Source: Escherichia phage kaaroe
Length of the DNA stretch: 64,000 nucleotides
Sequence record: MN850574.1
Direction: 5' to 3' (one strand)
The translations under genes were made by a program, and so were the position numbers. Below, piece after piece: positions 1 through 64,000 of the stretch; position 1 is the first letter of the stretch, and each line of letters starts with the position of its first letter. A model generated the notes under the pieces. That model saw only the letters and a list, made by a program, of their open reading frames with translations. It was not told where the DNA came from and ran no database searches.

Positions 1-22
1 CTGATAAAGTTTTATTGAGACA

Positions 23-793
23 TTAGGAAACCCCGTTCTTTGCATTGTTTGCCTCTTTTACGTCTTTCTCAACCAGTGTCAGTGCAATGTTTCTCTCGAC
101 GGGCAACATGTCCATAAGATCACTGATAGAATAATTTGATTTTGCCAATAGATGGTTTATTCGATAAAAGATGAATAACTCATCTGGATTCAACAACAAT
201 TTGAATAATGGAAGAAGACCTATGTATTTCAGGTCATGACTCTCACAACAAGATATCTTTTGTTCGATCTTGATTGTGTGCATCTGCTTAACAACTTCTT
301 CAAATTCAGAAAATGAGATTGAATCGATAACCTGTTCTCTAACTTCTTCCGGCAATTCAGTCCATAGATAGTCATTAATACCATCAGATACACGCTCTAT
401 CGCATCCAGAAACGTTTTTGCATAGTCGGTTGATGGTTTAACATACCGGAAAGTTATTTTAAGCCCTGCGGCCTCTAGAACGATTGGTTTTAGTGCTTCA
501 ACCTGTAAGTTAAGCAACATTCTTCTTTCTTTGTTGCAAGTCGGGCAAGTAAAACAAAGCGGTATCTTAGTTTTACCAATTGAACTAGTAAAGACATTCA
601 GGAAAATATATTCACGAAATGCCGGATCTACGTCTGGATATATTTCTTCTAATAGCTCATCAAGAATCGTTTGTTCTTCTTCTGGATTCATCTTAATTTC
701 AGTTGACACCAGAAGGAAATCTCTATAATCTTTTACCGTGAATGGTTTAAATCTCTGCACACCTTCCGGTAGTTTTATTCGGATAATATTCAT
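23..793 (-). CDS. 51: baseplate hub assembly protein, gp51-like
   Basis: 256-aa ORF divergent from the gp26-gp25-uvsY block (T4 synteny 25-26-51); CxxC pairs; TATAAATA on minus strand about 20 nt upstream of the ATG. Confidence 0.5.
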   Translation of the reverse strand: MNIIRIKLPEGVQRFKPFTVKDYRDFLLVSTEIKMNPEEEQTILDELLEEIYPDVDPAFREYIFLNVFTSSIGKTKIPLCFTCPTCNKERRMLLNLQVEALKPIVLEAAGLKITFRYVKPSTDYAKTFLDAIERVSDGINDYLWTELPEEVREQVIDSISFSEFEEVVKQMHTIKIEQKISCCESHDLKYIGLLPLFKLLLNPDELFIFYRINHLLAKSNYSISDLMDMLPVERNIALTLVEKDVKEANNAKNGVS

Positions 794-813
794 GGTATAA
801 TCCCCCTTTCGGG

Positions 814-821
814 TATTTATA
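814..821 (-). promoter_or_regulatory. T4-type late promoter motif TATAAATA (for gp51-like)
   Basis: exact TATAAATA on minus strand just upstream of ATG at 793. Confidence 0.45.
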
Positions 822-863
822 AAATACTAAATAATTCTATGTGTTTATAAAGGGTGTTTTATT

Positions 864-1493
864 ATGCAATACTTTTTCAAGATCCAATTAGGCGAAAAGT
901 TGATACACGCCCGTGCTTTCACCTTCGGCGAATTTCAAAAACTGGTAGCAGCAAAAGAGACTGGCAAGCTGTCAGAGGTTGTTATAGAGATCATACATGA
1001 ATGTACGGGGATCAATGCATTAGAGCTAGAGAAATGCGAAGCAGAATATATTTTTCTTCTCTTATGGTGTCACAGCCTCAATAAGATGAAAATTGATGCT
1101 ACTTGGGTGTGTGGTGTATGCAATAAAGAGAAAGTATACTCTCTTGATGTTTCACGCACACAGATACCAGAAGTTGAACCATATATTCTAGACTTAGGAC
1201 AAGTAAAAATCAAGTTTCGTCAACCTAAGTTTACAGAAGATGTTGATATTATGCAGATGGTAATTGCATGTATCGAATATATCGTGATCGGCGATCAGCA
1301 ATTCAATATAGACGACCTGAACGCACAGGACTTTGACCGCGTGCTGGATATGCTTACCACGGATAAAGTGGAAGAAGTGATCGACGAGCTAACAAGAAAT
1401 CAAATCACGCTGGCAGTACCGATCAAGTGCGAATGCGGGGAATCTGGTGTATATTCATTATCAGGTCTATCCAGTTTCCTTAAAATTCTTTGA
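864..1493 (+). CDS. 26: baseplate hub subunit gp26-like
   Basis: 209-aa ORF immediately upstream of gp25 with 1-nt-scale overlap, T4 gp26 is about 208 aa; CxxC motif. Confidence 0.55.
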   Translation: MQYFFKIQLGEKLIHARAFTFGEFQKLVAAKETGKLSEVVIEIIHECTGINALELEKCEAEYIFLLLWCHSLNKMKIDATWVCGVCNKEKVYSLDVSRTQIPEVEPYILDLGQVKIKFRQPKFTEDVDIMQMVIACIEYIVIGDQQFNIDDLNAQDFDRVLDMLTTDKVEEVIDELTRNQITLAVPIKCECGESGVYSLSGLSSFLKIL

Positions 1494-1501
1494 GGTATAA
1501 C

Positions 1502-1888
1502 ATGGCAACTATTAATCAGATGTATACTGATTTGGATCTCAATATATCCAGATCGTGGAATAACGACGTTAAAAAGAACATAGGGATTAAAGCGGTTAAG
1601 GATTCTATTCTACTGATCGTGACTACTCGCAAGGGATCTCGTCCATTTGATCCACTGTTTGGATGCGATCTCAATAAATCTTTGTTTGAGAACATGAACC
1701 CACTGACGGTGGATACCTTATCAAAAAACATCAATGAGGCGATCCGAAACTATGAACCACGGGTCCGAAACCTGACAGTAGAAGTAACTCCGCAGTACGA
1801 CGATAACTCAATCATAGTATCAATCTACTTTTCAGTAATAGATAACCCAGATGATCTTGAACAACTACGCATAAGACTTGCAAAGTGA
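1502..1888 (+). CDS. 25: baseplate wedge subunit gp25
   Basis: translation TTRKGSRPFDP.FGCDL...ENM.PLT...RNYEPR...SVIDNPDD matches T4 gp25 family; start moved to ATG at 1502 (track uses upstream TTG). Confidence 0.85.
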   Translation: MATINQMYTDLDLNISRSWNNDVKKNIGIKAVKDSILLIVTTRKGSRPFDPLFGCDLNKSLFENMNPLTVDTLSKNINEAIRNYEPRVRNLTVEVTPQYDDNSIIVSIYFSVIDNPDDLEQLRIRLAK

Positions 1889-1935
1889 TTTTGTGTGTGA
1901 TATGATATAGGTCTTAGTGTGAATAAGGGGATATT

Positions 1936-2343
1936 ATGGACCTAAACGATTTGAAAGAACAATTAGAAGCTGACATGAAGATCGATGCGACTAAGTTGCA
2001 ATGGGAGGCGCTGAATAATCCGGTAGTATACTCAAAGTGGTTAAGGATTTACAGCGAGGCGAAAAGAGAGACGATTGCTCTTGAGGCTAAAAAGAAAAAG
2101 GCTATGAAAAATCGTCTTGATTTTTACACTAACCGTAGTGATGACTGGTGTCGTGCTGAATATGAGAAATCAGAATTGAAAGTTGTCATGGCAGCAGACG
2201 ACGAGATCTTACCGCTTGATACGAAAATTGCATATTACCAGATGGTAATGGATTTTGCTGGTCGCGCACTTGATATCGTTAAATCTCGTGGCTTTGCGAT
2301 CAAGAATGCTATAGAATTGCGTATGCTGGAATCTGGTCGCTAA
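1936..2343 (+). CDS. uvsY: recombination mediator UvsY
   Basis: 135 aa; motifs STKLQ.EA.NN...YSKWL, KSRGFAIK as in T4 UvsY. Confidence 0.85.
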   Translation: MDLNDLKEQLEADMKIDATKLQWEALNNPVVYSKWLRIYSEAKRETIALEAKKKKAMKNRLDFYTNRSDDWCRAEYEKSELKVVMAADDEILPLDTKIAYYQMVMDFAGRALDIVKSRGFAIKNAIELRMLESGR

Positions 2344-2364
2344 ATACATGCAGGAGGAATTTTT

Positions 2365-2541
2365 ATGAAAATCTGTATTTGTTGTAAACAACCTGTCGAG
2401 GATGCGTTATCCGTCCAGACAGAAAACGGCGTTGTTCACACTGGCTACTGCTTACAGCTAGTAACAGAACGTTCGATTAGTGAAGATGCGAACGGCGAAG
2501 AACAAGAACAACTCGTAGAGCAAACAATGCTGTTAATGTAA
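2365..2541 (+). CDS. small hypothetical protein (58 aa), position of T4 uvsY.-1/-2
   Basis: ATG preceded by GGAGGA RBS; below ORF-track size cut-off; followed by terminator. Confidence 0.4.
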   Translation: MKICICCKQPVEDALSVQTENGVVHTGYCLQLVTERSISEDANGEEQEQLVEQTMLLM

Positions 2542-2574
2542 TTTGTTGATAACCGATTTTAATTGGTTTATTTT

Positions 2575-2599
2575 GCCCCATCAATGATGGGGCTTTTTT
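2575..2599 (+). terminator. rho-independent terminator
   Basis: hairpin GCCCCATCA-ATG-ATGGGGC followed by TTTTTT. Confidence 0.7.
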
Positions 2600-2604
2600 A
2601 TATC

Positions 2605-2841
2605 TTAAAAATCCTCTTCCGGCTCATCTTCTGGCTCGTTGTCCGCTTCCAATTGCTTACGGCGTCCAGCGATGGCATCACGGATCGAAATATCATCAGC
2701 AGGTTTCAATTCTGTTTCTTTCTTGCGCTTCTCATAATATGCCTCAAGTTCATTTAATCCCTCGATAGTATTACAAGAATAAATCTTACGCATGAAACCG
2801 TCAATAGCGGCCTCAACCAAAAAACGTTTAAAGCTAATCAT
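2605..2841 (-). CDS. UvsW.1-like small acidic protein
   Basis: 78-aa ORF directly downstream of uvsW on same strand, as uvsW.1 in T4. Confidence 0.5.
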   Translation of the reverse strand: MISFKRFLVEAAIDGFMRKIYSCNTIEGLNELEAYYEKRKKETELKPADDISIRDAIAGRRKQLEADNEPEDEPEEDF

Positions 2842-2885
2842 TTTTAATCTCCGTAGAATAAAGGGGGCATTAAAGCCCCTATTTA

Positions 2886-4403
2886 TTAAATCTCGATGGT
2901 TTTCGTGACATATTCGAATCGGTCGGTGTTGTAAATTTTTATTCTTTCAAGGGCATGTTTAAGAGCATAATTAAGGTGACTAAACTGTTTCTTAGCATTC
3001 TTGCTCTTTGTCTTCACCGCCAGATGATCTATAAGATCCCAGACCGTTGCAATATCCTTAGAACCATGTTTACGCAATGCACGACCGATACTCTGACGAA
3101 CGATAGTTGATTCCTTCACTGGATGACCGAAAATAACATGGTGCAAATTCTTAATTGAAACACCAGTAGAGAACACACCATAAGACGCAACACAAATGAT
3201 CCCGGTGTCACCCTCCGCCATTTTCTTAAATTCATCACGTTCTTCTGTCTTAACTCCACCGTCAATATAATAAACCTTGTTGTGTACCTTCTGTAACGCA
3301 TCATACATAAGTTTTCCGTGCTTAGTATTGCGGAACATCAGGAATACGTTTTCGCCCTTCTTAGCGAGTTTTAGCGCCAAATTGCAAGCAAACTTATTTC
3401 TTCGTGGGTTAGATGTAATATACTTGATCTCTTCCGCATATTCTCGCCCCTTAACCGCGCTACATTCCTCATCGGTATAACGAAGGAAAAGGCAGTTAAT
3501 TTTCAGTTTTGTCACTTGACCTTCTTCCATCAGGCGGTCAATACTCACGATCTTAGAAATATCACCGAAAAGCCCGACATACTGCATCATGTTAGCTTTC
3601 CCGTCACGAGGGGAACCAGTCATGCCGATCTTAAATTGGCAATGATCCATATCAGTAACGATGTTTAGCAGGTTTTTAGCAGTGGCCTTGTGACATTCAT
3701 CAACAATTACCATCCCAAATTGCTGGAACCACTCACGAGGTTGTTTACATGCAGATTGCCACGTACTAACAACGATCAGGCGATCACCTACGTGTTTACT
3801 AGTACCGCTCATGATAGTATGAATTGCTTCATAAGGAAACTGGCGATAATCAACAAAGTCATCACGCATTTGCAGCACTAGCGACGTGGTAGGAACGATG
3901 ATCAACACTTTCCCTTCGTAGTTCTCTAAGTACCAACGAGACAACATACAAGCAATCGCAGATTTACCAGCGGACGTAGGCAAAACTAACATACGGCGTT
4001 TATGATGAATACCTTCAAAGACAGCCTTTGATTGATACCAATGCGGGGTGATCCTGTTAGCACCGGAATATAATTCTAAGTCATTACACCATTTTGTAAT
4101 TTCTTCTTCTGTAACTTGTTCTTTTTCGAATAAGCGAGGATCTACCCATACGCTATAGCCCATATTTTTAGCGAAGATTCCCACGGTTTTAGTTAGGCCG
4201 ATTGGCAGCTTTCCGTTGTAATCTAAAAGACGAATACGCCCATCCCATCCACCATACTTAAATCTTTTTTGAAACCGCGCTCCCTCAACTTCAAAACTAA
4301 AATAATCTCGCATTTCTAATAAAATTGAATCGCTACATTCAATTTGAACATGGGAGTAGTTCAGAAAGTGAATTTTAATATCTTGCATAGCGAATAGCCT
4401 CAC
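2886..4403 (-). CDS. uvsW: UvsW DNA/RNA helicase (SF2)
   Basis: 505 aa; LPTSAGKS Walker A, VDECH DExH box, KLKIN.LFLRY, HLNY.LKH and overall collinearity with T4 UvsW. Confidence 0.9.
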   Translation of the reverse strand: MRLFAMQDIKIHFLNYSHVQIECSDSILLEMRDYFSFEVEGARFQKRFKYGGWDGRIRLLDYNGKLPIGLTKTVGIFAKNMGYSVWVDPRLFEKEQVTEEEITKWCNDLELYSGANRITPHWYQSKAVFEGIHHKRRMLVLPTSAGKSAIACMLSRWYLENYEGKVLIIVPTTSLVLQMRDDFVDYRQFPYEAIHTIMSGTSKHVGDRLIVVSTWQSACKQPREWFQQFGMVIVDECHKATAKNLLNIVTDMDHCQFKIGMTGSPRDGKANMMQYVGLFGDISKIVSIDRLMEEGQVTKLKINCLFLRYTDEECSAVKGREYAEEIKYITSNPRRNKFACNLALKLAKKGENVFLMFRNTKHGKLMYDALQKVHNKVYYIDGGVKTEERDEFKKMAEGDTGIICVASYGVFSTGVSIKNLHHVIFGHPVKESTIVRQSIGRALRKHGSKDIATVWDLIDHLAVKTKSKNAKKQFSHLNYALKHALERIKIYNTDRFEYVTKTIEI

Positions 4404-4424
4404 TCAATAAATACAGTATACAAA

Positions 4425-4432
4425 TATTTATA
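4425..4432 (-). promoter_or_regulatory. T4-type late promoter motif TATAAATA (for uvsW)
   Basis: exact motif on minus strand about 22 nt upstream of uvsW ATG. Confidence 0.5.
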
Positions 4433-4458
4433 CAAACACCCCCAATCAGGAGAATAAC

Positions 4459-5187
4459 ATGTTTGATAAAGAATATTTCGAAGAACTCCGCGCTATTGCG
4501 GCGTCCGACGACAAAGAAGCACAGAAAACCGCTAAAACAGAATTAGCGGACTACGCGAAACAATTTGATATTAAGGTCAAAAAGACGCTCTCGCTAGAGA
4601 ACATGATCGAGTTCGTAGAGACCGAATTAACTAAACTGGCTTCCGAAATGGAAGAAGAAACTCCGGCAGAAGGAACCAGTATTAACGATCTTATTCTGGC
4701 AGCAGACACCGCAGATGATAAAGTGGTATTCGACGAAGTTGATCCGTCTCTGGTTGAAGCAATGAAAGAACCAGAACAAAAAGAAGAACCAATTACAATT
4801 GAAGTTGTAGAAGAAGCCAAACCACACACAGTACCAGTTACAATTGAAGTTGTAGATGTACCGGAAGTTAAAGTGGAATCTCCGGTAGCCAACCTTTTCT
4901 CTGACGAAGCAGATCATCGTTCCCCAGCACATGACACTGATTCATTTTGCGATCTTACTGGCTTCCGTCCGACCATTTGCTTGATCGGTGGCGGTCGTGG
5001 TTACTACTCCTGCCCGTGGTGGATTTTCGACTGGATCGTTAATACTCCAGATTGGAAGAAGTATCCAGAGCGTTTCCCGCACGCGTATGTACACGACACC
5101 CTCAAGTCACTGATCTATTATATCAAACGCGATGGGTCTGTCAAGGTGCGAGAGACTAAACATAGCCAATTCCACACACTCAAGTAA
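4459..5187 (+). CDS. Inh-like head protein (hoc-adjacent), acidic repeat region plus C-terminal WW(I/V)FD(W/E)IV motif
   Basis: 242 aa; position between uvsW and hoc as T4 inh; C-terminal motif shared with Hoc C-terminus in this window. Confidence 0.4.
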   Translation: MFDKEYFEELRAIAASDDKEAQKTAKTELADYAKQFDIKVKKTLSLENMIEFVETELTKLASEMEEETPAEGTSINDLILAADTADDKVVFDEVDPSLVEAMKEPEQKEEPITIEVVEEAKPHTVPVTIEVVDVPEVKVESPVANLFSDEADHRSPAHDTDSFCDLTGFRPTICLIGGGRGYYSCPWWIFDWIVNTPDWKKYPERFPHAYVHDTLKSLIYYIKRDGSVKVRETKHSQFHTLK

Positions 5188-5452
5188 TTTTTGGGTGATA
5201 AAAGTTGTGAAATATTTGTTATAATTTTAATTGTAGTTCCGTTATGCAATTAAAAAGAGGATACTACATGTCTAACAAAATCAATGTATTACATCAAACA
5301 GAACAAATACCCAGACGAGACCGATACTATTTCGGCCTCGTTGCATCACTATTCTAATACTCATGTATTGGAATCTCGCAATGGTTATCTGGTTGATGAC
5401 AATCAACTATTTCAATTAATTAAATTCGGATTTTCTATGGGAGTGGCTTTAT

Positions 5453-6667
5453 ATGGCTTTCACAGTATCAATACAATCTAACAAAAGATGTTTTCTTGCT
5501 GGAGATGGTTTCACCTTAACGGCGACTGTAGCGGGTGACGAACCATTACCCAGCAATTTGACATATACATGGACAAAAGACGACCAACCGCATGAAAATA
5601 ACACAGCTACGCTAACTGTAGCAGACGCAACAAGTGAAAATGCAGGTAGCTATAAAGTAACGGTACAAGATACCGATACGACGGAATCAGTAGAATCTGA
5701 AGTTTTCCTCATGGAAGAAGCTGAATTAATCGTAAATATCACCGAACCGCAGCATTTCTACGTATCATTACAAAAAGACGTAGAATTACATGCAACAGTA
5801 AATTTTTCTGGTGGGAAGACTCCAGCAGACAACTATGAACTACATTATAGTTGGAGTAAGGGCGAAGACGTTATAGACACAAAAAAAGATATTACAATCC
5901 AAGAATTTACAGCAGATAAAAACGGCGTGTATACTGTAAAAGTGTGGGGTGAGTCGGAAGATTCAGCCGCTAGCGCATCGACTAAAATCATGCTGGCAAC
6001 AATGAACGTAGATCAGGATGTGGTGGAATCAAAGACCGTGGCACTAGGTAATGAGATATCACTTAATTATGTTGTGTCAGAGGACATTGTAGGCGATTCT
6101 AGCGGTATGCCTAATTTGACGATCAAATATAACTGGTATTTGCAGCGCGAAGGGCAACCGTCACCGACTCTAATCGGTAGTGAGGTCGGCGAAGCACTGG
6201 AAGGATTTTCTATCATGCCAGACGGTCATCTGTTCAAAGAGAGTGCTACTTACGATGACACAGCCAAATTCTGGTGTGTTGCTAAACTATATCAACAGAT
6301 TGAAGATGAACCAGTAGAAGTTGCAACAAGTACAAGTAGAAAATGTTCAATGGAAGTTGTTAAAATGTTTCGTTACGTACACCCGATCCCGTGGCGCAAA
6401 ACTTCATTTATCTACATTGGATGGTGGGTATTTGACGAGATTGTTAAATTCAATGAGGCTGGGTTAGAGTGGCGTGACCGAGAAGTTTATTCTACCAGCA
6501 AGTACGCCAAAGATCTGGAGACAATCGCGGCAGCGGAAGAAAAATATAGTGATTGCACTTGCATGGAATCTCGCAATGGTTTCATGTATCATTCCAAAGA
6601 GTTACATAAGCTGGACCGAGAGACGTTAGAGCGAGTTCTACGCATTCGTGAAACGCATCCTGCTTAA
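5453..6667 (+). CDS. hoc: Hoc-like outer capsid protein with tandem Ig-like domains
   Basis: 404 aa; three Ig-like repeats (LT.TV.DAT.ENAGSYKV, GVYTVKVWG) and C-terminal domain; synteny near gp24. Confidence 0.7.
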   Translation: MAFTVSIQSNKRCFLAGDGFTLTATVAGDEPLPSNLTYTWTKDDQPHENNTATLTVADATSENAGSYKVTVQDTDTTESVESEVFLMEEAELIVNITEPQHFYVSLQKDVELHATVNFSGGKTPADNYELHYSWSKGEDVIDTKKDITIQEFTADKNGVYTVKVWGESEDSAASASTKIMLATMNVDQDVVESKTVALGNEISLNYVVSEDIVGDSSGMPNLTIKYNWYLQREGQPSPTLIGSEVGEALEGFSIMPDGHLFKESATYDDTAKFWCVAKLYQQIEDEPVEVATSTSRKCSMEVVKMFRYVHPIPWRKTSFIYIGWWVFDEIVKFNEAGLEWRDREVYSTSKYAKDLETIAAAEEKYSDCTCMESRNGFMYHSKELHKLDRETLERVLRIRETHPA

Positions 6668-6678
6668 TGAAATCTATC

Positions 6679-6703
6679 AGCCATCCTTCGGGGTGGCTTT
6701 TTT
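6679..6703 (+). terminator. rho-independent terminator
   Basis: hairpin AGCCATCC-TTCG-GGGTGGCT plus T-run. Confidence 0.7.
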
Positions 6704-6713
6704 GTTTTTGTGC

Positions 6714-6741
6714 TTGACAGAGCGATTTAGATGCCTATAAT
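6714..6741 (+). promoter_or_regulatory. sigma70-type early promoter (TTGACA-16-TATAAT)
   Basis: TTGACA at 6714, TATAAT at 6736. Confidence 0.65.
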
Positions 6742-6867
6742 GGCACGCATCGACATGCTACTGTCATAGTGAGGCGAAGAAAATATTATGAATATGGGGT
6801 TGAAAATGGCTTTAATAACTGTTACTGTATTATTCGTTGTTGTGTTTATGAATGTATGAGGTGAAGT

Positions 6868-7065
6868 ATGAATGAGATTTCCCGACTAATCGAAGTTACA
6901 CCGCTTTCGGTTTATATCCTAGTTCTGGTTTCAACAATGGTCTATCAGCTAGTCGCATGTCATGTGTGGAAGTCAGAAAATGCATTTATCCGGTTTATTG
7001 GCACTATCATGATCCAGTTTCCGGTGCTGATCACTATCCTGTTAATCGTCAATGGGGCGAAGTGA
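6868..7065 (+). CDS. small membrane protein
   Basis: 65 aa, hydrophobic; downstream of early promoter. Confidence 0.45.
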   Translation: MNEISRLIEVTPLSVYILVLVSTMVYQLVACHVWKSENAFIRFIGTIMIQFPVLITILLIVNGAK

Positions 7066-7340
7066 TGGACAAGAAAACAGCGTTAATGGTTTACATGCTA
7101 CGCGAAGACCACGGTCTTAATTTTGTTGATATTGCTAAAAAGATTGGCGGGATCAGCGGACAAGATGCGGCTAAGGCATGGTTGATGGTAAAAGATGCAC
7201 GAGAGGCTTACGCCAACCGTGAAAAGGTTGTTTATCGTAAACACCACATCAACAAAAAATTTAAAAATAAAGTTCAAAAACGTGTTGACATGCCAAATAA
7301 CACTGTTATAATGGACGCATTCAAACGGGCAATGTCCTGA
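7065..7340 (+). CDS. small basic protein with helix-turn-helix-like segment
   Basis: ATG overlapping previous stop (TGATG); LNFVDIAKKIGGISGQDAAKAWL resembles an HTH. Confidence 0.45.
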   Translation: MDKKTALMVYMLREDHGLNFVDIAKKIGGISGQDAAKAWLMVKDAREAYANREKVVYRKHHINKKFKNKVQKRVDMPNNTVIMDAFKRAMS

Positions 7341-7386
7341 TTTGTAATTAATATTCTGAATAACTAATCAATAGAGGTGACTAATT

Positions 7387-7824
7387 ATGAAATTCCGTAA
7401 AAACCACGTAGCAATGAAAAAGGCAATGTTCGAAGCATTCAAAGCAGTTGATCAGGGCGGTGTTACGCTGATTGAGCAAATTAATGTTGATGTTTGGCAA
7501 TCTCCGGCGATCACCTGCTCCCGTCTTGCTACGGCTGGCCTTCTGAAAGTTCACAGCTCTACCGCATACGACGAAGCATTGCAAGTTATTAAGGCTTTTG
7601 CGGGAGACGTTACCAGCAAGTGGGTCTATGAGAATAAAGGTGAAATTGCGGTTGCTCACGTAGGCAACAATATTCAGATGGAAATCAAGATTAAGGAAGG
7701 GTCTAAACGCAATCAGATGCTTGTTCGCTTCCAACCATACAAAACTAACGTAGTGCCGGATGATCTGATCATCTCTAAGAGTAATGTTACCATTCGCCGA
7801 AATCAGATCGTTATCAACAAATAA
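7387..7824 (+). CDS. hypothetical protein
   Basis: 145-aa ORF with RBS, followed by terminator. Confidence 0.5.
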   Translation: MKFRKNHVAMKKAMFEAFKAVDQGGVTLIEQINVDVWQSPAITCSRLATAGLLKVHSSTAYDEALQVIKAFAGDVTSKWVYENKGEIAVAHVGNNIQMEIKIKEGSKRNQMLVRFQPYKTNVVPDDLIISKSNVTIRRNQIVINK

Positions 7825-7832
7825 TTAACATT

Positions 7833-7857
7833 AGCCGTCCTTCGGGGCGGCTTTTTT
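7833..7857 (+). terminator. rho-independent terminator
   Basis: hairpin AGCCGTCC-TTCG-GGGCGGCT plus TTTTTT. Confidence 0.7.
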
Positions 7858-7883
7858 GTATCTGTTATTAACATAATTTTAGT

Positions 7884-7969
7884 TTACATGTGCACAATAT
7901 TAATACTGTTTGATTAAATTATGATCAAAACGAAGAAAGATCTTTAGAACATAGAAAATGTATCTTTGG
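7884..7969 (+). repeat. intergenic repeat copy A (TTTACATG...GATTAAATTATGATCAAAACGAAGAAAGATCTTTAGAA)
   Basis: near-identical to copies at 8050-8120 and 44124-44167; contains palindrome AAAGATCTTT. Confidence 0.6.
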
Positions 7970-8049
7970 TTAATTATTAATCACTACATATTGTAACACA
8001 AATGTTATACTCCGTAGGAGTTCGCGAAGCGATATCCTTTTGTGTAGTT

Positions 8050-8120
8050 TTTACATGTATGATTAAATTATGATCAAAACGAAGACTTATCTTATAGAAT
8101 AATAAAAATTTGTTTCGAAC
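8050..8120 (+). repeat. intergenic repeat copy B
   Basis: shares TTTACATGT...GATTAAATTATGATCAAAACGAAGA and TAGAATAATAAAAATTTGTTTCG with copies A and C. Confidence 0.6.
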
Positions 8121-8238
8121 ATTTATTAATCAATTACTGGAAGTGTTTTTAATGCTCGCTGTGCTCGCTTCCGCTACGCGGATACTTGTATTTGTTATTA
8201 ACTTGTAGTATGATATTGCTTTCTATGGAGGAAATATT

Positions 8239-8826
8239 ATGTTTGACCAGTTACAAGATCTATTTGGAGTAAAACCACTTCGTAGATGTGCTTTAATCGG
8301 CTCTAGAAAAGCGCCTAGCGACATTTTGATAATGGCTAGTACCATTGGGAGGGTATTGTCAGAAAATCGCGTTGTAGCGCATTCTGGAGGGGCTTACGGT
8401 ATGGACAATGCTTTCATGAAGTATTACGACCCAGAGTATAGAAAAATTTTCATTCCAAATTGGAAGTTTTATGACCACAAGCATAACGGTCATGATGTGA
8501 TTGCATGGCAAACCTTAGAACAAAAAAATCTGGCGATGGATGAATTAGAACACGTTTATGATAATCCTCGTTCTATACCGTTATACATGCAAAATCTGTT
8601 TTCTAGAAATGTTGCTCAAGTCTTAGGTGAGACACTTGATGATCCTGTAGATTGTGTGATATTCTGGGCGAAAGAAGTTAATGGAATCGTTTCTGGAGGA
8701 ACTAGAATTGCTGTTTATGTTGCCCGTAGACATGGGATACCATGTTTTAACTTATATCATCAAGAAAATAGATCCGCCGTCGAAAAAATCTTGGGCGGAT
8801 CTGACTTGTCTTGGTTAGATATTTAG
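8239..8826 (+). CDS. DprA/Smf-like (SLOG-type Rossmann) protein
   Basis: 195 aa; ALIGSRKAP and VVAHSGGAYGMDNAF resemble the DprA Rossmann-domain motifs (GSR..., SG.A.G.D..AH). Confidence 0.45.
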   Translation: MFDQLQDLFGVKPLRRCALIGSRKAPSDILIMASTIGRVLSENRVVAHSGGAYGMDNAFMKYYDPEYRKIFIPNWKFYDHKHNGHDVIAWQTLEQKNLAMDELEHVYDNPRSIPLYMQNLFSRNVAQVLGETLDDPVDCVIFWAKEVNGIVSGGTRIAVYVARRHGIPCFNLYHQENRSAVEKILGGSDLSWLDI

Positions 8827-10068
8827 TTAAGCGTTGTCAATCTCAAGCGGTGGCAGTTCGATTCCTAAAATGTAGGACATTTCTGAACGTCCAGCCATTT
8901 TACCCCAATCGTCACCCTTGATGACCTGGTGTTCTTCCTGATCAACTTTTGATGTGTATGGGTTGACAGATAGTGAATAACGATTCATAATAGCTACATG
9001 ATGCTGGAAGCTATTAGGGTCAATTACGCTCTTATACGCGCCAGCGCCGTCGGCTTCTGTATATGGGGAGTAGAACAGAGAACCTACACTCTCCATATCA
9101 CCGATCATGTGCTTACAACCAACGAGCATATAATCGAAAGGTGTCGTCGTGTCTGCGTACACTTCCAGACCGCAACGTAGACGACCTTCGCTTAGAGCAT
9201 TGTCGGTTTCTTCCATCCATCCGGTAGATTGCAGGAGGCCAACCACGCGAGAAGACGCCAAAACGTATGTACCAGCAAAGGAGGAAGTCCGCAACATTTG
9301 ATTGCTCATCTCGCACGCGTAGCGGTAAAGTTCACGCGCTTGTGTTGGTGCATCCTGAACGCTAACGAGAGAAAGTACGCCATCAGGGGTGATCCCTTTA
9401 ATTTTATAGCGAGATGATACAGTGATCAACTTCTGAATAATATCTTTGTTGATCTCTTCGGAAGCAACAGTAGCCAGAAGATCAATTACAGAGTTTTCAG
9501 AGTTGATTTGGCTTGCCTCAAGATCCTGCATCAATTCGGTCGTGAATGAGGTTTTCAGTTTACGAGAACCTACATTAACTTGCCACTTGTCAAACTGCAT
9601 AGAGGTAGACGCAATTTCGGTGTTTTTATCTTCAAAGTATTCTACCGATGCACAATCGCTATAGAAACGAATTTTGTTTGTCATTACGCCTTTAAAGATC
9701 GCAGCTTCTGGAGTTGCGGCATCTTCACCGACTGTACCAGCGGTCACAACTTCGTATACAACATCGCCTGATTTGAATAGTGCGCCTTCGTCATAAGATT
9801 TTTCTTTTGAAAACTCTTCAATCTCTGTGCGATCACCAACCGCGCCACCGTAGGTTGCAGCAGTTCGGAAAGTCATCTGACCATCATGATTAAGATAACG
9901 TAGGCCGTACAATGCAGATACTGGTTGATCCGTTGGCTGGATTGCTACCAGATCAGAGAAAATCAGGTTGTTTACCGCGCGAGTTAATGATAATAGTTGC
10001 GGTCGCGCTGTCTGGTTAGCTACTGAGGAAGTAGATTCCCGCAACAGTTCAGTAAAAATATGAGTCAT
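8827..10068 (-). CDS. 24: head vertex protein gp24
   Basis: collinear with T4 gp24 (ELLRES, RSLYRM-like, IDGGD.DKMAGRS-like motifs); start set at ATG 10068 rather than upstream track start. Confidence 0.9.
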   Translation of the reverse strand: MTHIFTELLRESTSSVANQTARPQLLSLTRAVNNLIFSDLVAIQPTDQPVSALYGLRYLNHDGQMTFRTAATYGGAVGDRTEIEEFSKEKSYDEGALFKSGDVVYEVVTAGTVGEDAATPEAAIFKGVMTNKIRFYSDCASVEYFEDKNTEIASTSMQFDKWQVNVGSRKLKTSFTTELMQDLEASQINSENSVIDLLATVASEEINKDIIQKLITVSSRYKIKGITPDGVLSLVSVQDAPTQARELYRYACEMSNQMLRTSSFAGTYVLASSRVVGLLQSTGWMEETDNALSEGRLRCGLEVYADTTTPFDYMLVGCKHMIGDMESVGSLFYSPYTEADGAGAYKSVIDPNSFQHHVAIMNRYSLSVNPYTSKVDQEEHQVIKGDDWGKMAGRSEMSYILGIELPPLEIDNA

Positions 10069-10105
10069 GTTTATGAATCCTGTATTTGCCTTAATGGATA
10101 TATCA

Positions 10106-10113
10106 TATTTATA
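10106..10113 (-). promoter_or_regulatory. T4-type late promoter motif TATAAATA (for gp24)
   Basis: exact motif on minus strand about 38 nt upstream of ATG 10068. Confidence 0.5.
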
Positions 10114-10120
10114 CAAAAAG

Positions 10121-10142
10121 AAAAAGGAATCCAAAGGATTCC
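10121..10142 (-). terminator. rho-independent terminator (minus strand)
   Basis: hairpin GGAATCC-AAA-GGATTCC followed by T-run on minus strand. Confidence 0.55.
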
Positions 10143-10152
10143 AAAAATAAAC

Positions 10153-10305
10153 TTACTTCTTCCTAGAAACATTATCAACGCTACGGTTAACTTTGTTTAC
10201 CAGATTAATTGCATGATCAGAACGAATAATTGCATAAGCTAATGCTAACATCAATTCGTTGTATTCCTTACGAGTCATAACATAGCTGTTTTCTTTCTTA
10301 CTCAT
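10153..10305 (-). CDS. small hypothetical protein (50 aa)
   Basis: ATG preceded by AAGGAGGAATGC; located in gp23-gp24 intergenic region. Confidence 0.35.
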   Translation of the reverse strand: MSKKENSYVMTRKEYNELMLALAYAIIRSDHAINLVNKVNRSVDNVSRKK

Positions 10306-10667
10306 GCATTCCTCCTTATGGAGAATTTTGGGTTAATTCGGGGAACAGCGTACCAAAACCAAAAATTACCGCTAGCGTCACACTGGAATGTCATAACAAG
10401 GTCGGCATACACCAGATCTTGTATATCTACCAAATCTATCCGACCCAATATCAACATGAACGCTCATTTCATTCATTGGTCCCTTTGCCATGCAGTTACT
10501 ACGAAAATTGGTGGAATTGTTTGTTGTGTTTTAATAAATCCAGCATCAAAAGAAATCACATATCATAGCCACCGGATTTAGGCTAGCAACCCACCGATGT
10601 TCTGCATCTTCCTGTCTTTGTTGTGTGTATCTATTTTCGCTCACAATAGAATATAGGCTTGCAACCT

Positions 10668-10675
10668 TATTTATA
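10668..10675 (-). promoter_or_regulatory. T4-type late promoter motif TATAAATA
   Basis: exact motif on minus strand in the gp23-gp24 spacer. Confidence 0.4.
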
Positions 10676-10690
10676 ACGGGTTATAATACG

Positions 10691-10720
10691 CAAAAAGGGA
10701 AGACCCTTTCGAGTCTTCCC
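10691..10720 (-). terminator. rho-independent terminator after gp23
   Basis: hairpin GGGAAGAC-N8-GTCTTCCC with T-run on minus strand, immediately 3' of gp23. Confidence 0.65.
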
Positions 10721-10805
10721 TTTGGAATTAACACTTTACACTGTCATAAGGTTTATGATAAGTCGGGTATTGCACCCGACCGGAGTTTTTCAGGAATGGC
10801 TTATA

Positions 10806-12404
10806 TTAGCAACCTTTAACCCATACACGACGGAAGTATGCGTTTTTACCTACGCTGTCTTTGCTCAACATACCGGAGGTGATGCGAGCGGACGGTGCCT
10901 GGGATTTGCTGTCTGCAAACGGGTTAATGCCGATGCCATAGCGAGTCTTGAAGCCCAGAACCGGGTGGAAAGACTGCGGGTCAGTTGCACGCAGCGGAGT
11001 CAGAGCAACATACGGAGCATAGTAGATACCAGCATCCATTTCGTTGTCGCCTTTGTAACCTACGGTGAAGTAGTCTTGACGAGCATACTGGTCGATGAAC
11101 ACTTTGTACTTACCAGCCAGAACACCAGCGAAAACAGCTTTAGTGGTGTCGGTATTCAGACCTTTTGCAGCACCCTGCATAGCAAGACTGATACCCTGAT
11201 CAGCAGAAGCCAGAATGTTTACAACGTTACGGGAAGCGATAACAAAGTTACCAGCACCGCGACCAGTCTGACGAGCGATTTCAGCAGCTTCTTTGTCGAT
11301 CTGGTAGATCAGAGATTTGAAGGATTCACCAGCCCAACGAGCACCGCGAGTATCGATCGGGTCTTGCAGGTCAAATACACCAGCTTTAGAACCAACGGTC
11401 TGAGTCATACCAGTCTTACCAACCTGAGCGGTAAAGTTGATGACGTCAACGATTTCACGGTTGATTTCCAGCAGAACTTCGTTAGCCAGGATAGCATTCA
11501 GTTCAGCGTCAGCATCCATACCGTGTACAGCACGCAGATCCTGCGCAACTTCGATAGAGTAACGGGCTTTCAGTTGGCGAGATTTCGCTTCAACAACCTG
11601 TTTGTCAATACGCATTGACATTTCAGCCCACGGGTTATTGCTGGAACCGTTAAAGCCTTCCTGAATTTCGGCAATGGAAGTCGCCATACCGAAAGCGATT
11701 TCAGCCAGTTTACCTTCTTCCATCAGCTTCATGACAACTTCATCATCTGACTCGCTGCCAGCTTGGGTCGGGGTTACTTGTCCTGCGGTAACGTTTTGCA
11801 GATATGCAATGCCAGTTTCTGCGAAGGTGTGGTGTACAATATCACCTGCTTCAATCGGAGTGCTGAGAGTTAGTTTAGCGAATGCAGTACCAGTTGGTGA
11901 ACCTACAGTTGCACCTTTAGCAGCAAGAGAGCTATGGAACGCATCAGGTGCATACATCGGATGGAATGCTTCACGAACATTCTGAGCATTGCCACCTGCC
12001 AGCGGATCTGGACCGTATACAGAACGGATTGCAAAGATCTGGCTAGTCGGAGTGCTCATCGGCTGAACGCCACAAATATCAAATGCGATCAGGTTAGGAA
12101 TAGCACGGCGAACCATACCGATAACAGCCGGACCTACGTTAGTGATTGCACCAGTGGTCTGACCAGCCGCGATCTGAGATGCGTCATAACCGTGGTCGCC
12201 AGCAACTTCGGCTTCTGCGATAAAGCCACCGAATGCTTCAACAACTTTTTCATCCTTATAGATCGGGTCTACAGCAAAATCCGCTTCCTGAGATTCCAGA
12301 ATTTTAGCAACCAGTTTCTGCTTAGACGCAGTTGCGATTTCCGGCAGTTTTTCGTTCTCCAGCAGCGGGGACCATTTTTCCATCAGTTCTTTGGTAGTTT
12401 TCAT
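10806..12404 (-). CDS. 23: major capsid protein gp23
   Basis: 532 aa; long identical stretches with T4 gp23 (MVRRAIPNLIAFDICGVQPM, GARWAGESFK, GIYYAPYVALTPL, KTRYGIGINPFA). Confidence 0.97.
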   Translation of the reverse strand: MKTTKELMEKWSPLLENEKLPEIATASKQKLVAKILESQEADFAVDPIYKDEKVVEAFGGFIAEAEVAGDHGYDASQIAAGQTTGAITNVGPAVIGMVRRAIPNLIAFDICGVQPMSTPTSQIFAIRSVYGPDPLAGGNAQNVREAFHPMYAPDAFHSSLAAKGATVGSPTGTAFAKLTLSTPIEAGDIVHHTFAETGIAYLQNVTAGQVTPTQAGSESDDEVVMKLMEEGKLAEIAFGMATSIAEIQEGFNGSSNNPWAEMSMRIDKQVVEAKSRQLKARYSIEVAQDLRAVHGMDADAELNAILANEVLLEINREIVDVINFTAQVGKTGMTQTVGSKAGVFDLQDPIDTRGARWAGESFKSLIYQIDKEAAEIARQTGRGAGNFVIASRNVVNILASADQGISLAMQGAAKGLNTDTTKAVFAGVLAGKYKVFIDQYARQDYFTVGYKGDNEMDAGIYYAPYVALTPLRATDPQSFHPVLGFKTRYGIGINPFADSKSQAPSARITSGMLSKDSVGKNAYFRRVWVKGC

Positions 12405-12437
12405 GTTCTTTAAACCTTGTTTGTTGTTAACCTAAAG

Positions 12438-12445
12438 TATTTATA
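12438..12445 (-). promoter_or_regulatory. T4-type late promoter motif TATAAATA (for gp23)
   Basis: exact motif on minus strand upstream of gp23 ATG. Confidence 0.55.
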
Positions 12446-12463
12446 AAGTAGATTTGAATTACA

Positions 12464-13258
12464 TTAGATGAAATTCAGGTAGCGGGATACGCCGGAATCT
12501 ACAGTTGCCTTTTTCTCTGATTCTTCGACAGCTTCTGCAATAACATTCAGCTTGTCGGCATCAGTATTTAGTGATTCTTCAATCTTCGCTGGTTTGTCTT
12601 CTTTCTTAGCAACCATTTCGACAATTGCAGTTAATTTCTTATCGAAAGTTTCGCTATATTCCAGACCTTCAATCAGTGCGGTTACTTTTTCTTTCTGAGT
12701 ATCGGAAAGATCACGAGTGCTTTCATTGATCGCTTGTTCGCGCTTCATGACACGAATTTCGCTTTCAAGTTGCAGTTTGGCATCAAAGAGTTCAGAGGTT
12801 TTTTCTTTTTCTTCTTTGAGTGCTTCGTCAAGTTCAGCAACAACGTCTACAGATTCTTCCGGTACTACAACATTGTGAGTAACGAAAACATCTTTCAGAG
12901 AACCAATCAGGGATTCGCACAGATCCGCTTTAATATTACGGGTGACGGCTTCTTTATTTTCTGCCAGCCATTTAGCGCCTAAGTGATTCAGGAATTTATC
13001 TGCATCTTCGTACAGTTTGGTTTCAATCTCGGTGCGTGCTTCTTCGACCTTTGATTCTACCAGTTCATCGGCTTTAGCGGCGATTTTTTCAATGTGGCTT
13101 TCTGCCAGAGCAACAGCATTAGCTTTTACCGCCTGAGCGTAGATAGTACCAAAATTTTCTTTTACTTCCGGCGACAGTTCGACGGATTCAAACAGGTCAT
13201 CGAGAGCAACGTCTACGGTGATCTGTTTTGCTTCTTCGAGCAGCATTTCTTTAAGCAT
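12464..13258 (-). CDS. 22: prohead core scaffold protein gp22
   Basis: 264 aa acidic coiled-coil-rich protein between gp21 and gp23. Confidence 0.8.
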   Translation of the reverse strand: MLKEMLLEEAKQITVDVALDDLFESVELSPEVKENFGTIYAQAVKANAVALAESHIEKIAAKADELVESKVEEARTEIETKLYEDADKFLNHLGAKWLAENKEAVTRNIKADLCESLIGSLKDVFVTHNVVVPEESVDVVAELDEALKEEKEKTSELFDAKLQLESEIRVMKREQAINESTRDLSDTQKEKVTALIEGLEYSETFDKKLTAIVEMVAKKEDKPAKIEESLNTDADKLNVIAEAVEESEKKATVDSGVSRYLNFI

Positions 13259-13289
13259 GGTTATAACCTTCTTGTTGATAACGACGTTA

Positions 13290-13985
13290 TTATTTATAGC
13301 GTTTAGATAACGCTTCTGCGAGCGCCATAAACGCGCTATTATTCGATTCTACGATGTTTTGTTGTGAGGCTGTAGGGTTAGTCACTTTTTCGGTTTTATC
13401 GATTTCTGGTGCGTCTGACGCGCTAGAATCGCTATCCGTTGACTCAACCACCGGAGTTACCCACGCATCCGGTGCGCTCGGACCCCATACAACATCAACA
13501 CCAACCGTCAACACAAAACCTTCCTGTACAATATTGTATCCGCGACCAGAGTCTTTCAACCGACCCAACCCACGGGAGGAAACGCCAGGAATCCAGCCAG
13601 CGCGAATCAGTGCAGCAAGTTTATCACCTGCGCCTTTATCCCCTTCAATAACACGGGCTTTACCCATCACGTTATTACCTTCCCACCATAATTTTTCAAT
13701 TATGATGCAAGCATTAGATGGATCTGGCATTGCTCTTGCTGGGTGATTAAGTTCGCCTAGAGCTTGATGTGTCTCAACTTGTTCATGTATGTATTTAGTA
13801 ACCGCATTTTCTAGAACACTGCGAGGATACCAGCGTTTATTGCGGTTTACCGTTTCGGCTTGCAGGAAAATCCCTTGAATATAGAGATTTCCTGTAGCCT
13901 TATCATCAAATGATTCAAGCAATGACGAACTACCGCGAGCACAAGGAACGCCCCATTGTTCGATCAGTAATTCGTTCTTTTCCAT
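13290..13985 (-). CDS. 21: prohead core protease gp21
   Basis: 231 aa; position and T4 gp21-like segments (WYPRSVLENA, GELNHP); late-promoter motif for gp22 overlaps its 3' end. Confidence 0.8.
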   Translation of the reverse strand: MEKNELLIEQWGVPCARGSSSLLESFDDKATGNLYIQGIFLQAETVNRNKRWYPRSVLENAVTKYIHEQVETHQALGELNHPARAMPDPSNACIIIEKLWWEGNNVMGKARVIEGDKGAGDKLAALIRAGWIPGVSSRGLGRLKDSGRGYNIVQEGFVLTVGVDVVWGPSAPDAWVTPVVESTDSDSSASDAPEIDKTEKVTNPTASQQNIVESNNSAFMALAEALSKRYK

Positions 13986-13996
13986 GTTGTTTCCTG

Positions 13997-14404
13997 TTAT
14001 AATCCTAACGCCTTACGTTTACGCATTGCTTTTTTGCGCTTACGTTCCGCATGACGTTCGATAGATGGATTTGCACGTTTGGTTTTTGCAGCACGACGGG
14101 CAATTTGACGGCGTTTAGCTTTGCTTAGGCCAGTAGTCATGTAAGCATTGCGCTCACGGGTTTTGCGATCTTTCTTACGTGCAACTTCCCCGCGTGCGTT
14201 TACATGTTTAACCATTGCTTCATTTACAGTAATTCCGTCGATGATAGACAGCATTGCTACCGCCAGTTCCGGCTCATCCTCGGAGATACCTTCAACGATT
14301 TTCAATAGTTCTTCTGACTCAAACATAGCCAACATGTCCAATTTTTCCTGTGCTTCCGGCAGAAAAGTTTCTAAGTCAGCTTTAGGAGTAAAATCTTTAA
14401 TCAT
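13997..14404 (-). CDS. 68: prohead core protein gp68
   Basis: 135 aa, basic C-terminus, synteny 20-67-68-21. Confidence 0.65.
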   Translation of the reverse strand: MIKDFTPKADLETFLPEAQEKLDMLAMFESEELLKIVEGISEDEPELAVAMLSIIDGITVNEAMVKHVNARGEVARKKDRKTRERNAYMTTGLSKAKRRQIARRAAKTKRANPSIERHAERKRKKAMRKRKALGL

Positions 14405-14416
14405 GTTGGCTTCCTA

Positions 14417-14656
14417 TTATTCGTCGTCTTCTTTGTCTTTTTTATCGTCTTTGCGATCTTCGTCTTCGTCGTCCTCATCTTCCATATCTTCATCATCGCG
14501 GTCTTTTTCTTCTTCACCTTCGATCATGATACTGGATGCGATTTCGACACGCTGGGATTCGATGATCTGGGCTTTTTTAGCCTCCATGATCTTATCAAAT
14601 TCTTTTTCGATCAGCGTTAGATCGCGAGTTTTAATTGCTTCGATAAATTGTTTCAT
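14417..14656 (-). CDS. 67: prohead core protein gp67
   Basis: 79 aa with highly acidic C-terminus, synteny. Confidence 0.65.
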   Translation of the reverse strand: MKQFIEAIKTRDLTLIEKEFDKIMEAKKAQIIESQRVEIASSIMIEGEEEKDRDDEDMEDEDDEDEDRKDDKKDKEDDE

Positions 14657-16222
14657 TTAAAAATCCTCTATTTCATCGGGAGTTTGTTTAAAGCGCGGAT
14701 CGTTCGCTTCTTCTTCGATCTGTTTCTTCTCGGTGTCCATCTGGTCATCGGTATATTTCAGAATGTCACGCATCACTGTCTGGTTAGAGAAATATTTACC
14801 AATGTAAGGTGTAATACGTTCGATTAGACCGATTCGACGTTCTAAAATTTCCGCGTCTTTAACTTCTGTATAATAAGAGTCCCGATGGAAAACCACCTTG
14901 ATATTATTTATTTCACGATCCCAATCGTCTTCCGTAATTACATTTTTGAGAATCAGATTATATTTCAGAGGATCGCGCAATACTTCCGAAAACTGTGATT
15001 GCAGAGTTCTAATGAATTTCGAAAATTCCAACTCATCGCGAGTAATTTCTGAACCGTCACCACCGATCACCATATTAGCATCGGAGAGATTACTGCGTGA
15101 CAATGGTACACGCAACGCTTCATACAATTTACGGTTAAAGTAGCGAATATCATCGATATCACTCATACCGGATGCACCGGGTAAAGTAGTAACGTCGGTT
15201 ATTGCTTTACCATCTCGACGCTGTAACCAGTAGTCCTCTGTCATTGATAGATTTGCTTGCTGGTTTTTAAGTTTACCAGTCGATGCATCATAAACAACGC
15301 GGTTTTTAAAAGACTGTGCCACTGAGTTCATGTGCTGTGCAGCCTTGCGGTTGTTCATGTTTCCGGTATCAATAAAGAACACTCGGCGTTCCGGTGCACG
15401 CGTGATACGATAAACGACCATTGCGTCTTCCAACAATTTAAGCTGGTTTGCTGGCTTAACAGCCCGATGCAAATAACCAATGATATATTTATCATCGCAA
15501 TCCATCAAGCCGCTGTGAGCGTATGTAATAGCACTACGCGGGATTTTAACGCGACTATTGGGAGAGAATACTTGACCACCCGCGCAATAAGAACTATTGC
15601 CTACGGTGTAAATGAAATATTCTTTTGTTGCTTTATAAATTTTACCTTCCGGTGTGTCTTCTGTAATGATCTCTCGAACGTATTCAAGATTACGTGGGTC
15701 AAGCTGGCGTAATTCTACGATACCATCTTTTGGATTTTTGCCGATGATTTTATGGAAGAAAATACGCGAATCGACATACCAGCGACGGAACATATCCTGA
15801 CCGCGCCTATCAAACTGGATAGTGTTTAAAAGATCTTTAAATTCTTCATGAATGCGCTCTTTTACAGATTCACTAAAGCCAGTCGCCTCAAGATTTAATG
15901 AAACAACTTCATGACCTTCTTCAAATACAATCGCATCGTTAACGATATTTTGTACAGCGTTTTCGACTTCATGGTTATTCATCAAACCGCGATATGTGTT
16001 AACTAATTGCTTAGTTGTGCTGATTTTCTGGTCGGTGCTGTAAAATTGCTGGGTAAGAGAGTTCCACGCGCTAGCAGGTAAATTATCATTAATTTCTACT
16101 TCCGTAGCACCATCATTGTTTTTAGGTGCGGCGATAGACTCTGCTTTATCTTTAATTTGTTCTTCGTATTTGTCGTTGTCAAAATCAGCCCAACGCGCAA
16201 GCATTTTTAATCTACTAAACAT
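14657..16222 (-). CDS. 20: portal vertex protein gp20
   Basis: 521 aa; RRWYVDSRIFFHKII, GYLHRAVKPANQLKLLEDA, MTEDYWLQRRDGKA match T4 gp20. Confidence 0.95.
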   Translation of the reverse strand: MFSRLKMLARWADFDNDKYEEQIKDKAESIAAPKNNDGATEVEINDNLPASAWNSLTQQFYSTDQKISTTKQLVNTYRGLMNNHEVENAVQNIVNDAIVFEEGHEVVSLNLEATGFSESVKERIHEEFKDLLNTIQFDRRGQDMFRRWYVDSRIFFHKIIGKNPKDGIVELRQLDPRNLEYVREIITEDTPEGKIYKATKEYFIYTVGNSSYCAGGQVFSPNSRVKIPRSAITYAHSGLMDCDDKYIIGYLHRAVKPANQLKLLEDAMVVYRITRAPERRVFFIDTGNMNNRKAAQHMNSVAQSFKNRVVYDASTGKLKNQQANLSMTEDYWLQRRDGKAITDVTTLPGASGMSDIDDIRYFNRKLYEALRVPLSRSNLSDANMVIGGDGSEITRDELEFSKFIRTLQSQFSEVLRDPLKYNLILKNVITEDDWDREINNIKVVFHRDSYYTEVKDAEILERRIGLIERITPYIGKYFSNQTVMRDILKYTDDQMDTEKKQIEEEANDPRFKQTPDEIEDF

Positions 16223-16249
16223 TATTCACCTCGAATTGGGAGAAATTAG

Positions 16250-16268
16250 GCGGGGAACTTCTCCCCGC
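16250..16268 (-). promoter_or_regulatory. intercistronic stem-loop GCGGGGA-N5-TCCCCGC (gp19/gp20 junction)
   Basis: 7-bp GC-rich stem, 5-nt loop, no U-run. Confidence 0.4.
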
Positions 16269-16280
16269 ATGATAATATAT

Positions 16281-16775
16281 TTATTCTACCCAATCGATAG
16301 CAAAAGTAACTTCAAACGTTTCAACTTCGTTGTTTTGTTCCCAATCGAGGGTTACTTCACCAACGTTGGTCGGGAAAATACCGTACAATGTTTTTTCGCT
16401 GGTTGATTCGGTGTTACGGTTAAGTTGACGAACAATAGCTTGTTTCTTATATTGTGCCGGAGTTGCACCCGTGATCGCCGAACCAGTGCCGTGTGTCTGA
16501 TCGCTCCATGCAACGATAGCATCACGGATCTTGTGTGCGTCATCGTTGAATACAGTGATGGTCCAGTCGTCGTATACACGGTCGCCAGCGATGTTAATTT
16601 TACGGTTTTGATAGCCTATAGCAATTTTTTCTACGGTAGCAGCCGGGACAGTCGCAGCCTTACACATCAGCTTAAAGTTTTGCCCCAGATACGGGATCTC
16701 AACTTCAAACAGGTTAGGACGAGCAAAATCGCCAGACTCGAAACCGCGTGTAATATCATTCAAATCGAGTGCCAT
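16281..16775 (-). CDS. 19: tail tube protein gp19
   Basis: 164 aa, T4 gp19 size and position. Confidence 0.9.
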   Translation of the reverse strand: MALDLNDITRGFESGDFARPNLFEVEIPYLGQNFKLMCKAATVPAATVEKIAIGYQNRKINIAGDRVYDDWTITVFNDDAHKIRDAIVAWSDQTHGTGSAITGATPAQYKKQAIVRQLNRNTESTSEKTLYGIFPTNVGEVTLDWEQNNEVETFEVTFAIDWVE

Positions 16776-16794
16776 AATTGATATTCCTTAATAG

Positions 16795-16815
16795 AGCGGG
16801 GATTTTCTCCCCGCT
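16795..16815 (-). promoter_or_regulatory. intercistronic stem-loop AGCGGGGA-N5-TCCCCGCT (gp18/gp19 junction)
   Basis: 8-bp stem, same core as hairpin at 16250-16268. Confidence 0.4.
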
Positions 16816-16848
16816 TGATTTAACTTTTAATCTATGCTAATTTACTGA

Positions 16849-18849
16849 TTATGCCTGGTTAGCTGGACCGATAATTTCGTCAAAATCAGAACCAGTTGCA
16901 ACAGCAGTGAAATTGAGCATGATATAGTTGATCGATTTTGCTGGTTTGATGAACATACTAGCAACAAATTCGTTACGATCAATTACATCCGGCGTGTTAT
17001 TCGTGGTGTCGCATTGTACTCGGAAGTCATAAATGCCACCCAGAGAGCGAATCGTGCTGAGATATTGCGAAACCTCCATACGGAAGGAAGCGCGAGTAAA
17101 GTTATCGTTGTTTTCAAACAGTTTGTATTTGCTTGAATCGCCGATATTCTTTTTCAGCATGTTAAACAGACGACGAACGTTAATGCGGTCAAACGGGCTA
17201 GGAACAGTCGTAGCGGTTTTATCACCCATCAGGATAAAACCTTCACCACCAGCACCGATTACCGGGTTAATTGCGGCCTGATACAGACGATCGCGGTGCG
17301 CCTTGCGAGGCTCAATTGCCAGTTTAACAACGTTCATGATCTGACCACGGTTATAACCTGCCGGACTCATCCACGGCTGGGATACAGCATCAGTACGAGC
17401 GCACAAACCAGCAATATCAGCAGCCAACGGAACCCAACGGTTTACGTCGTTGTATTTGTCATACTGATATTTGTAGTTACCATCAATAACCGCGTAAGTG
17501 GTATTAATGTTCATGTTGTTTTCATTATAGTTTCCTGAACCTTCGCGCCATGCAATCAGGTTATCAATTGCGGTAGTCACCGGAATATTAACAACAGTGC
17601 TACGCGGCGGAGAAACCATTACTAAGCAATCCTGACGCTCATCACCGATGGAAACAGCATGTTTCTGTACGGTAGAGAACGCATCGCCTTCGCCAGCACA
17701 TGCACCAGCGATCAACAGGTTTACGTGAATAGATTCTCGTTCAGCAAACAGATCCCAACCTTGCATCATCGCACCGATGAACGGATCAGCACCAACACCA
17801 GCAGTCGTTGCTTCGTTAGCAGAAACACCACCAGCAAGAGAGATAATACCACTGAAACCATCTACCCACCCTTGAGCGGTTGCATAGATGTACTGGCTAG
17901 AACCACGAGCAAAGAAGTCGTCCATGTAGATAGAATTGCCGTATACGTCTTTATCCCCTTTCAGAGTAGACAGTACATAGGATTCTACCACAACACCATC
18001 GCGACGAACAATAAATGCATATTGATTATCATTCTGCGGTGCATATGGAATCAGGTTGCGTGCTGCGGTGCGCTCGCCACCATAAGGATACATGGTCAGA
18101 TCCGGTGCAGTGTTCTTAAACGCACTACGTGCCAGAATTTCCACTTCCAGAGAGTTGCCAATCTCACCAGCATAGATCGCGCTTACCGCTGGCATATCAT
18201 ACTTCTGGAGTTTAGTCAAGAAAGTCTGATTTGTGATATTGGCGCGGGAAGTTTCCAGATCCGTTAAAAGAAGACCGGAATCAGTAACAATTTTAGTTAC
18301 TGACAGCGCCGCACTACCGTTACCTGACGAAGAAGTGAACTCTGCCGTCCAACCGCCATCAAGTTCTGGATATACACCGATTGCTTTAGCGTGAGCGATA
18401 ATTTTACCAGTTGGGATAAATACGCCCTTAACTTTACCATCACCATCAACTTTAGTTACTTTACCAGCCGTTTCAATATCTTGACGGTTATGTTTAATCT
18501 TGATGGTATCGCCTACTTCATAGTTTGAACCTTCGTTTGTGATTTCAAACTCGACGTTACCAGCTAGGGCAGTTGCGTTTTTCGCTTTTTCTTTATTCAA
18601 TACACGAACAACACGCAGGTCATTGCCATACTGGAGGAAGTTAGCCCCGCTCATGAAATAGTCTGCGGTGTTATTATCCGGCTGACCAAATTTATTAACT
18701 AATTCAACTTCATTAGTTACTTGAATAATCTGGAAAGCTGGACCCCATTGGAATTTACCTACCAGTGCAGCGCGACCAGTCGCAGATTGCACAATGGTAG
18801 TGGAGAGAGTAGTTTCTTTCGTTTCGAAACCCGGTGATAATAGAGTCAT
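16849..18849 (-). CDS. 18: tail sheath protein gp18
   Basis: 666 aa, synteny and T4 gp18-like length. Confidence 0.93.
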   Translation of the reverse strand: MTLLSPGFETKETTLSTTIVQSATGRAALVGKFQWGPAFQIIQVTNEVELVNKFGQPDNNTADYFMSGANFLQYGNDLRVVRVLNKEKAKNATALAGNVEFEITNEGSNYEVGDTIKIKHNRQDIETAGKVTKVDGDGKVKGVFIPTGKIIAHAKAIGVYPELDGGWTAEFTSSSGNGSAALSVTKIVTDSGLLLTDLETSRANITNQTFLTKLQKYDMPAVSAIYAGEIGNSLEVEILARSAFKNTAPDLTMYPYGGERTAARNLIPYAPQNDNQYAFIVRRDGVVVESYVLSTLKGDKDVYGNSIYMDDFFARGSSQYIYATAQGWVDGFSGIISLAGGVSANEATTAGVGADPFIGAMMQGWDLFAERESIHVNLLIAGACAGEGDAFSTVQKHAVSIGDERQDCLVMVSPPRSTVVNIPVTTAIDNLIAWREGSGNYNENNMNINTTYAVIDGNYKYQYDKYNDVNRWVPLAADIAGLCARTDAVSQPWMSPAGYNRGQIMNVVKLAIEPRKAHRDRLYQAAINPVIGAGGEGFILMGDKTATTVPSPFDRINVRRLFNMLKKNIGDSSKYKLFENNDNFTRASFRMEVSQYLSTIRSLGGIYDFRVQCDTTNNTPDVIDRNEFVASMFIKPAKSINYIMLNFTAVATGSDFDEIIGPANQA

Positions 18850-18880
18850 TAGAATTTCCTCATCTTTTTATGCATTATCG

Positions 18881-22489
<3,609 letters not shown>

Positions 22490-22502
22490 AATAAATTACC
22501 TC

Positions 22503-23336
22503 TTAAAATTCTCTTACAATACGTGGACCCGGTGGAGTCGGTGCAACTGGTATTGGAATATCACTAGAATATGATTCTTTGATAGTTCCGTCCCATTCTT
22601 CTTGCTCAACATCACGTTTAACAACTTCATGATCCACAGATTCAAAATTACCGCTAGGATTTAATTCACGAGAATTAGCATGAAAATCAAGATAAATCGT
22701 TCTAATTTCCCCCTTAACGTCGGTGGCTGGAGGATAGATAAACCCGATGAACTCAAACATAATGGTCCACTCAAGACGACGACGAGAAAACTTATCTTCG
22801 CCTACCTGTTCATCTGGAGTAATAGAACTAATTGTGACCTGAATATCTCGATCAATCCATACATCATTACCGTGTAGTTCTTTAATCTTACAGTTAAAAT
22901 GAGGCTGGAAGTAAGGAAGAATCTGTTCAATTATCTGAAACATATCATCTTCGTTACGCGTATAAATCCCTAACTCGAAAGTAAACTTATATGGTACAGG
23001 ATTATATTGTGTTACGCTCCTGATTCCATCAGCCGTATATTTTGGTACTGTCTTATTTGCAATATTTGTTTTAAAGTTCTGGGCGTATGTCATATCAATC
23101 AAAGAAAGACACATACGCGGTAAAATAGTTTCTACCTTTGCTACGTCTTCCTCACTTGAGATATTGTTATATTTGTCCAGACTCATCATGAATTTTTCTT
23201 TCTTTGCGTAGGTGATAGGAACTTTAATAAAACGCTCACCGTCGCTACGCACCCTTTTAATTTGTACGCCGGAGAATAAATTACCCAGCAATACAATATA
23301 CCGTCTAATTGACGAATTATAGTGCCAACCGAACAT
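22503..23336 (-). CDS. 15: tail sheath stabilizer/terminator gp15
   Basis: start set at ATG 23336 (MFGWHYNSS..., RBS AAGGGGG); track start is an upstream TTG. Confidence 0.8.
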   Translation of the reverse strand: MFGWHYNSSIRRYIVLLGNLFSGVQIKRVRSDGERFIKVPITYAKKEKFMMSLDKYNNISSEEDVAKVETILPRMCLSLIDMTYAQNFKTNIANKTVPKYTADGIRSVTQYNPVPYKFTFELGIYTRNEDDMFQIIEQILPYFQPHFNCKIKELHGNDVWIDRDIQVTISSITPDEQVGEDKFSRRRLEWTIMFEFIGFIYPPATDVKGEIRTIYLDFHANSRELNPSGNFESVDHEVVKRDVEQEEWDGTIKESYSSDIPIPVAPTPPGPRIVREF

Positions 23337-23362
23337 TTGACCCCCTTGTTTATGAGTATTTA

Positions 23363-24103
23363 TCAAAAATCGGCGAAAGGTGAACCCTTGCCATTAATAG
23401 GATCAAATGGGTCAATAAAATCTTGTCCTTCGCTTCTGAATTGCTTATCTTCTTTGTACTGATCTAGGTTGATATCTGTTAACCCGTCCAGATTAGTGAT
23501 CGGTGCAAGATCCAGATCCGCAAACTCATCAACATTAATTCCCTCATTGCGTTGTAATTCTGGTCGCAATTCCTCACCGCTATACACGAATTTCTCTGCA
23601 ATAATTTTACGCATGGCATTTTTGCCAGCCTGAAAAAACGGCTGATATGGCTCAACGTAATTAATTTCAAATAAATCATTACTCATCGGAATATAAATTA
23701 AGTCACCTGATTTTGGCTCTTGATCATCTACTTGATGTTTGAATAGGTTGGGGTTAACCGTAAAAGTTAATTCATCATTAGCTTGATACCCGAAACTAGA
23801 GAAGAAATTACCCGCTCCTTCATACCCATCAAATGAGTTAATATACGCCGCAAATTTCCATGCTTTAGTAAATTTGCTTTGAACATCCTCACCAAAGATC
23901 ATATCTGGCTTGACAAATTCACGAGGGATGTAATATAATTCTACACCTCGCATCTGAATAGCTTCGGCGACCATAACGTCGGCTAACGTCTGAGTATTTG
24001 TATATTTGTGAAAGTTCACATAAGGATTAAGAATCTCTGTTTGTCGTGTATTCTCATAATCCTTTTGCGATTCAAGGCGAGCAAAAAGAGTGTTGTTAAA
24101 CAT
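23363..24103 (-). CDS. 14: neck protein gp14
   Basis: 246 aa, synteny 13-14-15. Confidence 0.8.
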
Positions 24104-24139
24104 ATGTTACTCCAAATGGGGGAATACTCCCCCAATAAA

Positions 24140-25072
24140 TCAAATCATGAGGATGCCAAACGGAGGATCTAATAATTCTAGTTCTTGTCGCAATTTCTCA
24201 ATGTCGGCGCGTGCTTCTTCAATGATTCGGATACCATCAACAGTGACACCGCCGGGTAATTGCAGACCTTGATGTTTAGCCATGATAGACCCCCACACCT
24301 CCTTAGTGAAAGCGGTTGCCATGTCTTTAACCCAACGGTTATTATATGCGCCCTGCTTGTTCTCACTGATCGGTCCCATGCCAGCAACAATCCCGCTTAA
24401 ACCAGCAGTTGGATTATCATAAACGGCGCTAATCCCTCCAGCGGTAGAACATCCTCCAGCATGAGCATAACCAGCAACCGCGCCGATCATATCAGGAACG
24501 TCTACATAGCTTTTAACATATAATTCAACAACAATGAGATCACCTTCTCGGAAGTTTCCTGTTATCTTAAGTTGTCCGTTTGCGCTGTTATACCAATAAT
24601 CTGGCAGCGGATTGAGCATATTTTGCATAGTGGCTCGATAGCTCATAAGCTGTTCGAAATATCCTAGATCACCACCCATTGCATTTGGACCATAAAATTT
24701 ACTACAGCCAGATCCTAAACCGCCATTTACACCAGCTAAACCCAACAGAAAGTCAGTAAACCACGGATAAACGGCAGTACCATCCATCGTAGCCGCGCTA
24801 CCTACGTTTGTTCGAATTATTTTAGTTACTGCGAATACTCCAGAATCGCTTAAATCAAATACCCCGTGTTGCGCTTGCTCGGCACTAACACGAAATACTT
24901 TATATCCTTTATTCACACCATCGAAATGATATTCCCCATAGAGTTCTAATGCTCTCTGAATACAATCGTAAATCTGGTCTTCTGTTACTTCTACGTTAAT
25001 TACTGGTGCGCCTAAACGACGCAGAATAGCGTCTTTTAATTCTCTTGGGTTATTGGTTACATATCCTGACAT
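24140..25072 (-). CDS. 13: neck protein gp13
   Basis: 310 aa, synteny. Confidence 0.8.
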
Positions 25073-25118
25073 AATATCACCTATAAACGAAAAAGGGGCT
25101 TAATGCCCCTTTAATTTC

Positions 25119-26888
25119 TTATACCGGAGAAATCCCAAAGAGGAACTCTTTAATTTGTACTGGCTGTGCTACTGCTTCGGCAGATACACCCTTAATACGG
25201 ATGTTAATCTGATCTCCCGTTTCAATATTTAGGAAAGCACTGGTAGAATAGCTGATCAATTCGTCTGTTCCGTAATGACCATTTTTCGCTTCATGTACCA
25301 TCTGTCCATTTTTGAAAATCGCAACAATGAATGTTGCATTATGTTGAGCTTGTACATCACAACGGAATACACAACGGAATAAACCTTTGTCCTGAACGGT
25401 AACAACAGATTCACTTTTCACCATTTGACGCGCATTAACTTCTTCCGCCATGTCGTTAAGCGGAATCGGTTTATAAACATCCTGTTCGTCCAGTTCAACC
25501 GTAATATCTGCGGTATTTTTAAATGCTCCAGCAGCATATGCAACTTGCACCCATTCTCCGCGCTTACGCAGATAATGGAAGCCGTCATCAGGTACATCAT
25601 CTACTTTGTTTCCGTTAGATGTTTGTAGCTCTTTGACGATTTTAATCACGCCTTTCTGAGTAAATGGATCTTCTGAACCATCATCGCCATAGATATCACT
25701 TGATAGTTTAATAACGCCAGCGGTCAAACCTGATTCGCGATCACCTACAATCTGTTCCATGTCCTGTACGCTTGCTTCTAACCGACCCTGAGTGTTTTCT
25801 ACAACTTTAATACGTCCGGCTAGAGTATGTCGATCGCTGTCAGTGCCAATCTCATTGGAAAGTCGAACAACTTCACCGCGCAAACCGTCAGCACCGCTTA
25901 CACCAACAACCTGTTTAAGATCTAAAAATTCTCGCTCTGTGTTGGTTAATCGATAGTCAATGCTTCCAGCCGATTGAGGCGTTCCGATCTTATTCTCGAC
26001 AGCCAGAAGACGAGGACGAATACCGGAATCTACACCATTAACATCATTGTTTAGACGTTCATAATTAGTTCCCAGCGTAGTGACTTTAGTCCCGATATCA
26101 GGGATTGAATCAAACAAAATTGCTTTCTTGACTTCTAGAACTTCGTTTGATAAGTTAGCAATGTTTCTTGAGTTGGTGCGGAGACGAACATACACATTTT
26201 CTTGTGTTGCAAGAGACGTGTCGCCGATCTCACTGCGCATTTTGTTAACTTGTTTTGTTAACTCGCCTACGTCAGAATCTTGCCAGTCGTTTTCAAGCTG
26301 AATGATTCGGCGACCGTGGTCATTTAATGCTGCGGTATTCTGAATAACTCGGTATTTGATACCAGAACCGGAACTGCCAGCATCAGGGGAACCATTGATA
26401 TTAAAGTTAGGATAAGAACCCATTTCTTGTTTGATGAAAGAAATGTCATCATAGATTGTTCTTGTGCTAGGATCGGCAGCGGGGCGATCACCAATCTTGA
26501 TGTTAAGTTCTGATACAGCGTCTACCGTTGTTTGTAGAGTTCTTGCTGTTTCTCCTAAGTTATCTTCGACGGATTCAACTTTTGCGACAGTCTGGTTAAC
26601 CACATCAATGATACTTCCGTCAGAAATTACCCCTAAAGTTGTTTTAATATCGTTAACCGCCGTTACAACCTCGTTAACTTTAGCGACGGTTGATTTTGCG
26701 TTTTCGTTTACGCGTGCAACGTTTTCTTGAATTGCAACCGGGGCGCGGTTAAGCGTCCCGTCATTGCCAGTCTGTGTCGTTGCTGCGCTTAAACATTCGC
26801 CATTCTTGATCCAGTTAATACGGTGCTGTCCTTCGCTTGGTACACCGTCAACATGTGGGATCTCGTGGATGTTTAATTGTTCAATCAT
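25119..26888 (-). CDS. wac: fibritin (whisker) Wac with C-terminal extension beyond foldon-like segment
   Basis: N-terminus HVDGVPSEGQHRINWIKNGE matches T4 fibritin; foldon-like DGFHYLRKRGEWVQV followed by about 140 extra residues. Confidence 0.8.
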   Translation of the reverse strand: MIEQLNIHEIPHVDGVPSEGQHRINWIKNGECLSAATTQTGNDGTLNRAPVAIQENVARVNENAKSTVAKVNEVVTAVNDIKTTLGVISDGSIIDVVNQTVAKVESVEDNLGETARTLQTTVDAVSELNIKIGDRPAADPSTRTIYDDISFIKQEMGSYPNFNINGSPDAGSSGSGIKYRVIQNTAALNDHGRRIIQLENDWQDSDVGELTKQVNKMRSEIGDTSLATQENVYVRLRTNSRNIANLSNEVLEVKKAILFDSIPDIGTKVTTLGTNYERLNNDVNGVDSGIRPRLLAVENKIGTPQSAGSIDYRLTNTEREFLDLKQVVGVSGADGLRGEVVRLSNEIGTDSDRHTLAGRIKVVENTQGRLEASVQDMEQIVGDRESGLTAGVIKLSSDIYGDDGSEDPFTQKGVIKIVKELQTSNGNKVDDVPDDGFHYLRKRGEWVQVAYAAGAFKNTADITVELDEQDVYKPIPLNDMAEEVNARQMVKSESVVTVQDKGLFRCVFRCDVQAQHNATFIVAIFKNGQMVHEAKNGHYGTDELISYSTSAFLNIETGDQINIRIKGVSAEAVAQPVQIKEFLFGISPV

Positions 26889-28288
26889 TAGCGCACCCTT
26901 ATGATATAGTTTAATGCCAGACTCTTGACGCGAGTCTCGTTAGCCGTTCTTACGGATCTTCCTGAATCAAAGTTAACAGTAGAACCCCAATCATCACCAC
27001 CACCGTTTTTATAGTTCGTGCTCCATTGACCGCGCTGTGCAGTAAATGCGCCACCATACCAACCGCGCCAGCGGTCAGCTACAGGGAATTTACCAGTAAT
27101 TCTCTGCATTGCGTCTTCTTGATAAGAACCAAATCGACGACCTGGATCAAGGTTTCTTCCATGATCGCAACCACGAGCAACTAAACCGCGCATATCAGGA
27201 AGATTAAAATTGTCACCTGAACCACCAAAGGTATAACCAATCGCAGAAAATAATTGCGGATATTGATTTTTATTCAGTGAACGACCATTACAGATCAGAA
27301 AGTCACCTCGGTCGGCATTGAATCCAGAAAGGATAATACCACCAATTGGCATTGCGTGATTCGCTAATTCATTTTTAGTAACAAACTGGTTGCCGTCTGA
27401 GTTTGAACCTTTATAGACGTTTCCGCTTACCGTACCGCCAGTGCTAGGAAGAACCTTAGCATTTGCTGATAGTGCAGCGTTAGCCTCACTTCCTACGGTG
27501 TCTCGTAGTTTAACAATGCCGTATTGAGACGTTGTTGCCTTAGTGCTTGCAAACTTCTTAGCAGAAACAACTACAGTATCATCTGAACCAGCATTCATCT
27601 GTGACTGGCTGGCGATCTTAACAGTACCCGCCTGATTCTCATTGGCGCGAGCATTTGCAAATGCATAAGGGCTAATTGCAAAACCTTCTCGAATCTGGCC
27701 TTGTAAAACCTGCGCATTAGTTGCTAACTGAACTAAACCCTGTGCGCTTTCGGTTGCTGTGTTTTGATCTGGAATTAATCCCGGCACAATCTGTGCAATG
27801 GCAGTGTGCATCTTTTTCGGTGTTACTGCCATTGTGTCATCGCTGCCAATCTTTGCCGCCTCAAGAGAACATATCTTAATAGTCCCCTGAACGCTCTCTG
27901 ACGCCTTTTTAGTGGTGAAGTAATGGTTTAGTGTGTCTGGACCGATTGCCATGTTCTCGTTGCTCTCTTGCAGCGATTCTTCCATCGTGGCAAATCGGGT
28001 AATGCCTTTTACTTCTTTTGTAGCATCTGGACGTGACATTTTAACAGCTAGTGTTTTTGGAGTCACGATCTTATTGTCTACAGTGCCGTCGTTTACTTCT
28101 TCCTGAGTTGCGATTGCAGCGATCCCGGCTGTATCTTCCGTAGCGTCCGGTAATCCATTTACGGCAAAGCCATTAATAGCGGCTAAAGCCGCTTGTACGT
28201 TGGTAATGCTTTGAGGCCAATCATTTACAGGGTTAAACTTGACGTATTGAGCATCGTCTTTTACATGGTTAATAGTATTGTTTGCCAT
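26888..28288 (-). CDS. 12: short tail fiber gp12
   Basis: 466 aa, repeat-rich, C-terminal region with conserved Gly/His/Cys pattern; synteny wac-12-11. Confidence 0.8.
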   Translation of the reverse strand: MANNTINHVKDDAQYVKFNPVNDWPQSITNVQAALAAINGFAVNGLPDATEDTAGIAAIATQEEVNDGTVDNKIVTPKTLAVKMSRPDATKEVKGITRFATMEESLQESNENMAIGPDTLNHYFTTKKASESVQGTIKICSLEAAKIGSDDTMAVTPKKMHTAIAQIVPGLIPDQNTATESAQGLVQLATNAQVLQGQIREGFAISPYAFANARANENQAGTVKIASQSQMNAGSDDTVVVSAKKFASTKATTSQYGIVKLRDTVGSEANAALSANAKVLPSTGGTVSGNVYKGSNSDGNQFVTKNELANHAMPIGGIILSGFNADRGDFLICNGRSLNKNQYPQLFSAIGYTFGGSGDNFNLPDMRGLVARGCDHGRNLDPGRRFGSYQEDAMQRITGKFPVADRWRGWYGGAFTAQRGQWSTNYKNGGGDDWGSTVNFDSGRSVRTANETRVKSLALNYIIRVR

Positions 28289-28299
28289 TATACATCACC

Positions 28300-28944
28300 T
28301 TATGCAATACGTTTGAAATAATATAGGGTAGTTCCAAATTTCTCTTCTGTACCCATTCGAGACCATGAACCATAACCAACACGAGCAGGAGAATCAACAT
28401 TTCCTGTGATTGTAATTCCGTACTTGTTAATATCGGTTGGTGGGTGTTCAAGAGAATCGATATAATGAATTTCTAATTGGTCGTTGCTACTTCCTTTTCT
28501 TTTTACTTCTTTGAACATAATGTTTTTATTCATTAGTTCGGTAAATTTTTCCGTTACTTTCTCACATAGAGAAACGCCGGAAGACCCAACATCAACAATA
28601 AATGGATAACCCAAAACATCAATTAATACTTTGTTTGCGTCTGGATTATGCTGATTGTTAACAGAACCAGAAAATGACAGAGTTTCAATCTGTCCTGCGG
28701 CTTGTGGTGGAGTTGAGTTGGTTGTAACCAACACATCACCAATTCGGATCATTGACAATGAATAAAGGTCATCAATTGCAGATTGAACGTTGTTTACATA
28801 GGAACCTTTTCTTGATTGATCGACATTAACGCCACCAATTGGACGAGAACCACCGATAACAGGATCTTTCGATCCTGGATCGTATGAAATAAACGCCGCA
28901 TCGCTGGAAAATACACTAGCTTTTGAACGTGTTTTAGAAATCAT
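28300..28944 (-). CDS. 11: baseplate wedge / short tail fiber attachment protein gp11
   Basis: 214 aa, synteny. Confidence 0.8.
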   Translation of the reverse strand: MISKTRSKASVFSSDAAFISYDPGSKDPVIGGSRPIGGVNVDQSRKGSYVNNVQSAIDDLYSLSMIRIGDVLVTTNSTPPQAAGQIETLSFSGSVNNQHNPDANKVLIDVLGYPFIVDVGSSGVSLCEKVTEKFTELMNKNIMFKEVKRKGSSNDQLEIHYIDSLEHPPTDINKYGITITGNVDSPARVGYGSWSRMGTEEKFGTTLYYFKRIA

Positions 28945-28945
28945 A

Positions 28946-30748
28946 TTAACCTACCCTTAGCCAACGATAGACAGTTCTGTATGGAGGAAGAATACCCATC
29001 ATTGATGGATCGGTATTTCCCTGATTAACCTTAACATTATCTTCTCGATATTTGGTAAACGCTGGACCTACTGCATCAGGGTCTACCTGACAACCACCGA
29101 TAATAATATTTCCGTTATCATCTTTTACAAGAACTCGATCGTTGCTCTGTAATTCAGGAATCATATTTTTCTTGATCTGGTATGCAACATCACCACCGTT
29201 ACCACCTGCGGTGTGTGTAGGTTGACCATGTGTATCAAGATCGTTGTTGTTTAGTGCGAAGTTTTGATCGCTTGCGTCAGAAGACCAACCAGCCAGAAAT
29301 TCTCCTTCCGCATAACGTACCCATGTACCAATTCCCATATATGTCGCCGGGTTAGCTGGGTTATGCGCGTTTTCATAAATTGTGCCTATAGGATGGAAAA
29401 TATCAAAGATGGAATAGATATCCATCACACGACCTGTATAATCTTCCATTGGGCGTTTAGTTGCTTGGCTTGGATTCTGGAAATCGGTATATTCAATTCG
29501 ATTTGTCAGAGTAACTTCATCTTCGTTATTAAGATAGATTTTATCTGCTTTTTCTTTAATACCGCCTACACCGTCCCATTCCATTAATGTTCCGATATCA
29601 TTATTAAACCAGCGAATTGTGATAGTGTCTCTGTTATCTAGTGCTTTAGATAATTTAATACCAGTCACCACGCTGTTTTCGTCAAACATTAATGAATAAT
29701 CTTCACCAGATTCCACCCATTGACCGCCAGCAAGTACGCAGGTTTCTTCCGTTTCACCGTCAGCACCTTCACAAATAAAGGAAGGTAAATCCGCATCACC
29801 CGCTTTAATCATTTGTGTGCCGTTGATCAGCAATTCAAATGAATTTGGATTAATAAGATCTCGCTTACTTACGCCTAATTCAGCATTAGTAAACTCTTTC
29901 TTATTAGCAAGTTCACCGACCCAAACTTCACCTGGGATGGATTCCAAAGTGGTTATTCCTGTTTCATAAACGCGGATTGTATGAGTAATATAGCTTGACC
30001 GGAAGGATGCGATACCGTCCATATAAGTGATGATTTGAATGGTATCACCCGCCGAACAAGGGAAGCGTAATTTAATGCTTTTACCGTCCAGAGGAACAAT
30101 ATCACCGTTTTCACCGATTGAACCATAGTTAGAATCATCGGTTAAATCCTTGCCATAATAAAGCAAGTTACCGCGATAATACACTTCAACATTTCGAATA
30201 TTGTAAGTATTGGAACCAAACACATTAGGGAAGTCTGTTTGTCCTTCGGTTGCAATATAAACTTCCTTAGCGACTGTGCTTAAATCGGAAGTGGTGATAG
30301 TATCTACTCGTTTATTTTCGACATATTCCCAACGTCCGGGCGCACAATAAACCAATTCAACATCCATGAAATCTTTATACAACTCACGGTCGATTGGAGA
30401 TCCCTTAATGGTATCACCTTGTGCTGGCTTCAACGTTACGTTATGTGCAGCCCATGAGCGCCAAACATCACGAAGTTTAATTGTTTTATTATAATCACTC
30501 GCGCTTCCTTTAGGCAATTCAACAGAAACAGCGTTGTTCGTTGTATTAATCGCCCATGCATCACCAAAATTTGGTTTTAATACTGGTTGTGTGTGAGTTT
30601 TCCACGCGCCGGATGCATGAGGGATATCACCATCCCCCAGCTTAGTATAAAGTTCAGAAAAGTTGTCATTAATCTTTTGACCGCCTTTTCTTAGATAATC
30701 ACCTGTACCGTCATCAACAACGTTACCGATATTAATTAATTGTTTCAT
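28946..30748 (-). CDS. 10: baseplate wedge protein gp10
   Basis: 600 aa, synteny and size. Confidence 0.85.
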   Translation of the reverse strand: MKQLINIGNVVDDGTGDYLRKGGQKINDNFSELYTKLGDGDIPHASGAWKTHTQPVLKPNFGDAWAINTTNNAVSVELPKGSASDYNKTIKLRDVWRSWAAHNVTLKPAQGDTIKGSPIDRELYKDFMDVELVYCAPGRWEYVENKRVDTITTSDLSTVAKEVYIATEGQTDFPNVFGSNTYNIRNVEVYYRGNLLYYGKDLTDDSNYGSIGENGDIVPLDGKSIKLRFPCSAGDTIQIITYMDGIASFRSSYITHTIRVYETGITTLESIPGEVWVGELANKKEFTNAELGVSKRDLINPNSFELLINGTQMIKAGDADLPSFICEGADGETEETCVLAGGQWVESGEDYSLMFDENSVVTGIKLSKALDNRDTITIRWFNNDIGTLMEWDGVGGIKEKADKIYLNNEDEVTLTNRIEYTDFQNPSQATKRPMEDYTGRVMDIYSIFDIFHPIGTIYENAHNPANPATYMGIGTWVRYAEGEFLAGWSSDASDQNFALNNNDLDTHGQPTHTAGGNGGDVAYQIKKNMIPELQSNDRVLVKDDNGNIIIGGCQVDPDAVGPAFTKYREDNVKVNQGNTDPSMMGILPPYRTVYRWLRVG

Positions 30749-31599
30749 GTAGCAACCCCGATTTTAATAGTGTCTACGGCTTTAACTGCTAAACGAATAT
30801 TTTCGCCAGTAGCCTTATACTCTGCATATACTTTATCGCCGGAACCGATGAAATAACGAACCGTGTATAGTTCATCTTCTGTCTTCTGCAAAACTGCATA
30901 TTCCGTCGCATAAACTTTTCCGGCTTTAGAATCAATCATCAGTAGCGTTTCACTTGAACGCATTTTTGAACCGGATGTATTGCTAGCGGTAGTTAATAAT
31001 TTGATGGAAACGTATTCTGTTTTTGCGGCAATAGCAACGTTTGTTGCTACTCCAGTTACGTTAACTGTTTTATCTAATGGCGTTGTTGTATCGGTAAACA
31101 TACTTTCGATACCCAATCGCCATGTTACGCGACTACCTTCAACGGCAGTACACCAAACAGTGACTTTTGAAAATGGTTGTGTTATTGTAGCATCACCGGA
31201 ATAACCGCTAATAGAATCACCTGCTTGAGTTCGAATATTGAGCGGTGTCGTCGTTGAAAGGCTACCGTTACTATTTATGAATACAACACCCTCGCCGACC
31301 TTTGCTTTAGGTAGAATAGCAATAAGTGCGCCTTGAGTTGTATCGATATCGTGTAGACTCCCAATCTCAACAGCGGAACCAGCGTAGCTTTGACGTGGAT
31401 GCTTCTGATAGTATCCGGTTGCATGAATAACCATTCTTCCCACGCCGTGGTCTACGTCTTTAAACCTCTGATCAGCAAATGCGTCATATATTGAATCAAA
31501 GTTATCGTTAATTTTATTACCGCCATCATATAAGATATCGCCAGTCGATGGATTGCCGACAGTACCTGTGTCTATTCTTTTCTTTGGAACTTGTGCCAT
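30745..31599 (-). CDS. 9: baseplate wedge / long tail fiber socket protein gp9
   Basis: 284 aa, synteny and size. Confidence 0.85.
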   Translation of the reverse strand: MAQVPKKRIDTGTVGNPSTGDILYDGGNKINDNFDSIYDAFADQRFKDVDHGVGRMVIHATGYYQKHPRQSYAGSAVEIGSLHDIDTTQGALIAILPKAKVGEGVVFINSNGSLSTTTPLNIRTQAGDSISGYSGDATITQPFSKVTVWCTAVEGSRVTWRLGIESMFTDTTTPLDKTVNVTGVATNVAIAAKTEYVSIKLLTTASNTSGSKMRSSETLLMIDSKAGKVYATEYAVLQKTEDELYTVRYFIGSGDKVYAEYKATGENIRLAVKAVDTIKIGVAT

Positions 31600-31626
31600 T
31601 GTTTAATTCCTCATGTTATGATGTAT

Positions 31627-31634
31627 TATTTATA
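31627..31634 (-). promoter_or_regulatory. T4-type late promoter motif TATAAATA (for gp9)
   Basis: exact motif on minus strand about 28 nt upstream of gp9 ATG. Confidence 0.5.
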
Positions 31635-31643
31635 AAATACATA

Positions 31644-31669
31644 CAAAAAAGCCGCCCACAAGGACGGCT
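31644..31669 (-). terminator. rho-independent terminator ending the methyltransferase cassette
   Basis: hairpin AGCCGTCC-TTGT-GGGCGGCT with T-run on minus strand. Confidence 0.65.
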
Positions 31670-31674
31670 TATAA

Positions 31675-32514
31675 TTAAATGTCAAACAAATCTGAGAGCG
31701 TCCCAGACTCGCTTTCCTGTTTCGGTAAGGTAATCTCCTTACTTTCTTCTATTTGTTCGTTAGGACGTGATTTAGGCGCTTCTACGGCTTCTTTCTCGTA
31801 ATACCGAACCTCAACCACTTCTGTTAAAACGTTTGTACTATGCCATTCATCGCGATAGATTGATGTATCGATCCCACATCCGGCATAAGTCACCAAACCA
31901 GTTTGTTTGCTCCATTTTAGATATTTATTAGACTTCATGGTCCCGTCATAATAAGGTCTGCCGGAATAAGCAAAACCAGCGGAACCAGAAGGAACAATAA
32001 AATAACCTACATCGGCAAACTTCTGGCCTAATGTCATAACCTTAAATTCAAACTCACCGCCAGTGTACTCAAATACATCCTTTGTGTCGGTTGTATTGAT
32101 TTTCCCGAAGGGTGGATTGCTGATCACCACATCGAATTTTTCGTTTGACTCAAATTCGAATACATCGCTGGTGATCCATTCTGCCTCCGGTAATAGTCTC
32201 TTGCCAATACGCGCAAATTCTGGATTGAGTTCGACGCATACGATCTTTTCTGGCTTACAACGATGTAACATACAAAAAGATAAGCGACCGATCCCAGCAC
32301 AAAGATCTAATACTTTTCCTGTGCAATGTGCATCGATGGTAAAATCCCATGCAAGCCCTTCTGGGGTAAAGAATGCACCTGAACCGCCTAGACCATCGCC
32401 ATGATAGTTATTATAGCAAAATTCTTTTTCTTCATATGTCAATGGGCGATCTGAATTAATCAACTCCATCACCCGATCGTGTAATTTTTGTTCTTGTTTA
32501 GAAAGTCGTGCCAT
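31675..32514 (-). CDS. N6-adenine DNA methyltransferase, gamma-class (motif X FFTPEGL, motif I LDLCAGIGRL, motif IV NPPFG)
   Basis: motif order X-I-IV read directly from translation; inserted between gp9 and gp8. Confidence 0.75.
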   Translation of the reverse strand: MARLSKQEQKLHDRVMELINSDRPLTYEEKEFCYNNYHGDGLGGSGAFFTPEGLAWDFTIDAHCTGKVLDLCAGIGRLSFCMLHRCKPEKIVCVELNPEFARIGKRLLPEAEWITSDVFEFESNEKFDVVISNPPFGKINTTDTKDVFEYTGGEFEFKVMTLGQKFADVGYFIVPSGSAGFAYSGRPYYDGTMKSNKYLKWSKQTGLVTYAGCGIDTSIYRDEWHSTNVLTEVVEVRYYEKEAVEAPKSRPNEQIEESKEITLPKQESESGTLSDLFDI

Positions 32515-32846
32515 TATTTAACCTTTGCTGTGACGGTAACGCTATGTCCCAAATAAACATGAGACATAAAGAACACAAAGTTTTTAAATTGCGGATTCTT
32601 ACGAATCCATCGTTTCAATTTTCGAATGCAAGTTATACGATGGTCATAATTAGAATAACTAAATTCAATACCCTGTTTCATCATCTCGTGCATTTCTTCG
32701 TATGTGTGCCATTGGTTATCATGTTTACAAAACCAATGAGTACCATAGAGTTTAGGATCTTGTGCACGTAGACCATAGTAATGCTTTTGCATTGGGAACT
32801 TAGCTTTATTCATTGTGTAATGCAATTTAATATTTACGCGTGCCAT
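32514..32846 (-). CDS. hypothetical protein (110 aa), cassette gene 2
   Basis: stop overlaps methyltransferase ATG (TAATG), translational coupling. Confidence 0.5.
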   Translation of the reverse strand: MARVNIKLHYTMNKAKFPMQKHYYGLRAQDPKLYGTHWFCKHDNQWHTYEEMHEMMKQGIEFSYSNYDHRITCIRKLKRWIRKNPQFKNFVFFMSHVYLGHSVTVTAKVK

Positions 32847-33091
32847 TTTCTAGTTCCCCACATACCGAAAGTTGGATTATACACAAAATAGATAGCTTCG
32901 TCGATAGTCTTGAATCGTTTAGTGTCATTCATGAAGTTGATACCCTCCCATAGTTCATCGGTGTAATCGGCTAGTGATGAATGAGTATGATCGATGATCT
33001 CTCCAATCTTTTCACCGTTCGCGATCACATCCCAACCGCAAGGGGATACCTGAATTGCTTCACAATTATCTGTAAATTTACGACGTGCCAT
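32834..33091 (-). CDS. hypothetical protein (85 aa), cassette gene 1
   Basis: GGAGGAT RBS; downstream of consensus sigma70 promoter. Confidence 0.5.
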   Translation of the reverse strand: MARRKFTDNCEAIQVSPCGWDVIANGEKIGEIIDHTHSSLADYTDELWEGINFMNDTKRFKTIDEAIYFVYNPTFGMWGTRKWHA

Positions 33092-33120
33092 AATTTATCC
33101 TCCGTTGTTTAGATGTGAGC

Positions 33121-33149
33121 ATTATACCTTTACCAGATAAGACTGTCAA
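33121..33149 (-). promoter_or_regulatory. consensus sigma70 promoter TTGACA-17-TATAAT (minus strand)
   Basis: perfect -35 and -10 hexamers with 17-nt spacer upstream of cassette gene 1. Confidence 0.75.
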
Positions 33150-33160
33150 TACCCAAAATA

Positions 33161-33188
33161 GAAAAAGCCAACTCTCTCGAATTGGCTT
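33161..33188 (-). terminator. rho-independent terminator after gp8
   Basis: hairpin AGCCAA-N10-TTGGCT flanked by A/T runs. Confidence 0.55.
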
Positions 33189-33201
33189 TTAAATCATACA
33201 C

Positions 33202-34197
33202 TTAGAACTCAAACAATACAGAAACAAGTTCTGTTTGATCTAATGACCGAACGATAGGTTGTCGGTTTTCCATGTAGATCATTTCGCCTGAGTGTGGCTC
33301 TAAGTCTTGCGGTCGGTACTTATCTTTGACCGCTTTAACGTCTGGATCGCTAGGGCGTGCTTTCTTTTCCAATGGGTTAAGGATAATGCTTAACTGACGG
33401 AAACCAGTATTACCCACTAACGCGGTAGTTGGGAATTGCGCAGAGTCCATATAAGCCTGAAAACGCAAAGTTACTACTTTCAGCCGATAAAGCAGATTAT
33501 AGTCATTATACCAGGTGATCACATTGTCATAACCCCAACGCGCCGGATCTTGTCGCAGTTCATCGGGGAACGGTACAACAATATGTTCATTGGTGCAACG
33601 GTTGATCGCCGCATCAGGTGGAATTGTGTACAGATATTCCCAACGATACCCATCACCCATATCAATAGAATCGCCCTTTCCTACAGGTGGCGCAATTGAT
33701 TCATGAGTGGGGGTCCACTTTCCGCCCAACTTCAAACACTCTACTTTAGCGTCAATGCTTGAAATCGAGCAGTAACCGCGATCAGGAACATCGGTTACGC
33801 GATACACCATCCAGCCGCTACCAACATCAGTTCTGTTATATGGTGCTGAGTTGACAACAACAATGTCATTGATAAAGAATGTGCGCGGGTTATCCTGTCC
33901 GGTATCACCCCAATCTTTACGAGGGATAACCGCATCAAGAAGTGATTTGTTAATCTTAACCGCCCCCATCATATGGGTCCACATGTCAACAACACCAGCC
34001 GTTGAATCGGTCGGATAAGGTGGGGCAAAGCCCACCTCTTTTTCGTTTTCTGACCACGGCTCCGAACGTCCAAACGTTCCATAAATTGTAATTTGATTTG
34101 CCTCATCGCCTACAGAATTATAGAAATTCAGAAGTTTTTCCGTTCTGAATTTACTAGTAATGATTGAGCGATAGATCACACTATTTTCATTAGCCAT
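33202..34197 (-). CDS. 8: baseplate wedge protein gp8
   Basis: 331 aa, synteny and size. Confidence 0.85.
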   Translation of the reverse strand: MANENSVIYRSIITSKFRTEKLLNFYNSVGDEANQITIYGTFGRSEPWSENEKEVGFAPPYPTDSTAGVVDMWTHMMGAVKINKSLLDAVIPRKDWGDTGQDNPRTFFINDIVVVNSAPYNRTDVGSGWMVYRVTDVPDRGYCSISSIDAKVECLKLGGKWTPTHESIAPPVGKGDSIDMGDGYRWEYLYTIPPDAAINRCTNEHIVVPFPDELRQDPARWGYDNVITWYNDYNLLYRLKVVTLRFQAYMDSAQFPTTALVGNTGFRQLSIILNPLEKKARPSDPDVKAVKDKYRPQDLEPHSGEMIYMENRQPIVRSLDQTELVSVLFEF

Positions 34198-37100
34198 TAA
34201 TTTTCCTCTGTGTCGGATTCTTCGGATCGCGTGGATTCCCTATATTATCCTTCAACCGTTTATCTACAAGTTCACGGAACATAGAGAATGTTACCGCCGA
34301 CTGGTCAAACAGTGGACTCATTGCAAATCTTCGTTCGCTTGCTTTAAGTCCGTGGAACAATTCGCTGTTCTCCTGATCATATTCAGGAGGAACCGGAAAT
34401 TCTTCACCAATTAAAGGTGAAGTCAAATATAATGCTTTTCCGGTAAGCGGGTCTTTCTTAATGTTTCCGTCAACGTCAAGGTCTGCCACCCGATCAGGAT
34501 ACACGCTAGGCAATCCGCTGTCAAACTTATAATTTTTCAGAGATTGAATTATAGTCTCGGTGTGCTTCATGCTTAACCCGCTGTTAATGAACATTGTAAG
34601 CAGGGTAACACCGATAAACCCAAAGCCGACAGGATGAACGAATCGCATTACATCATTTGCATAGCGCGAAACTGGCAATGCACTTTTAATCTTCATGGTG
34701 TATTGGCTTCGTGAGCGGTTGATATAGTCGATTGAACTACTCAACAACTCTTTACCACGTACACCAACAAGGATCATCCCTTCAAACGCTGTTTTCTCTG
34801 ATTTGATCACTTGACCTTCTTCGAACCGCCCGATCAGGTTATGAATGGTTACTCGCCAGCGTAGGAGACCACCTTCATATTCCCTTTCAAGATACGTCAC
34901 GTTAGCCCGTCCGGTTGGAGTATAAATCGTGCGACCTACGATATCCTCGTCAATGTTCGTTGAACTAACAACAATATCATACTCTAGTCCGGCTTGTGAT
35001 TCAACCTCAATTTCCACATCTTCATTATAAAGTAACTTAAACAAGAACTTATAAGAAGCCTCCACGCCCTTAGTGGAATAAAAATCTGATTTGCGGGATT
35101 CAAAGAATCTTACTACCGCATCTCGCTTGTTTTTATCTGCATAGATGTTTCGTTTGTTCATCTCTGACCAAAGATACTCATATGCATCTTTCTCGCGTGG
35201 ATATTTGTTTTTAATCAGATTTTTTAGTTTATTATAATATGTTCCTGAACCATCGCTTAAGAATTGCAGATAATATTCAGAGAATTTTCTGAAATTTTCG
35301 TTCTCAAGTAAAAAGCTATCAGGGGTCATCTTATTCAGTAAAGGCCGCAAATCTGGATCTTGCTCTCGATCGTAGTGAACCGGAACCCAGGGAACCTCTC
35401 GAACCTGATTTTGCAATTCAGCAACAAATGCTACATTTGTAGGTTTCCAATATACACCAACCTGATCACGAACACGATAATTAAATTGATAGAATCCTAT
35501 GATCTCTCCTGTGTTTTTATGGAACATTACACCGGATGCATATTGTTTGAATCCTTCAAATTTAACATTGTTAAGATAACAGGTCACGGTCCCTTTATCA
35601 TAAACTTCTCGGTTGACCCTATTTTGGTCAAGAATGCCAGACGTATCAACTTCTTGAGTATAGATAACCTCTGGATAAACAACCAACGGGCGATTATCAT
35701 TTGTGATCCACACACGGACACCGTTTCGACGCATCCATGTATAATCAGCCTCGTTATAATACGCTTGCGGTCCTAACTCCCAAATACGCAAATCATCATA
35801 ACTTGCTCTGAAAGTAGTTTGATGTATTTTCTTATCAGTTAGATAAGTTGGCTCCTGAGAATATTTTACAGCTTCTCCCAATTCATACTTCTCGGCAGTT
35901 TCTGGATCAGGTAAAATGCTTTCGAAGTGATGATTATAATGGCTTATGAACACCTCATCACCATTGGTTGACATATTACTGAACCCATGCTGAATATATT
36001 CCCTTTCCTGCGGAGTGTTGCCAAATACTCTCTGAAAAGACAGACCATCACTCCCTATTAAGTATACACCCGCATCATCTGACGGAACAACGTTTTCTGG
36101 TTTAGTTGGATCTTGATAACGCTGTTTAACTTCACCCGTAACAAATACAAGCAATTTACCGTCGATCACATCCATTTTCTGAATGACAGCTTTATCATTT
36201 CCTGTTACTCGGATAACATCAGGATCGAATATTTTTTCTCCAAACGTAGGCGAACCCTGTACGGTATCAACAGGAGTATTCTTAAGACGAATCCGGCGAA
36301 TAACATCTTTAGCACCAACCCACAAATAGTCATCACTACACGCCATAGCTTCGGCGTATTTTGTGGTATCACCTGTTAATCTGGAAAATACACCAAAGAC
36401 CTCAACGTCAAAGCCTAAATCGTTTTCGTCACCGACCTTTGCAAAAGTGATCGTATCATCACTAAATCGAACATCGTCCGCGCTCCATCGAGTATCGCTC
36501 GCTTGTCGTCCGTAAAAGATTCGGTCATATCCTAAAACGTAAGTAGTGGTTTTAGACTGATAAACGCATGTACGGGAAACCGGATTGCCTACACGGTCAT
36601 TAAAAGCCTTGTATGCTTTCCATGATTGGCCTTTATCATTTGACACTTTCACGATCGGCTGGAACCGTTCGAAAAGGTACAAAACACCGTTCATTTCCGC
36701 TAACATAGTGCGGTTTATATCAGTACAAACTTTTTCTATGTGGTCCTGTATTTCATGAAAGTTCTCATCAACTACAATGTAGTTTGAGATATTTGTCATG
36801 TTTGCATATTCAGGACTAAAGACAAAATCTTCCTTCATCAATGATGCTTGAATCAGGTCAGTATTAAACTTGACATACTCTCGATTATCGTATGTAAATT
36901 TTTCCTTTATAAACTCGTTTGCAAGGTTGAACTCTCGCATCATAGAAAAATTATATGCGTTTGTTTTAAATGTCTGAAACTCTTCTGTCTCAACCCATTT
37001 ACTTTGTTCAAATCCTTCTGCGGCTACTGCTACACGAAACTTGTAATAATATTCTGGAAAAAGGTTTTTATCCTCAAACCAGTTTTGTTCGGCAGTATAT

Positions 37101-37276
37101 CCCAGGTTTACCCAGCTTAACTCATCGACGGGGATGATCTCCCCGTCTCGTGTTCTGGTTTCGGCTAACTCCACAAAATAAAAGAAGTTTTCGCCTACGT
37201 CATCCCATGTGATATACGCCTGATTAGCAGACAATTTTTCTATTGTCAAGCTAGTTACACTAGGCGCTTTAATCAT
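34190..37276 (-). CDS. 7: baseplate wedge initiator gp7
   Basis: 1028 aa, synteny and size. Confidence 0.9.
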   Translation of the reverse strand: MIKAPSVTSLTIEKLSANQAYITWDDVGENFFYFVELAETRTRDGEIIPVDELSWVNLGYTAEQNWFEDKNLFPEYYYKFRVAVAAEGFEQSKWVETEEFQTFKTNAYNFSMMREFNLANEFIKEKFTYDNREYVKFNTDLIQASLMKEDFVFSPEYANMTNISNYIVVDENFHEIQDHIEKVCTDINRTMLAEMNGVLYLFERFQPIVKVSNDKGQSWKAYKAFNDRVGNPVSRTCVYQSKTTTYVLGYDRIFYGRQASDTRWSADDVRFSDDTITFAKVGDENDLGFDVEVFGVFSRLTGDTTKYAEAMACSDDYLWVGAKDVIRRIRLKNTPVDTVQGSPTFGEKIFDPDVIRVTGNDKAVIQKMDVIDGKLLVFVTGEVKQRYQDPTKPENVVPSDDAGVYLIGSDGLSFQRVFGNTPQEREYIQHGFSNMSTNGDEVFISHYNHHFESILPDPETAEKYELGEAVKYSQEPTYLTDKKIHQTTFRASYDDLRIWELGPQAYYNEADYTWMRRNGVRVWITNDNRPLVVYPEVIYTQEVDTSGILDQNRVNREVYDKGTVTCYLNNVKFEGFKQYASGVMFHKNTGEIIGFYQFNYRVRDQVGVYWKPTNVAFVAELQNQVREVPWVPVHYDREQDPDLRPLLNKMTPDSFLLENENFRKFSEYYLQFLSDGSGTYYNKLKNLIKNKYPREKDAYEYLWSEMNKRNIYADKNKRDAVVRFFESRKSDFYSTKGVEASYKFLFKLLYNEDVEIEVESQAGLEYDIVVSSTNIDEDIVGRTIYTPTGRANVTYLEREYEGGLLRWRVTIHNLIGRFEEGQVIKSEKTAFEGMILVGVRGKELLSSSIDYINRSRSQYTMKIKSALPVSRYANDVMRFVHPVGFGFIGVTLLTMFINSGLSMKHTETIIQSLKNYKFDSGLPSVYPDRVADLDVDGNIKKDPLTGKALYLTSPLIGEEFPVPPEYDQENSELFHGLKASERRFAMSPLFDQSAVTFSMFRELVDKRLKDNIGNPRDPKNPTQRKING

Positions 37277-39177
37277 TGAGCAATTGCCTCCAGACTAATA
37301 GTTGTGTACTGAGGACGGAGATCGTTTTCAAACACGATCAAAGAACCGTCTTTAGTAAAGATGTTATCAGCAATCGGTTTAGCTGTCAACTCAATATATG
37401 AACCAGTAAAGCGATCGCTATTGATATTCAGTTTACCCAGATCCCATGAAATAAGGTCGTCATAATGCTGAACCTCTCCAACCTCAAAGTATAGGTCCGC
37501 CCCGTCAATAACCTCTTTATCAAAATCAGTGCCGGAATAGTGCGGTAAAGCGATTGTAGAATCAACAGGGAAAGGTCCAACCAGCAATTTAGCTAAACCG
37601 GATTCTTTGTTCATTTCTGTACTTACATAATGGATTGGATATTGCTTGTCGTCCTTTTCGAAGTTGAATGAACTAGACTTGATTCCGCTCTTATACTGGT
37701 TTAAAAACTTGATTCCAGCCATCGGTGCTTTATAGAAGTTGTCGATCTCTCGCACCATCTCGATTTCTGCACTAGAACCTATCACAGATACATCAGCTTT
37801 GTCAATACGCGCAAGCATTTTAGACTTACTAAAGGTCTGGTTAAAAATTTCCACTTCGTCGGTATAATATGCATCAATCTGATCAATAACCGCACCGCGC
37901 AACCACTGCTCTGATTCTGACAAGTCGTTGATTGAATAGGAAACTTTAATATTCTGTTTAATATACAGATAGTTAGGGTCAATGATGCTCGGCGTGATAG
38001 GGGCAAGGTTATATTTTGCCAGATAATCCCGCATATCTTCTTTTTGAACGGTTGTCAAGCGCAAGCCAGATTTAGGCTTAACAGCAACAAAAGCATAACC
38101 CGGTTTTTCTCGGTCGGTGAAACATTGTACCGCCTGAACAATACTACCAAAACGGCTAGACACAAAAGCCTCATAGTCGGAAGCAGTCACACAACGACGC
38201 TGAGATTCACGCATTACCGGAGCAAGTTCACGGATACGTTCGATTGATTCAGGATCACCACCACCATCTGCACCGACATAATCACGATCATTTGTCGGAT
38301 TCTCAATAATTTTAACAATAGAAATTGATGCCAATGTATCCGCGTATGTGAAATTAACTGAACCGTTTGCTTCCGCGCCTTTAGTGCTGATATATTCGAT
38401 AACAATATTAGCACCAGTTGACGGCTTAAGTCCACCAATATAATTTGCTTCCAGTGCACCGCCAGCGGCAGATAAAGTTGATTCACCCTCACCAAAGAAA
38501 ATTTCAGTATGTCCGTCTACGGTTTCACGCATATAGAAAATATTACTAGCGCCAGTTGCATTAACAATACTTTCTCGCGTCCAGTCTTTCCATTCAGCAC
38601 CATCTACCCACAACTTAACCTGAGCGCGGTCAATATCAGGATCGCGGATCAGAATTTGTTTCTTCGGATCAAATAACATTTCTGTACGAACAATACGACC
38701 TTGTGCGACTTTAAGCATAGGCGTATATAAACCATTTGAACCTAAAACGCTCACAACGTCTTCTGTAGTCACAAACGGGTAAGAAGTCTGGCGATCCACA
38801 CTTGCAATAAATTTAGTTCCTCGTGGGATTCGAATACTTGCCGGATTTCGCGGATGTGTTACGTGCAACATAATTGTAGTCGATGCACTAGTTTTACTTG
38901 CTGGCAAATATCCTAAATCTTGCGCGGCTTGAACAACTGAACTACGCTTAATTGCCGTTCTGATAAAAGATTCATATAGCGCGGCGTTAGCGAATTGCTG
39001 AATATACAGAGTGTTATATGCGAGCAAGTCCATCAATACGTTAATACCAGCACCATTAAAATCAAAATCTTTAAATTCTTCCTGGTTTCTCATCCAGTCT
39101 GTTAATGCGCTTTTAATTTCATCGAATGTAGCAGCATTAAAAATATCAGGAATTTGTGTAATCTTTTGCTTTGTCAT
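37273..39177 (-). CDS. 6: baseplate wedge protein gp6
   Basis: 634 aa, synteny and size. Confidence 0.9.
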
Positions 39178-39467
39178 TTTATGAATACCTTCGGTGATGC
39201 CATAGCGACGGTATCGCCACAGCTAATACGATCTGCCATTTGAATTGCTTTCTTTCCGGTAACAAATACTTTCGGGGTACTGGCGACCGTAGTTCCCCCG
39301 TGTGTATCATAAGGCTTTGTTGTTTTTGTATGTGGTGTAATTGGGTCTCCTTCGACTAATACAGGGATACCCTCAACAAATACCTTAGATTGAGTTGCAT
39401 TAATTACCGTAGGTGGGTAGTTTCCGTGCCCTGTAGTTTTAGCTTTATCGTAGGATAATCCAGCCAT
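39174..39467 (-). CDS. 5.4: PAAR-like spike tip protein gp5.4
   Basis: 97 aa, position after gp5/5.1, Gly/His-rich. Confidence 0.7.
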
Positions 39468-40033
39468 TAAACACCCCTATGTACATAATCTCTTAGTTGC
39501 TGCGCCCACTCATCCCAATTTCCAAAAACGGTTTGAGTATAAACTTTCTCTATTGTGTGTTCGGTTACTACCGGAGGCGGATTAGTTTCACCAGCACCCT
39601 CTCGGCTATTGGAACCACCACTATTTCCTTCACCAGAACCACCAGAAGACTCTGAAACAGATTGGATATAGGTTAGGGTGACTTTATAAGTATAAACCTC
39701 CTGTAGACGTGTAGGAGCGTTAAAATAATATAGATCTGCGGTAGTTGGATCTGGTAAATCATCAAAACTTCCGGCAGATTTTTTAATTCGATCTTTCGTT
39801 ATATATTTAAGAGAATCCGCGCCAAGCGAAAAACTATCCCGATACTCACCAGATATTTTAGTTTCTTCAACGGTAACGCCCTTATTAGGGCGATACTCGC
39901 TGATCTTAAACTCTTTAATCGTGTATGTGGTATTTGCATCCGGTGGCGTTGCTTTATAAGAGAACACCACCTCAAAGATTTCTCGCTCGCTGATATCCTC
40001 CAATTTTGAACTCATCGGAAGAATTTCAACCAT
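39467..40033 (-). CDS. 5.1: gp5.1-like protein
   Basis: 188 aa, synteny. Confidence 0.55.
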
Positions 40034-40041
40034 TAGTTACC

Positions 40042-41841
40042 TCACCCAAGATCAATACGGCTACCATCAATTTTAACTGTACCAGATGCAATATCTTTAA
40101 CGCTTGCACCACAATTACGGGACCAGTCACCATTAACCTGATCTGATTTAGTGCCATTGACGGTCATATTAAAATTACCCTCAACGGTTAAATCATAGTT
40201 ACCTTTAATTGTTTCGGTAGTGTTGCCCTCGATCATTAATTCAGCATTACCCTTGACATTAGCCGTTAAATTAGCGTCAAGTTGAGCGGTAACATCACCT
40301 ACAACATGCATATTAGCTGTACCCTCAACGGTCTGATTAACATTACCACGAATAAATTCCGTGACGTTACCATCAACGGTTTGCATCACATTACCCATAT
40401 AATAAACTTGCGCGTCACCTTCAACAACAACTTGCAAATTACCCTTAACGTTTACTTTCCGGCCTTGTTTAACGATCAGATAATCATCGCCTTCAATCTT
40501 TTCTACCCTCGTTCCGTCCGGTCTGGTTTCTTCAAATGTACCAGAAGGATGTTTGCGATGATATCGCTCATGAGAAGGAGTATCATCAATCTCGATAATA
40601 TGACCGCTCTCTGACTCGTACACATGGTTATAAGGATACCTCGCAGAATACGAACTCTTAGGCTCTTTAAACATGATTCGTGTGTCTTGTGGGGTAAACG
40701 GTGCTTCTGGGTCTTCTTCTGCTCTCTGCGTCTTATAGGCAGCAATACGGGCATTTCTCAAACGTGCTCGCGGATCATCCGAAATTGATTCCTCTTTCTT
40801 TGGAGCAATTACGCCATATGATTCTAAGTTACCAGTTAAAATAATTTTAGAAACACGGCTGGAGCGTCCTGGAGTTTGGTTAGCCCATACCGATTGACGT
40901 AATCCATCATAGGCTTGTTTCCATTCTTCCGCTAACATCGCAGCAAGACTATTCTTAAATTTACCCAATCCTCCAACACCCATTTGAAACGCCATATTTT
41001 CTAATGCCATACGACGTGAGGCATTACATTTATTATAGACAGGTGCAATTCGTGGATGTTTGCGCATATCACGACGAGTCTTTTCTATATCGTCAGCAAA
41101 TACTTTACTAACTTCTTCGGCGGTAAGTCTTCCGTTTGTAACTTCACGCCCTACCAGCTTAGAAAGTTCATTATTGATAATACCAAGATCACTGGTTTTC
41201 TTATAAATGATCAAATGCCCGATGCCTATTGTCGGATATCCTTCTGAATCAAGATACCATTTCTCGCGATATCCCTCATCGCCCCGCAGCATTTTTTCTA
41301 TTGTAAAATCAGGATTATCATCAACCGGAATTTGGTCTAATGGCTCGTCGTCTGGATTTACTGCAACTCCAGTGTTTTCATCTCGAATATAGACACTATC
41401 AGGTTTTGTTGTTTGTCCGGTTTCTGGGTTAATACCGCCACGAGCAAGAATATTAACATCATTACCAATATAACGAGGATATGCACCAGAAGGGTCGCAA
41501 AAACCTTCTGTAGTGAGTGGTTTCTCTGTATATTGTCCGGCAATAGTACCCAGAATAACGCAGTTTAAATAACGTTCATCTAAAGCCAAACCAAATACCA
41601 TTGAACCTTCAACAATACCAGTAGGGCTTTGACCTATACCGGAGATCGCCGCGCTTGTAATATCTTGTATTGGCGTAATCCATAATAGATCTTCTGTTGG
41701 AAGACCTTGAATGTCACCGTGCGCGGATAGCGAGGGATGTATACCATGAATCCTAACCTGAACACGCCCCAGCATTAATGGGTCTTCCCTGTTTTCTACA
41801 ATTCCGGTAAACCATTTAACGGAGTTATTAAACATTAGCAT
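40042..41841 (-). CDS. 5: baseplate hub/cell-puncturing protein gp5 with lysozyme domain and C-terminal beta-helix
   Basis: EGYREKWYLDSEGYPTIGIGHLI lysozyme motif; C-terminal VxGxxxxxV repeats. Confidence 0.9.
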   Translation of the reverse strand: MLMFNNSVKWFTGIVENREDPLMLGRVQVRIHGIHPSLSAHGDIQGLPTEDLLWITPIQDITSAAISGIGQSPTGIVEGSMVFGLALDERYLNCVILGTIAGQYTEKPLTTEGFCDPSGAYPRYIGNDVNILARGGINPETGQTTKPDSVYIRDENTGVAVNPDDEPLDQIPVDDNPDFTIEKMLRGDEGYREKWYLDSEGYPTIGIGHLIIYKKTSDLGIINNELSKLVGREVTNGRLTAEEVSKVFADDIEKTRRDMRKHPRIAPVYNKCNASRRMALENMAFQMGVGGLGKFKNSLAAMLAEEWKQAYDGLRQSVWANQTPGRSSRVSKIILTGNLESYGVIAPKKEESISDDPRARLRNARIAAYKTQRAEEDPEAPFTPQDTRIMFKEPKSSYSARYPYNHVYESESGHIIEIDDTPSHERYHRKHPSGTFEETRPDGTRVEKIEGDDYLIVKQGRKVNVKGNLQVVVEGDAQVYYMGNVMQTVDGNVTEFIRGNVNQTVEGTANMHVVGDVTAQLDANLTANVKGNAELMIEGNTTETIKGNYDLTVEGNFNMTVNGTKSDQVNGDWSRNCGASVKDIASGTVKIDGSRIDLG

Positions 41842-41852
41842 AATTAATCACC

Positions 41853-42407
41853 TTACACATCAGCCTTTTCCATTTCTCGAATGAATGCGTTAATAAATTG
41901 TTTAATTTGTGTAGGATCTATGATCTTGATCTTGCGTCGTTCCTCATTGCGGAGGATCGCATCTTCCAGTGTGTCTACTGCCGATAGTGCACCTTGAAAC
42001 TGCAAATGACGATGATGAATATCCCCTTTATCATACCAATTGCTTGATCCTTTCGGATATTCGGTAAGATTCCAATACTTGTTTCCGTCAATATCAACGT
42101 GGTATAATACTTGATTTCCTCCTACGTTTGCATATCGTTGTTCGGCTGATTCATATGCTGTCTCTTGATCGGTGATCCAGTCATGGAACGGATCGTATAC
42201 GTCATTAAGCATCAGCAAGATCCAATAAAGTTGTTGGTTTCCGTATACTTCATATGCAACTTGTTCCGGTCGTGGACTACCTTGAATGTAATATGTTTGT
42301 ATGTTATAATCGGAAATTATTGCGTTGAAATATGCGCGGTAATTGCGCACAATGTCAGTAATCATCTTGCCGTTGTATTCAATGGCAGGGAAGAAAGAAA
42401 AGAGCAT
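41853..42407 (-). CDS. 53: baseplate wedge protein gp53
   Basis: 184 aa, synteny; TATAAATA on minus strand at about 42440-42447. Confidence 0.7.
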   Translation of the reverse strand: MLFSFFPAIEYNGKMITDIVRNYRAYFNAIISDYNIQTYYIQGSPRPEQVAYEVYGNQQLYWILLMLNDVYDPFHDWITDQETAYESAEQRYANVGGNQVLYHVDIDGNKYWNLTEYPKGSSNWYDKGDIHHRHLQFQGALSAVDTLEDAILRNEERRKIKIIDPTQIKQFINAFIREMEKADV

Positions 42408-42462
42408 TTTAGCACCCTCAATTGATAAATAGTATTATGTATTTATAATAAAGGGTGCTAAA

Positions 42463-42936
42463 ATGGGAGGATCTAACACTTATAAGGGCAAGTATGTTCC
42501 TGAGAATAAGGAAAAGTATAAAGGGGATATACGTAAGATCACATACCGTTCAAGCTGGGAAAGATGGATCATGCAGTGGCTAGACCGCAATCCTAGAGTT
42601 GCAAAATGGGGATCTGAGACCGTAGTAATTCCTTATGAGTCATCAACAGACGGGAAAAGACACAGATACTTTATGGATTTTTACGTTAAGTTTGATGATG
42701 GCAAGGAGCATTTATGGGAAGTTAAACCAGCTAAAGAGACAAGGCCACCGGAAAAGCCAAAAAGAATGACCGCGAAGACAAAGCAACGATATATGCATGA
42801 AGTATGGACGTACACAAAAAATACTGAAAAATGGTTAGCTGCCGTGAAATTATGCCAAAAGCATAACATGGAGTTTAAGATCATAACCGAACATGCATTA
42901 AAGAAAGTGTTTGGCTTTAAAGGGCTTAACAAATAG
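42463..42936 (+). CDS. 4: head completion nuclease gp4
   Basis: 157 aa; KGKY.PENKEKYKGD...YRSSWE...MDFYV...WEVKP pattern of the T4 gp4 family. Confidence 0.8.
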   Translation: MGGSNTYKGKYVPENKEKYKGDIRKITYRSSWERWIMQWLDRNPRVAKWGSETVVIPYESSTDGKRHRYFMDFYVKFDDGKEHLWEVKPAKETRPPEKPKRMTAKTKQRYMHEVWTYTKNTEKWLAAVKLCQKHNMEFKIITEHALKKVFGFKGLNK

Positions 42937-42947
42937 AGGATAATATT

Positions 42948-43769
42948 ATGAGCGTATTTGAAATAATCACCGAAGACGAAAAGCCGTCTCCCCAAAAACG
43001 AAAGTCTAAACAGTGGGTCGAATTGGGTGTAGAATTTGCGAAAGCAAAAGCCAAAGGAATGACAGCTAAAGCATTTGCAGATTCTAAGGGAATAGCCTAT
43101 GCGACTTTCACTAAAAGTATGTCTCGTTATGCCAGCGAAATTAAAACAGCAATAGAAGTTGAAAAACTAAAAGGGAAAAGTGCAAAGGGTCTCAATAAGC
43201 AGCAACGCGCAATGATGATGATTAATGATTTTCGTGCGTCTATGCGTGCTGTATCAAAGAGTCGTCCTAAAGAAAAATCACAGGAGTGGTTTACTAAAAC
43301 AATAAAAGCGGGAATAAAGGGACACCAGATTGTAAAACCGCAAGTAGGGCGAATCTATACATTTATGTATGATGCGAAGTATAAAGACACTTTGCCATAT
43401 TGGGATGTTTTCCCGCTGATCATTTGTCTGGGTGATTCTAAGACAAAGGCGGGTAATACTGTAATGCTGGGTCTTAACTTACACTATGTAACGCCTAAAG
43501 CCCGTCAGCAGTTTTTAGAGGCACTTTTAAAGCAATATGCATCTACTCCTACCTTGAGCAATAAAACACGCTTAAAAATCAAATGGAGCGATGTAAAAGG
43601 TATGCGTGGAAGTGATCACATGATCAAAGCATATCTACCTGGACACATTAAAACAAAACTTGTTGAGATTAGCCCGAAAGACTGGAGCAATATTATCTAT
43701 ATGCCTACATATCAGTTTATGTCAAAAGGCAAGAAATACGACGCAAGGAAAGTTTGGAAGGATACATAA
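42948..43769 (+). CDS. 2: DNA end protector protein gp2
   Basis: 273 aa, follows gp4, size matches T4 gp2. Confidence 0.75.
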   Translation: MSVFEIITEDEKPSPQKRKSKQWVELGVEFAKAKAKGMTAKAFADSKGIAYATFTKSMSRYASEIKTAIEVEKLKGKSAKGLNKQQRAMMMINDFRASMRAVSKSRPKEKSQEWFTKTIKAGIKGHQIVKPQVGRIYTFMYDAKYKDTLPYWDVFPLIICLGDSKTKAGNTVMLGLNLHYVTPKARQQFLEALLKQYASTPTLSNKTRLKIKWSDVKGMRGSDHMIKAYLPGHIKTKLVEISPKDWSNIIYMPTYQFMSKGKKYDARKVWKDT

Positions 43770-43775
43770 CATTAA

Positions 43776-43798
43776 GCCCGTCATTGACGGGCTTTTTT
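43776..43798 (+). terminator. rho-independent terminator
   Basis: hairpin GCCCGTCA-TTG-ACGGGC plus TTTTTT. Confidence 0.7.
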
Positions 43799-43799
43799 A

Positions 43800-44054
43800 T
43801 TATAGATCTATAGCATGAGCATAACCATGTAAGAAGTCTTTTAATTCTTCCTTATTGGTAACACGCTGTAAAATCTCTAATGCCTTGTCGCGATCACGTA
43901 ATGCACCTGAAAGGGATTTTATTTGATCATCCCTTTCTGCAATCTGCTTAAGCAGATCTGTATTGCATTTAGACAAATAGAGAACTTCACCCCGCAATGT
44001 TGCTAATTCGTTATCCAAACGATCATAGAGTTTTAACAAAATGTCTTCTGTCAT
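43800..44054 (-). CDS. hypothetical coiled-coil protein
   Basis: 84-aa ORF convergent with gp2. Confidence 0.45.
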   Translation of the reverse strand: MTEDILLKLYDRLDNELATLRGEVLYLSKCNTDLLKQIAERDDQIKSLSGALRDRDKALEILQRVTNKEELKDFLHGYAHAIDL

Positions 44055-44123
44055 AAGAAGTCCTCGTATAGTACCCGTTTTATTTATTACTGTATAAAAA
44101 TATAGTTATTGGTTAAAACATAA

Positions 44124-44167
44124 CCAAAACGAAGAAAGATCTTTAGAATAATAAAAATTTGTTTCGG
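44124..44167 (+). repeat. intergenic repeat copy C (CAAAACGAAGAAAGATCTTTAGAATAATAAAAATTTGTTTCGG)
   Basis: matches copies at 7884-7969 and 8050-8120; followed by two short hairpins. Confidence 0.6.
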
Positions 44168-44243
44168 TTAAAAAGTAGTCAGTGCCTACGGCACGTCGCA
44201 AAGCGACAATTGTTAATAAATATTTTCATTTGAGGAATCAGTA

Positions 44244-44834
44244 ATGTCTAATCTCTTTAACTATGCTAACCCTAGCAACTGGCAGATCAATATTCCAGAT
44301 GGACAGCTAACAAAAGGCTTTACTTTAAATGCTCAAGGTGTTACACTTCCTGCTATAACCATTCCACCGACTAAGCAAGTTGCTGGTCAATATGGTTTGG
44401 CGGTCGCTGATTATCCGTCTAGTCATGTGGAGTTTGACCCGTTGGTAGTCCGGTTTATTGTCGATGAGCATTTGGAAAGCTATCTAAACCTTTACACATG
44501 GATGCTTTCTATAGTAGACTACAATAACGGTAACTCCACTGCGTGGAAGGATTCAATGCCGGAAGCCGTTCAAGTTCACATGATGGACAACGAACGACGT
44601 AACATTGTGTGCACTTTTAACTTTTATGGTTGTTGGTGTTCACAATTGGGGGAACTTGAGTTAACATACACCGATGATATGCATGAATCTCTGGTGTGTA
44701 CTGCAATTCTTCCCTTTAAAACAATGAGCATTGAACGTGATGGTCAACTGATCGTTCCTCGCCCAGCAATTCAGGCGGCGGATCGTCAGCGGGTGGAAGG
44801 TATTAAAGCTATGCACCCTGCTTTTAGAAAGTAA
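44244..44834 (+). CDS. 3: tail completion / sheath stabilizer gp3
   Basis: 196 aa, synteny (3 next to 1 and 2/4). Confidence 0.65.
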   Translation: MSNLFNYANPSNWQINIPDGQLTKGFTLNAQGVTLPAITIPPTKQVAGQYGLAVADYPSSHVEFDPLVVRFIVDEHLESYLNLYTWMLSIVDYNNGNSTAWKDSMPEAVQVHMMDNERRNIVCTFNFYGCWCSQLGELELTYTDDMHESLVCTAILPFKTMSIERDGQLIVPRPAIQAADRQRVEGIKAMHPAFRK

Positions 44835-44849
44835 TAAGAGGCTTATATA

Positions 44850-53463: not shown

Positions 53464-54162
53464 ATGCATACAATGGTTAAAATGGTCTTCGGATCTCACT
53501 TATACGGCCTTGATACTGAAAATTCCGATAAAGATTATCGTGGTATCTTTGTTCCGACTGCGAAAGAAATTATCTTAGGATCGATGAAAGAACACTATGA
53601 TCAAAGCACTAGCGGTCAAGGGATCAAGAACACCAAAGACGATATTGACGTTAATATGTTCAGTCTAAAACGGTTTATCAATCTGGCATGTAAAGGCGAT
53701 ATCGGCGCTATTGACATGGTGCACGCTCCTAGTAACATGTTGATTGAATCCTCCAGAGAATGGGAATACATCCGAACACATCGCGATAAATTCTATCATG
53801 TTGGTATGTGGGGTTTGTCTGGTTATCTCAAGAAACAGGTAGCCAAATCTGAAAAGTATTTCAGTAACTGGAAAGATCTTTCTCATGCTCTGCGTGTTGG
53901 TTATCAGCTACTTGAAATCTATCAGACAGGTGATTTACAATTCCCGCTCGCGCGACGTTCTTCTATTTTAGCGTGTAAGTTAGGAGAAAGAACCTTTGAT
54001 AATGTGCGGGAAGAATTGAAAGATCTCTACGAGCGTGTTAAACACGCTCGTGAAGAGGCAAAGAAAAACGGTATGCCGGAAGAACCAGATGTTGACTTTT
54101 GGAAAGATCTATTAGAATATATTCATCTGACAGTTGTTCTGGAACACTATACCCGTGGTTAG
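53464..54162 (+). CDS. putative nucleotidyltransferase-fold protein (pol beta superfamily)
   Basis: N-terminal FGSHLYGLDTENSDKDYRGIF matches the G[GS]-x9-13-D-x-D signature. Confidence 0.5.
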   Translation: MHTMVKMVFGSHLYGLDTENSDKDYRGIFVPTAKEIILGSMKEHYDQSTSGQGIKNTKDDIDVNMFSLKRFINLACKGDIGAIDMVHAPSNMLIESSREWEYIRTHRDKFYHVGMWGLSGYLKKQVAKSEKYFSNWKDLSHALRVGYQLLEIYQTGDLQFPLARRSSILACKLGERTFDNVREELKDLYERVKHAREEAKKNGMPEEPDVDFWKDLLEYIHLTVVLEHYTRG

Positions 54163-54183
54163 TTAATATAGGAGATTAAGAAA

Positions 54184-54378
54184 ATGCAAGTTTATACCAA
54201 TAGTAATAAAGGACAAGATATTACGCCCGGAAAGATGTATGTTTTTACCCCGGCACGAGACGACGAACATCCACCGACTATCGGGTATATTGAAGATGAT
54301 GTGGGGTTTCGTATTACGATCCTTCTTGATGGTGGATGTTCTCATCTTCGCGGTGATAAATGGGAGTTAGTACCATGA
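54184..54378 (+). CDS. small protein, paralog family 1 (GCSHL motif)
   Basis: shares DGGCSHLRGDKW-type motif with the next two ORFs. Confidence 0.5.
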   Translation: MQVYTNSNKGQDITPGKMYVFTPARDDEHPPTIGYIEDDVGFRITILLDGGCSHLRGDKWELVP

Positions 54379-54620
54379 TGTATGTGATGACACCTTATAG
54401 TAACCGCAAGTATATTACACCAAATACACTGTATGAATATACACCACATGAAAGATTTGCGAATAGTGGTTATATCCGTGATGATAAGGGACACCAGATT
54501 TTTATTTGTCTTAAAAATTGTGCACACTTAGACGGTCGAACATGGACACTGATCGAAGAACCAAAACAACCTGAGAATAAAGGTCTTTGGAACGCAATTA
54601 AAAAAATCTTGAAAAAGTAG
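54375..54620 (+). CDS. small protein, paralog family 1
   Basis: ATGA overlap with previous stop; NCAHLDGRTW motif. Confidence 0.5.
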   Translation: MMYVMTPYSNRKYITPNTLYEYTPHERFANSGYIRDDKGHQIFICLKNCAHLDGRTWTLIEEPKQPENKGLWNAIKKILKK

Positions 54621-54649
54621 TTGACACAACAAAACGGGGGTAGTAATAT
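54621..54649 (+). promoter_or_regulatory. early promoter module TTGACA-17-TAATAT with spacer hairpin GGGGGTA...TACCCCC
   Basis: read directly. Confidence 0.6.
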
Positions 54650-54680
54650 ACCCCCATCGAAACAACAAAGGAGTATTAAA

Positions 54681-55016
54681 ATGAGTGTTAAAGAAGTGTT
54701 TGTTTATACCGACTATGACGGGTGCTCCTATCTCACTGCTGGAAAACTTTACCGTTGTGAGATTATTCATGGTACGCTAGGTCGAATTATGTGCGATCCT
54801 ATTACAAAATTGTGGAAAAATAATCCTAGTGAGCGAGAAACTCTTATTAACCTAGATCCAGACGGTTGTTCACATTTGGACTATAGAAAATGGCATATCG
54901 TGACACATGATGCTTATGGTATTCATCTTGCTACTAAAGAATTAACTATTGACAAGTTCAAGTTTAAAGAAATCCCGTTTGTATACTGGATTCGCAATTT
55001 GTTTAAGAAAGGATAA
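54681..55016 (+). CDS. small protein, paralog family 1
   Basis: DGCSHLDYRKW motif; start set at ATG after promoter. Confidence 0.5.
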   Translation: MSVKEVFVYTDYDGCSYLTAGKLYRCEIIHGTLGRIMCDPITKLWKNNPSERETLINLDPDGCSHLDYRKWHIVTHDAYGIHLATKELTIDKFKFKEIPFVYWIRNLFKKG

Positions 55017-55020
55017 TAAA

Positions 55021-55443
55021 ATGGAAACAATTAACGTACATGTTCGCCGTAGTAAGCTGCGTAGATTCTTCGAAACCGAAATGCGCAAAACCAATGCGAA
55101 GATCAAAGAAAAGTGCTTGAATGATGGTTATGGTGAGTATATTTTCATTCGCTTTAGTCCGCATATGATCGACCGTCTAACCGATCGTCATATCGATGAA
55201 CATAAGACAATGGAACTATTCAATAAGATAGAAACTCGTTTGCCGGAGATCTTCGACTTCCTGAAAATGGAAGACCGACCGAATCGATTAGAAATTACTG
55301 ACGGTAACATGTGGATCGGGATGACAGTAGATCTAATCGAAGAGGGTAAGCCATATCACGGTCTATGCTGCCGAATGATTATAGAGAATCCAAAACGACT
55401 GGCGGGTAAAATGTCGGCGGTTGTTTTGAAGGTAGACCAATAA
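55021..55443 (+). CDS. hypothetical protein
   Basis: 141 aa, start at internal ATG of track ORF. Confidence 0.5.
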   Translation: METINVHVRRSKLRRFFETEMRKTNAKIKEKCLNDGYGEYIFIRFSPHMIDRLTDRHIDEHKTMELFNKIETRLPEIFDFLKMEDRPNRLEITDGNMWIGMTVDLIEEGKPYHGLCCRMIIENPKRLAGKMSAVVLKVDQ

Positions 55444-55466
55444 TGGAAATTGGTTAAAAATAATGC

Positions 55467-55495
55467 TTGACTTTCTGGTGATAGGGCTATATTAT
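55467..55495 (+). promoter_or_regulatory. sigma70-type promoter TTGACT-17-TATTAT
   Basis: read directly upstream of the transglycosylase gene. Confidence 0.5.
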
Positions 55496-55529
55496 GGAAT
55501 CAGAAAGTTAAGCCAAACAGGAGAAATTA

Positions 55530-56120
55530 ATGTTAAAAGTTCTAAAAGCGATAGTATTGAGTCTGTCACTAGCCGTTGGTGCTACACACGCATCGACTAG
55601 CGCACCGATCAAAAAAGCGCCGATAGACAACTTTACACCACACCAACTAGATAATTTACATTTCGCCTATCAATACGGCGAGCAATTCGAGAAAAGCGGT
55701 AAGTTGAAAAAGTACCATCCGAATATTCGCTATAACGGAAAGGGTTTAGGTCACATCCTGGCGGGTATCGCATGGCAAGAATCAAGCGCGGGTGCAAACT
55801 TAGCACCAAAGAAAAATCATCATGCTTATGGATTATTTCAAAATTACCTTAAAACGGTGAAAGCGAAAAATGAAAAGCGCGGTGTTAAAATGAGTGATCG
55901 CCAGACTATCAACTTTATCATGAATCGCGAGGTTTCTGCATTCTACGCGATGGATGAGTTAGCATACTGGCTGGATATTCGAAACGGTAATATCAGACTC
56001 GCGCTAGCTTCTTACAATGCTGGATGGAACTATAAAGCCGGATTAGGTTATGCTGATGACGTACTAAAAAAGGCTAACCATCTAAAGAGTAAAGGCATTC
56101 TTAAGACTAAACGCTATTGA
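55530..56120 (+). CDS. secreted lytic transglycosylase (SLT domain) with signal peptide
   Basis: N-terminal signal peptide; E-S (AWQESS), GLFQ and SYNAG motifs of family-1 lytic transglycosylases. Confidence 0.75.
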   Translation: MLKVLKAIVLSLSLAVGATHASTSAPIKKAPIDNFTPHQLDNLHFAYQYGEQFEKSGKLKKYHPNIRYNGKGLGHILAGIAWQESSAGANLAPKKNHHAYGLFQNYLKTVKAKNEKRGVKMSDRQTINFIMNREVSAFYAMDELAYWLDIRNGNIRLALASYNAGWNYKAGLGYADDVLKKANHLKSKGILKTKRY

Positions 56121-56127
56121 GGAATAT

Positions 56128-56487
56128 ATGAAAAAGTTGACAATAATTGCTATGATTGCTATGATGTTCTCTGCTGGTGCGCTTGCTAGTAATGAGCGCC
56201 CTTATCCAAAGTTCGAATACAAAGGATTTGAGATCAACAAAAAGATCATTAAAACTTTCTGTGATGATGATAACATGTGTAGTGATTTTATCGCGCTCGA
56301 ACTTGATGAAGCATACAAACAAGGTCGAGACGAAAAACGAAAAAATCGAGCGTGGGATCTGAGTATTGCCAGCTTTGCTAAAACAAAACGTAACCTGTGT
56401 GATACTGCCCCTGATAAGCAATTATGCTTTGCTTATCGCGACACACTGTTAAGCCGTTTTATGGCTGGGTTGTCTTCCCGTGACTAA
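56128..56487 (+). CDS. secreted/periplasmic Cys-containing protein
   Basis: signal peptide MKKLTIIAMIAMMFSAGALA. Confidence 0.5.
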   Translation: MKKLTIIAMIAMMFSAGALASNERPYPKFEYKGFEINKKIIKTFCDDDNMCSDFIALELDEAYKQGRDEKRKNRAWDLSIASFAKTKRNLCDTAPDKQLCFAYRDTLLSRFMAGLSSRD

Positions 56488-56502
56488 TGTGAGGTTTATA
56501 TT

Positions 56503-56958
56503 ATGATTATTGATACTGTAAAGGGCGATCTCATCGCCCTGTTTAAACAAGGAAACGGTCATTTAATTCATGGTTGTAATTGTTTTCATACTATGGGCGC
56601 TGGTATTGCTGCGAAGATCGCGAAAGAGTTCCCGCAAGCGTTAGAGATTGACAAGCAAACTTCTCGCGGTAAGGTCGAAAAGCTGGGTGGGTTTAGTGTC
56701 TGGACGCATCAAGTTAATGGTTATAACTGGTGCGGGGTGAATCTCTATACCCAATTCCGACCGGGTCCAAATGCTGAATATGGTGCTATCCTGAAAGGAT
56801 TTGAGTCTCTCAATGATGTTTTTGAGGGTGCTATACAGCCTTTCTATATTCCTAAAATCGGTTGCGGTATCGGTGGCCTTGAGTGGGAATGTGTAGAAGA
56901 GATCATTAATATTGCTACTCCAGACATTAACATTGTGGTGGTTGAATATGACAAATAA
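56503..56958 (+). CDS. macrodomain protein, TARG1/DarG-like (ADP-ribose binding/hydrolase)
   Basis: motif LIHGCNCFHTMGAGIAAKIAKEFP matches the TARG1/OARD1-type signature (H-C-x-x-x-C-x-M-G-x-G-I-A...F-P); 151 aa. Confidence 0.7.
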   Translation: MIIDTVKGDLIALFKQGNGHLIHGCNCFHTMGAGIAAKIAKEFPQALEIDKQTSRGKVEKLGGFSVWTHQVNGYNWCGVNLYTQFRPGPNAEYGAILKGFESLNDVFEGAIQPFYIPKIGCGIGGLEWECVEEIINIATPDINIVVVEYDK

Positions 56959-57142
56959 AAATGATCTATATTCCGGTGATTGGGTGAAACGTCAGTCTGT
57001 AGAAAACGTAACTTGTTTTCGTTGTTTCATTGAATACAATATAAAAACCGCTCCTGTTAGTGTTCCAAAGACAGACGGGTATTATATTAAAGAACCGCAT
57101 TGCCCTAAATGTAAATGTCGATTATATTGGAGTCATCTATGA
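56948..57142 (+). CDS. small Zn-ribbon-like protein
   Basis: CxxC...CxxC pairs; start moved to internal ATG. Confidence 0.45.
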   Translation: MTNKNDLYSGDWVKRQSVENVTCFRCFIEYNIKTAPVSVPKTDGYYIKEPHCPKCKCRLYWSHL

Positions 57143-57357
57143 AGAAGCCTAATACCGCTCACATGAAGGAAAACTGCCGATGTGGTAGATGTGGTTGGCC
57201 TATTATATTCACTTGCTGTAACGACGATATGCAGCGTTTACCGTGGGGAATGTGGGATTGGTGGATGTATTGCAGCAATAAAGGTTGCGACCATCATGAA
57301 GGCGAAGGAGTCTTTCAGGAAACGCCTGATTGGGTGGAGGTGATAGAAAATGCTTGA
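57139..57357 (+). CDS. small Cys-rich protein
   Basis: CRCGRCG...CC...C..GC; ATGA overlap. Confidence 0.45.
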   Translation: MKKPNTAHMKENCRCGRCGWPIIFTCCNDDMQRLPWGMWDWWMYCSNKGCDHHEGEGVFQETPDWVEVIENA

Positions 57358-57643
57358 GACTATCATTAATCTTGTTGTGTGGACTTTTATTTTCGTTATT
57401 GTTATTATGGCGGGTATAGAGATTGTAAAACAATATCTATTGCAATCTCGAAATAAACATGTTGTGATTGATATGGACTCGCAAGGCAATAAGTTGATCC
57501 GGTTAGAAGATGGTCGGGAATATTGGGTTGGATATCCTAAAACGCTAAAAGGGTTTATCCTTGCCATGAGCATTAACATCTTTTTTATTGGTATCTGGAC
57601 TTATATCGGTTTAGGTCTTGCTGGATTTTTGGAGATTAATTAA
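57350..57643 (+). CDS. small membrane protein
   Basis: 97 aa, two TM helices. Confidence 0.45.
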   Translation: MLETIINLVVWTFIFVIVIMAGIEIVKQYLLQSRNKHVVIDMDSQGNKLIRLEDGREYWVGYPKTLKGFILAMSINIFFIGIWTYIGLGLAGFLEIN

Positions 57644-58239
57644 TGGCGCAATTATATTTCTACTATGCATCTATGAACGCTGGCAAATCAACTTCTCTGT
57701 TACAAAGTGCTTATAACTATACCGAACGTGATATGCGAGTATTAATTCTTAAGCCAGCGATTGATAATCGAGATTCAGAAAGTGAAGTTGTTTCCCGAAT
57801 TGGTCTAAGTGCTCCAGCGATCACCTTCACTGAATCGGATGATCTTTTCGACTTGGTTTATCGTGAATCGTTAGGTAAGCGTAGACCAGATCGCTGGCGT
57901 CCTGATGCTGTATTTGTAGATGAAGCCCAATTTATGACTAAAGAGCATGTTTTAGGCTTGTGTGCGCTTGTTGATGATGCAAATATCCCTGTACTGTGCT
58001 ATGGCCTTCGCACTGACTTTCAGGGCAATCTATTTGAAGGATCTGCGGCATTGATGGCATTTGCTGATAAACTGGTCGAAATGAAGGGTATTTGTCATTG
58101 TGGCAAGAAAGCAACAATGGTCCTTCGTGTAGATAAAGAGGGTAATGTTATTCGCGATGGTGCTCAAATCGAAGTTGGTGCAGAGGATAAATATGTTTCT
58201 GTGTGCCGTAAACATTTTATTGATGGCACTACCAACTAA
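57643..58239 (+). CDS. tk: thymidine kinase
   Basis: YFYYASMNAGKST P-loop, FVDEAQF, CHCGKKAT Zn-site motifs. Confidence 0.95.
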   Translation: MAQLYFYYASMNAGKSTSLLQSAYNYTERDMRVLILKPAIDNRDSESEVVSRIGLSAPAITFTESDDLFDLVYRESLGKRRPDRWRPDAVFVDEAQFMTKEHVLGLCALVDDANIPVLCYGLRTDFQGNLFEGSAALMAFADKLVEMKGICHCGKKATMVLRVDKEGNVIRDGAQIEVGAEDKYVSVCRKHFIDGTTN

Positions 58240-58266
58240 GAGTTAATCATAAATAAAGCCCCAGAT

Positions 58267-58274
58267 TATAAATA
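58267..58274 (+). promoter_or_regulatory. T4-type late promoter motif TATAAATA (plus strand)
   Basis: exact motif about 34 nt upstream of ATG 58308. Confidence 0.45.
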
Positions 58275-58307
58275 TAACTGAATATTTTAAATCTGGGGGA
58301 ATGACTT

Positions 58308-58610
58308 ATGTCATTTATTCGTAAAACTCTAACAGCGGCAATATGCTTGACTGCGGTCGGAAGTGTCAGTGCTGATCAATATGATCCAACTGGTGACTTT
58401 ACTGATTATTTCGACGGTGCAATGATAGTATATGTAAACAAAATATCTCCTTCCATTGAAACCAGCCAGAAATTTCATGCCCATATTATGAAGATGTATG
58501 CTCGTAGTAAATGTATGGATTCTAAGCAGTGTTTTATTATGGGGGAATATGCCGCACAACAGTTTGTTATGTTGCATAATATGGAGAATAGAGAACATGA
58601 AATTCATTGA
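58308..58610 (+). CDS. secreted protein with signal peptide
   Basis: MSFIRKTLTAAICLTAVGSVSA leader. Confidence 0.5.
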   Translation: MSFIRKTLTAAICLTAVGSVSADQYDPTGDFTDYFDGAMIVYVNKISPSIETSQKFHAHIMKMYARSKCMDSKQCFIMGEYAAQQFVMLHNMENREHEIH

Positions 58611-58995
58611 TTTTCTAAAGACGTCCGAAGAGGGGAAAGCTAATAAAGTTGACCGCTTTATCGGTGAATGTCTGATGAGTGTTACTTATATGCATTCTGC
58701 GCATTTTGGGGTAACTGGTCCTAGATCTTATGCAAAACATAAGGCTCTAGAAGAGTTCTATCTTGAAATGCAAGAATTGGTTGATGATTTCACTGAAACC
58801 AATATTGGGATCACTGGTCGTTATCAGCCAACGTTGGTCGTCCGCAAGGAGATTAGCGAAATTGCCTATTTGCAAGAGTTAACGCAAATGGCTAGTGAGA
58901 TTTATAATGATGTTGATAGCTCGTTACAGAGCGTTTTAGACGATATCAAAGCTCTATGTTTTAAAACAATTTATAAACTCACTCGACTGTCTTAA
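58597..58995 (+). CDS. hypothetical protein
   Basis: 133 aa; start at internal ATG overlapping previous stop. Confidence 0.45.
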   Translation: MKFIDFLKTSEEGKANKVDRFIGECLMSVTYMHSAHFGVTGPRSYAKHKALEEFYLEMQELVDDFTETNIGITGRYQPTLVVRKEISEIAYLQELTQMASEIYNDVDSSLQSVLDDIKALCFKTIYKLTRLS

Positions 58996-59228
58996 TGTTA
59001 GTCACCGTGGGATGCATACCAGAAGTAAAAGAATACTAGCATTAACACAACTATTTGGCTTCCTCATACTTTCGCGTGTTCAATTACTGCCGAATCGGAA
59101 GACCCGTCTAAGACGAGGAAGGGTTATCATTGGAAAGGGATGGTGAATTGGTTACTATGTTTAACTAGTTTAGCAAAGGTCGATTCAAACACTACTATAC
59201 AAATGGACGTGAATAAAATATAATCAAA

Positions 59229-59256
59229 AGCCATCCGAAAGGGTGGCTTTTTCGTT
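59229..59256 (+). terminator. rho-independent terminator
   Basis: hairpin AGCCATCC-GAAA-GGGTGGCT plus T-run. Confidence 0.7.
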
Positions 59257-59264
59257 TTTAGGTG

Positions 59265-59293
59265 TTGACAACCGGAATAGGGTATATCATAAT
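59265..59293 (+). promoter_or_regulatory. early promoter module TTGACA-17-CATAAT
   Basis: read directly. Confidence 0.7.
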
Positions 59294-59322
59294 GCACACA
59301 TCGACAACAAAGGAGAATCAAA

Positions 59323-59478
59323 ATGATTAATCCAGTAGCCGCAGCACTTGCTTCCGAAGAAACTTTGAAGTATATGGTAGAACATGCAGCAAAGAAAGGA
59401 GAAATTGTTGCTGCCGATGAGATCGTAGAAACCATGCTCCGCGATCCGAAGGGTAACACCGCAAAGTTTTTTCGGTGA
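59323..59478 (+). CDS. small hypothetical protein (51 aa)
   Basis: RBS AAAGGAGAATCAAA, below track cut-off. Confidence 0.4.
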   Translation: MINPVAAALASEETLKYMVEHAAKKGEIVAADEIVETMLRDPKGNTAKFFR

Positions 59479-59522
59479 TCATCTTAAACTGGCTTACAAA
59501 ACCATTATGGAGACCGTGAAGA

Positions 59523-59861
59523 ATGCAAAATGATGTGATTGAAATTATTATGAATCAATACCGAAACCGGATTTGGTCTGGACGTATCAAAGAAGAAAAG
59601 GCAAAACGGATCATCGAAAAATATGCTGAAAAGACTAAGCAAGCGCCAACGGCTAACAGAGTTATGATTCTTAAATGTCTGGTGCTTTCCGGTGACGATA
59701 TGCCTATTGATGCAGAGACAGCCACCGATTTTCATAAGACCTATCGCCAGTGTGATGTAATTTTTACTTCTGGCTTCGGTAGTTATGACTCTATTATGTG
59801 GAATTTAATGCACCTTGACTCAACGATCTGGGATGTGCTTTCAGAGGAGGGTTACAAATGA
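59523..59861 (+). CDS. hypothetical protein
   Basis: 112 aa. Confidence 0.5.
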   Translation: MQNDVIEIIMNQYRNRIWSGRIKEEKAKRIIEKYAEKTKQAPTANRVMILKCLVLSGDDMPIDAETATDFHKTYRQCDVIFTSGFGSYDSIMWNLMHLDSTIWDVLSEEGYK

Positions 59862-60208
59862 ACATTGACATTCAACGACTAATTGATCACCTTCATGCGG
59901 GAATACCTTATCATGGCGACGTTACCCGCGATATTCTTGATGTGTTGGAATATACCCAGCAAGTGATCAACGAAAAGCAAGCATTAGAATCACGGATCGA
60001 CGAGGCAATAGGAAATATTGCAACCGAAGATGAATTAGATAATCACTTTGGACCTGTTCTTGATGCTCTTATGGCTGCGCGTGATACCAAACTGAAACAG
60101 GATAAACAAGAATTTATCCTTGATGGTTTAGCTCGTTATCACAATGCAATTGATATTATGAATAACCAGCATGATTATGCTATTAGTATTTTGCGAGGTC
60201 TGGCATGA
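59858..60208 (+). CDS. hypothetical protein
   Basis: 116 aa, ATGA overlap. Confidence 0.5.
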   Translation: MNIDIQRLIDHLHAGIPYHGDVTRDILDVLEYTQQVINEKQALESRIDEAIGNIATEDELDNHFGPVLDALMAARDTKLKQDKQEFILDGLARYHNAIDIMNNQHDYAISILRGLA

Positions 60209-60489
60209 AAGACACAAACGAATTTAACGGTATTAAGGTAAGCCCGAATTTTATTGTTCCATCACTGGTGACTAAGCTGAATGGTCATATGGTCGCTTTG
60301 TCTTCCACACCGCCAGAATCAGGAAAGTTTATCACTATCGTAGTTTATGCGGGGCAAATTTTCTCTCATGATTGCTGCATGAAAAATGGTCAGTTGATGG
60401 TTGCAAATTATGACTATGGAGACCTTGAATGGGAAGTTTTAGATCTGGCTAAAAGTGCTGAAATTCTGGGCTATATTCGATTAGTTTAA
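60205..60489 (+). CDS. hypothetical protein
   Basis: 94 aa, ATGA overlap. Confidence 0.5.
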   Translation: MKDTNEFNGIKVSPNFIVPSLVTKLNGHMVALSSTPPESGKFITIVVYAGQIFSHDCCMKNGQLMVANYDYGDLEWEVLDLAKSAEILGYIRLV

Positions 60490-60506
60490 AAATTTCTTAG
60501 AAAGTG

Positions 60507-60535
60507 TTGACAGCGATCCGGTGTTATTGCATAAT
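60507..60535 (+). promoter_or_regulatory. early promoter module TTGACA-17-CATAAT
   Basis: followed by CATCGAAACGAGATAC and RBS. Confidence 0.7.
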
Positions 60536-60576
60536 ACACCCATCGAAACGAGATACACTTTCTAGGAGAATCAAAA

Positions 60577-60798
60577 ATGGCAACTGTTAAAATTATCAAA
60601 TCTTCCGCTGGTTTCGGTTTCATGCGTGGCGCTAAGTACCCGATGATTATTGAAAACGTTGCCATCGAAGATGGTATGGCTAAAGTAACCAGCCGTCAAT
60701 TGTTCGAAGCGGGTGTTAAAACTGCTGAATCATGGGCGCTTCGCTATCCTAACAAAACATGGTCTTTCTTCCTGGATGGTGAAGCAGAGGTCATCTAA
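60577..60798 (+). CDS. small protein, paralog family 2 (xKIIxxxGFxFMxGxKxPxIIE)
   Basis: shares N-terminal motif with ORFs at 62924 and 63140. Confidence 0.5.
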   Translation: MATVKIIKSSAGFGFMRGAKYPMIIENVAIEDGMAKVTSRQLFEAGVKTAESWALRYPNKTWSFFLDGEAEVI

Positions 60799-60816
60799 GT
60801 AATATTATCAATCAAT

Positions 60817-60839
60817 GCCCCTTAATTGGGGCTTTTCTT
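60817..60839 (+). terminator. rho-independent terminator
   Basis: hairpin GCCCC-TTAATT-GGGGC plus TTTTCTT. Confidence 0.6.
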
Positions 60840-60852
60840 GTGAGGAAATTTT

Positions 60853-61638
60853 ATGGCAATATCTTCTGGATGGGTAGGATCATCTGCTGTGTCCGAGACT
60901 GGTCAACGGTGGATGAGCGCCGCAATGCAAGCTGTACGCTTAGGTCGTCCGGCGTATATGTCGGCAATGGTCGGACGCTCTAAAGAGATTCATTATAGCA
61001 TTGGTGCTAGTAACTCTTACAATAAAGACACTCTTATTAACTGGATGAAAGCACAAGGATCTACTCCGGTAGTAATTACTATCACGGGTAATATTGTTTC
61101 CCAATCTACTGGCGTTCCTTGTCTTGATTTCCCTAGCTCACTGACAAACGAATATGTAACACTCATTATTAACTCTGGTGTTCATGTATTAGGTCGTGGA
61201 GGAAATGGCGGAAGTAACTCTGCTGGTGGAGCAGGAGGAAATGCAATAAATAACGGAATTGGAACTCGTTTAAGAATAAACAATAATGGTATTATTGGTG
61301 GTGGCGGTGGTGGCGGTGCTGGTGCTAGATACAATCCTTTCCCTCAAATGGATATGAAATTTGGCGGCGGTGGAGGCCGTCCATTTGGTGCTGCGGGTGC
61401 GGCAGGAGGCGGCGCAGCGGCAGCATCTGCTGGTACAATTTCTGCCCCAGGTAAAGGCACTGTTTCTGGGGTTCATTATGGAGGAGATGGTGGAGATTTG
61501 GGAGCTGCTGGCAAATCTTCATATATTAAAGGTGGTACTGGTGGAACTGTTCACTCGGGTGGTGCTGCGGGTAAAGCTGTTACTGGTAATGCCCCTCGCT
61601 GGGATAAAGTAGGCACGATCTACGGTGCTCGCGTGTAA
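60853..61638 (+). CDS. glycine-rich protein, gp38-adhesin-like (polyglycine motifs)
   Basis: 261 aa; conserved-looking N-terminal domain followed by runs GRGGNGGSNSAGGAGGNA, GGGGGGGAGA, GGGGGRPFGAAGAAGGG. Confidence 0.6.
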   Translation: MAISSGWVGSSAVSETGQRWMSAAMQAVRLGRPAYMSAMVGRSKEIHYSIGASNSYNKDTLINWMKAQGSTPVVITITGNIVSQSTGVPCLDFPSSLTNEYVTLIINSGVHVLGRGGNGGSNSAGGAGGNAINNGIGTRLRINNNGIIGGGGGGGAGARYNPFPQMDMKFGGGGGRPFGAAGAAGGGAAAASAGTISAPGKGTVSGVHYGGDGGDLGAAGKSSYIKGGTGGTVHSGGAAGKAVTGNAPRWDKVGTIYGARV

Positions 61639-61644
61639 TTTTAT

Positions 61645-61671
61645 GGGCTATCCTTCGGGGTAGCCTTTTTT
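61645..61671 (+). terminator. rho-independent terminator
   Basis: hairpin GGGCTATCC-TTCG-GGGTAGCC plus T-run. Confidence 0.7.
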
Positions 61672-61682
61672 GTTTTTGGGTG

Positions 61683-61710
61683 TTGACAAAGATAATCACA
61701 ATGCTATAAT
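61683..61710 (+). promoter_or_regulatory. early promoter TTGACA-16-TATAAT
   Basis: read directly. Confidence 0.7.
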
Positions 61711-61739
61711 GCACGCATACCAACTAAGGAGAATCAAAG

Positions 61740-62030
61740 ATGACCACTGAACAATTAATCAAGCATATCCGAAACATCATCTGGGATCTGTCTGGTGATA
61801 AAGAGGAACAAGCTGAACGCATTTTGGCTAAACTCTATAAGCGCCGTGACCGTGGATTATCAGCAAAGAAAGTAGAAACTTTCAAAGAGTTATCTTTCAT
61901 CGAAGCTAAAAAGGATGGATTAATTTATCAGTTGACAGATGGTTATTGGTGCTATGATAATACTCGCTATGACACCGCGACCGATGCATTAAAAGCATGT
62001 AATGACCATCTTCGCAAAACTACAATTTGA
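61740..62030 (+). CDS. hypothetical protein
   Basis: 96 aa. Confidence 0.5.
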   Translation: MTTEQLIKHIRNIIWDLSGDKEEQAERILAKLYKRRDRGLSAKKVETFKELSFIEAKKDGLIYQLTDGYWCYDNTRYDTATDALKACNDHLRKTTI

Positions 62031-62040
62031 GGATTATATT

Positions 62041-62238
62041 ATGAAGGTTAAAACATTGGCTGATATGGATGAGATCGAGACTCAAGTACATGCGGCGCTA
62101 GTCGGTTATGAGTTCGGGCGATTCCTTAATAAGTTCCATGATTATAAATGCTTAAATTGTGGTGCTCATAACGTAATTGGTGCTTGCTGTATTAATCCTG
62201 TTATAGTACCATATAAAAGAAATGAAACAGAAGAGTGA
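62041..62238 (+). CDS. small Cys-containing protein
   Basis: start at internal ATG with GAGGAT RBS. Confidence 0.45.
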   Translation: MKVKTLADMDEIETQVHAALVGYEFGRFLNKFHDYKCLNCGAHNVIGACCINPVIVPYKRNETEE

Positions 62239-62248
62239 GGAATATAGA

Positions 62249-62683
62249 ATGAAAAAGTTGATGGCGACCTTTCATGATATGCGAGATCTACCAGGTTTAG
62301 CACATGTCGATTTTCCTGTTACTATGGAAGTGTCGGAATATGACGGTTATCATGATATTCTGTTTATTAAAAACACTGAGTTTATCCGCTTAGGCGCTAA
62401 ACCTGCTGTACTATACCCAGAAGGAAACCGGACAGCGGTCAGAAAAACAAATTCTGTTAAATTGGCATTTAGTTCAGATGTTGGCTTGGAACCCGCTTTC
62501 GGATATACTCCGGTCGAGATCACAAAATCGAATACTTCTTTCGTGAAAGTTGGAGAGAAAACGCATATTTCAACTATGCCGAACGGTGCACAATATCTAT
62601 GGTCCGATTTCTGCCAGCGTTATGAGCGTTTATCATGGGCTACCCGCTTATGGTGTGTTGAGTATAAGGAGATCACAAAATGA
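62249..62683 (+). CDS. hypothetical protein
   Basis: 144 aa, start at internal ATG with GAGGAA RBS. Confidence 0.5.
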   Translation: MKKLMATFHDMRDLPGLAHVDFPVTMEVSEYDGYHDILFIKNTEFIRLGAKPAVLYPEGNRTAVRKTNSVKLAFSSDVGLEPAFGYTPVEITKSNTSFVKVGEKTHISTMPNGAQYLWSDFCQRYERLSWATRLWCVEYKEITK

Positions 62684-62934
62684 TCACCGGATATATTCCA
62701 TATTCAACGACAAAACACATTATCGGATTCGAAGACATAGAAAAGTCTTGCTTTCCTCTCAAGGTTGAAGTAGACTTTATTACAGCGAACGGATGGGCTT
62801 ACGTCACTGTTTCAGAAATGAAGCGCGTAGGGTGGGAAAACTGCATACACCTACCGCATCTTATCCTAGATGTTCGCGCTGGTGAAATTGATATTGCTGG
62901 AAAGATCTATGGAGACAATGTAAATGAAAATTGA
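62680..62934 (+). CDS. hypothetical protein
   Basis: 84 aa, ATGA overlap. Confidence 0.45.
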   Translation: MITGYIPYSTTKHIIGFEDIEKSCFPLKVEVDFITANGWAYVTVSEMKRVGWENCIHLPHLILDVRAGEIDIAGKIYGDNVNEN

Positions 62935-63121
62935 AATTATTGATGACGGTGGATTTTCTTTCATGAATGGCGTTAAACTTCCTATCATCGTGGAAGGTCG
63001 TCGTTATGGGCTTGATTATCTTGTAGAAACGCAGGAACTACAAAAAGCTGGCGTACCAATTAAAGGTTATTTTCCTGAATATGAATGGTGTTTTCGTGCA
63101 AATGAAGCCTGGGCGGTATAA
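62924..63121 (+). CDS. small protein, paralog family 2
   Basis: MKIEIIDDGGFSFMNGVKLPIIVEGR. Confidence 0.5.
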   Translation: MKIEIIDDGGFSFMNGVKLPIIVEGRRYGLDYLVETQELQKAGVPIKGYFPEYEWCFRANEAWAV

Positions 63122-63139
63122 CTAATTGAGGATTATATT

Positions 63140-63397
63140 ATGAAGATTGAAATTATTGACCGTGCTGGGTATACTTTCATGGAAAAAGTTAAACTTCCTA
63201 TCATTGTTGAAGGTCGCCCATTATGTCAAGGATTCATGATAAAGACCAGAGAACTACGAAATGCGGGTGTTCCTGTTGAATCATGTTTCAGTGATGATTA
63301 TGAATGGTGTTTCAGTGGTTTACGTGCACATAAAGTAAAAGAAGCACGAAAAGCATCATGGTTTGCTAGCTTTAATAACTGGTTGAGGAAACTGTGA
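63140..63397 (+). CDS. small protein, paralog family 2
   Basis: MKIEIIDRAGYTFMEKVKLPIIVEGR, about half identical to previous ORF. Confidence 0.5.
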   Translation: MKIEIIDRAGYTFMEKVKLPIIVEGRPLCQGFMIKTRELRNAGVPVESCFSDDYEWCFSGLRAHKVKEARKASWFASFNNWLRKL

Positions 63398-63735
63398 TGT
63401 GTGAAATGAAAAAGTATATGATTCTAAGTGATTCAGGATACACCTTCTTACAAGGTATTGATAGTGACTCGCGTCCTATTGTATATGGAAAAGAACATCC
63501 GACCATTCCTGAGATCATTCTTGTTACGACAACATCACTTCGTAGAGTGTCAGAAAGTCCATACCTACAAAACGTAAAGCAGGACCGAGAATGGGCTTTC
63601 GAGTTAGGTAAAGACCTTGTTGAATGGGTAAACTGTGAAGACAAGAACCAACGAAATCATGAAGGGAAGATTTCACGAATTGTACTGAGAGGAAAACTTG
63701 ATGAAATCAAAAACAGGATTCTACAATCAATGTAA
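63397..63735 (+). CDS. hypothetical protein
   Basis: 112 aa, ATG after GAGGAA. Confidence 0.45.
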   Translation: MCEMKKYMILSDSGYTFLQGIDSDSRPIVYGKEHPTIPEIILVTTTSLRRVSESPYLQNVKQDREWAFELGKDLVEWVNCEDKNQRNHEGKISRIVLRGKLDEIKNRILQSM

Positions 63736-63955
63736 CAGGGTATTCATTGTCCTGCTGGATTCGGAAAACTATCCAGAACTCTCTAAAACGCGTTTTCCGT
63801 GCGTTGTTGAAGCACGCAAGGCATATGCACCAGATAAACAGTTTATAGTGTTAGCGAGCGAAATAGAGCGGTTAGGGGCGATTCCTAAACATGATGAATA
63901 TGTGTTTTGTAAGGCGTTCTCTGTGCCTCATTTTGGTGTAGAGTTAATTCACTAA
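63698..63955 (+). CDS. hypothetical protein
   Basis: 85 aa. Confidence 0.4.
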   Translation: MMKSKTGFYNQCNRVFIVLLDSENYPELSKTRFPCVVEARKAYAPDKQFIVLASEIERLGAIPKHDEYVFCKAFSVPHFGVELIH

Positions 63956-63972
63956 AATCATAAAAAAAGTTG

Positions 63973-64000
63973 TTGACAGGGGATCGGTGATCCCCTATAC
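63973..64000 (+). promoter_or_regulatory. early promoter module (TTGACA plus spacer hairpin GGGGATC-GGT-GATCCCC), truncated by window end
   Basis: read directly. Confidence 0.5.

What the first reader, a model, noticed from the sequence alone, without database searches (positions are those of the whole stretch)
55467..56487. Own-promoter unit encoding a signal-peptide lytic transglycosylase and a secreted partner protein
Seen in sequence: the SLT-domain protein (ES, GLFQ, SYNAG motifs) and the adjacent 119-aa protein both have cleavable-looking signal peptides and sit behind a sigma70-like promoter, separate from the M15 endolysin and the gp5 lysozyme. Inference: a Sec-exported murein-remodelling pair acting from the periplasm, perhaps for superinfection exclusion or lysis timing, or acquired from a bacterial secretion-system locus.
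Basis: partly seen in the sequence, partly recalled or inferred. Interest (0 to 1): 0.45.

Follow-up and report, generated by a model that had tools for sequence, protein, structure and literature searches.

The report
Phage T4 vs.1–vs gene pair
These two genes are the already catalogued vs.1 and vs genes of a T4-type coliphage: an exported cell-wall-cutting enzyme and a small exported helical protein that databases still label, probably misleadingly, as a cytoplasmic "valyl-tRNA synthetase modifier".

Summary
The window is an RB49-like Krischvirus, 99% identical to published genomes. ORF 55530-56120 is the orthologue of T4 vs.1: an SLT/GH23 lytic-transglycosylase domain with the catalytic Glu kept in 79 of 79 relatives. 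ORF 56128-56487 is the orthologue of T4 vs, annotated "valyl-tRNA synthetase modifier".

Both proteins carry canonical Sec signal peptides. This holds across their families (Vs.1 71/79, Vs 82/86, background 11%). Some Vs homologues carry a lipoprotein box instead, and all have four invariant cysteines. The promoter at 55467-55495 coincides with one annotated in phage GEC-3S. No terminator follows vs, so the promoter also serves tk.4/adfM, tk and rI.

vs lies downstream of vs.1 on the same strand in 55 of 79 phage loci, abutting it in 46. vs.1 also occurs alone in many phages.

An origin in a bacterial secretion-system locus is not supported. Roles in superinfection exclusion or lysis timing were not tested.

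The SLT similarity has been published since 2006, and the periplasmic signals are noted in one GenBank record. The feature is therefore already known. What remains open is the conflict between predicted export of Vs and its 50-year-old cytoplasmic label. A 2025 transposon screen found T4 vs to be the gene most needed in minimal medium.

The parts
55467..55495 (+). sigma70-type early promoter (-35 TTGACT 55467-55472, 17-nt spacer, -10 TATTAT 55490-55495), with an A-rich stretch upstream
   Evidence: The same site is annotated as promoter/-35/-10 in GEC-3S HE978309 (locus 3068-3096, which maps to window 55467-55495).
55465..55513 (+). 12/13-nt inverted repeat (GCTTGACTTTCTG ... CAGAAAGTTAAGC) bracketing the promoter. 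It would form a hairpin only in read-through RNA coming from regB.
   Evidence: The fold of 55380-55540 has z = -5.3 against shuffles; sequences checked. Function unknown.
55519..55524 (+). Shine-Dalgarno of vs.1 (AGGAGA). It contains GGAG at 55520-55523, the RegB endoribonuclease recognition motif.
   Evidence: RegB specificity is taken from the record notes. Cleavage at this site is inference.
55530..56120 (+). vs.1: 196-aa pre-protein. Predicted signal peptide is residues 1-21 (55530-55592). The mature 175-aa, 19.9-kDa, pI 9.9 protein is an SLT/GH23 lytic transglycosylase. Catalytic Glu84 codon at 55779-55781; GLFQ at 55830-55841; SYNAG at 56010-56024.
   Evidence: Pfam SLT and phrog_600 E=4e-60. 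RB49 and T4 annotate it as vs.1. AF2 pLDDT 85, and the top Foldseek hits are MltD/Slt/Slt70. E84 is kept in 79/79 relatives. Masses.
56119..56122 (+). Shine-Dalgarno of vs (GAGG), overlapping the vs.1 stop codon TGA (56118-56120). This suggests translational coupling.
   Evidence: In 46 of 55 other phages the two ORFs abut or overlap by -4 to +7 nt.
56128..56487 (+). vs: 119-aa pre-protein. Predicted signal peptide is residues 1-20 (56128-56187). The mature 99-aa, 11.6-kDa protein is four helices with invariant Cys45, Cys51, Cys91 and Cys100 (codons 56260, 56278, 56398, 56425).
   Evidence: phrog_1256 E=1.8e-33. Annotated vs in RB49, GEC-3S and T4. Alignments A1/A2. AF2 model. Signal-peptide, lipobox and Cys counts.
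56503..59251 (+). Rest of the same early transcription unit: tk.4/adfM macrodomain (56503-56958), small ORFs, tk (57643-58239), rI antiholin (58308-58610), rI.-1, and the first strong terminator at 59226-59251.
   Evidence: No terminator-like site with a convincing T-run lies between vs and tk.4.

Best explanation
The locus is the Krischvirus copy of the T4-type early gene pair vs.1-vs.

Vs.1 is made early and exported by the Sec pathway. Signal peptidase I cuts it after about residue 21. It then acts in the periplasm as a small soluble family-1 (GH23) lytic transglycosylase on the host sacculus.

Vs is translated from the same mRNA, probably coupled to vs.1, and is likewise exported. In Karamvirus it is exported as a lipoprotein. 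It folds into a four-helix domain of about 11 kDa, most likely stapled by two disulfides. I propose that Vs works in the envelope together with, or as a modulator of, Vs.1, rather than in the cytoplasm.

What is shown computationally: homology, fold, conserved catalytic residues, export signals and synteny. What comes from T4 data in the literature: early expression, and a fitness defect in minimal medium.

What is inferred: actual export and cleavage, muralytic activity, disulfides, any Vs.1-Vs contact, and the biological purpose of the wall remodelling during infection.
For: Identity: the window is 99% identical to Sf20, RB49 and GEC-3S, with the genes annotated vs.1 and vs. T4 has the same order regB-vs.1-vs-tk.4...tk-rI.

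Enzyme:
- Pfam SLT is above its cut-off.
- E84 79/79, Y162 79/79, G165 79/79, S161 78/79 and N163 78/79 in IMG/VR relatives.
- AF2 pLDDT 85, with best PDB folds MltD, Slt, Slt70, Cj0843 and LtgA at probability 0.97-1.0.

Export:
- Signal-peptide features in 14/14 Vs.1 and 9/9 Vs from named phages.
- 71/79 Vs.1 loci and 52/54 Vs loci pass, against 74/673 other ORFs; 82/86 Vs database proteins pass.
- Lipobox LSG|C in the Karamvirus Vs.
- Four invariant Cys in 59/59 aligned Vs; 45 of 47 distinct Vs have exactly four.
- The Berthold GenBank record independently notes periplasmic signals for both proteins.
- His-tagged full-length T4 Vs is insoluble in the cytoplasm (PMC8076793).

Linkage: Vs lies downstream on the same strand in 55/79 vs.1 loci, abutting in 46 and never upstream. 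The SD of vs overlaps the vs.1 stop codon.

Expression and phenotype in T4:
- Both are 'early RNA / middle protein' (PMC9697503 supplement).
- Both are non-essential on LB.
- Both carry about 10-fold fewer transposon reads than their neighbours in liquid LB: vs 26.6 and vs.1 22.6, against tk.4 290, regB 179 and vs.3 652.
- Both drop in M9-glucose: vs log2FC -2.19 with adjusted p 0; vs.1 -0.87 with p 0.0055 (10.1101/2025.11.20.689424).
Against: - No experiment on export, cleavage, activity or interaction was found.
- Signal peptides were called with a home-made heuristic, not SignalP.
- The Foldseek E-values for Vs.1 are weak (0.01-0.3), and a PDB sequence search finds nothing.
- vs.1 occurs without vs in 24/79 loci and in Ackermannviridae, Felixounavirus, Aeromonas and Vibrio phages, with no consistent secreted neighbour. 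Vs is therefore not an obligate partner.
- Both mature proteins are basic (pI 9.9 and 8.3), so there is no charge complementarity.
- Tight gene spacing is usual for T4 early genes in general.
- The vs.1 insertion phenotype could be a polar effect on vs.
- The four Cys could in principle bind zinc in a cytoplasmic protein. I could not read model coordinates to check the geometry.
- The classical literature (Muller & Marchin 1975/1977, cited) assigns the vs gene a cytoplasmic target, valyl-tRNA synthetase.
Confidence: 0.6

Rival explanations
1. Classical reading. Vs is the cytoplasmic tau factor that binds host valyl-tRNA synthetase and alters its properties. Its adjacency to vs.1 is incidental early-gene packing. 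Vs.1 is an unrelated periplasmic enzyme.
For: The annotation is carried in T4, RB49 and hundreds of other records. The biochemical literature is cited in PMC8076793. The HIDEN-SEQ authors read the minimal-medium defect of delta-vs as translation-related. From my own memory, unverified here: tau was reported at about 10 kDa, and mature T4 Vs is 11.0 kDa.
Against: A cytoplasmic role conflicts with several family-wide features: signal peptides in 82/86 members, lipobox variants, four invariant Cys, and embedding among other secreted-looking genes. The original sequence record X04567 calls the ORF only 'ORF 60.9', so the vs label was attached later. I could not reach the papers that justify that assignment. 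If tau is about 10 kDa, that fits the processed form (11.0 kDa) better than the unprocessed one (13.1 kDa), which itself implies export.
Confidence: 0.25
2. Vs is a dedicated periplasmic inhibitor or 'safety catch' of Vs.1, analogous to T4 Spackle inhibiting the gp5 lysozyme. Without it, the early-made transglycosylase would damage the infected cell prematurely.
For: vs insertions are more deleterious than vs.1 insertions in M9 (-2.19 against -0.87). That is the pattern expected if losing the inhibitor is worse than losing both genes. The order is fixed as enzyme then small partner, with coupled translation. T4 precedent: Spackle is a small periplasmic helical protein that blocks a phage lysozyme (PMC7677548 and PMC7650644, listed).
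Confidence: 0.2
3. Vs.1 is an auxiliary lysis enzyme of the SAR (signal-anchor-release) type. It is tethered inactive in the inner membrane and released at lysis, rather than being a cleaved soluble early enzyme.
For: The N-terminal h-region is rich in small residues (AIVLSLSLAVGAT). The gene lies in the same unit as the antiholin rI. Felixounavirus homologues are annotated 'putative lysin'.
Against: The hydrophobic core is only about 12-13 residues and is followed by an AXA site, both here and in T4. That is typical of cleavable signal peptides and too short for a membrane span. The gene is early, not late. The phage has its own M15 endolysin. T4 vs.1 is dispensable for plaque formation.
Confidence: 0.07
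4. A murein-opening enzyme recently captured from a bacterial type III/IV secretion or conjugation locus (VirB1/IpgF-like).
For: Specialised secretion-system transglycosylases are likewise small, Sec-exported SLT proteins (established knowledge, not tested here).
Against: No tblastn hit in 72,556 plasmids at E<=0.01. Homologues occur in more than 2,000 phage records across several families. Synteny is conserved with T4. The closest cellular relatives found are Helicobacteraceae chromosomal genes, and the H. pylori one checked is flanked by glyS and gpmI.
Confidence: 0.03

Closest known systems
Bacteriophage T4 Vs.1 (ORF 61.4; phrog_600)
   Same: It is the orthologue. The phrog_600 match is full-length (E=4e-60) and tblastn identity is about 46%. 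It holds the same position after regB and before vs, and has the same signal peptide and the same ES/GxFQ/SYNxG motifs.
   Different: The window protein is 15 aa longer, with an extra basic linker (STSAPIKKAPID) after the signal peptide. It is preceded by an 86-nt spacer with its own promoter, whereas T4 vs.1 starts 7 nt after regB.
Bacteriophage T4 Vs, 'valyl-tRNA synthetase modifier' (ORF 60.9; phrog_1256, PF26829)
   Same: Same family (phrog_1256 E=1.8e-33). Same position, same signal peptide, same four Cys, G66 and the C-terminal GL motif.
   Different: Only about 29% identical, so RB49-type and T4-type Vs barely detect each other by tblastn. The function named in the annotation has never been tested for any non-T4 member, and it conflicts with the predicted export.
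Family-1 lytic transglycosylases (E. coli Slt70, P. aeruginosa Slt and MltD; Pfam SLT, GH23)
   Same: Same catalytic-domain fold, catalytic Glu-Ser motif, and GLxQ and AYNxG motifs. All are periplasmic.
   Different: Vs.1 is a single minimal domain with no superhelical, LysM or lipoprotein module. It is very divergent: no PDB hit by sequence and Foldseek E of about 0.01. It has a subfamily-specific N-terminal F-x-x-x-Q-x-x-N-L-x-x-A-Y-x-x-G helix. It is phage-encoded and early.
T4 Spackle (gp61.3) with the gp5 lysozyme domain
   Same: A phage early, Sec-exported, small helical periplasmic protein acting on a phage muralytic enzyme. This is a functional analogy for the Vs/Vs.1 idea (papers listed).
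   Different: No detectable sequence or fold similarity in the searches run. Spackle's target is virion-borne and encoded elsewhere. Any Vs-Vs.1 interaction is unproven.
Helicobacteraceae chromosomal secreted SLT-like proteins (for example the H. pylori ORF between glyS and gpmI, L175 3947-5014)
   Same: The closest cellular homologues found. hhalign gives probability 98.9% and E=2e-17 over the whole Vs.1 domain, including the N-terminal motif and the catalytic Glu. They also have a signal peptide.
   Different: Only 23-33% identical. The H. pylori protein has a 140-residue low-complexity tail, sits in a housekeeping context, and has no Vs-like neighbour in the locus read.

Membership tests
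SLT / GH23 family-1 lytic transglycosylase | Match to the Pfam SLT (PF01464) model above its gathering score | tested here: met
   26.1 bits against a cut-off of 21.3, E=6.8e-6, residues 76-167.
SLT / GH23 family-1 lytic transglycosylase | Catalytic glutamate in an E-S motif, plus the GLxQ and AYNxG motifs | tested here: met
   E84-S85, G101-L-F-Q104 and S161-Y-N-A-G165 are present. E84 is kept in 79/79, Y162 in 79/79 and G165 in 79/79 relatives.
SLT / GH23 family-1 lytic transglycosylase | Goose-lysozyme-like all-alpha catalytic fold | tested here: met
   AF2 pLDDT 85. The top 10 Foldseek PDB hits are all lytic transglycosylases (MltD, Slt; Slt70, Cj0843 and LtgA follow at ranks 15-18) with probability 0.97-1.0 for the first 16. 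However, E is only 0.01-0.3 and TM 0.38-0.48.
SLT / GH23 family-1 lytic transglycosylase | Non-hydrolytic cleavage of MurNAc-GlcNAc giving 1,6-anhydroMurNAc | not testable with these tools
   Needs a muropeptide assay.
T4 vs.1 orthologous group (phrog_600) | Full-length profile match and conserved position between regB and vs | tested here: met
   phrog_600 E=4.1e-60 over residues 6-193. Synteny in RB49, GEC-3S, T4, Melville, 4S, KP179 and CC31.
T4 Vs family (phrog_1256 / PF26829, 'valyl-tRNA synthetase modifier') | Profile match, four conserved Cys, position directly after vs.1 | tested here: met
   phrog_1256 E=1.8e-33 over residues 1-118. C45, C51, C91 and C100 are invariant in 59 sequences. 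46/55 loci abut vs.1.
T4 Vs family (phrog_1256 / PF26829, 'valyl-tRNA synthetase modifier') | Binds and modifies host valyl-tRNA synthetase | not testable with these tools
   Rests on 1970s T4 biochemistry, cited. The link to this particular ORF could not be checked.
T4 Vs family (phrog_1256 / PF26829, 'valyl-tRNA synthetase modifier') | Cytoplasmic location, as that function implies | tested here: not met
   Prediction only. Signal-peptide features in 82/86 members, lipobox in the Karamvirus members, and four invariant Cys.
Sec / signal peptidase I secretory pre-proteins | Basic n-region, uncharged hydrophobic core of 9-14 residues, small residues at -3 and -1 | tested here: met
   Vs.1: MLKVLK-AIVLSLSLAVGA-THA|S. 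Vs: MKK-LTIIAMIAMMF-SAGALA|S. The heuristic passes only these two of 12 neighbouring genes. The family-wide rate is 71/79 and 52/54 against an 11% background. SignalP was not available.
SAR endolysins | Uncleaved, weakly hydrophobic N-terminal membrane span of about 16-20 residues; late expression; acts as the lysis enzyme | tested here: not met
   The core is only 12-13 residues and is followed by an AXA site. The promoter and the T4 RNA are early. A separate M15 endolysin exists.
Secretion-system-associated specialised transglycosylases (VirB1 / IpgF / EtgA type) | Encoded within a T3SS, T4SS or conjugation gene cluster | tested here: not met
   The gene sits in a phage early region. No plasmid homologue was found. 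The one cellular homologue whose locus was examined lies in a housekeeping context.
Proteinaceous lysozyme / transglycosylase inhibitors (Ivy, PliC/MliC, PliG, Spackle) | Fold or sequence similarity to a known inhibitor family | tested here: not met

The most novel reading that the evidence does not exclude
The protein that every T4-type genome labels 'valyl-tRNA synthetase modifier' is really an exported, disulfide-bonded periplasmic protein (a lipoprotein in some phages). It functions with the early transglycosylase Vs.1 in remodelling or protecting the host cell wall. On this reading, the strong minimal-medium defect of T4 delta-vs is an envelope phenotype, and the ValRS link is either an ORF mis-assignment or a post-lysis binding artefact.
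Probability: 0.3. Interest if true: 0.6.

Novelty: already known. Interest (0 to 1): 0.35.

Why it matters
As a genome feature this is ordinary. The genes are annotated in dozens of near-identical genomes. The SLT similarity of vs.1 was published in 2006 (PMC1524935). At least one GenBank record already notes the periplasmic signals.

It matters in a narrower way. vs.1 is found in more than 2,000 phage records, yet no function is known for an early, exported wall-cutting enzyme that is neither the endolysin nor a virion protein. Its frequent neighbour carries a historical functional label that sequence features contradict. A 2025 screen found that neighbour to be the T4 gene most needed in minimal medium. 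Settling where Vs resides would either correct an annotation propagated to hundreds of genomes or reveal how a signal-peptide protein reaches a cytoplasmic synthetase.

Tried and rejected
- PDB sequence searches with profiles of both families found nothing.
- The Vs alignment was too diverse to seed search for related loci. I used Vs.1 loci instead and searched them locally with an HMM.
- The exhaustive HMMER search with the Vs profile found only 27 cluster representatives, all about 77-134 aa, so no distant cellular relatives turned up to hint at function.
- Miller 2003, Valerie 1986 and Muller & Marchin 1975 are not held in the paper library. The evidence tying the tau factor to ORF 60.9 therefore could not be read. 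The 1986 GenBank record shows only that the ORF was unnamed then.
- Model coordinates are not exposed, so I could not measure Cys-Cys distances to separate disulfides from a zinc site.
- I considered mirror-tree co-evolution between Vs and Vs.1 and rejected it as uninformative, because all genes of one phage genome share a phylogeny.
- My first motif regexes for the Vs.1 catalytic residues were too strict. I replaced them with hmmalign column counts.
Full report
**What the window is.** Region 54900-57000 is 99.0-99.7% identical to Shigella phage Sf20, RB49, GEC-3S, Phi1 and some 50 other Krischvirus genomes. In RB49 and GEC-3S the two ORFs of the finding are annotated vs.1 ('conserved hypothetical protein') and vs ('valyl-tRNA synthetase modifier'). 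They are flanked by regB upstream and by tk.4, three small ORFs, tk, rI and rI.-1 downstream. T4 itself has the same order regB-vs.1-vs-tk.4...tk...rI. The finding is therefore the RB49-type copy of a long-catalogued T4 early gene pair.

**Checking the observation.**
- The ORFs are as stated: 55530-56120 (196 aa) and 56128-56487 (119 aa).
- The first matches Pfam SLT above its gathering score (26.1 bits against 21.3; E=6.8e-6) and PHROG 600 over its full length (E=4e-60).
- The M15 endolysin exists at 51888-52277 (Peptidase_M15_4, E=4e-12). gp5 maps to about 40.0-41.8 kb on the other strand through the RB49 annotation.
- The promoter TTGACT-17-TATTAT at 55467-55495 matches 10 of 12. Matches of that quality are common in this AT-rich DNA (32 found, 24 +/- 4 expected in 8 kb). 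This one, however, occupies the 86-nt regB-vs.1 spacer and is the promoter annotated in GEC-3S.
- 'Own-promoter unit' is overstated. No convincing terminator follows vs. The terminators that bound the region are at 53387-53411 and 59226-59251. The promoter is one of several nested early promoters, and it also serves tk.4, tk and rI.
- In most other T4-type genera vs.1 starts 1-22 nt after regB with no room for a promoter. The separate promoter is thus a Krischvirus detail.

**Signal peptides.** SignalP was not available. I scored a basic n-region, an uncharged hydrophobic core and a -3/-1 small-residue site.
- In the window, only vs.1 and vs pass among 12 neighbouring genes. rI, whose T4 orthologue has an experimentally cleavable signal peptide (PMC8385771, listed), falls just below my strict threshold, so the test is conservative.
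- The feature is conserved far beyond this phage. It is present in 14/14 Vs.1 and 9/9 Vs from named phages of different genera. It is also present in 71/79 Vs.1 and 52/54 Vs ORFs in IMG/VR loci, against 74/673 (11%) of other same-strand ORFs, and in 82/86 Vs-family database proteins.
- Most of the failures are truncated ORF calls or N-termini without a basic residue.
- Karamvirus Vs proteins replace the AXA site with a lipobox, FALSG|C. A lipobox makes sense only for an exported protein.
- Predicted mature products are 19.9 kDa (pI 9.9) and 11.6 kDa (pI 8.3). In T4 they are 18.8 and 11.0 kDa.

**Vs.1.**
- An alignment of 26 relatives, and hmmalign of 79 IMG/VR relatives (69 distinct sequences), show E84 in 79/79, Y162 in 79/79, G165 in 79/79, and S161 and N163 in 78/79. 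The active site is therefore under selection.
- The AlphaFold model is confident (pLDDT 85). Its best PDB matches are all lytic transglycosylases: MltD, Slt, Slt70, Cj0843 and LtgA, with probability 0.97-1.0. E-values are weak (0.01-0.3), and a profile search of PDB sequences finds nothing. This is a divergent, minimal, single-domain member of family 1.
- tblastn finds it in 2,085 phage records. These include Straboviridae, Ackermannviridae (PhaxI), Felixounavirus (next to rIIB), and Aeromonas and Vibrio phages.
- No plasmid carries a relative.
- The closest cellular relatives found are Helicobacter, Wolinella and other Campylobacterales chromosomal proteins at 23-33% identity. The H. pylori one is a secreted 355-aa protein between glyS and gpmI. 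hhalign relates it to the whole Vs.1 domain (probability 98.9%, E=2e-17).
- None of this supports capture from a secretion-system locus.

**Vs.**
- The family is tiny. It has 62 clusters by profile-seeded search and only 27 representatives at 50% identity among 1.84 billion proteins, all single-domain and about 77-134 aa.
- Six positions are invariant in 59 sequences: C45, C51, C91, C100, G66 and G114.
- The model gives four helices (35-45, 49-68, 76-86, 97-116), with pLDDT 76-91 over the mature domain.
- C45/C51 bracket the helix 1-2 turn. C91/C100 bracket the loop before helix 4.
- Two local disulfides are the simplest reading for an exported protein. A Zn(Cys)4 site cannot be excluded, because I could not read the coordinates.

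**Linkage of the two genes.**
- In 79 IMG/VR loci holding vs.1, a Vs ORF lies downstream on the same strand in 55. It abuts vs.1 (-4 to +7 nt) in 46, lies 141 nt away in one (a truncated ORF call), and 471-1216 nt away in eight. It is never upstream.
- In the window the Shine-Dalgarno of vs overlaps the vs.1 stop codon.
- The other 24 loci have vs.1 alone, with no consistent secreted neighbour. Vs.1 can evidently function without Vs.
- In several genera one or two further secreted-looking genes (phrog_4957, phrog_6298) follow vs and lead up to rI. The Berthold record annotates the whole run as carrying periplasmic secretion signals.

**What is known experimentally (T4).**
- vs.1's SLT similarity was reported by Nolan et al. 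2006, who cite earlier PSI-BLAST matches (PMC1524935).
- Time-resolved omics class both genes as 'early RNA / middle protein' (PMC9697503 supplement).
- The HIDEN-SEQ preprint (10.1101/2025.11.20.689424) calls both non-essential on LB.
- In its LB versus M9-glucose competition, vs is the most depleted gene (mean 26.6 to 5.0, log2FC -2.19, adjusted p 0). vs.1 is also down (22.6 to 11.9, log2FC -0.87, p 0.0055, adjusted p 0.155).
- Both already have about ten-fold fewer reads in LB than tk.4 (290), regB (179) or vs.3 (652).
- The shared behaviour fits a common function, but polarity of vs.1 insertions on vs is an alternative.
- The same preprint identifies tk.4, the next gene, as AdfM, an anti-DarT macrodomain.
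- N-terminally His-tagged full-length T4 Vs went to inclusion bodies (PMC8076793). That is compatible with a pre-protein that needs export and oxidation, but it is weak evidence.

**The annotation conflict.** 'Valyl-tRNA synthetase modifier' implies a cytoplasmic target. Every sequence feature of the family points the other way. The 1986 sequence record labels the ORF only 'ORF 60.9 (AA 1-115)' and vs.1 'ORF 61.4', so the name was attached later. I could not read the papers that justify it. From memory, unverified: the tau factor was about 10 kDa and vs mutants were selected in vivo. If so, the size fits the processed form, while the in vivo phenotype argues for a cytoplasmic action. I cannot resolve this and give the classical reading about 25%.

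**Most likely mechanism.** Vs.1 is an early, Sec-exported, signal-peptidase-processed soluble lytic transglycosylase acting on the sacculus of the infected cell. Vs is co-translated and co-exported, and acts in the envelope, probably in the same process. It could be a modulator or restrainer of Vs.1 (about 20% for a true inhibitor) or an independent envelope factor. The purpose is not established. Candidates are wall remodelling that keeps slowly growing, nutrient-limited infected cells productive, preparation for lysis, or dealing with superinfecting phage.

**Verdict.** The feature itself is an already known, already annotated gene pair, and the acquisition hypothesis fails. Residual interest lies in the unknown role of a very widespread early phage transglycosylase and in the likely mislabelling, or unexplained topology, of Vs.

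Noticed in passing
window 56503-56958 (+): The gene after vs is the tk.4 orthologue, a macrodomain protein (Pfam Macro E=6e-7; NCBIfam DarG antitoxin E=1.8e-13). T4 tk.4 was recently named AdfM, an anti-DarT2 counter-defence factor (HIDEN-SEQ preprint).
   Followed up: partly
window 55465-55513 (+), within the fold of 55380-55540: A 12/13-nt inverted repeat (GCTTGACTTTCTG / CAGAAAGTTAAGC) brackets the vs.1 promoter. The region folds much better than shuffles (z = -5.3). The hairpin would exist only in read-through RNA from regB. Function unknown.
   Followed up: partly
window 55520-55523 (+): The vs.1 Shine-Dalgarno contains GGAG, the motif cut by the RegB endoribonuclease, which is encoded by the gene immediately upstream. 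T4 vs.1 has GAGG instead. This may be a way to limit Vs.1 translation to the earliest minutes.
   Followed up: no
window 54184-54378, 54375-54620, 54681-55016 (+): Three consecutive small ORFs upstream of regB are paralogues (36-42% identity) sharing a C-[SA]-H-L-x-x-x-x-W motif. They are annotated only as hypothetical in RB49 and GEC-3S.
   Followed up: partly
L004 1824-2225, L005 1746-2174, L006 1830-2255, L007 1740-2132, L008 1737-2156, L009 1830-2255 and 2264-2554: In Gelderlandvirus, Karamvirus, Jiaodavirus, a Serratia phage and Acinetobacter T4-like phages, one or two more signal-peptide-bearing genes of unknown function (phrog_4957, phrog_6298) follow vs. In the Acinetobacter phages they run straight into rI, forming a cluster of periplasmic proteins. 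The window and T4 lack them.
   Followed up: partly
L098-L177, e.g. L175 3947-5014: The closest cellular relatives of phage Vs.1 found are secreted proteins conserved across Helicobacter, Wolinella and other Campylobacterales chromosomes. The H. pylori one lies between glyS and gpmI, has a long low-complexity tail, and does not reach Pfam SLT at E<=0.001. It is nevertheless clearly homologous by hhalign (probability 98.9%).
   Followed up: partly
window 57350-57643 (+): A 97-aa protein with hydrophobic segments at both ends (phrog_16027, unknown function) lies just upstream of tk. It is probably a small inner-membrane protein in the same early unit as vs.1, vs and rI.
   Followed up: no
L018 (X04567) 4821-4842: The 1986 T4 sequence record also predicted a -35/-10 pair just upstream of ORF 61.4 (vs.1), inside the 3' end of regB. 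It left both vs.1 and vs unnamed (ORF 61.4, ORF 60.9).
   Followed up: no

What the first reader, a model, noticed from the sequence alone, without database searches (positions are those of the whole stretch)
56503..56958. Phage-encoded TARG1/DarG-like macrodomain: candidate reversal of host ADP-ribosylation defence
Seen in sequence: the 151-aa protein carries LIHGCNCFHTMGAGIAAKIAKEFP, which matches the signature of the TARG1/OARD1 macrodomain family (from memory, the family to which the DarG antitoxin macrodomain is related). Established knowledge: DarT ADP-ribosylates DNA and DarTG acts as anti-phage defence; macrodomains remove ADP-ribose. Inference: this early gene may detoxify ADP-ribosylated phage DNA or proteins.
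Basis: partly seen in the sequence, partly recalled or inferred. Interest (0 to 1): 0.65.

Follow-up and report, generated by a model that had tools for sequence, protein, structure and literature searches.

The report
Phage Tk.4/AdfM macrodomain, anti-DarTG2 factor

Summary
The 151-aa ORF at 56503..56958 (+) is real, and the quoted motif is residues 21-44. It is a confident macrodomain: Pfam Macro is above threshold, the AlphaFold2 model has pLDDT 97, and the best solved-structure matches are TARG1 and the DarG macrodomains. The window is a Krischvirus (RB49-like) genome. The gene is the syntenic orthologue of T4 tk.4 (44% identity, E 3e-45), in the order regB, vs.1, vs, tk.4, three small ORFs, tk.

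A 2025 preprint showed that deleting T4 tk.4 sensitises T4 to DarTG2, and renamed the gene adfM. A 2026 paper showed DNA de-ADP-ribosylation by an unrelated-lineage phage macrodomain, PhiKZ gp104.

One nuance appears not to have been remarked on. The catalytic lysine of TARG1 (K84) and DarG (K80) is glutamine here (Q84). It is Gln in about 254 of 257 family members, including T4 Tk.4. TARG1's D125 is glycine. This matches the lysine-free SCO6735/BT1257 type, where Gln85 is essential and the enzyme still cleaves thymidine-linked ADP-ribose on DNA.

The protein lacks DarG's C-terminal DarT-binding domain and has no darT neighbour. No enzymatic activity has been shown for any Tk.4 protein.

The parts
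56503..56958 (+). tk.4 / adfM orthologue: CDS for a 151-aa single-domain macrodomain protein (stop codon included)
   Evidence: ORF. Pfam Macro. PHROG 335. 44% identity and E 3e-45 to T4 Tk.4 over the full length. AF2 pLDDT 97. Foldseek best matches TARG1 and DarG.
56491..56494 (+). Shine-Dalgarno GAGG, 8 nt upstream of the ATG
   Evidence: Read directly from the sequence.
56569..56610 (+). Residues 23-36, HGCNCFHTMGAGIA: first ADP-ribose-binding loop. It contains the invariant N26 (56578-56580), which corresponds to DarG N22 and SCO6735 N27.
   Evidence: N26, M31, G34 and A36 are invariant in 76 homologues. N26 is present in 265 of 269 aligned rows. Column correspondence is from alignment A2. 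The role of this Asn in DarG and SCO6735 is from PMC9411070.
56740..56754 (+). Residues 80-84, NLYTQ: catalytic-loop motif. Q84 (CAA, 56752-56754) occupies the position of the catalytic Lys of TARG1 (K84), DarG (K80) and PhiKZ AdfM (K78), and of the essential Gln85 of SCO6735.
   Evidence: phmmer, profile hmmsearch and MAFFT all place Q84 in the Lys column. Q is found in 75 of 76 homologues and in 258 of 269 aligned rows, with no full-length family member other than P0020 (K) and P0148 (L) deviating.
56851..56886 (+). Residues 117-128, PKIGCGIGGLEW: second, diphosphate-binding glycine-rich loop. G124 sits at the position of TARG1 D125.
   Evidence: P117, I119, G120 and G122 are invariant, and G125 and W128 are at least 90% conserved. 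Aligned with TARG1 PRIGCGLDRLQW and DarG PPLGVGNGGLDW.
55467..55495 (+). Candidate sigma-70-type promoter (TTGACT-17-TATTAT) in the regB/vs.1 intergenic gap. It could drive the tightly packed vs.1-vs-tk.4-...-tk gene string.
   Evidence: Consensus scan, 10 of 12 matches. Weak: the number of such sites in the region (18) is not above the shuffled expectation (14.4 +/- 3.5).
56137..56165 (+). Second promoter-like site (TTGACA-17-TATGAT with an upstream TG) inside vs, about 340 nt upstream of tk.4
   Evidence: Consensus scan, 11 of 12 matches. Not evidence of function.
56948..57142 (+). Downstream small zinc-binding protein gene. Its ATG overlaps the end of tk.4 by 11 nt, suggesting translational coupling and the same transcription unit.
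   Evidence: Sequence. JSE annotation transferred by offset. PF23903 at E 4e-23.

Best explanation
The gene encodes the Krischvirus (RB49-type) orthologue of T4 Tk.4/AdfM. It is a free-standing macrodomain ADP-ribosylglycohydrolase of the ALC1-like class (TARG1, DarG, SCO6735). During infection of a host carrying DarTG2, released DarT2 attaches ADP-ribose to thymidines in single-stranded phage DNA and blocks replication. The phage enzyme binds the ADP-ribose in the cleft formed by the two glycine-rich loops (residues 31-36 and 119-125). It then hydrolyses the thymine-ribose bond and restores replicable DNA. Catalysis most likely follows the lysine-independent SCO6735 route. In that route Gln84, held in place by Asn26, positions the distal ribose and the transition state, and a backbone-bound water starts the reaction. 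There is no Lys nucleophile as in TARG1 and DarG.

Shown here: the ORF, the fold, the class, orthology and synteny with T4 tk.4, and conservation of N26, Q84 and the glycine loops. Taken from the literature: the T4 knock-out phenotype, and the biochemistry of SCO6735, DarG, TARG1 and PhiKZ AdfM. Inferred: that this protein is catalytically active on T-ADPr DNA, and that Gln84 plays the SCO6735-type role.
For: The macro fold is predicted with pLDDT 97. The nearest solved structures are TARG1, Poa1p, DarG, BT1257 and SCO6735. The PADLOC DarG and NCBIfam DarG models hit the macrodomain part only.

The protein is 44% identical to T4 Tk.4 over its full length, and the gene order regB, vs.1, vs, tk.4, small ORFs, tk, rI is the same. 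T4 tk.4 was the only significant hit in a DarTG2 screen, and its deletion sensitises T4 to DarTG2. T4 lacking adfA and adfN stays resistant to DarTG2.

Hydrolysis of thymidine-linked ADP-ribose is shared by DarG, TARG1 and SCO6735, all members of this class. SCO6735 has Gln85 at the Lys position, Q85A abolishes its activity, and N27S nearly does so. The same Asn and Gln are essentially invariant in the Tk.4 family. A phage macrodomain of another lineage, PhiKZ gp104, removes DarT2 ADP-ribose from DNA in vitro. The comparison with the JSE orthologue suggests purifying selection (dN/dS 0.11, few changes).
Against: No Tk.4-family protein has been assayed, and the T4 evidence is a genetic phenotype in a preprint. 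This protein is only 44% identical to T4 Tk.4. The canonical catalytic residues of TARG1 (K84, D125) and DarG (K80) are absent. The protein also lacks the longer Lys-rich mobile loop that SCO6735 uses for DNA binding (gap in A2). The SCO6735 analogy is therefore partial. RB49-type phages have not, in the papers I could search, been tested on DarTG2 hosts.
Confidence: 0.72

Rival explanations
1. The protein's main substrate is something other than DNA. Candidates are ADP-ribosylated proteins (host ADP-ribosyltransferases, or the phage's own Alt/Mod-type ones), ADP-ribosylated RNA, or a small ADP-ribose derivative such as ADP-ribose-1''-phosphate or O-acetyl-ADP-ribose. The last of these is what the database label 'phosphatase / A1pp motif' implies. 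Any anti-DarT2 effect would then be secondary or absent in this phage.
For: RefSeq and PHROG label the family 'phosphatase'. Some sources call relatives O-acetyl-ADP-ribose deacetylase. The yeast ADP-ribose-1''-phosphatase Poa1p is among the closest structures (E 8e-13 by profile, E 1.5e-9 by Foldseek). TARG1 and SCO6735 also act on proteins. Macrodomains as a whole have a wide substrate range.
Against: The 'phosphatase' label is the historical A1pp name for the macro domain, not a test. In T4 the tk.4 mutant phenotype was specific to DarTG2, and tk.4 was the only hit. Every characterised member of the nearest class cleaves T-ADPr DNA.
Confidence: 0.15
2. The protein neutralises DarT2 mainly without catalysis. 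It would bind the toxin, its ADP-ribosylated DNA product, or free ADP-ribose, acting as a stoichiometric inhibitor or sponge. The Lys-to-Gln change would then mark a binding-only macrodomain.
For: Catalytically dead SCO6735 Q85A, DarG K80A and TARG1 K84A all inhibit DarT in vitro, and SCO6735 inhibits it most strongly. The canonical catalytic Lys is missing. Other anti-DarT factors such as AdfB act by binding.
Against: There is no counterpart of DarG's C-terminal DarT-binding domain. The protein is 151 aa and matches only positions 3-141 of 329 in the DarG model. In SCO6735 Gln at this position is compatible with, and required for, catalysis. The near-invariance of N26, T83, Q84 and both glycine loops across about 250 diverse sequences fits an enzyme.
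Confidence: 0.1
3. The ORF is a chance or decayed reading frame with no function.
For: None found.
Against: It has a strong SD, a full-length high-confidence fold and thousands of homologues. It is intact in 57 of 58 closely related genomes, and synonymous changes exceed non-synonymous ones.
Confidence: 0.01

Closest known systems
Phage T4 Tk.4 = AdfM (anti-DarT factor Macrodomain; bioRxiv 10.1101/2025.11.20.689424)
   Same: It is a full-length orthologue: 44% identity, E 3e-45, and 151 vs 155 aa. It sits at the same genomic position between vs and tk. It has the same NLYTQ motif with Gln at the catalytic-Lys position, and the same HGCNCFHTMG loop.
   Different: The sequence has diverged by 56%. 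The second loop reads GCGIGGLEW here and GAGIGKGNW in T4. The host-range group differs (Krischvirus, not Tequatrovirus). The anti-DarTG2 phenotype was shown only for T4.
Streptomyces coelicolor SCO6735 and Bacteroides BT1257 (PDB 5e3b, 2fg1): lysine-free ALC1-like macrodomains
   Same: They are free-standing proteins of about 150 aa in the same class. Gln occupies the position of the catalytic Lys, with an Asn that positions it (N26/Q84 here, N27/Q85 in SCO6735). Gly occupies the TARG1 D125 position. SCO6735 cleaves thymidine-linked ADP-ribose on ssDNA.
   Different: Identity is only 22-24%. The first loop is GGWGKG in SCO6735/BT1257 and TMGAGIA here, which is TARG1-like. The Tk.4 family lacks the 5-residue-longer, Lys-rich mobile loop of SCO6735. 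SCO6735 is a chromosomal bacterial protein, not a phage anti-defence gene.
DarG (DarG2) antitoxin macrodomain (T. aquaticus 5m31/5m3e, M. tuberculosis 5m3i)
   Same: The fold is the same (TM 0.78-0.80) and this was the best single-sequence match among solved structures (E 7e-8). The Asn (N22 in DarG, N26 here) and the GxGxGGL(D/E)W loop are conserved. The enzyme reverses DarT2 thymidine ADP-ribosylation.
   Different: DarG uses Lys80, whereas this protein has Gln84. DarG has a C-terminal DarT-binding domain and is encoded next to darT, and both are absent here. NCBIfam DarG scores 50.5 bits against a cut-off of 250.
Human TARG1/OARD1 (PDB 4j5r, 4j5s)
   Same: It is the best Foldseek match (E 5e-11, 28-29% identity). 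The RMGAGIA and PRIGCG loops are shared, and so is the size. It cleaves T-ADPr DNA.
   Different: The TARG1 catalytic dyad K84/D125 is Q84/G124 here. TARG1 has Ser where this protein has N26.
Chimallivirus AdfM (PhiKZ gp104; Cell Rep 2026, PMC13309987)
   Same: It is a phage-encoded single macrodomain that counters DarTG2. De-ADP-ribosylation of DNA was shown in vitro.
   Different: It belongs to a different lineage, with only 26% identity (pairwise E 1e-6). It is of the true DarG type, with the FPTK motif, K78, and E 9e-25 to M. tuberculosis DarG. It is imported into the phage nucleus. The shared name AdfM covers two separate acquisitions.

Membership tests
Macrodomain superfamily (Pfam PF01661) | Profile match above the curated threshold and the three-layer alpha/beta macro fold | tested here: met
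   29.9 bits against a gathering score of 22. AF2 pLDDT 97 with a mixed beta-sheet and helices. 181 PDB macrodomain matches at E <= 0.001.
Macrodomain superfamily (Pfam PF01661) | Two glycine-rich ADP-ribose/diphosphate-binding loops | tested here: met
   M31-G32-A33-G34-I35-A36 and I119-G120-C121-G122-I123-G124-G125 are invariant or nearly so, and align with the corresponding loops of TARG1, DarG and SCO6735.
T-even Tk.4 / AdfM family | Full-length orthology to T4 Tk.4 | tested here: met
   BLASTP 44% identity, E 3e-45, residues 1-150 against 1-152. PHROG 335 at E 6e-63.
T-even Tk.4 / AdfM family | Conserved position in the vs.1-vs-tk.4-...-tk gene string | tested here: met
   T4 annotation, JSE annotation, and Pfam/PHROG identities of the window's neighbours.
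T-even Tk.4 / AdfM family | Required for growth on DarTG2-carrying hosts | not testable with these tools
   Shown for T4 only. It needs a phage knock-out and plaque assays.
DarG (DarG2) antitoxin | Macrodomain similar to the DarG N-terminal domain | tested here: met
   PADLOC DarG at E 9e-15. 5m3i at E 7e-8. TM 0.78-0.80.
DarG (DarG2) antitoxin | Catalytic lysine (T. aquaticus K80) in the FPTK motif | tested here: not met
   Gln84 lies in the Lys column in the phmmer, hmmsearch and MAFFT alignments.
DarG (DarG2) antitoxin | C-terminal DarT-binding domain (full-length model) | tested here: not met
   The protein ends at residue 151. Only positions 3-141 of 329 of the PADLOC model and 2-141 of 338 of NF048014 are matched, and the score is 50.5 bits against a cut-off of 250.
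DarG (DarG2) antitoxin | Encoded next to a darT toxin gene | tested here: not met
   The neighbours are vs and a zinc-binding small protein, and no ADP-ribosyltransferase is nearby.
TARG1/OARD1 | Closest fold and shared loop signature | tested here: met
   Foldseek rank 1-5, E 5e-11. Profile E 1.4e-14.
TARG1/OARD1 | Catalytic dyad Lys84 / Asp125 | tested here: not met
   Q84 and G124 occupy these columns.
SCO6735/BT1257-type lysine-free ALC1-like macrodomains | Gln at the catalytic-Lys position, together with the Asn that positions it | tested here: met
   Q84 and N26 align with SCO6735 Q85 and N27. Their roles in SCO6735 are from PMC9411070.
SCO6735/BT1257-type lysine-free ALC1-like macrodomains | Extended Lys-rich mobile loop after the Gln, and a GGWGKG first loop | tested here: not met
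   Alignment A2 shows a gap where SCO6735 and BT1257 have the insertion, and the first loop here is TMGAGIA.
SCO6735/BT1257-type lysine-free ALC1-like macrodomains | Hydrolysis of thymidine-linked ADP-ribose on ssDNA | not testable with these tools
   It needs an enzyme assay.
Poa1p-type ADP-ribose-1''-phosphate phosphatase (the 'phosphatase' annotation) | Phosphatase activity on Appr-1''-P and the Poa1p catalytic residues | not tested
   Only overall similarity was seen (E 8e-13, TM 0.71). Residue-level correspondence to Poa1p H23 and S30 was not established.

The most novel reading that the evidence does not exclude
The T-even Tk.4/AdfM clade may be a lysine-free, Gln-dependent (SCO6735-like) ADP-ribosylglycohydrolase rather than a captured DarG antitoxin. 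On this reading phages took it from free-standing bacterial macrodomains, and it has since moved between phage families. Like SCO6735 and TARG1, it may act on both DNA and protein (or RNA) ADP-ribosylation. It could then protect against more ADP-ribosyltransferase defences than DarTG2, or edit marks laid down by the phage's own ADP-ribosyltransferases.
Probability: 0.4. Interest if true: 0.45.

Novelty: already known. Interest (0 to 1): 0.3.

Why it matters
DarTG is a widespread toxin-antitoxin defence that stops phages by ADP-ribosylating their DNA. Knowing which phages carry erasers helps predict host range, for instance when choosing therapeutic phages. This gene shows that RB49-type coliphages carry the same counter-measure as T4.

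The useful addition is mechanistic. The whole T-even AdfM family lacks the catalytic lysine of DarG and TARG1 and has a conserved Gln instead. It is therefore a natural test-bed for the lysine-independent mechanism proposed for SCO6735. It also means the two phage proteins called AdfM (T4 Tk.4 and PhiKZ gp104) are independent solutions to the same problem.

Tried and rejected
1. Full DarG antitoxin: rejected. Only the macrodomain half matches, there is no C-terminal domain, and there is no darT neighbour.

2. AdfB-like mimicry (phage ICP1): not relevant. AdfB resembles the DarG C-terminal, DarT-binding part, not the macrodomain.

3. Same lineage as the biochemically characterised PhiKZ AdfM: rejected. 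Identity is 26%, and PhiKZ gp104 is Lys-type with a much stronger DarG match.

4. Membership of the SCO6735/BT1257 subfamily proper: not supported. The family profile scores BT1257, TARG1, SCO6735 and M. tuberculosis DarG almost equally (61, 58, 57 and 54 bits), and the SCO6735 loop insertion is missing.

5. Promoter evidence for 'early gene': the scan found plausible sites, but no more than in shuffled sequence.

6. A second macrodomain copy in the window: none found by six-frame profile search.

7. A link to DarT in bacterial relatives: the one chromosomal homologue examined (Pelagimonas) sits among housekeeping genes.

8. Published enzymology of T4 Tk.4: literature searches found none.

9. 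Other anti-DarT genes were not looked for in the window. By my reading of T4-type gene order, adfN (gene 30.3) and adfA (gene 61.2) should lie outside the stretch this window covers.

Full report
**Observation**

The window has an ATG-to-TAA reading frame at 56503..56958 on the + strand, encoding 151 aa. A GAGG ribosome-binding site lies 8 nt upstream. The stop codon of the preceding gene (vs) is 15 nt upstream. The next gene's ATG (56948) overlaps the end of the ORF, so the gene sits in a tightly packed, co-oriented string. The opposite strand is full of stops.

**Identity of the window and the gene**

The 2.8 kb around the ORF is 98-99.5% identical to 57 Krischvirus genomes, including RB49, JSE, Phi1, GEC-3S and Sf20. 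The protein is 100% identical to that of RB49. In the annotated relatives the gene is called tk.4, with products such as 'phosphatase', 'contains A1pp phosphatase motif' or 'macro domain protein'.

Pfam and PHROG scans of the neighbours give this order: regB endoribonuclease, vs.1 (SLT transglycosylase domain), vs (valyl-tRNA synthetase modifier), tk.4, two small zinc-binding proteins, a 97-aa protein of unknown function, thymidine kinase, and rI antiholin. T4 has the same order. T4 Tk.4 aligns over its full length at 44% identity (E 3e-45). The gene is therefore the syntenic orthologue of T4 tk.4.

**Fold and class**

- Pfam Macro is above its gathering threshold.
- The PADLOC DarG model matches at E 9e-15, but only over its first 141 of 329 positions.
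- The NCBIfam DarG equivalog scores 50.5 bits against a cut-off of 250.
- Against sequences of solved structures, the single sequence best matches the M. tuberculosis DarG macrodomain, then BT1257, TARG1 and SCO6735.
- A profile of 76 homologues matches BT1257, TARG1, SCO6735, M. tuberculosis DarG and Poa1p with nearly equal scores of 61 to 52 bits.
- AlphaFold2 on that alignment gives pLDDT 97 and pTM 0.91.
- Foldseek against the PDB ranks TARG1 first (E 5e-11, TM 0.76-0.82). Poa1p follows, then the DarG macrodomains (TM 0.78-0.80), BT1257 and SCO6735. Viral MacroD-type domains score clearly lower.
- Against predicted viral structures, the best match is 'tk.4' of Acinetobacter phage 133 (TM 0.90).

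**What is already known**

A bioRxiv preprint of November 2025 (10.1101/2025.11.20.689424) ran a transposon screen of T4 on a DarTG2-expressing host. tk.4 was the single significant hit, and a clean deletion sensitised T4 to DarTG2. The authors noted structural similarity to M. tuberculosis DarG and renamed the gene adfM. They inferred enzymatic removal of ADP-ribose from DNA but did not measure it.

Earlier work had shown that T4 lacking adfA and adfN remains resistant to DarTG2, which predicted a further factor. A Cell Reports paper of 2026 showed that the PhiKZ macrodomain gp104, also named AdfM, removes DarT2-made ADP-ribose from an oligonucleotide and protects chimalliviruses from DarTG2.

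The literature searches I could run found no enzymology for any Tk.4 protein.

**The active site differs from DarG and TARG1**

Three independent alignments (phmmer, profile hmmsearch, MAFFT) put Gln84 of the motif N80-L-Y-T-Q84 in one column. That column holds the catalytic Lys of TARG1 (ITK84), of T. aquaticus and M. tuberculosis DarG (FPTK80) and of PhiKZ AdfM (FPTK78). Gly124 falls at TARG1 Asp125.

The Gln is not peculiar to this phage. It is present in 75 of 76 homologues and in essentially all of about 257 family sequences, including T4 Tk.4. The exceptions are one Lys variant (P0020) and one Leu variant (P0148). Asn26, which corresponds to DarG N22, is invariant.

The same Gln occurs in SCO6735 and BT1257. 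For SCO6735, PMC9411070 reports the following:
- The enzyme lacks the TARG1 and DarG catalytic residues.
- It cleaves DarT-made thymidine-linked ADP-ribose on ssDNA efficiently.
- It is inactivated by Q85A and Q85E, and nearly inactivated by N27S.
- The authors propose a water- and backbone-mediated mechanism in which Gln85 positions the distal ribose.

T-ADPr hydrolysis is common to DarG, TARG1 and SCO6735. The most economical mechanism for the Tk.4 family is therefore the SCO6735-type, lysine-independent one.

The analogy is incomplete. The Tk.4 family has a TARG1-like first loop (TMGAGIA, not GGWGKG). It also lacks the longer Lys-rich loop that SCO6735 uses for DNA binding. I treat it as its own subfamily of the class.

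**Relationship to other phage factors**

PhiKZ AdfM is only 26% identical to this protein. It is a genuine DarG-type macrodomain, with E 9e-25 to M. tuberculosis DarG and the FPTK motif. The name AdfM therefore now covers two independent lineages. ICP1 AdfB mimics the other half of DarG, the DarT-binding domain.

**Distribution**

- Homologues occur in 2,734 of 50,697 phage records.
- The profile finds 1,334 clusters (at 50% identity) at E <= 1e-30 and 8,935 at E <= 1e-10, mostly single-domain proteins of about 150 aa.
- One chromosomal bacterial homologue, in Pelagimonas, sits among housekeeping genes without a darT neighbour. This is compatible with descent from free-standing macrodomains rather than from DarG.
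- Vequintaviruses carry a copy 68-69% identical to the RB49 type, closer than any T4-type Tk.4.
- The window contains only one macrodomain.
- Against the JSE orthologue there are 5 synonymous and 2 non-synonymous changes (dN/dS 0.11).

**Expression**

Promoter-like sites exist upstream of vs.1 (55467-55495) and inside vs (56137-56165). The scan finds no more such sites than in shuffled sequence. 'Early gene' therefore rests on the analogy with T4, not on this sequence.

**Verdict**

The gene belongs to an anti-DarTG2 family that has already been described, so novelty is low.

The part worth carrying forward is the conserved Lys-to-Gln active site of the whole T-even AdfM family. It predicts SCO6735-like chemistry and possibly a wider substrate range, and it can be tested directly with existing DarT2 oligonucleotide assays. 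The main uncertainty is that catalysis has not been measured for any family member, and that this orthologue has not been tested on a DarTG2 host.

Noticed in passing
L006:4001-4459 (Escherichia phage AlexBoehm, Vequintavirus); also P0006 (phage EduardKellenberger): rV5-like Vequintaviruses carry a Tk.4 homologue 68-69% identical to the RB49-type protein. This is much closer than T4 Tk.4 (44%) or other T4-type copies (about 44-50%), which suggests gene exchange between Krischvirus and Vequintavirus. The flanking genes there are all annotated as hypothetical.
   Followed up: partly
window 56948-57142 and 57139-57357 (+): Two small Cys-rich proteins lie directly downstream of tk.4, each overlapping its neighbour by a few bases. 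They match the Pfam 'Phage zinc binding domain' families PF23903 (E 4e-23) and PF23895 (E 6e-34). Their function is unknown. They occupy the place of T4 tk.3, tk.2 and tk.1.
   Followed up: partly
window 57350-57643 (+): This 97-aa protein has hydrophobic N- and C-terminal stretches and may be a membrane protein. It matches PHROG 16027 (unknown function) and no Pfam family. Its stop overlaps the start of thymidine kinase.
   Followed up: no
window 55530-56120 (+), vs.1: The vs.1 orthologue carries an SLT lytic-transglycosylase domain (PF01464, E 7e-6, above threshold) behind a hydrophobic N-terminal leader. The public records annotate it only as hypothetical.
   Followed up: no
P0020 and P0148 (homologues from metagenomes): These are rare variants of the family at the Gln84 position. 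P0020 has Lys (NLYTKYW), like DarG and TARG1. P0148 (451 aa, two macro-like stretches) has Leu.
   Followed up: no
L004:8001-8459 (Pelagimonas phthalicica chromosome): A bacterial chromosomal member of the Tk.4-like, Gln-type family stands alone among housekeeping genes (queuosine synthesis, YhdP, peroxiredoxin, biotin synthase). No darT or phage genes are nearby.
   Followed up: partly
BFVD entry A0A481YV05 (Marseillevirus LCMAC103): A giant-virus protein labelled 'SNF2 subfamily protein' contains a macrodomain 39% identical to this one (TM 0.91). The label echoes ALC1, the SNF2-family protein with a macrodomain that gives this macrodomain class its name.
   Followed up: no

What the first reader, a model, noticed from the sequence alone, without database searches (positions are those of the whole stretch)
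60853..61638. Orphan glycine-rich gp38-adhesin-like gene in the early hyperplastic region, far from tail-fibre genes
Seen in sequence: a 261-aa protein with an ordered N-terminal region followed by polyglycine-rich blocks separated by short variable stretches, in its own terminator-flanked unit between small early genes. Established knowledge: T2-type gp38 receptor-binding adhesins (about 260 aa) have this architecture and normally sit next to gene 37. The resemblance is from memory, not alignment. Inference: a displaced or second receptor-binding module, or a polyglycine-II scaffold put to another use.
Basis: partly seen in the sequence, partly recalled or inferred. Interest (0 to 1): 0.55.

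Follow-up and report, generated by a model that had tools for sequence, protein, structure and literature searches.

The report
Krischvirus gp38 tail-fibre adhesin, displaced locus
This gene is the phage's ordinary, single-copy long-tail-fibre tip adhesin (gp38); in RB49-like phages (Krischvirus) it normally lies far from the other tail-fibre genes, as already published, so the finding is correct but not new.

Summary
The 261-aa ORF at 60853..61638 (+) exists and is a true T2/S16-type gp38 adhesin: Pfam GP38 1e-70, Gp38_N 4e-18, full-length match to the S16 gp38 structure 6f45_D at 9e-49. The window comes from an RB49-like phage (Krischvirus). In this genus g38 always sits here, among small early-type ORFs about 55 kb from g37. 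This is annotated in RB49 and described in Trojet 2011 and a 2026 preprint. It is the only gp38 in these genomes, not a second module. RB49 host-range mutations map to this gene.

What the tools add:
- **Mosaic gene.** The N-terminal gp37-attachment part and both flanks are 97-100% Krischvirus. A ~400-bp receptor-binding cassette (~61203-61569) is 92-98% identical to gp38 of Tequatrovirus phages (Shfl2, RB18, UFV13), where the gene sits in the usual g37-adjacent slot. Crossovers lie in conserved glycine motifs.
- **Likely receptor.** The protein is 261/261 identical to gp38 of phage Delraymugoa, whose RB-TnSeq screen selected tsx, so Tsx is the predicted receptor.
- **Expression unresolved.** No late promoter precedes the gene. 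It follows an early-type promoter, a 73-aa ORF and a weak stem-loop.

Verdict: already known; low interest.

The parts
60853..61638 (+). g38: long-tail-fibre tip adhesin gp38, 261 aa (the end coordinate includes the stop codon)
   Evidence: ORF. Pfam GP38 1.1e-70 and Gp38_N 3.9e-18. PHROG 2056 7.8e-100. PDB 6f45_D 8.6e-49. 261/261 identical to Delraymugoa WWD11788.1.
60853..60972 (+). N-terminal gp37-attachment domain (aa 1-40, Pfam Gp38_N). Krischvirus-type sequence.
   Evidence: PF21721 aa 1-40, E = 3.9e-18. aa 1-50 are 100% identical to GEC-3S and Phi1 but 61.5% to Tequatrovirus UFV13.
60985..61635 (+). GP38 domain (aa 45-261): linker/core plus the glycine-rich receptor-binding domain
   Evidence: PF05268 matched over 1-218 of 218 profile positions. 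Glycine motifs align with S16 gp38.
61203..61569 (+). Receptor-binding cassette of Tequatrovirus (Shfl2/RB18/UFV13) type, exchanged by recombination. Outer limits of the crossovers are 61128-61203 (around GRGGNGG) and 61569-61597 (GGAAGKAVTGNAP).
   Evidence: Sliding identity is 90-98% to UFV13 against 40-78% to RB49, Phi1 and GEC-3S. Informative sites run 68 Krischvirus-type, ~60 Tequatrovirus-type, 13 Krischvirus-type. The cassette occurs in 9 Krischvirus and ~29 Tequatrovirus records.
60842..60845 (+). Shine-Dalgarno GAGG, 7 nt before the ATG
   Evidence: Read from the sequence. The intergenic region is 98-100% conserved in GEC-3S, Phi1 and RB49.
60817..60832 (+). Weak stem-loop plus T-run between the 73-aa ORF and g38, with no promoter after it
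   Evidence: -11 kcal/mol, z = -1.9. Equivalent to the published RB49 terminator 46164-46179, '5 bp'.
61645..61666 (+). Strong intrinsic terminator ending the g38 unit; first half of a repeated terminator-promoter (PeSL-type) cassette
   Evidence: -14.7 kcal/mol, z = -3.65. RB49 terminator 45339-45360, '9 bp'. The cassette is repeated at 59226-59325.
61683..61710 (+). Consensus sigma-70 early promoter (TTGACA-16-TATAAT with TG) for the next ORF (61740..62030)
   Evidence: 12 of 12 matches. Corresponds to RB49 Pe:45336.
60507..60535 (+). Early-type promoter (TTGACA-17-CATAAT); the nearest promoter upstream of g38
   Evidence: Corresponds to RB49 Pe:46502 and to the GEC-3S promoter annotation.
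60577..60798 (+). 73-aa ORF (RB49 ORF080 homologue) that lies between that promoter and g38. Function unknown.
   Evidence: No Pfam family. Paralogous to 62924..63121 and 63140..63397.
58267..58274 (+). Nearest T4-type late-promoter motif (TATAAATA) in the g38 direction. It lies in front of the rI homologue, 2.6 kb upstream of g38.
   Evidence: Equals RB49 Pl:48756 in Nolan et al. 2006.

Best explanation
This is the phage's single gp38, the receptor-recognising adhesin at the tip of each long tail fibre, in the position where all RB49-like phages (genus Krischvirus) keep it.

How it most likely works:
- After the distal fibre protein gp37 trimerises and cuts off its C-terminal chaperone domain, one gp38 monomer docks on the fibre tip through its N-terminal domain. 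This step is inferred from the S16 structure and from the gp37 of the closest relative.
- The glycine-rich motifs form the rigid polyglycine-II core. The variable loops between them contact an outer-membrane receptor.
- The receptor is predicted to be the nucleoside channel Tsx, because an identical protein in phage Delraymugoa gave tsx as the top hit in a genome-wide screen.
- The receptor-binding cassette of this allele (about 61203-61569) was exchanged by homologous recombination within conserved glycine motifs with a Tequatrovirus-type g38. This happened even though the two genes lie at different genomic positions.
- Transcription most likely starts at the early-type promoter at 60507 and reads through the weak stem-loop at 60817, and/or comes from long late transcripts starting at 58267. 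This last step is inference only.
For: Shown here:
- Family membership over the full length.
- The window is Krischvirus DNA: 99% to FL38 and 97% to GEC-3S over 12.6 kb.
- The same locus and neighbours occur in GEC-3S, Phi1, RB49, Delraymugoa and Brandy.
- One gp38 per genome.
- The long-tail-fibre block gp34-gp37 lies elsewhere, followed by a 79-aa ORF and the holin.
- gp37 of MIZ6, whose gp38 is 100% identical, has a Peptidase_S74 chaperone domain at aa 810-869.
- Mosaic structure with breakpoints in conserved motifs.
- The cassette is shared with ~29 Tequatrovirus records at 92-95% DNA identity, in the g37-adjacent slot.
- 261/261 identity to Delraymugoa gp38.

From papers:
- RB49 g38 is 'displaced to a distant locus' (PMC3157838).
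- RB49 host-range mutants E230K/Y231S map to gp38, and gp38 is the fibre adhesin (PMC9569957).
- Krischvirus gp38 lies ~55 kb from gp37. RB49 uses OmpA. CPL00151 (Delraymugoa) gave tsx (fitness 15.9) plus heptose LPS genes (preprint 10.64898/2026.04.02.716166).
- Published promoter and terminator predictions for RB49 match the window's layout (PMC1524935 supplements).
Against: - No T4-type late promoter (TATAAATA, or with A or another base at the first position) lies within 2.6 kb upstream on the coding strand. Two terminator-like stem-loops (59226, 60817) lie between the nearest one and the gene. How a virion protein is supplied at late times is therefore not explained.
- The partner gp37 is outside the window and was examined only in relatives.
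- MIZ6 gp37 gave no sequence-level hit to the S16 gp37 tip fragment of 6f45, so the docking geometry is inferred.
- The Tsx assignment rests on one preprint and on sequence identity, and was not tested for this phage. Other Krischvirus gp38 alleles with different cassettes also map to Tsx (JK32, GoldenSnicker), so the link between cassette and receptor is not one-to-one.
- The 3D fold was not modelled here.
Confidence: 0.93

Rival explanations
1. A second or accessory receptor-binding module, or a polyglycine-II scaffold recruited for a non-virion, early-expressed function. One example would be a protein that acts inside the infected cell, with the true fibre adhesin encoded elsewhere.
For: The gene lies among early-type ORFs, in the early orientation, behind an early-type promoter and without its own late promoter.
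Against: - There is one gp38-family place per genome.
- The slot after g37 holds only a 79-aa ORF with no Pfam family.
- The N-terminal fibre-attachment domain is intact and identical in GEC-3S and Phi1 (96% in RB49).
- RB49 host-range mutations map to this gene.
- RB-TnSeq receptor assignments track the Krischvirus gp38 alleles.
Confidence: 0.03
2. A T4-type gp38, meaning a tail-fibre assembly chaperone that is not part of the virion. Several database records label homologues this way ('distal long tail fiber assembly catalyst', 'tail assembly protein').
For: Annotation strings in related records.
Against: - The protein has the full glycine-rich receptor-binding domain of the adhesin class and aligns end to end with the S16 adhesin in 6f45.
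- The partner gp37 carries its own intramolecular chaperone domain.
- Trojet 2011 separates the T4 chaperone from the ~260-aa adhesin class.
- These labels are inherited from T4 nomenclature.
Confidence: 0.02
3. A decaying or silent relic: a gene copy moved into a hyperplastic region that has lost its promoter and is no longer expressed.
For: No promoter lies between the upstream stem-loop and the start codon, and there is no late promoter nearby.
Against: - The ORF is intact in all relatives examined. The ribosome-binding site and intergenic region are 98-100% conserved.
- The recombinant cassette is in frame and keeps every glycine motif.
- It is the only gp38 in phages whose gp37 needs one.
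- Published mutants with changed host range map to this gene.
Confidence: 0.01

Closest known systems
gp38 of Escherichia phage Delraymugoa (CPL00151; OR896825, WWD11788.1), and the near-identical alleles of W115, FL38, FL37 and MIZ2/3/6
   Same: The protein is 261/261 identical. The locus, neighbours and flanking DNA are the same (98.8-99.1% over 1.7 kb).
   Different: Nothing detectable in the gene. The window is simply another isolate of this Krischvirus lineage.
RB49 gp38 (NP_891650, RB49p079), the type case of the 'displaced g38'
   Same: Same locus, same flanking ORFs, promoters and terminators. The N-terminal 109 aa are 96-100% identical.
   Different: The receptor-binding part (aa 110-245) is only 59% identical. 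RB49 is assigned OmpA (and some O antigens), while the window's allele is predicted to use Tsx.
Tequatrovirus gp38 of the Shfl2/RB18/UFV13/Kha5h type
   Same: The receptor-binding cassette is 92-95% identical in DNA and 97.8% in protein (aa 110-245).
   Different: In those phages the gene sits in the canonical order g37-g38-holin. The N-terminal 50 aa are only 61.5% identical. The flanking DNA is unrelated, since similarity stops at the CDS ends (window 60866-61642). The two gp37 proteins are dissimilar outside the chaperone domain.
Salmonella phage S16 gp38 (PDB 6f45 chain D), the structural prototype
   Same: Full-length alignment (aa 1-259 against 1-247, E = 8.6e-49) with the glycine-rich motifs in register.
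   Different: The variable loops differ and S16 targets a different host. In S16 the gene is adjacent to g37 (my own knowledge, not tested here).
T2/T6/K3 gp38 adhesins (Tetart 1998; Trojet 2011 model of glycine-rich motifs and hypervariable segments)
   Same: Same domain plan. The same evolutionary mechanism applies: recombination within conserved glycine motifs swaps specificity segments.
   Different: Here the exchange partners lie at non-homologous genomic positions and in different genera.

Membership tests
T2/S16-type gp38 tail-fibre adhesin (Pfam PF05268 + PF21721) | N-terminal domain that attaches to the gp37 fibre tip | tested here: met
   PF21721 Gp38_N, aa 1-40 over 40 of 40 profile positions, E = 3.9e-18. 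Aligns with the N-terminus of 6f45_D.
T2/S16-type gp38 tail-fibre adhesin (Pfam PF05268 + PF21721) | C-terminal receptor-binding domain built from conserved glycine-rich motifs | tested here: met
   PF05268 over 218 of 218 positions, E = 1.1e-70. The motifs are invariant across four gp38s and in register with S16 gp38.
T2/S16-type gp38 tail-fibre adhesin (Pfam PF05268 + PF21721) | Between-phage variation is concentrated in the segments between glycine motifs (hypervariable segments) | tested here: met
   aa 110-245 are 59-70% identical among Krischvirus alleles, against 96-100% for aa 1-109 and 246-261. Differences fall between the invariant G-runs.
T2/S16-type gp38 tail-fibre adhesin (Pfam PF05268 + PF21721) | Polyglycine-II sandwich fold | not tested
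   Inferred from the end-to-end sequence alignment to the solved S16 gp38. No model was built, because the homology was already unambiguous.
T2/S16-type gp38 tail-fibre adhesin (Pfam PF05268 + PF21721) | Partner gp37 ends in a self-cleaving intramolecular chaperone rather than a T4-type receptor-binding needle | tested here: met
   Tested in a relative only. MIZ6 (gp38 100% identical) has a 918-aa gp37 with Peptidase_S74 at aa 810-869, E = 2.1e-11. gp37 is not in the window.
T2/S16-type gp38 tail-fibre adhesin (Pfam PF05268 + PF21721) | Gene immediately downstream of g37 (usual synteny; not a defining property of the protein family) | tested here: not met
   In GEC-3S, g37 is at 150995-153763 (+) and g38 at 45726-46505 (-). 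This is a documented genus-wide exception.
T2/S16-type gp38 tail-fibre adhesin (Pfam PF05268 + PF21721) | Present at the fibre tip and determines host range or receptor | not testable with these tools
   Literature only: RB49 gp38 host-range mutants, and RB-TnSeq of Delraymugoa, which carries the identical protein, selecting tsx.
T4-type gp38 (fibre assembly chaperone, not in the virion) | Short protein (~180 aa) without the glycine-rich receptor-binding domain. The adhesin function lies in the gp37 C-terminus. | tested here: not met
   The window protein has the full GP38 adhesin domain. Only its first 86 aa match the 181-position PHROG 1121. The relative's gp37 has a chaperone domain, not a T4 needle.
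PeSL-bounded mobile module (promoter-early stem-loop cassettes; Arbiol 2010) | A stem-loop followed by a conserved early promoter on both sides of the module | tested here: inconclusive
   The 3' side has a typical repeated cassette of stem-loop, TTGACA promoter and AGGAGAATCAAA RBS (61645-61745, repeated at 59226-59325). The 5' side has only a lone weak stem-loop without a promoter (60817-60832). The recent exchange has its breakpoints inside the gene, not at these cassettes.

The most novel reading that the evidence does not exclude
In Krischvirus the fibre-tip adhesin may be expressed out of step with the rest of the tail-fibre genes. It would be transcribed mainly from an early sigma-70-type promoter by read-through of a weak attenuating stem-loop, instead of from a gp55-dependent late promoter. 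A stand-alone position in a hyperplastic region would also let the receptor-binding cassette be exchanged with other genera without co-transfer of gp37. The first part is untested. The second is compatible with the Tequatrovirus-type cassette seen here, but that exchange used motifs inside the gene.
Probability: 0.3. Interest if true: 0.3.

Novelty: already known. Interest (0 to 1): 0.1.

Why it matters
There is little new biology here. The displaced g38 of RB49-like phages has been annotated and discussed since the RB49 genome work, and an identical protein is already in GenBank.

The practical value is in annotation and prediction:
- The gene should be called the long-tail-fibre adhesin, not 'hypothetical' or 'assembly catalyst'.
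- Its allele predicts Tsx as the primary receptor, which matters for choosing phages for cocktails.
- The inter-genus cassette shows that adhesin specificity moves between Krischvirus and Tequatrovirus even though the gene positions differ.
- The one open point is how and when the gene is transcribed.

Tried and rejected
- **Late promoter before g38.** I searched for TATAAATA exactly and with one mismatch on the coding strand between 58200 and 61700. Only 58267 (and CATAAATA at 58248), in front of rI, are candidates. TATGAATA at 60157 and AATAAATA at 61245 (inside g38) were rejected. The published RB49 predictions agree.
- **Second gp38 copy.** Rejected: one place per genome.
- **Long-tail-fibre genes inside the window.** None for gp35, gp36, gp37, the 79-aa ORF or the holin. 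There is only a weak gp34-repeat-like hit at 27.4-28.2 kb on the minus strand.
- **Sequence match of the relative's gp37 to the S16 gp37 tip in 6f45.** None. Only gp34-type trimerisation-domain hits were found.
- **Exchange at the PeSL cassettes.** Not supported: similarity to Tequatrovirus stops at the CDS ends, and the recent breakpoints are inside the gene.
- **Literature.** The Desplats 2002 RB49 paper is not held. No Krischvirus transcriptome paper was found. No paper links RB18 gp38 to a receptor.
- **tRNA scan of the window.** No tRNA genes.
- **Deliberately not run.** Structure prediction, fold search and the large protein-database searches, because the homology to a solved structure was already decisive.

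Full report
**1.

- The ORF at 60853..61638 on the + strand starts with ATG, encodes 261 aa and is preceded by GAGG seven bases upstream.
- The protein has an ordered N-terminal ~110 residues. These are followed by runs of glycine (GRGGNGG, GGAGG, GGGGGGG, FGGGGGRPFG, GGDGGD, GGTGG, GGAAGK) separated by short non-glycine stretches.
- Stem-loop plus T-run elements flank the gene at 60817-60832 (5-bp stem, -11 kcal/mol, z = -1.9) and 61645-61666 (9-bp stem, -14.7 kcal/mol, z = -3.65).
- The surrounding + strand genes are small ORFs with sigma-70-type promoters.

**2. The gp38 resemblance is real homology**

- Pfam GP38 (PF05268) matches aa 45-261 over the whole 218-position profile at E = 1.1e-70. 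Gp38_N (PF21721) matches aa 1-40 at E = 3.9e-18.
- PHROG 2056 ('tail fiber protein; host specificity') matches at 7.8e-100.
- Against solved structures, the protein aligns from residue 1 to 259 with chain D of 6f45, the gp38 of Salmonella phage S16, at E = 8.6e-49. The glycine motifs are in register.
- No structure was modelled, because this was already decisive.

**3. The source is an RB49-like phage, and this is where the genus keeps g38**

- The 1.7 kb around the gene is 99.1% identical to Escherichia phage FL38 and 98-99% to Delraymugoa, W115 and MIZ2/3/6. It is about 90% identical to GEC-3S, classified as Krischvirus. GEC-3S aligns with window 51399-64000 at 97%.
- GEC-3S, Phi1, RB49, Delraymugoa and Brandy all have the gene between the same small ORFs.
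- The RB49 record annotates it as 'g38; similar to T2 and RB69 gp38 adhesin'.
- In GEC-3S, the fibre genes gp34-gp37 occupy 144.3-153.8 kb on the other strand and are followed by a 79-aa ORF and the holin. g38 lies at 45.7-46.5 kb. That is 107 kb on the linear map, or about 56 kb the other way round.
- The window itself has no gp35, gp36 or gp37 homologue.
- A tblastn search of 50,697 phage records gave 800 places in 795 records, with one place in each Krischvirus record. This is therefore the only gp38, not a second one.

**4. This is already in the literature**

- Trojet et al. [quoted passage not shown] They cite Desplats 2002 (PMC3157838).
- Golomidova et al. 2022 treat RB49 gp38 as the fibre adhesin. 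They obtained host-range mutants with E230K and Y231S in it, and describe Brandy49 gp38 as the most divergent allele (PMC9569957).
- The supplements of Nolan et al. 2006 predict this order for RB49: early promoter Pe:46502, ORF080c, a 5-bp terminator, gene 38, a 9-bp terminator, early promoter Pe:45336. This is the same layout as the window (PMC1524935).

**5. What the tools add: the allele is a mosaic**

Protein identity of the window gp38 by segment:

| Segment | GEC-3S, Phi1, RB49 (Krischvirus) | UFV13 (Tequatrovirus) |
|---|---|---|
| aa 1-50 | 96-100% | 61.5% |
| aa 110-245 | 59-70% | 97.8% |
| aa 246-261 | 100% | 87.5% |

- At the DNA level, window 60400-61150 and 61590-62100 are 97-100% Krischvirus. 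Window ~61180-61585 is 90-98% identical to UFV13 and only 40-78% identical to the Krischvirus relatives.
- I scored sites where the three Krischvirus sequences agree and UFV13 differs. These give 68 consecutive Krischvirus-type sites, a short mixed zone (61128-61203), about 60 Tequatrovirus-type sites up to 61569, then 13 Krischvirus-type sites from 61597.
- The crossovers coincide with GRGGNGG and GGAAGKAVTGNAP. This is the motif-mediated swapping described by Tetart 1998 and Trojet 2011.
- The cassette is found in 9 Krischvirus records at the displaced locus. It is also in about 29 Tequatrovirus records (Shfl2, RB18, UFV13, Kha5h, TadeuszReichstein and others) at 92-95%.
- In UFV13 the gene order is g37-g38-holin.
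- Similarity to UFV13 stops at the ends of the coding sequence (window 60866-61642). The two gp37 proteins are unrelated outside the chaperone domain.
- The lineage-specific N-terminus fits its role of docking on the phage's own gp37.

**6. Mechanism and receptor**

- gp37 of MIZ6, whose gp38 is 100% identical to the window's, has a C-terminal Peptidase_S74 intramolecular chaperone domain (aa 810-869, E = 2.1e-11). This is the arrangement of gp38-capped fibres.
- The docking of one gp38 on the processed gp37 trimer is inferred from S16 (summarises this), not shown here. MIZ6 gp37 gave no sequence hit to the S16 tip fragment.
- The window's gp38 is 261/261 identical to Delraymugoa WWD11788.1.
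- In the preprint's RB-TnSeq table, CPL00151 (Delraymugoa, 164,032 bp) selects tsx (fitness 15.9) plus rfaE, rfaD and rfaC. It is assigned Tsx and Kdo. RB49 is assigned OmpA.
- I therefore predict Tsx as the primary receptor. One caveat: other Krischvirus alleles (JK32, GoldenSnicker) also map to Tsx.

**7. Expression is the one unresolved point**

- On the coding strand, the nearest TATAAATA is at 58267, in front of the rI homologue and 2.6 kb upstream. A one-mismatch search found nothing usable closer. Nolan et al. list the equivalent Pl:48756 as the nearest late promoter in RB49.
- Between it and g38 lie a strong terminator (59226-59251, -16.6 kcal/mol) and the weak stem-loop at 60817.
- The nearest promoter of any kind is the early-type TTGACA-17-CATAAT at 60507-60535, which drives the 73-aa ORF.
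- The likeliest route is read-through of the weak stem-loop from this promoter, possibly supplemented by long late transcripts. This is inference.
- The 3' junction is one of the repeated terminator-promoter-RBS cassettes of this region (61645-61745, repeated at 59226-59325). These correspond to the PeSL elements of Arbiol 2010. The 5' junction has no promoter, and the recent exchange did not use these cassettes.

**8. Verdict**

- 'Second module', 'scaffold put to another use' and 'orphan' are not supported.
- The feature is already known, and an identical protein is in GenBank. Interest is low.
- The inter-genus cassette and the Tsx prediction are useful annotation details. The promoter question is a modest open point.

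Noticed in passing
window 60577-60798, 62924-63121, 63140-63397 (+): A family of paralogous small ORFs (73, 65 and 85 aa; shared pattern KI.I...G..FM...K.P.I.E ... AGV ... W.F) surrounds g38. Pairwise BLASTP gives E = 1e-23 (62924 vs 63140) and 5e-7 (60577 vs 63140). The 73-aa member has no Pfam family. Function unknown.
   Followed up: partly
window 59226-59325 and 61645-61745 (+): Repeated composite cassettes: GC-rich stem-loop, CTTTTT(C/T)GTTTTT(A/G)GGTGTTGACAA promoter, ATAATGCAC -10 region, then CAAC(A/T)AAGGAGAATCAAA ribosome-binding site. They match the published PeSL idea. The junction upstream of g38 (60817-60832) has only the stem-loop.
   Followed up: partly
window 58248-58274 (+), upstream of ORF 58308-58610: Two late-promoter-like motifs 19 nt apart (start to start; CATAAATA at 58248, TATAAATA at 58267) precede the rI (lysis inhibition) homologue. 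This is one of only two + strand TATAAATA sites in the window. It corresponds to RB49 Pl:48756.
   Followed up: partly
window 27407-28171 (-): Weak similarity (25-33% identity, E down to 9e-15) between repeats of the proximal long-tail-fibre protein gp34 of MIZ6 and a gene in the structural block of the window. This is presumably another fibrous protein, such as the short tail fibre. Not identified.
   Followed up: no
GenBank OR896826.1 ('Escherichia phage Aragogtheria') vs OR896825.1 (Delraymugoa): Both records are 164,032 bp and gave identical match coordinates and identity. The 2026 preprint lists Aragogtheria as a 110,979-bp Epseptimavirus and notes 'Different from NCBI accession OR896826'. 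OR896826 is probably a duplicate of the Delraymugoa sequence filed under the wrong name.
   Followed up: partly
Related phage records: The same gp38 adhesin is annotated inconsistently: 'hypothetical protein', 'tail assembly protein', 'distal long tail fiber assembly catalyst', 'tail protein and peptidase'. The 'assembly catalyst' label is carried over from T4, whose gp38 has a different function.
   Followed up: no
tblastn hits H51 (OK283618.1 Listeria phage LPML1), H78 (NC_018843.1 Salmonella phage SSU5), H77 (HG803185.1 Escherichia phage P13357): The N-terminal attachment part of gp38 (aa 1-43 up to 1-109) also matches records outside Straboviridae-sized genomes: a 103-kb SSU5-type phage (70% over aa 1-43) and an 87-kb record labelled as a Listeria phage (49% over aa 1-109, in two pieces). 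The module may be shared more widely, or the Listeria record may be mislabelled or chimeric.
   Followed up: no
Locus L005 14032-14271 (MIZ6) and L002 25807-26046 (GEC-3S): The slot after g37, where g38 normally sits, holds a conserved 79-aa ORF with no Pfam family. Trojet 2011 mention it as of unknown function. Whether it takes part in fibre assembly is unknown.
   Followed up: no
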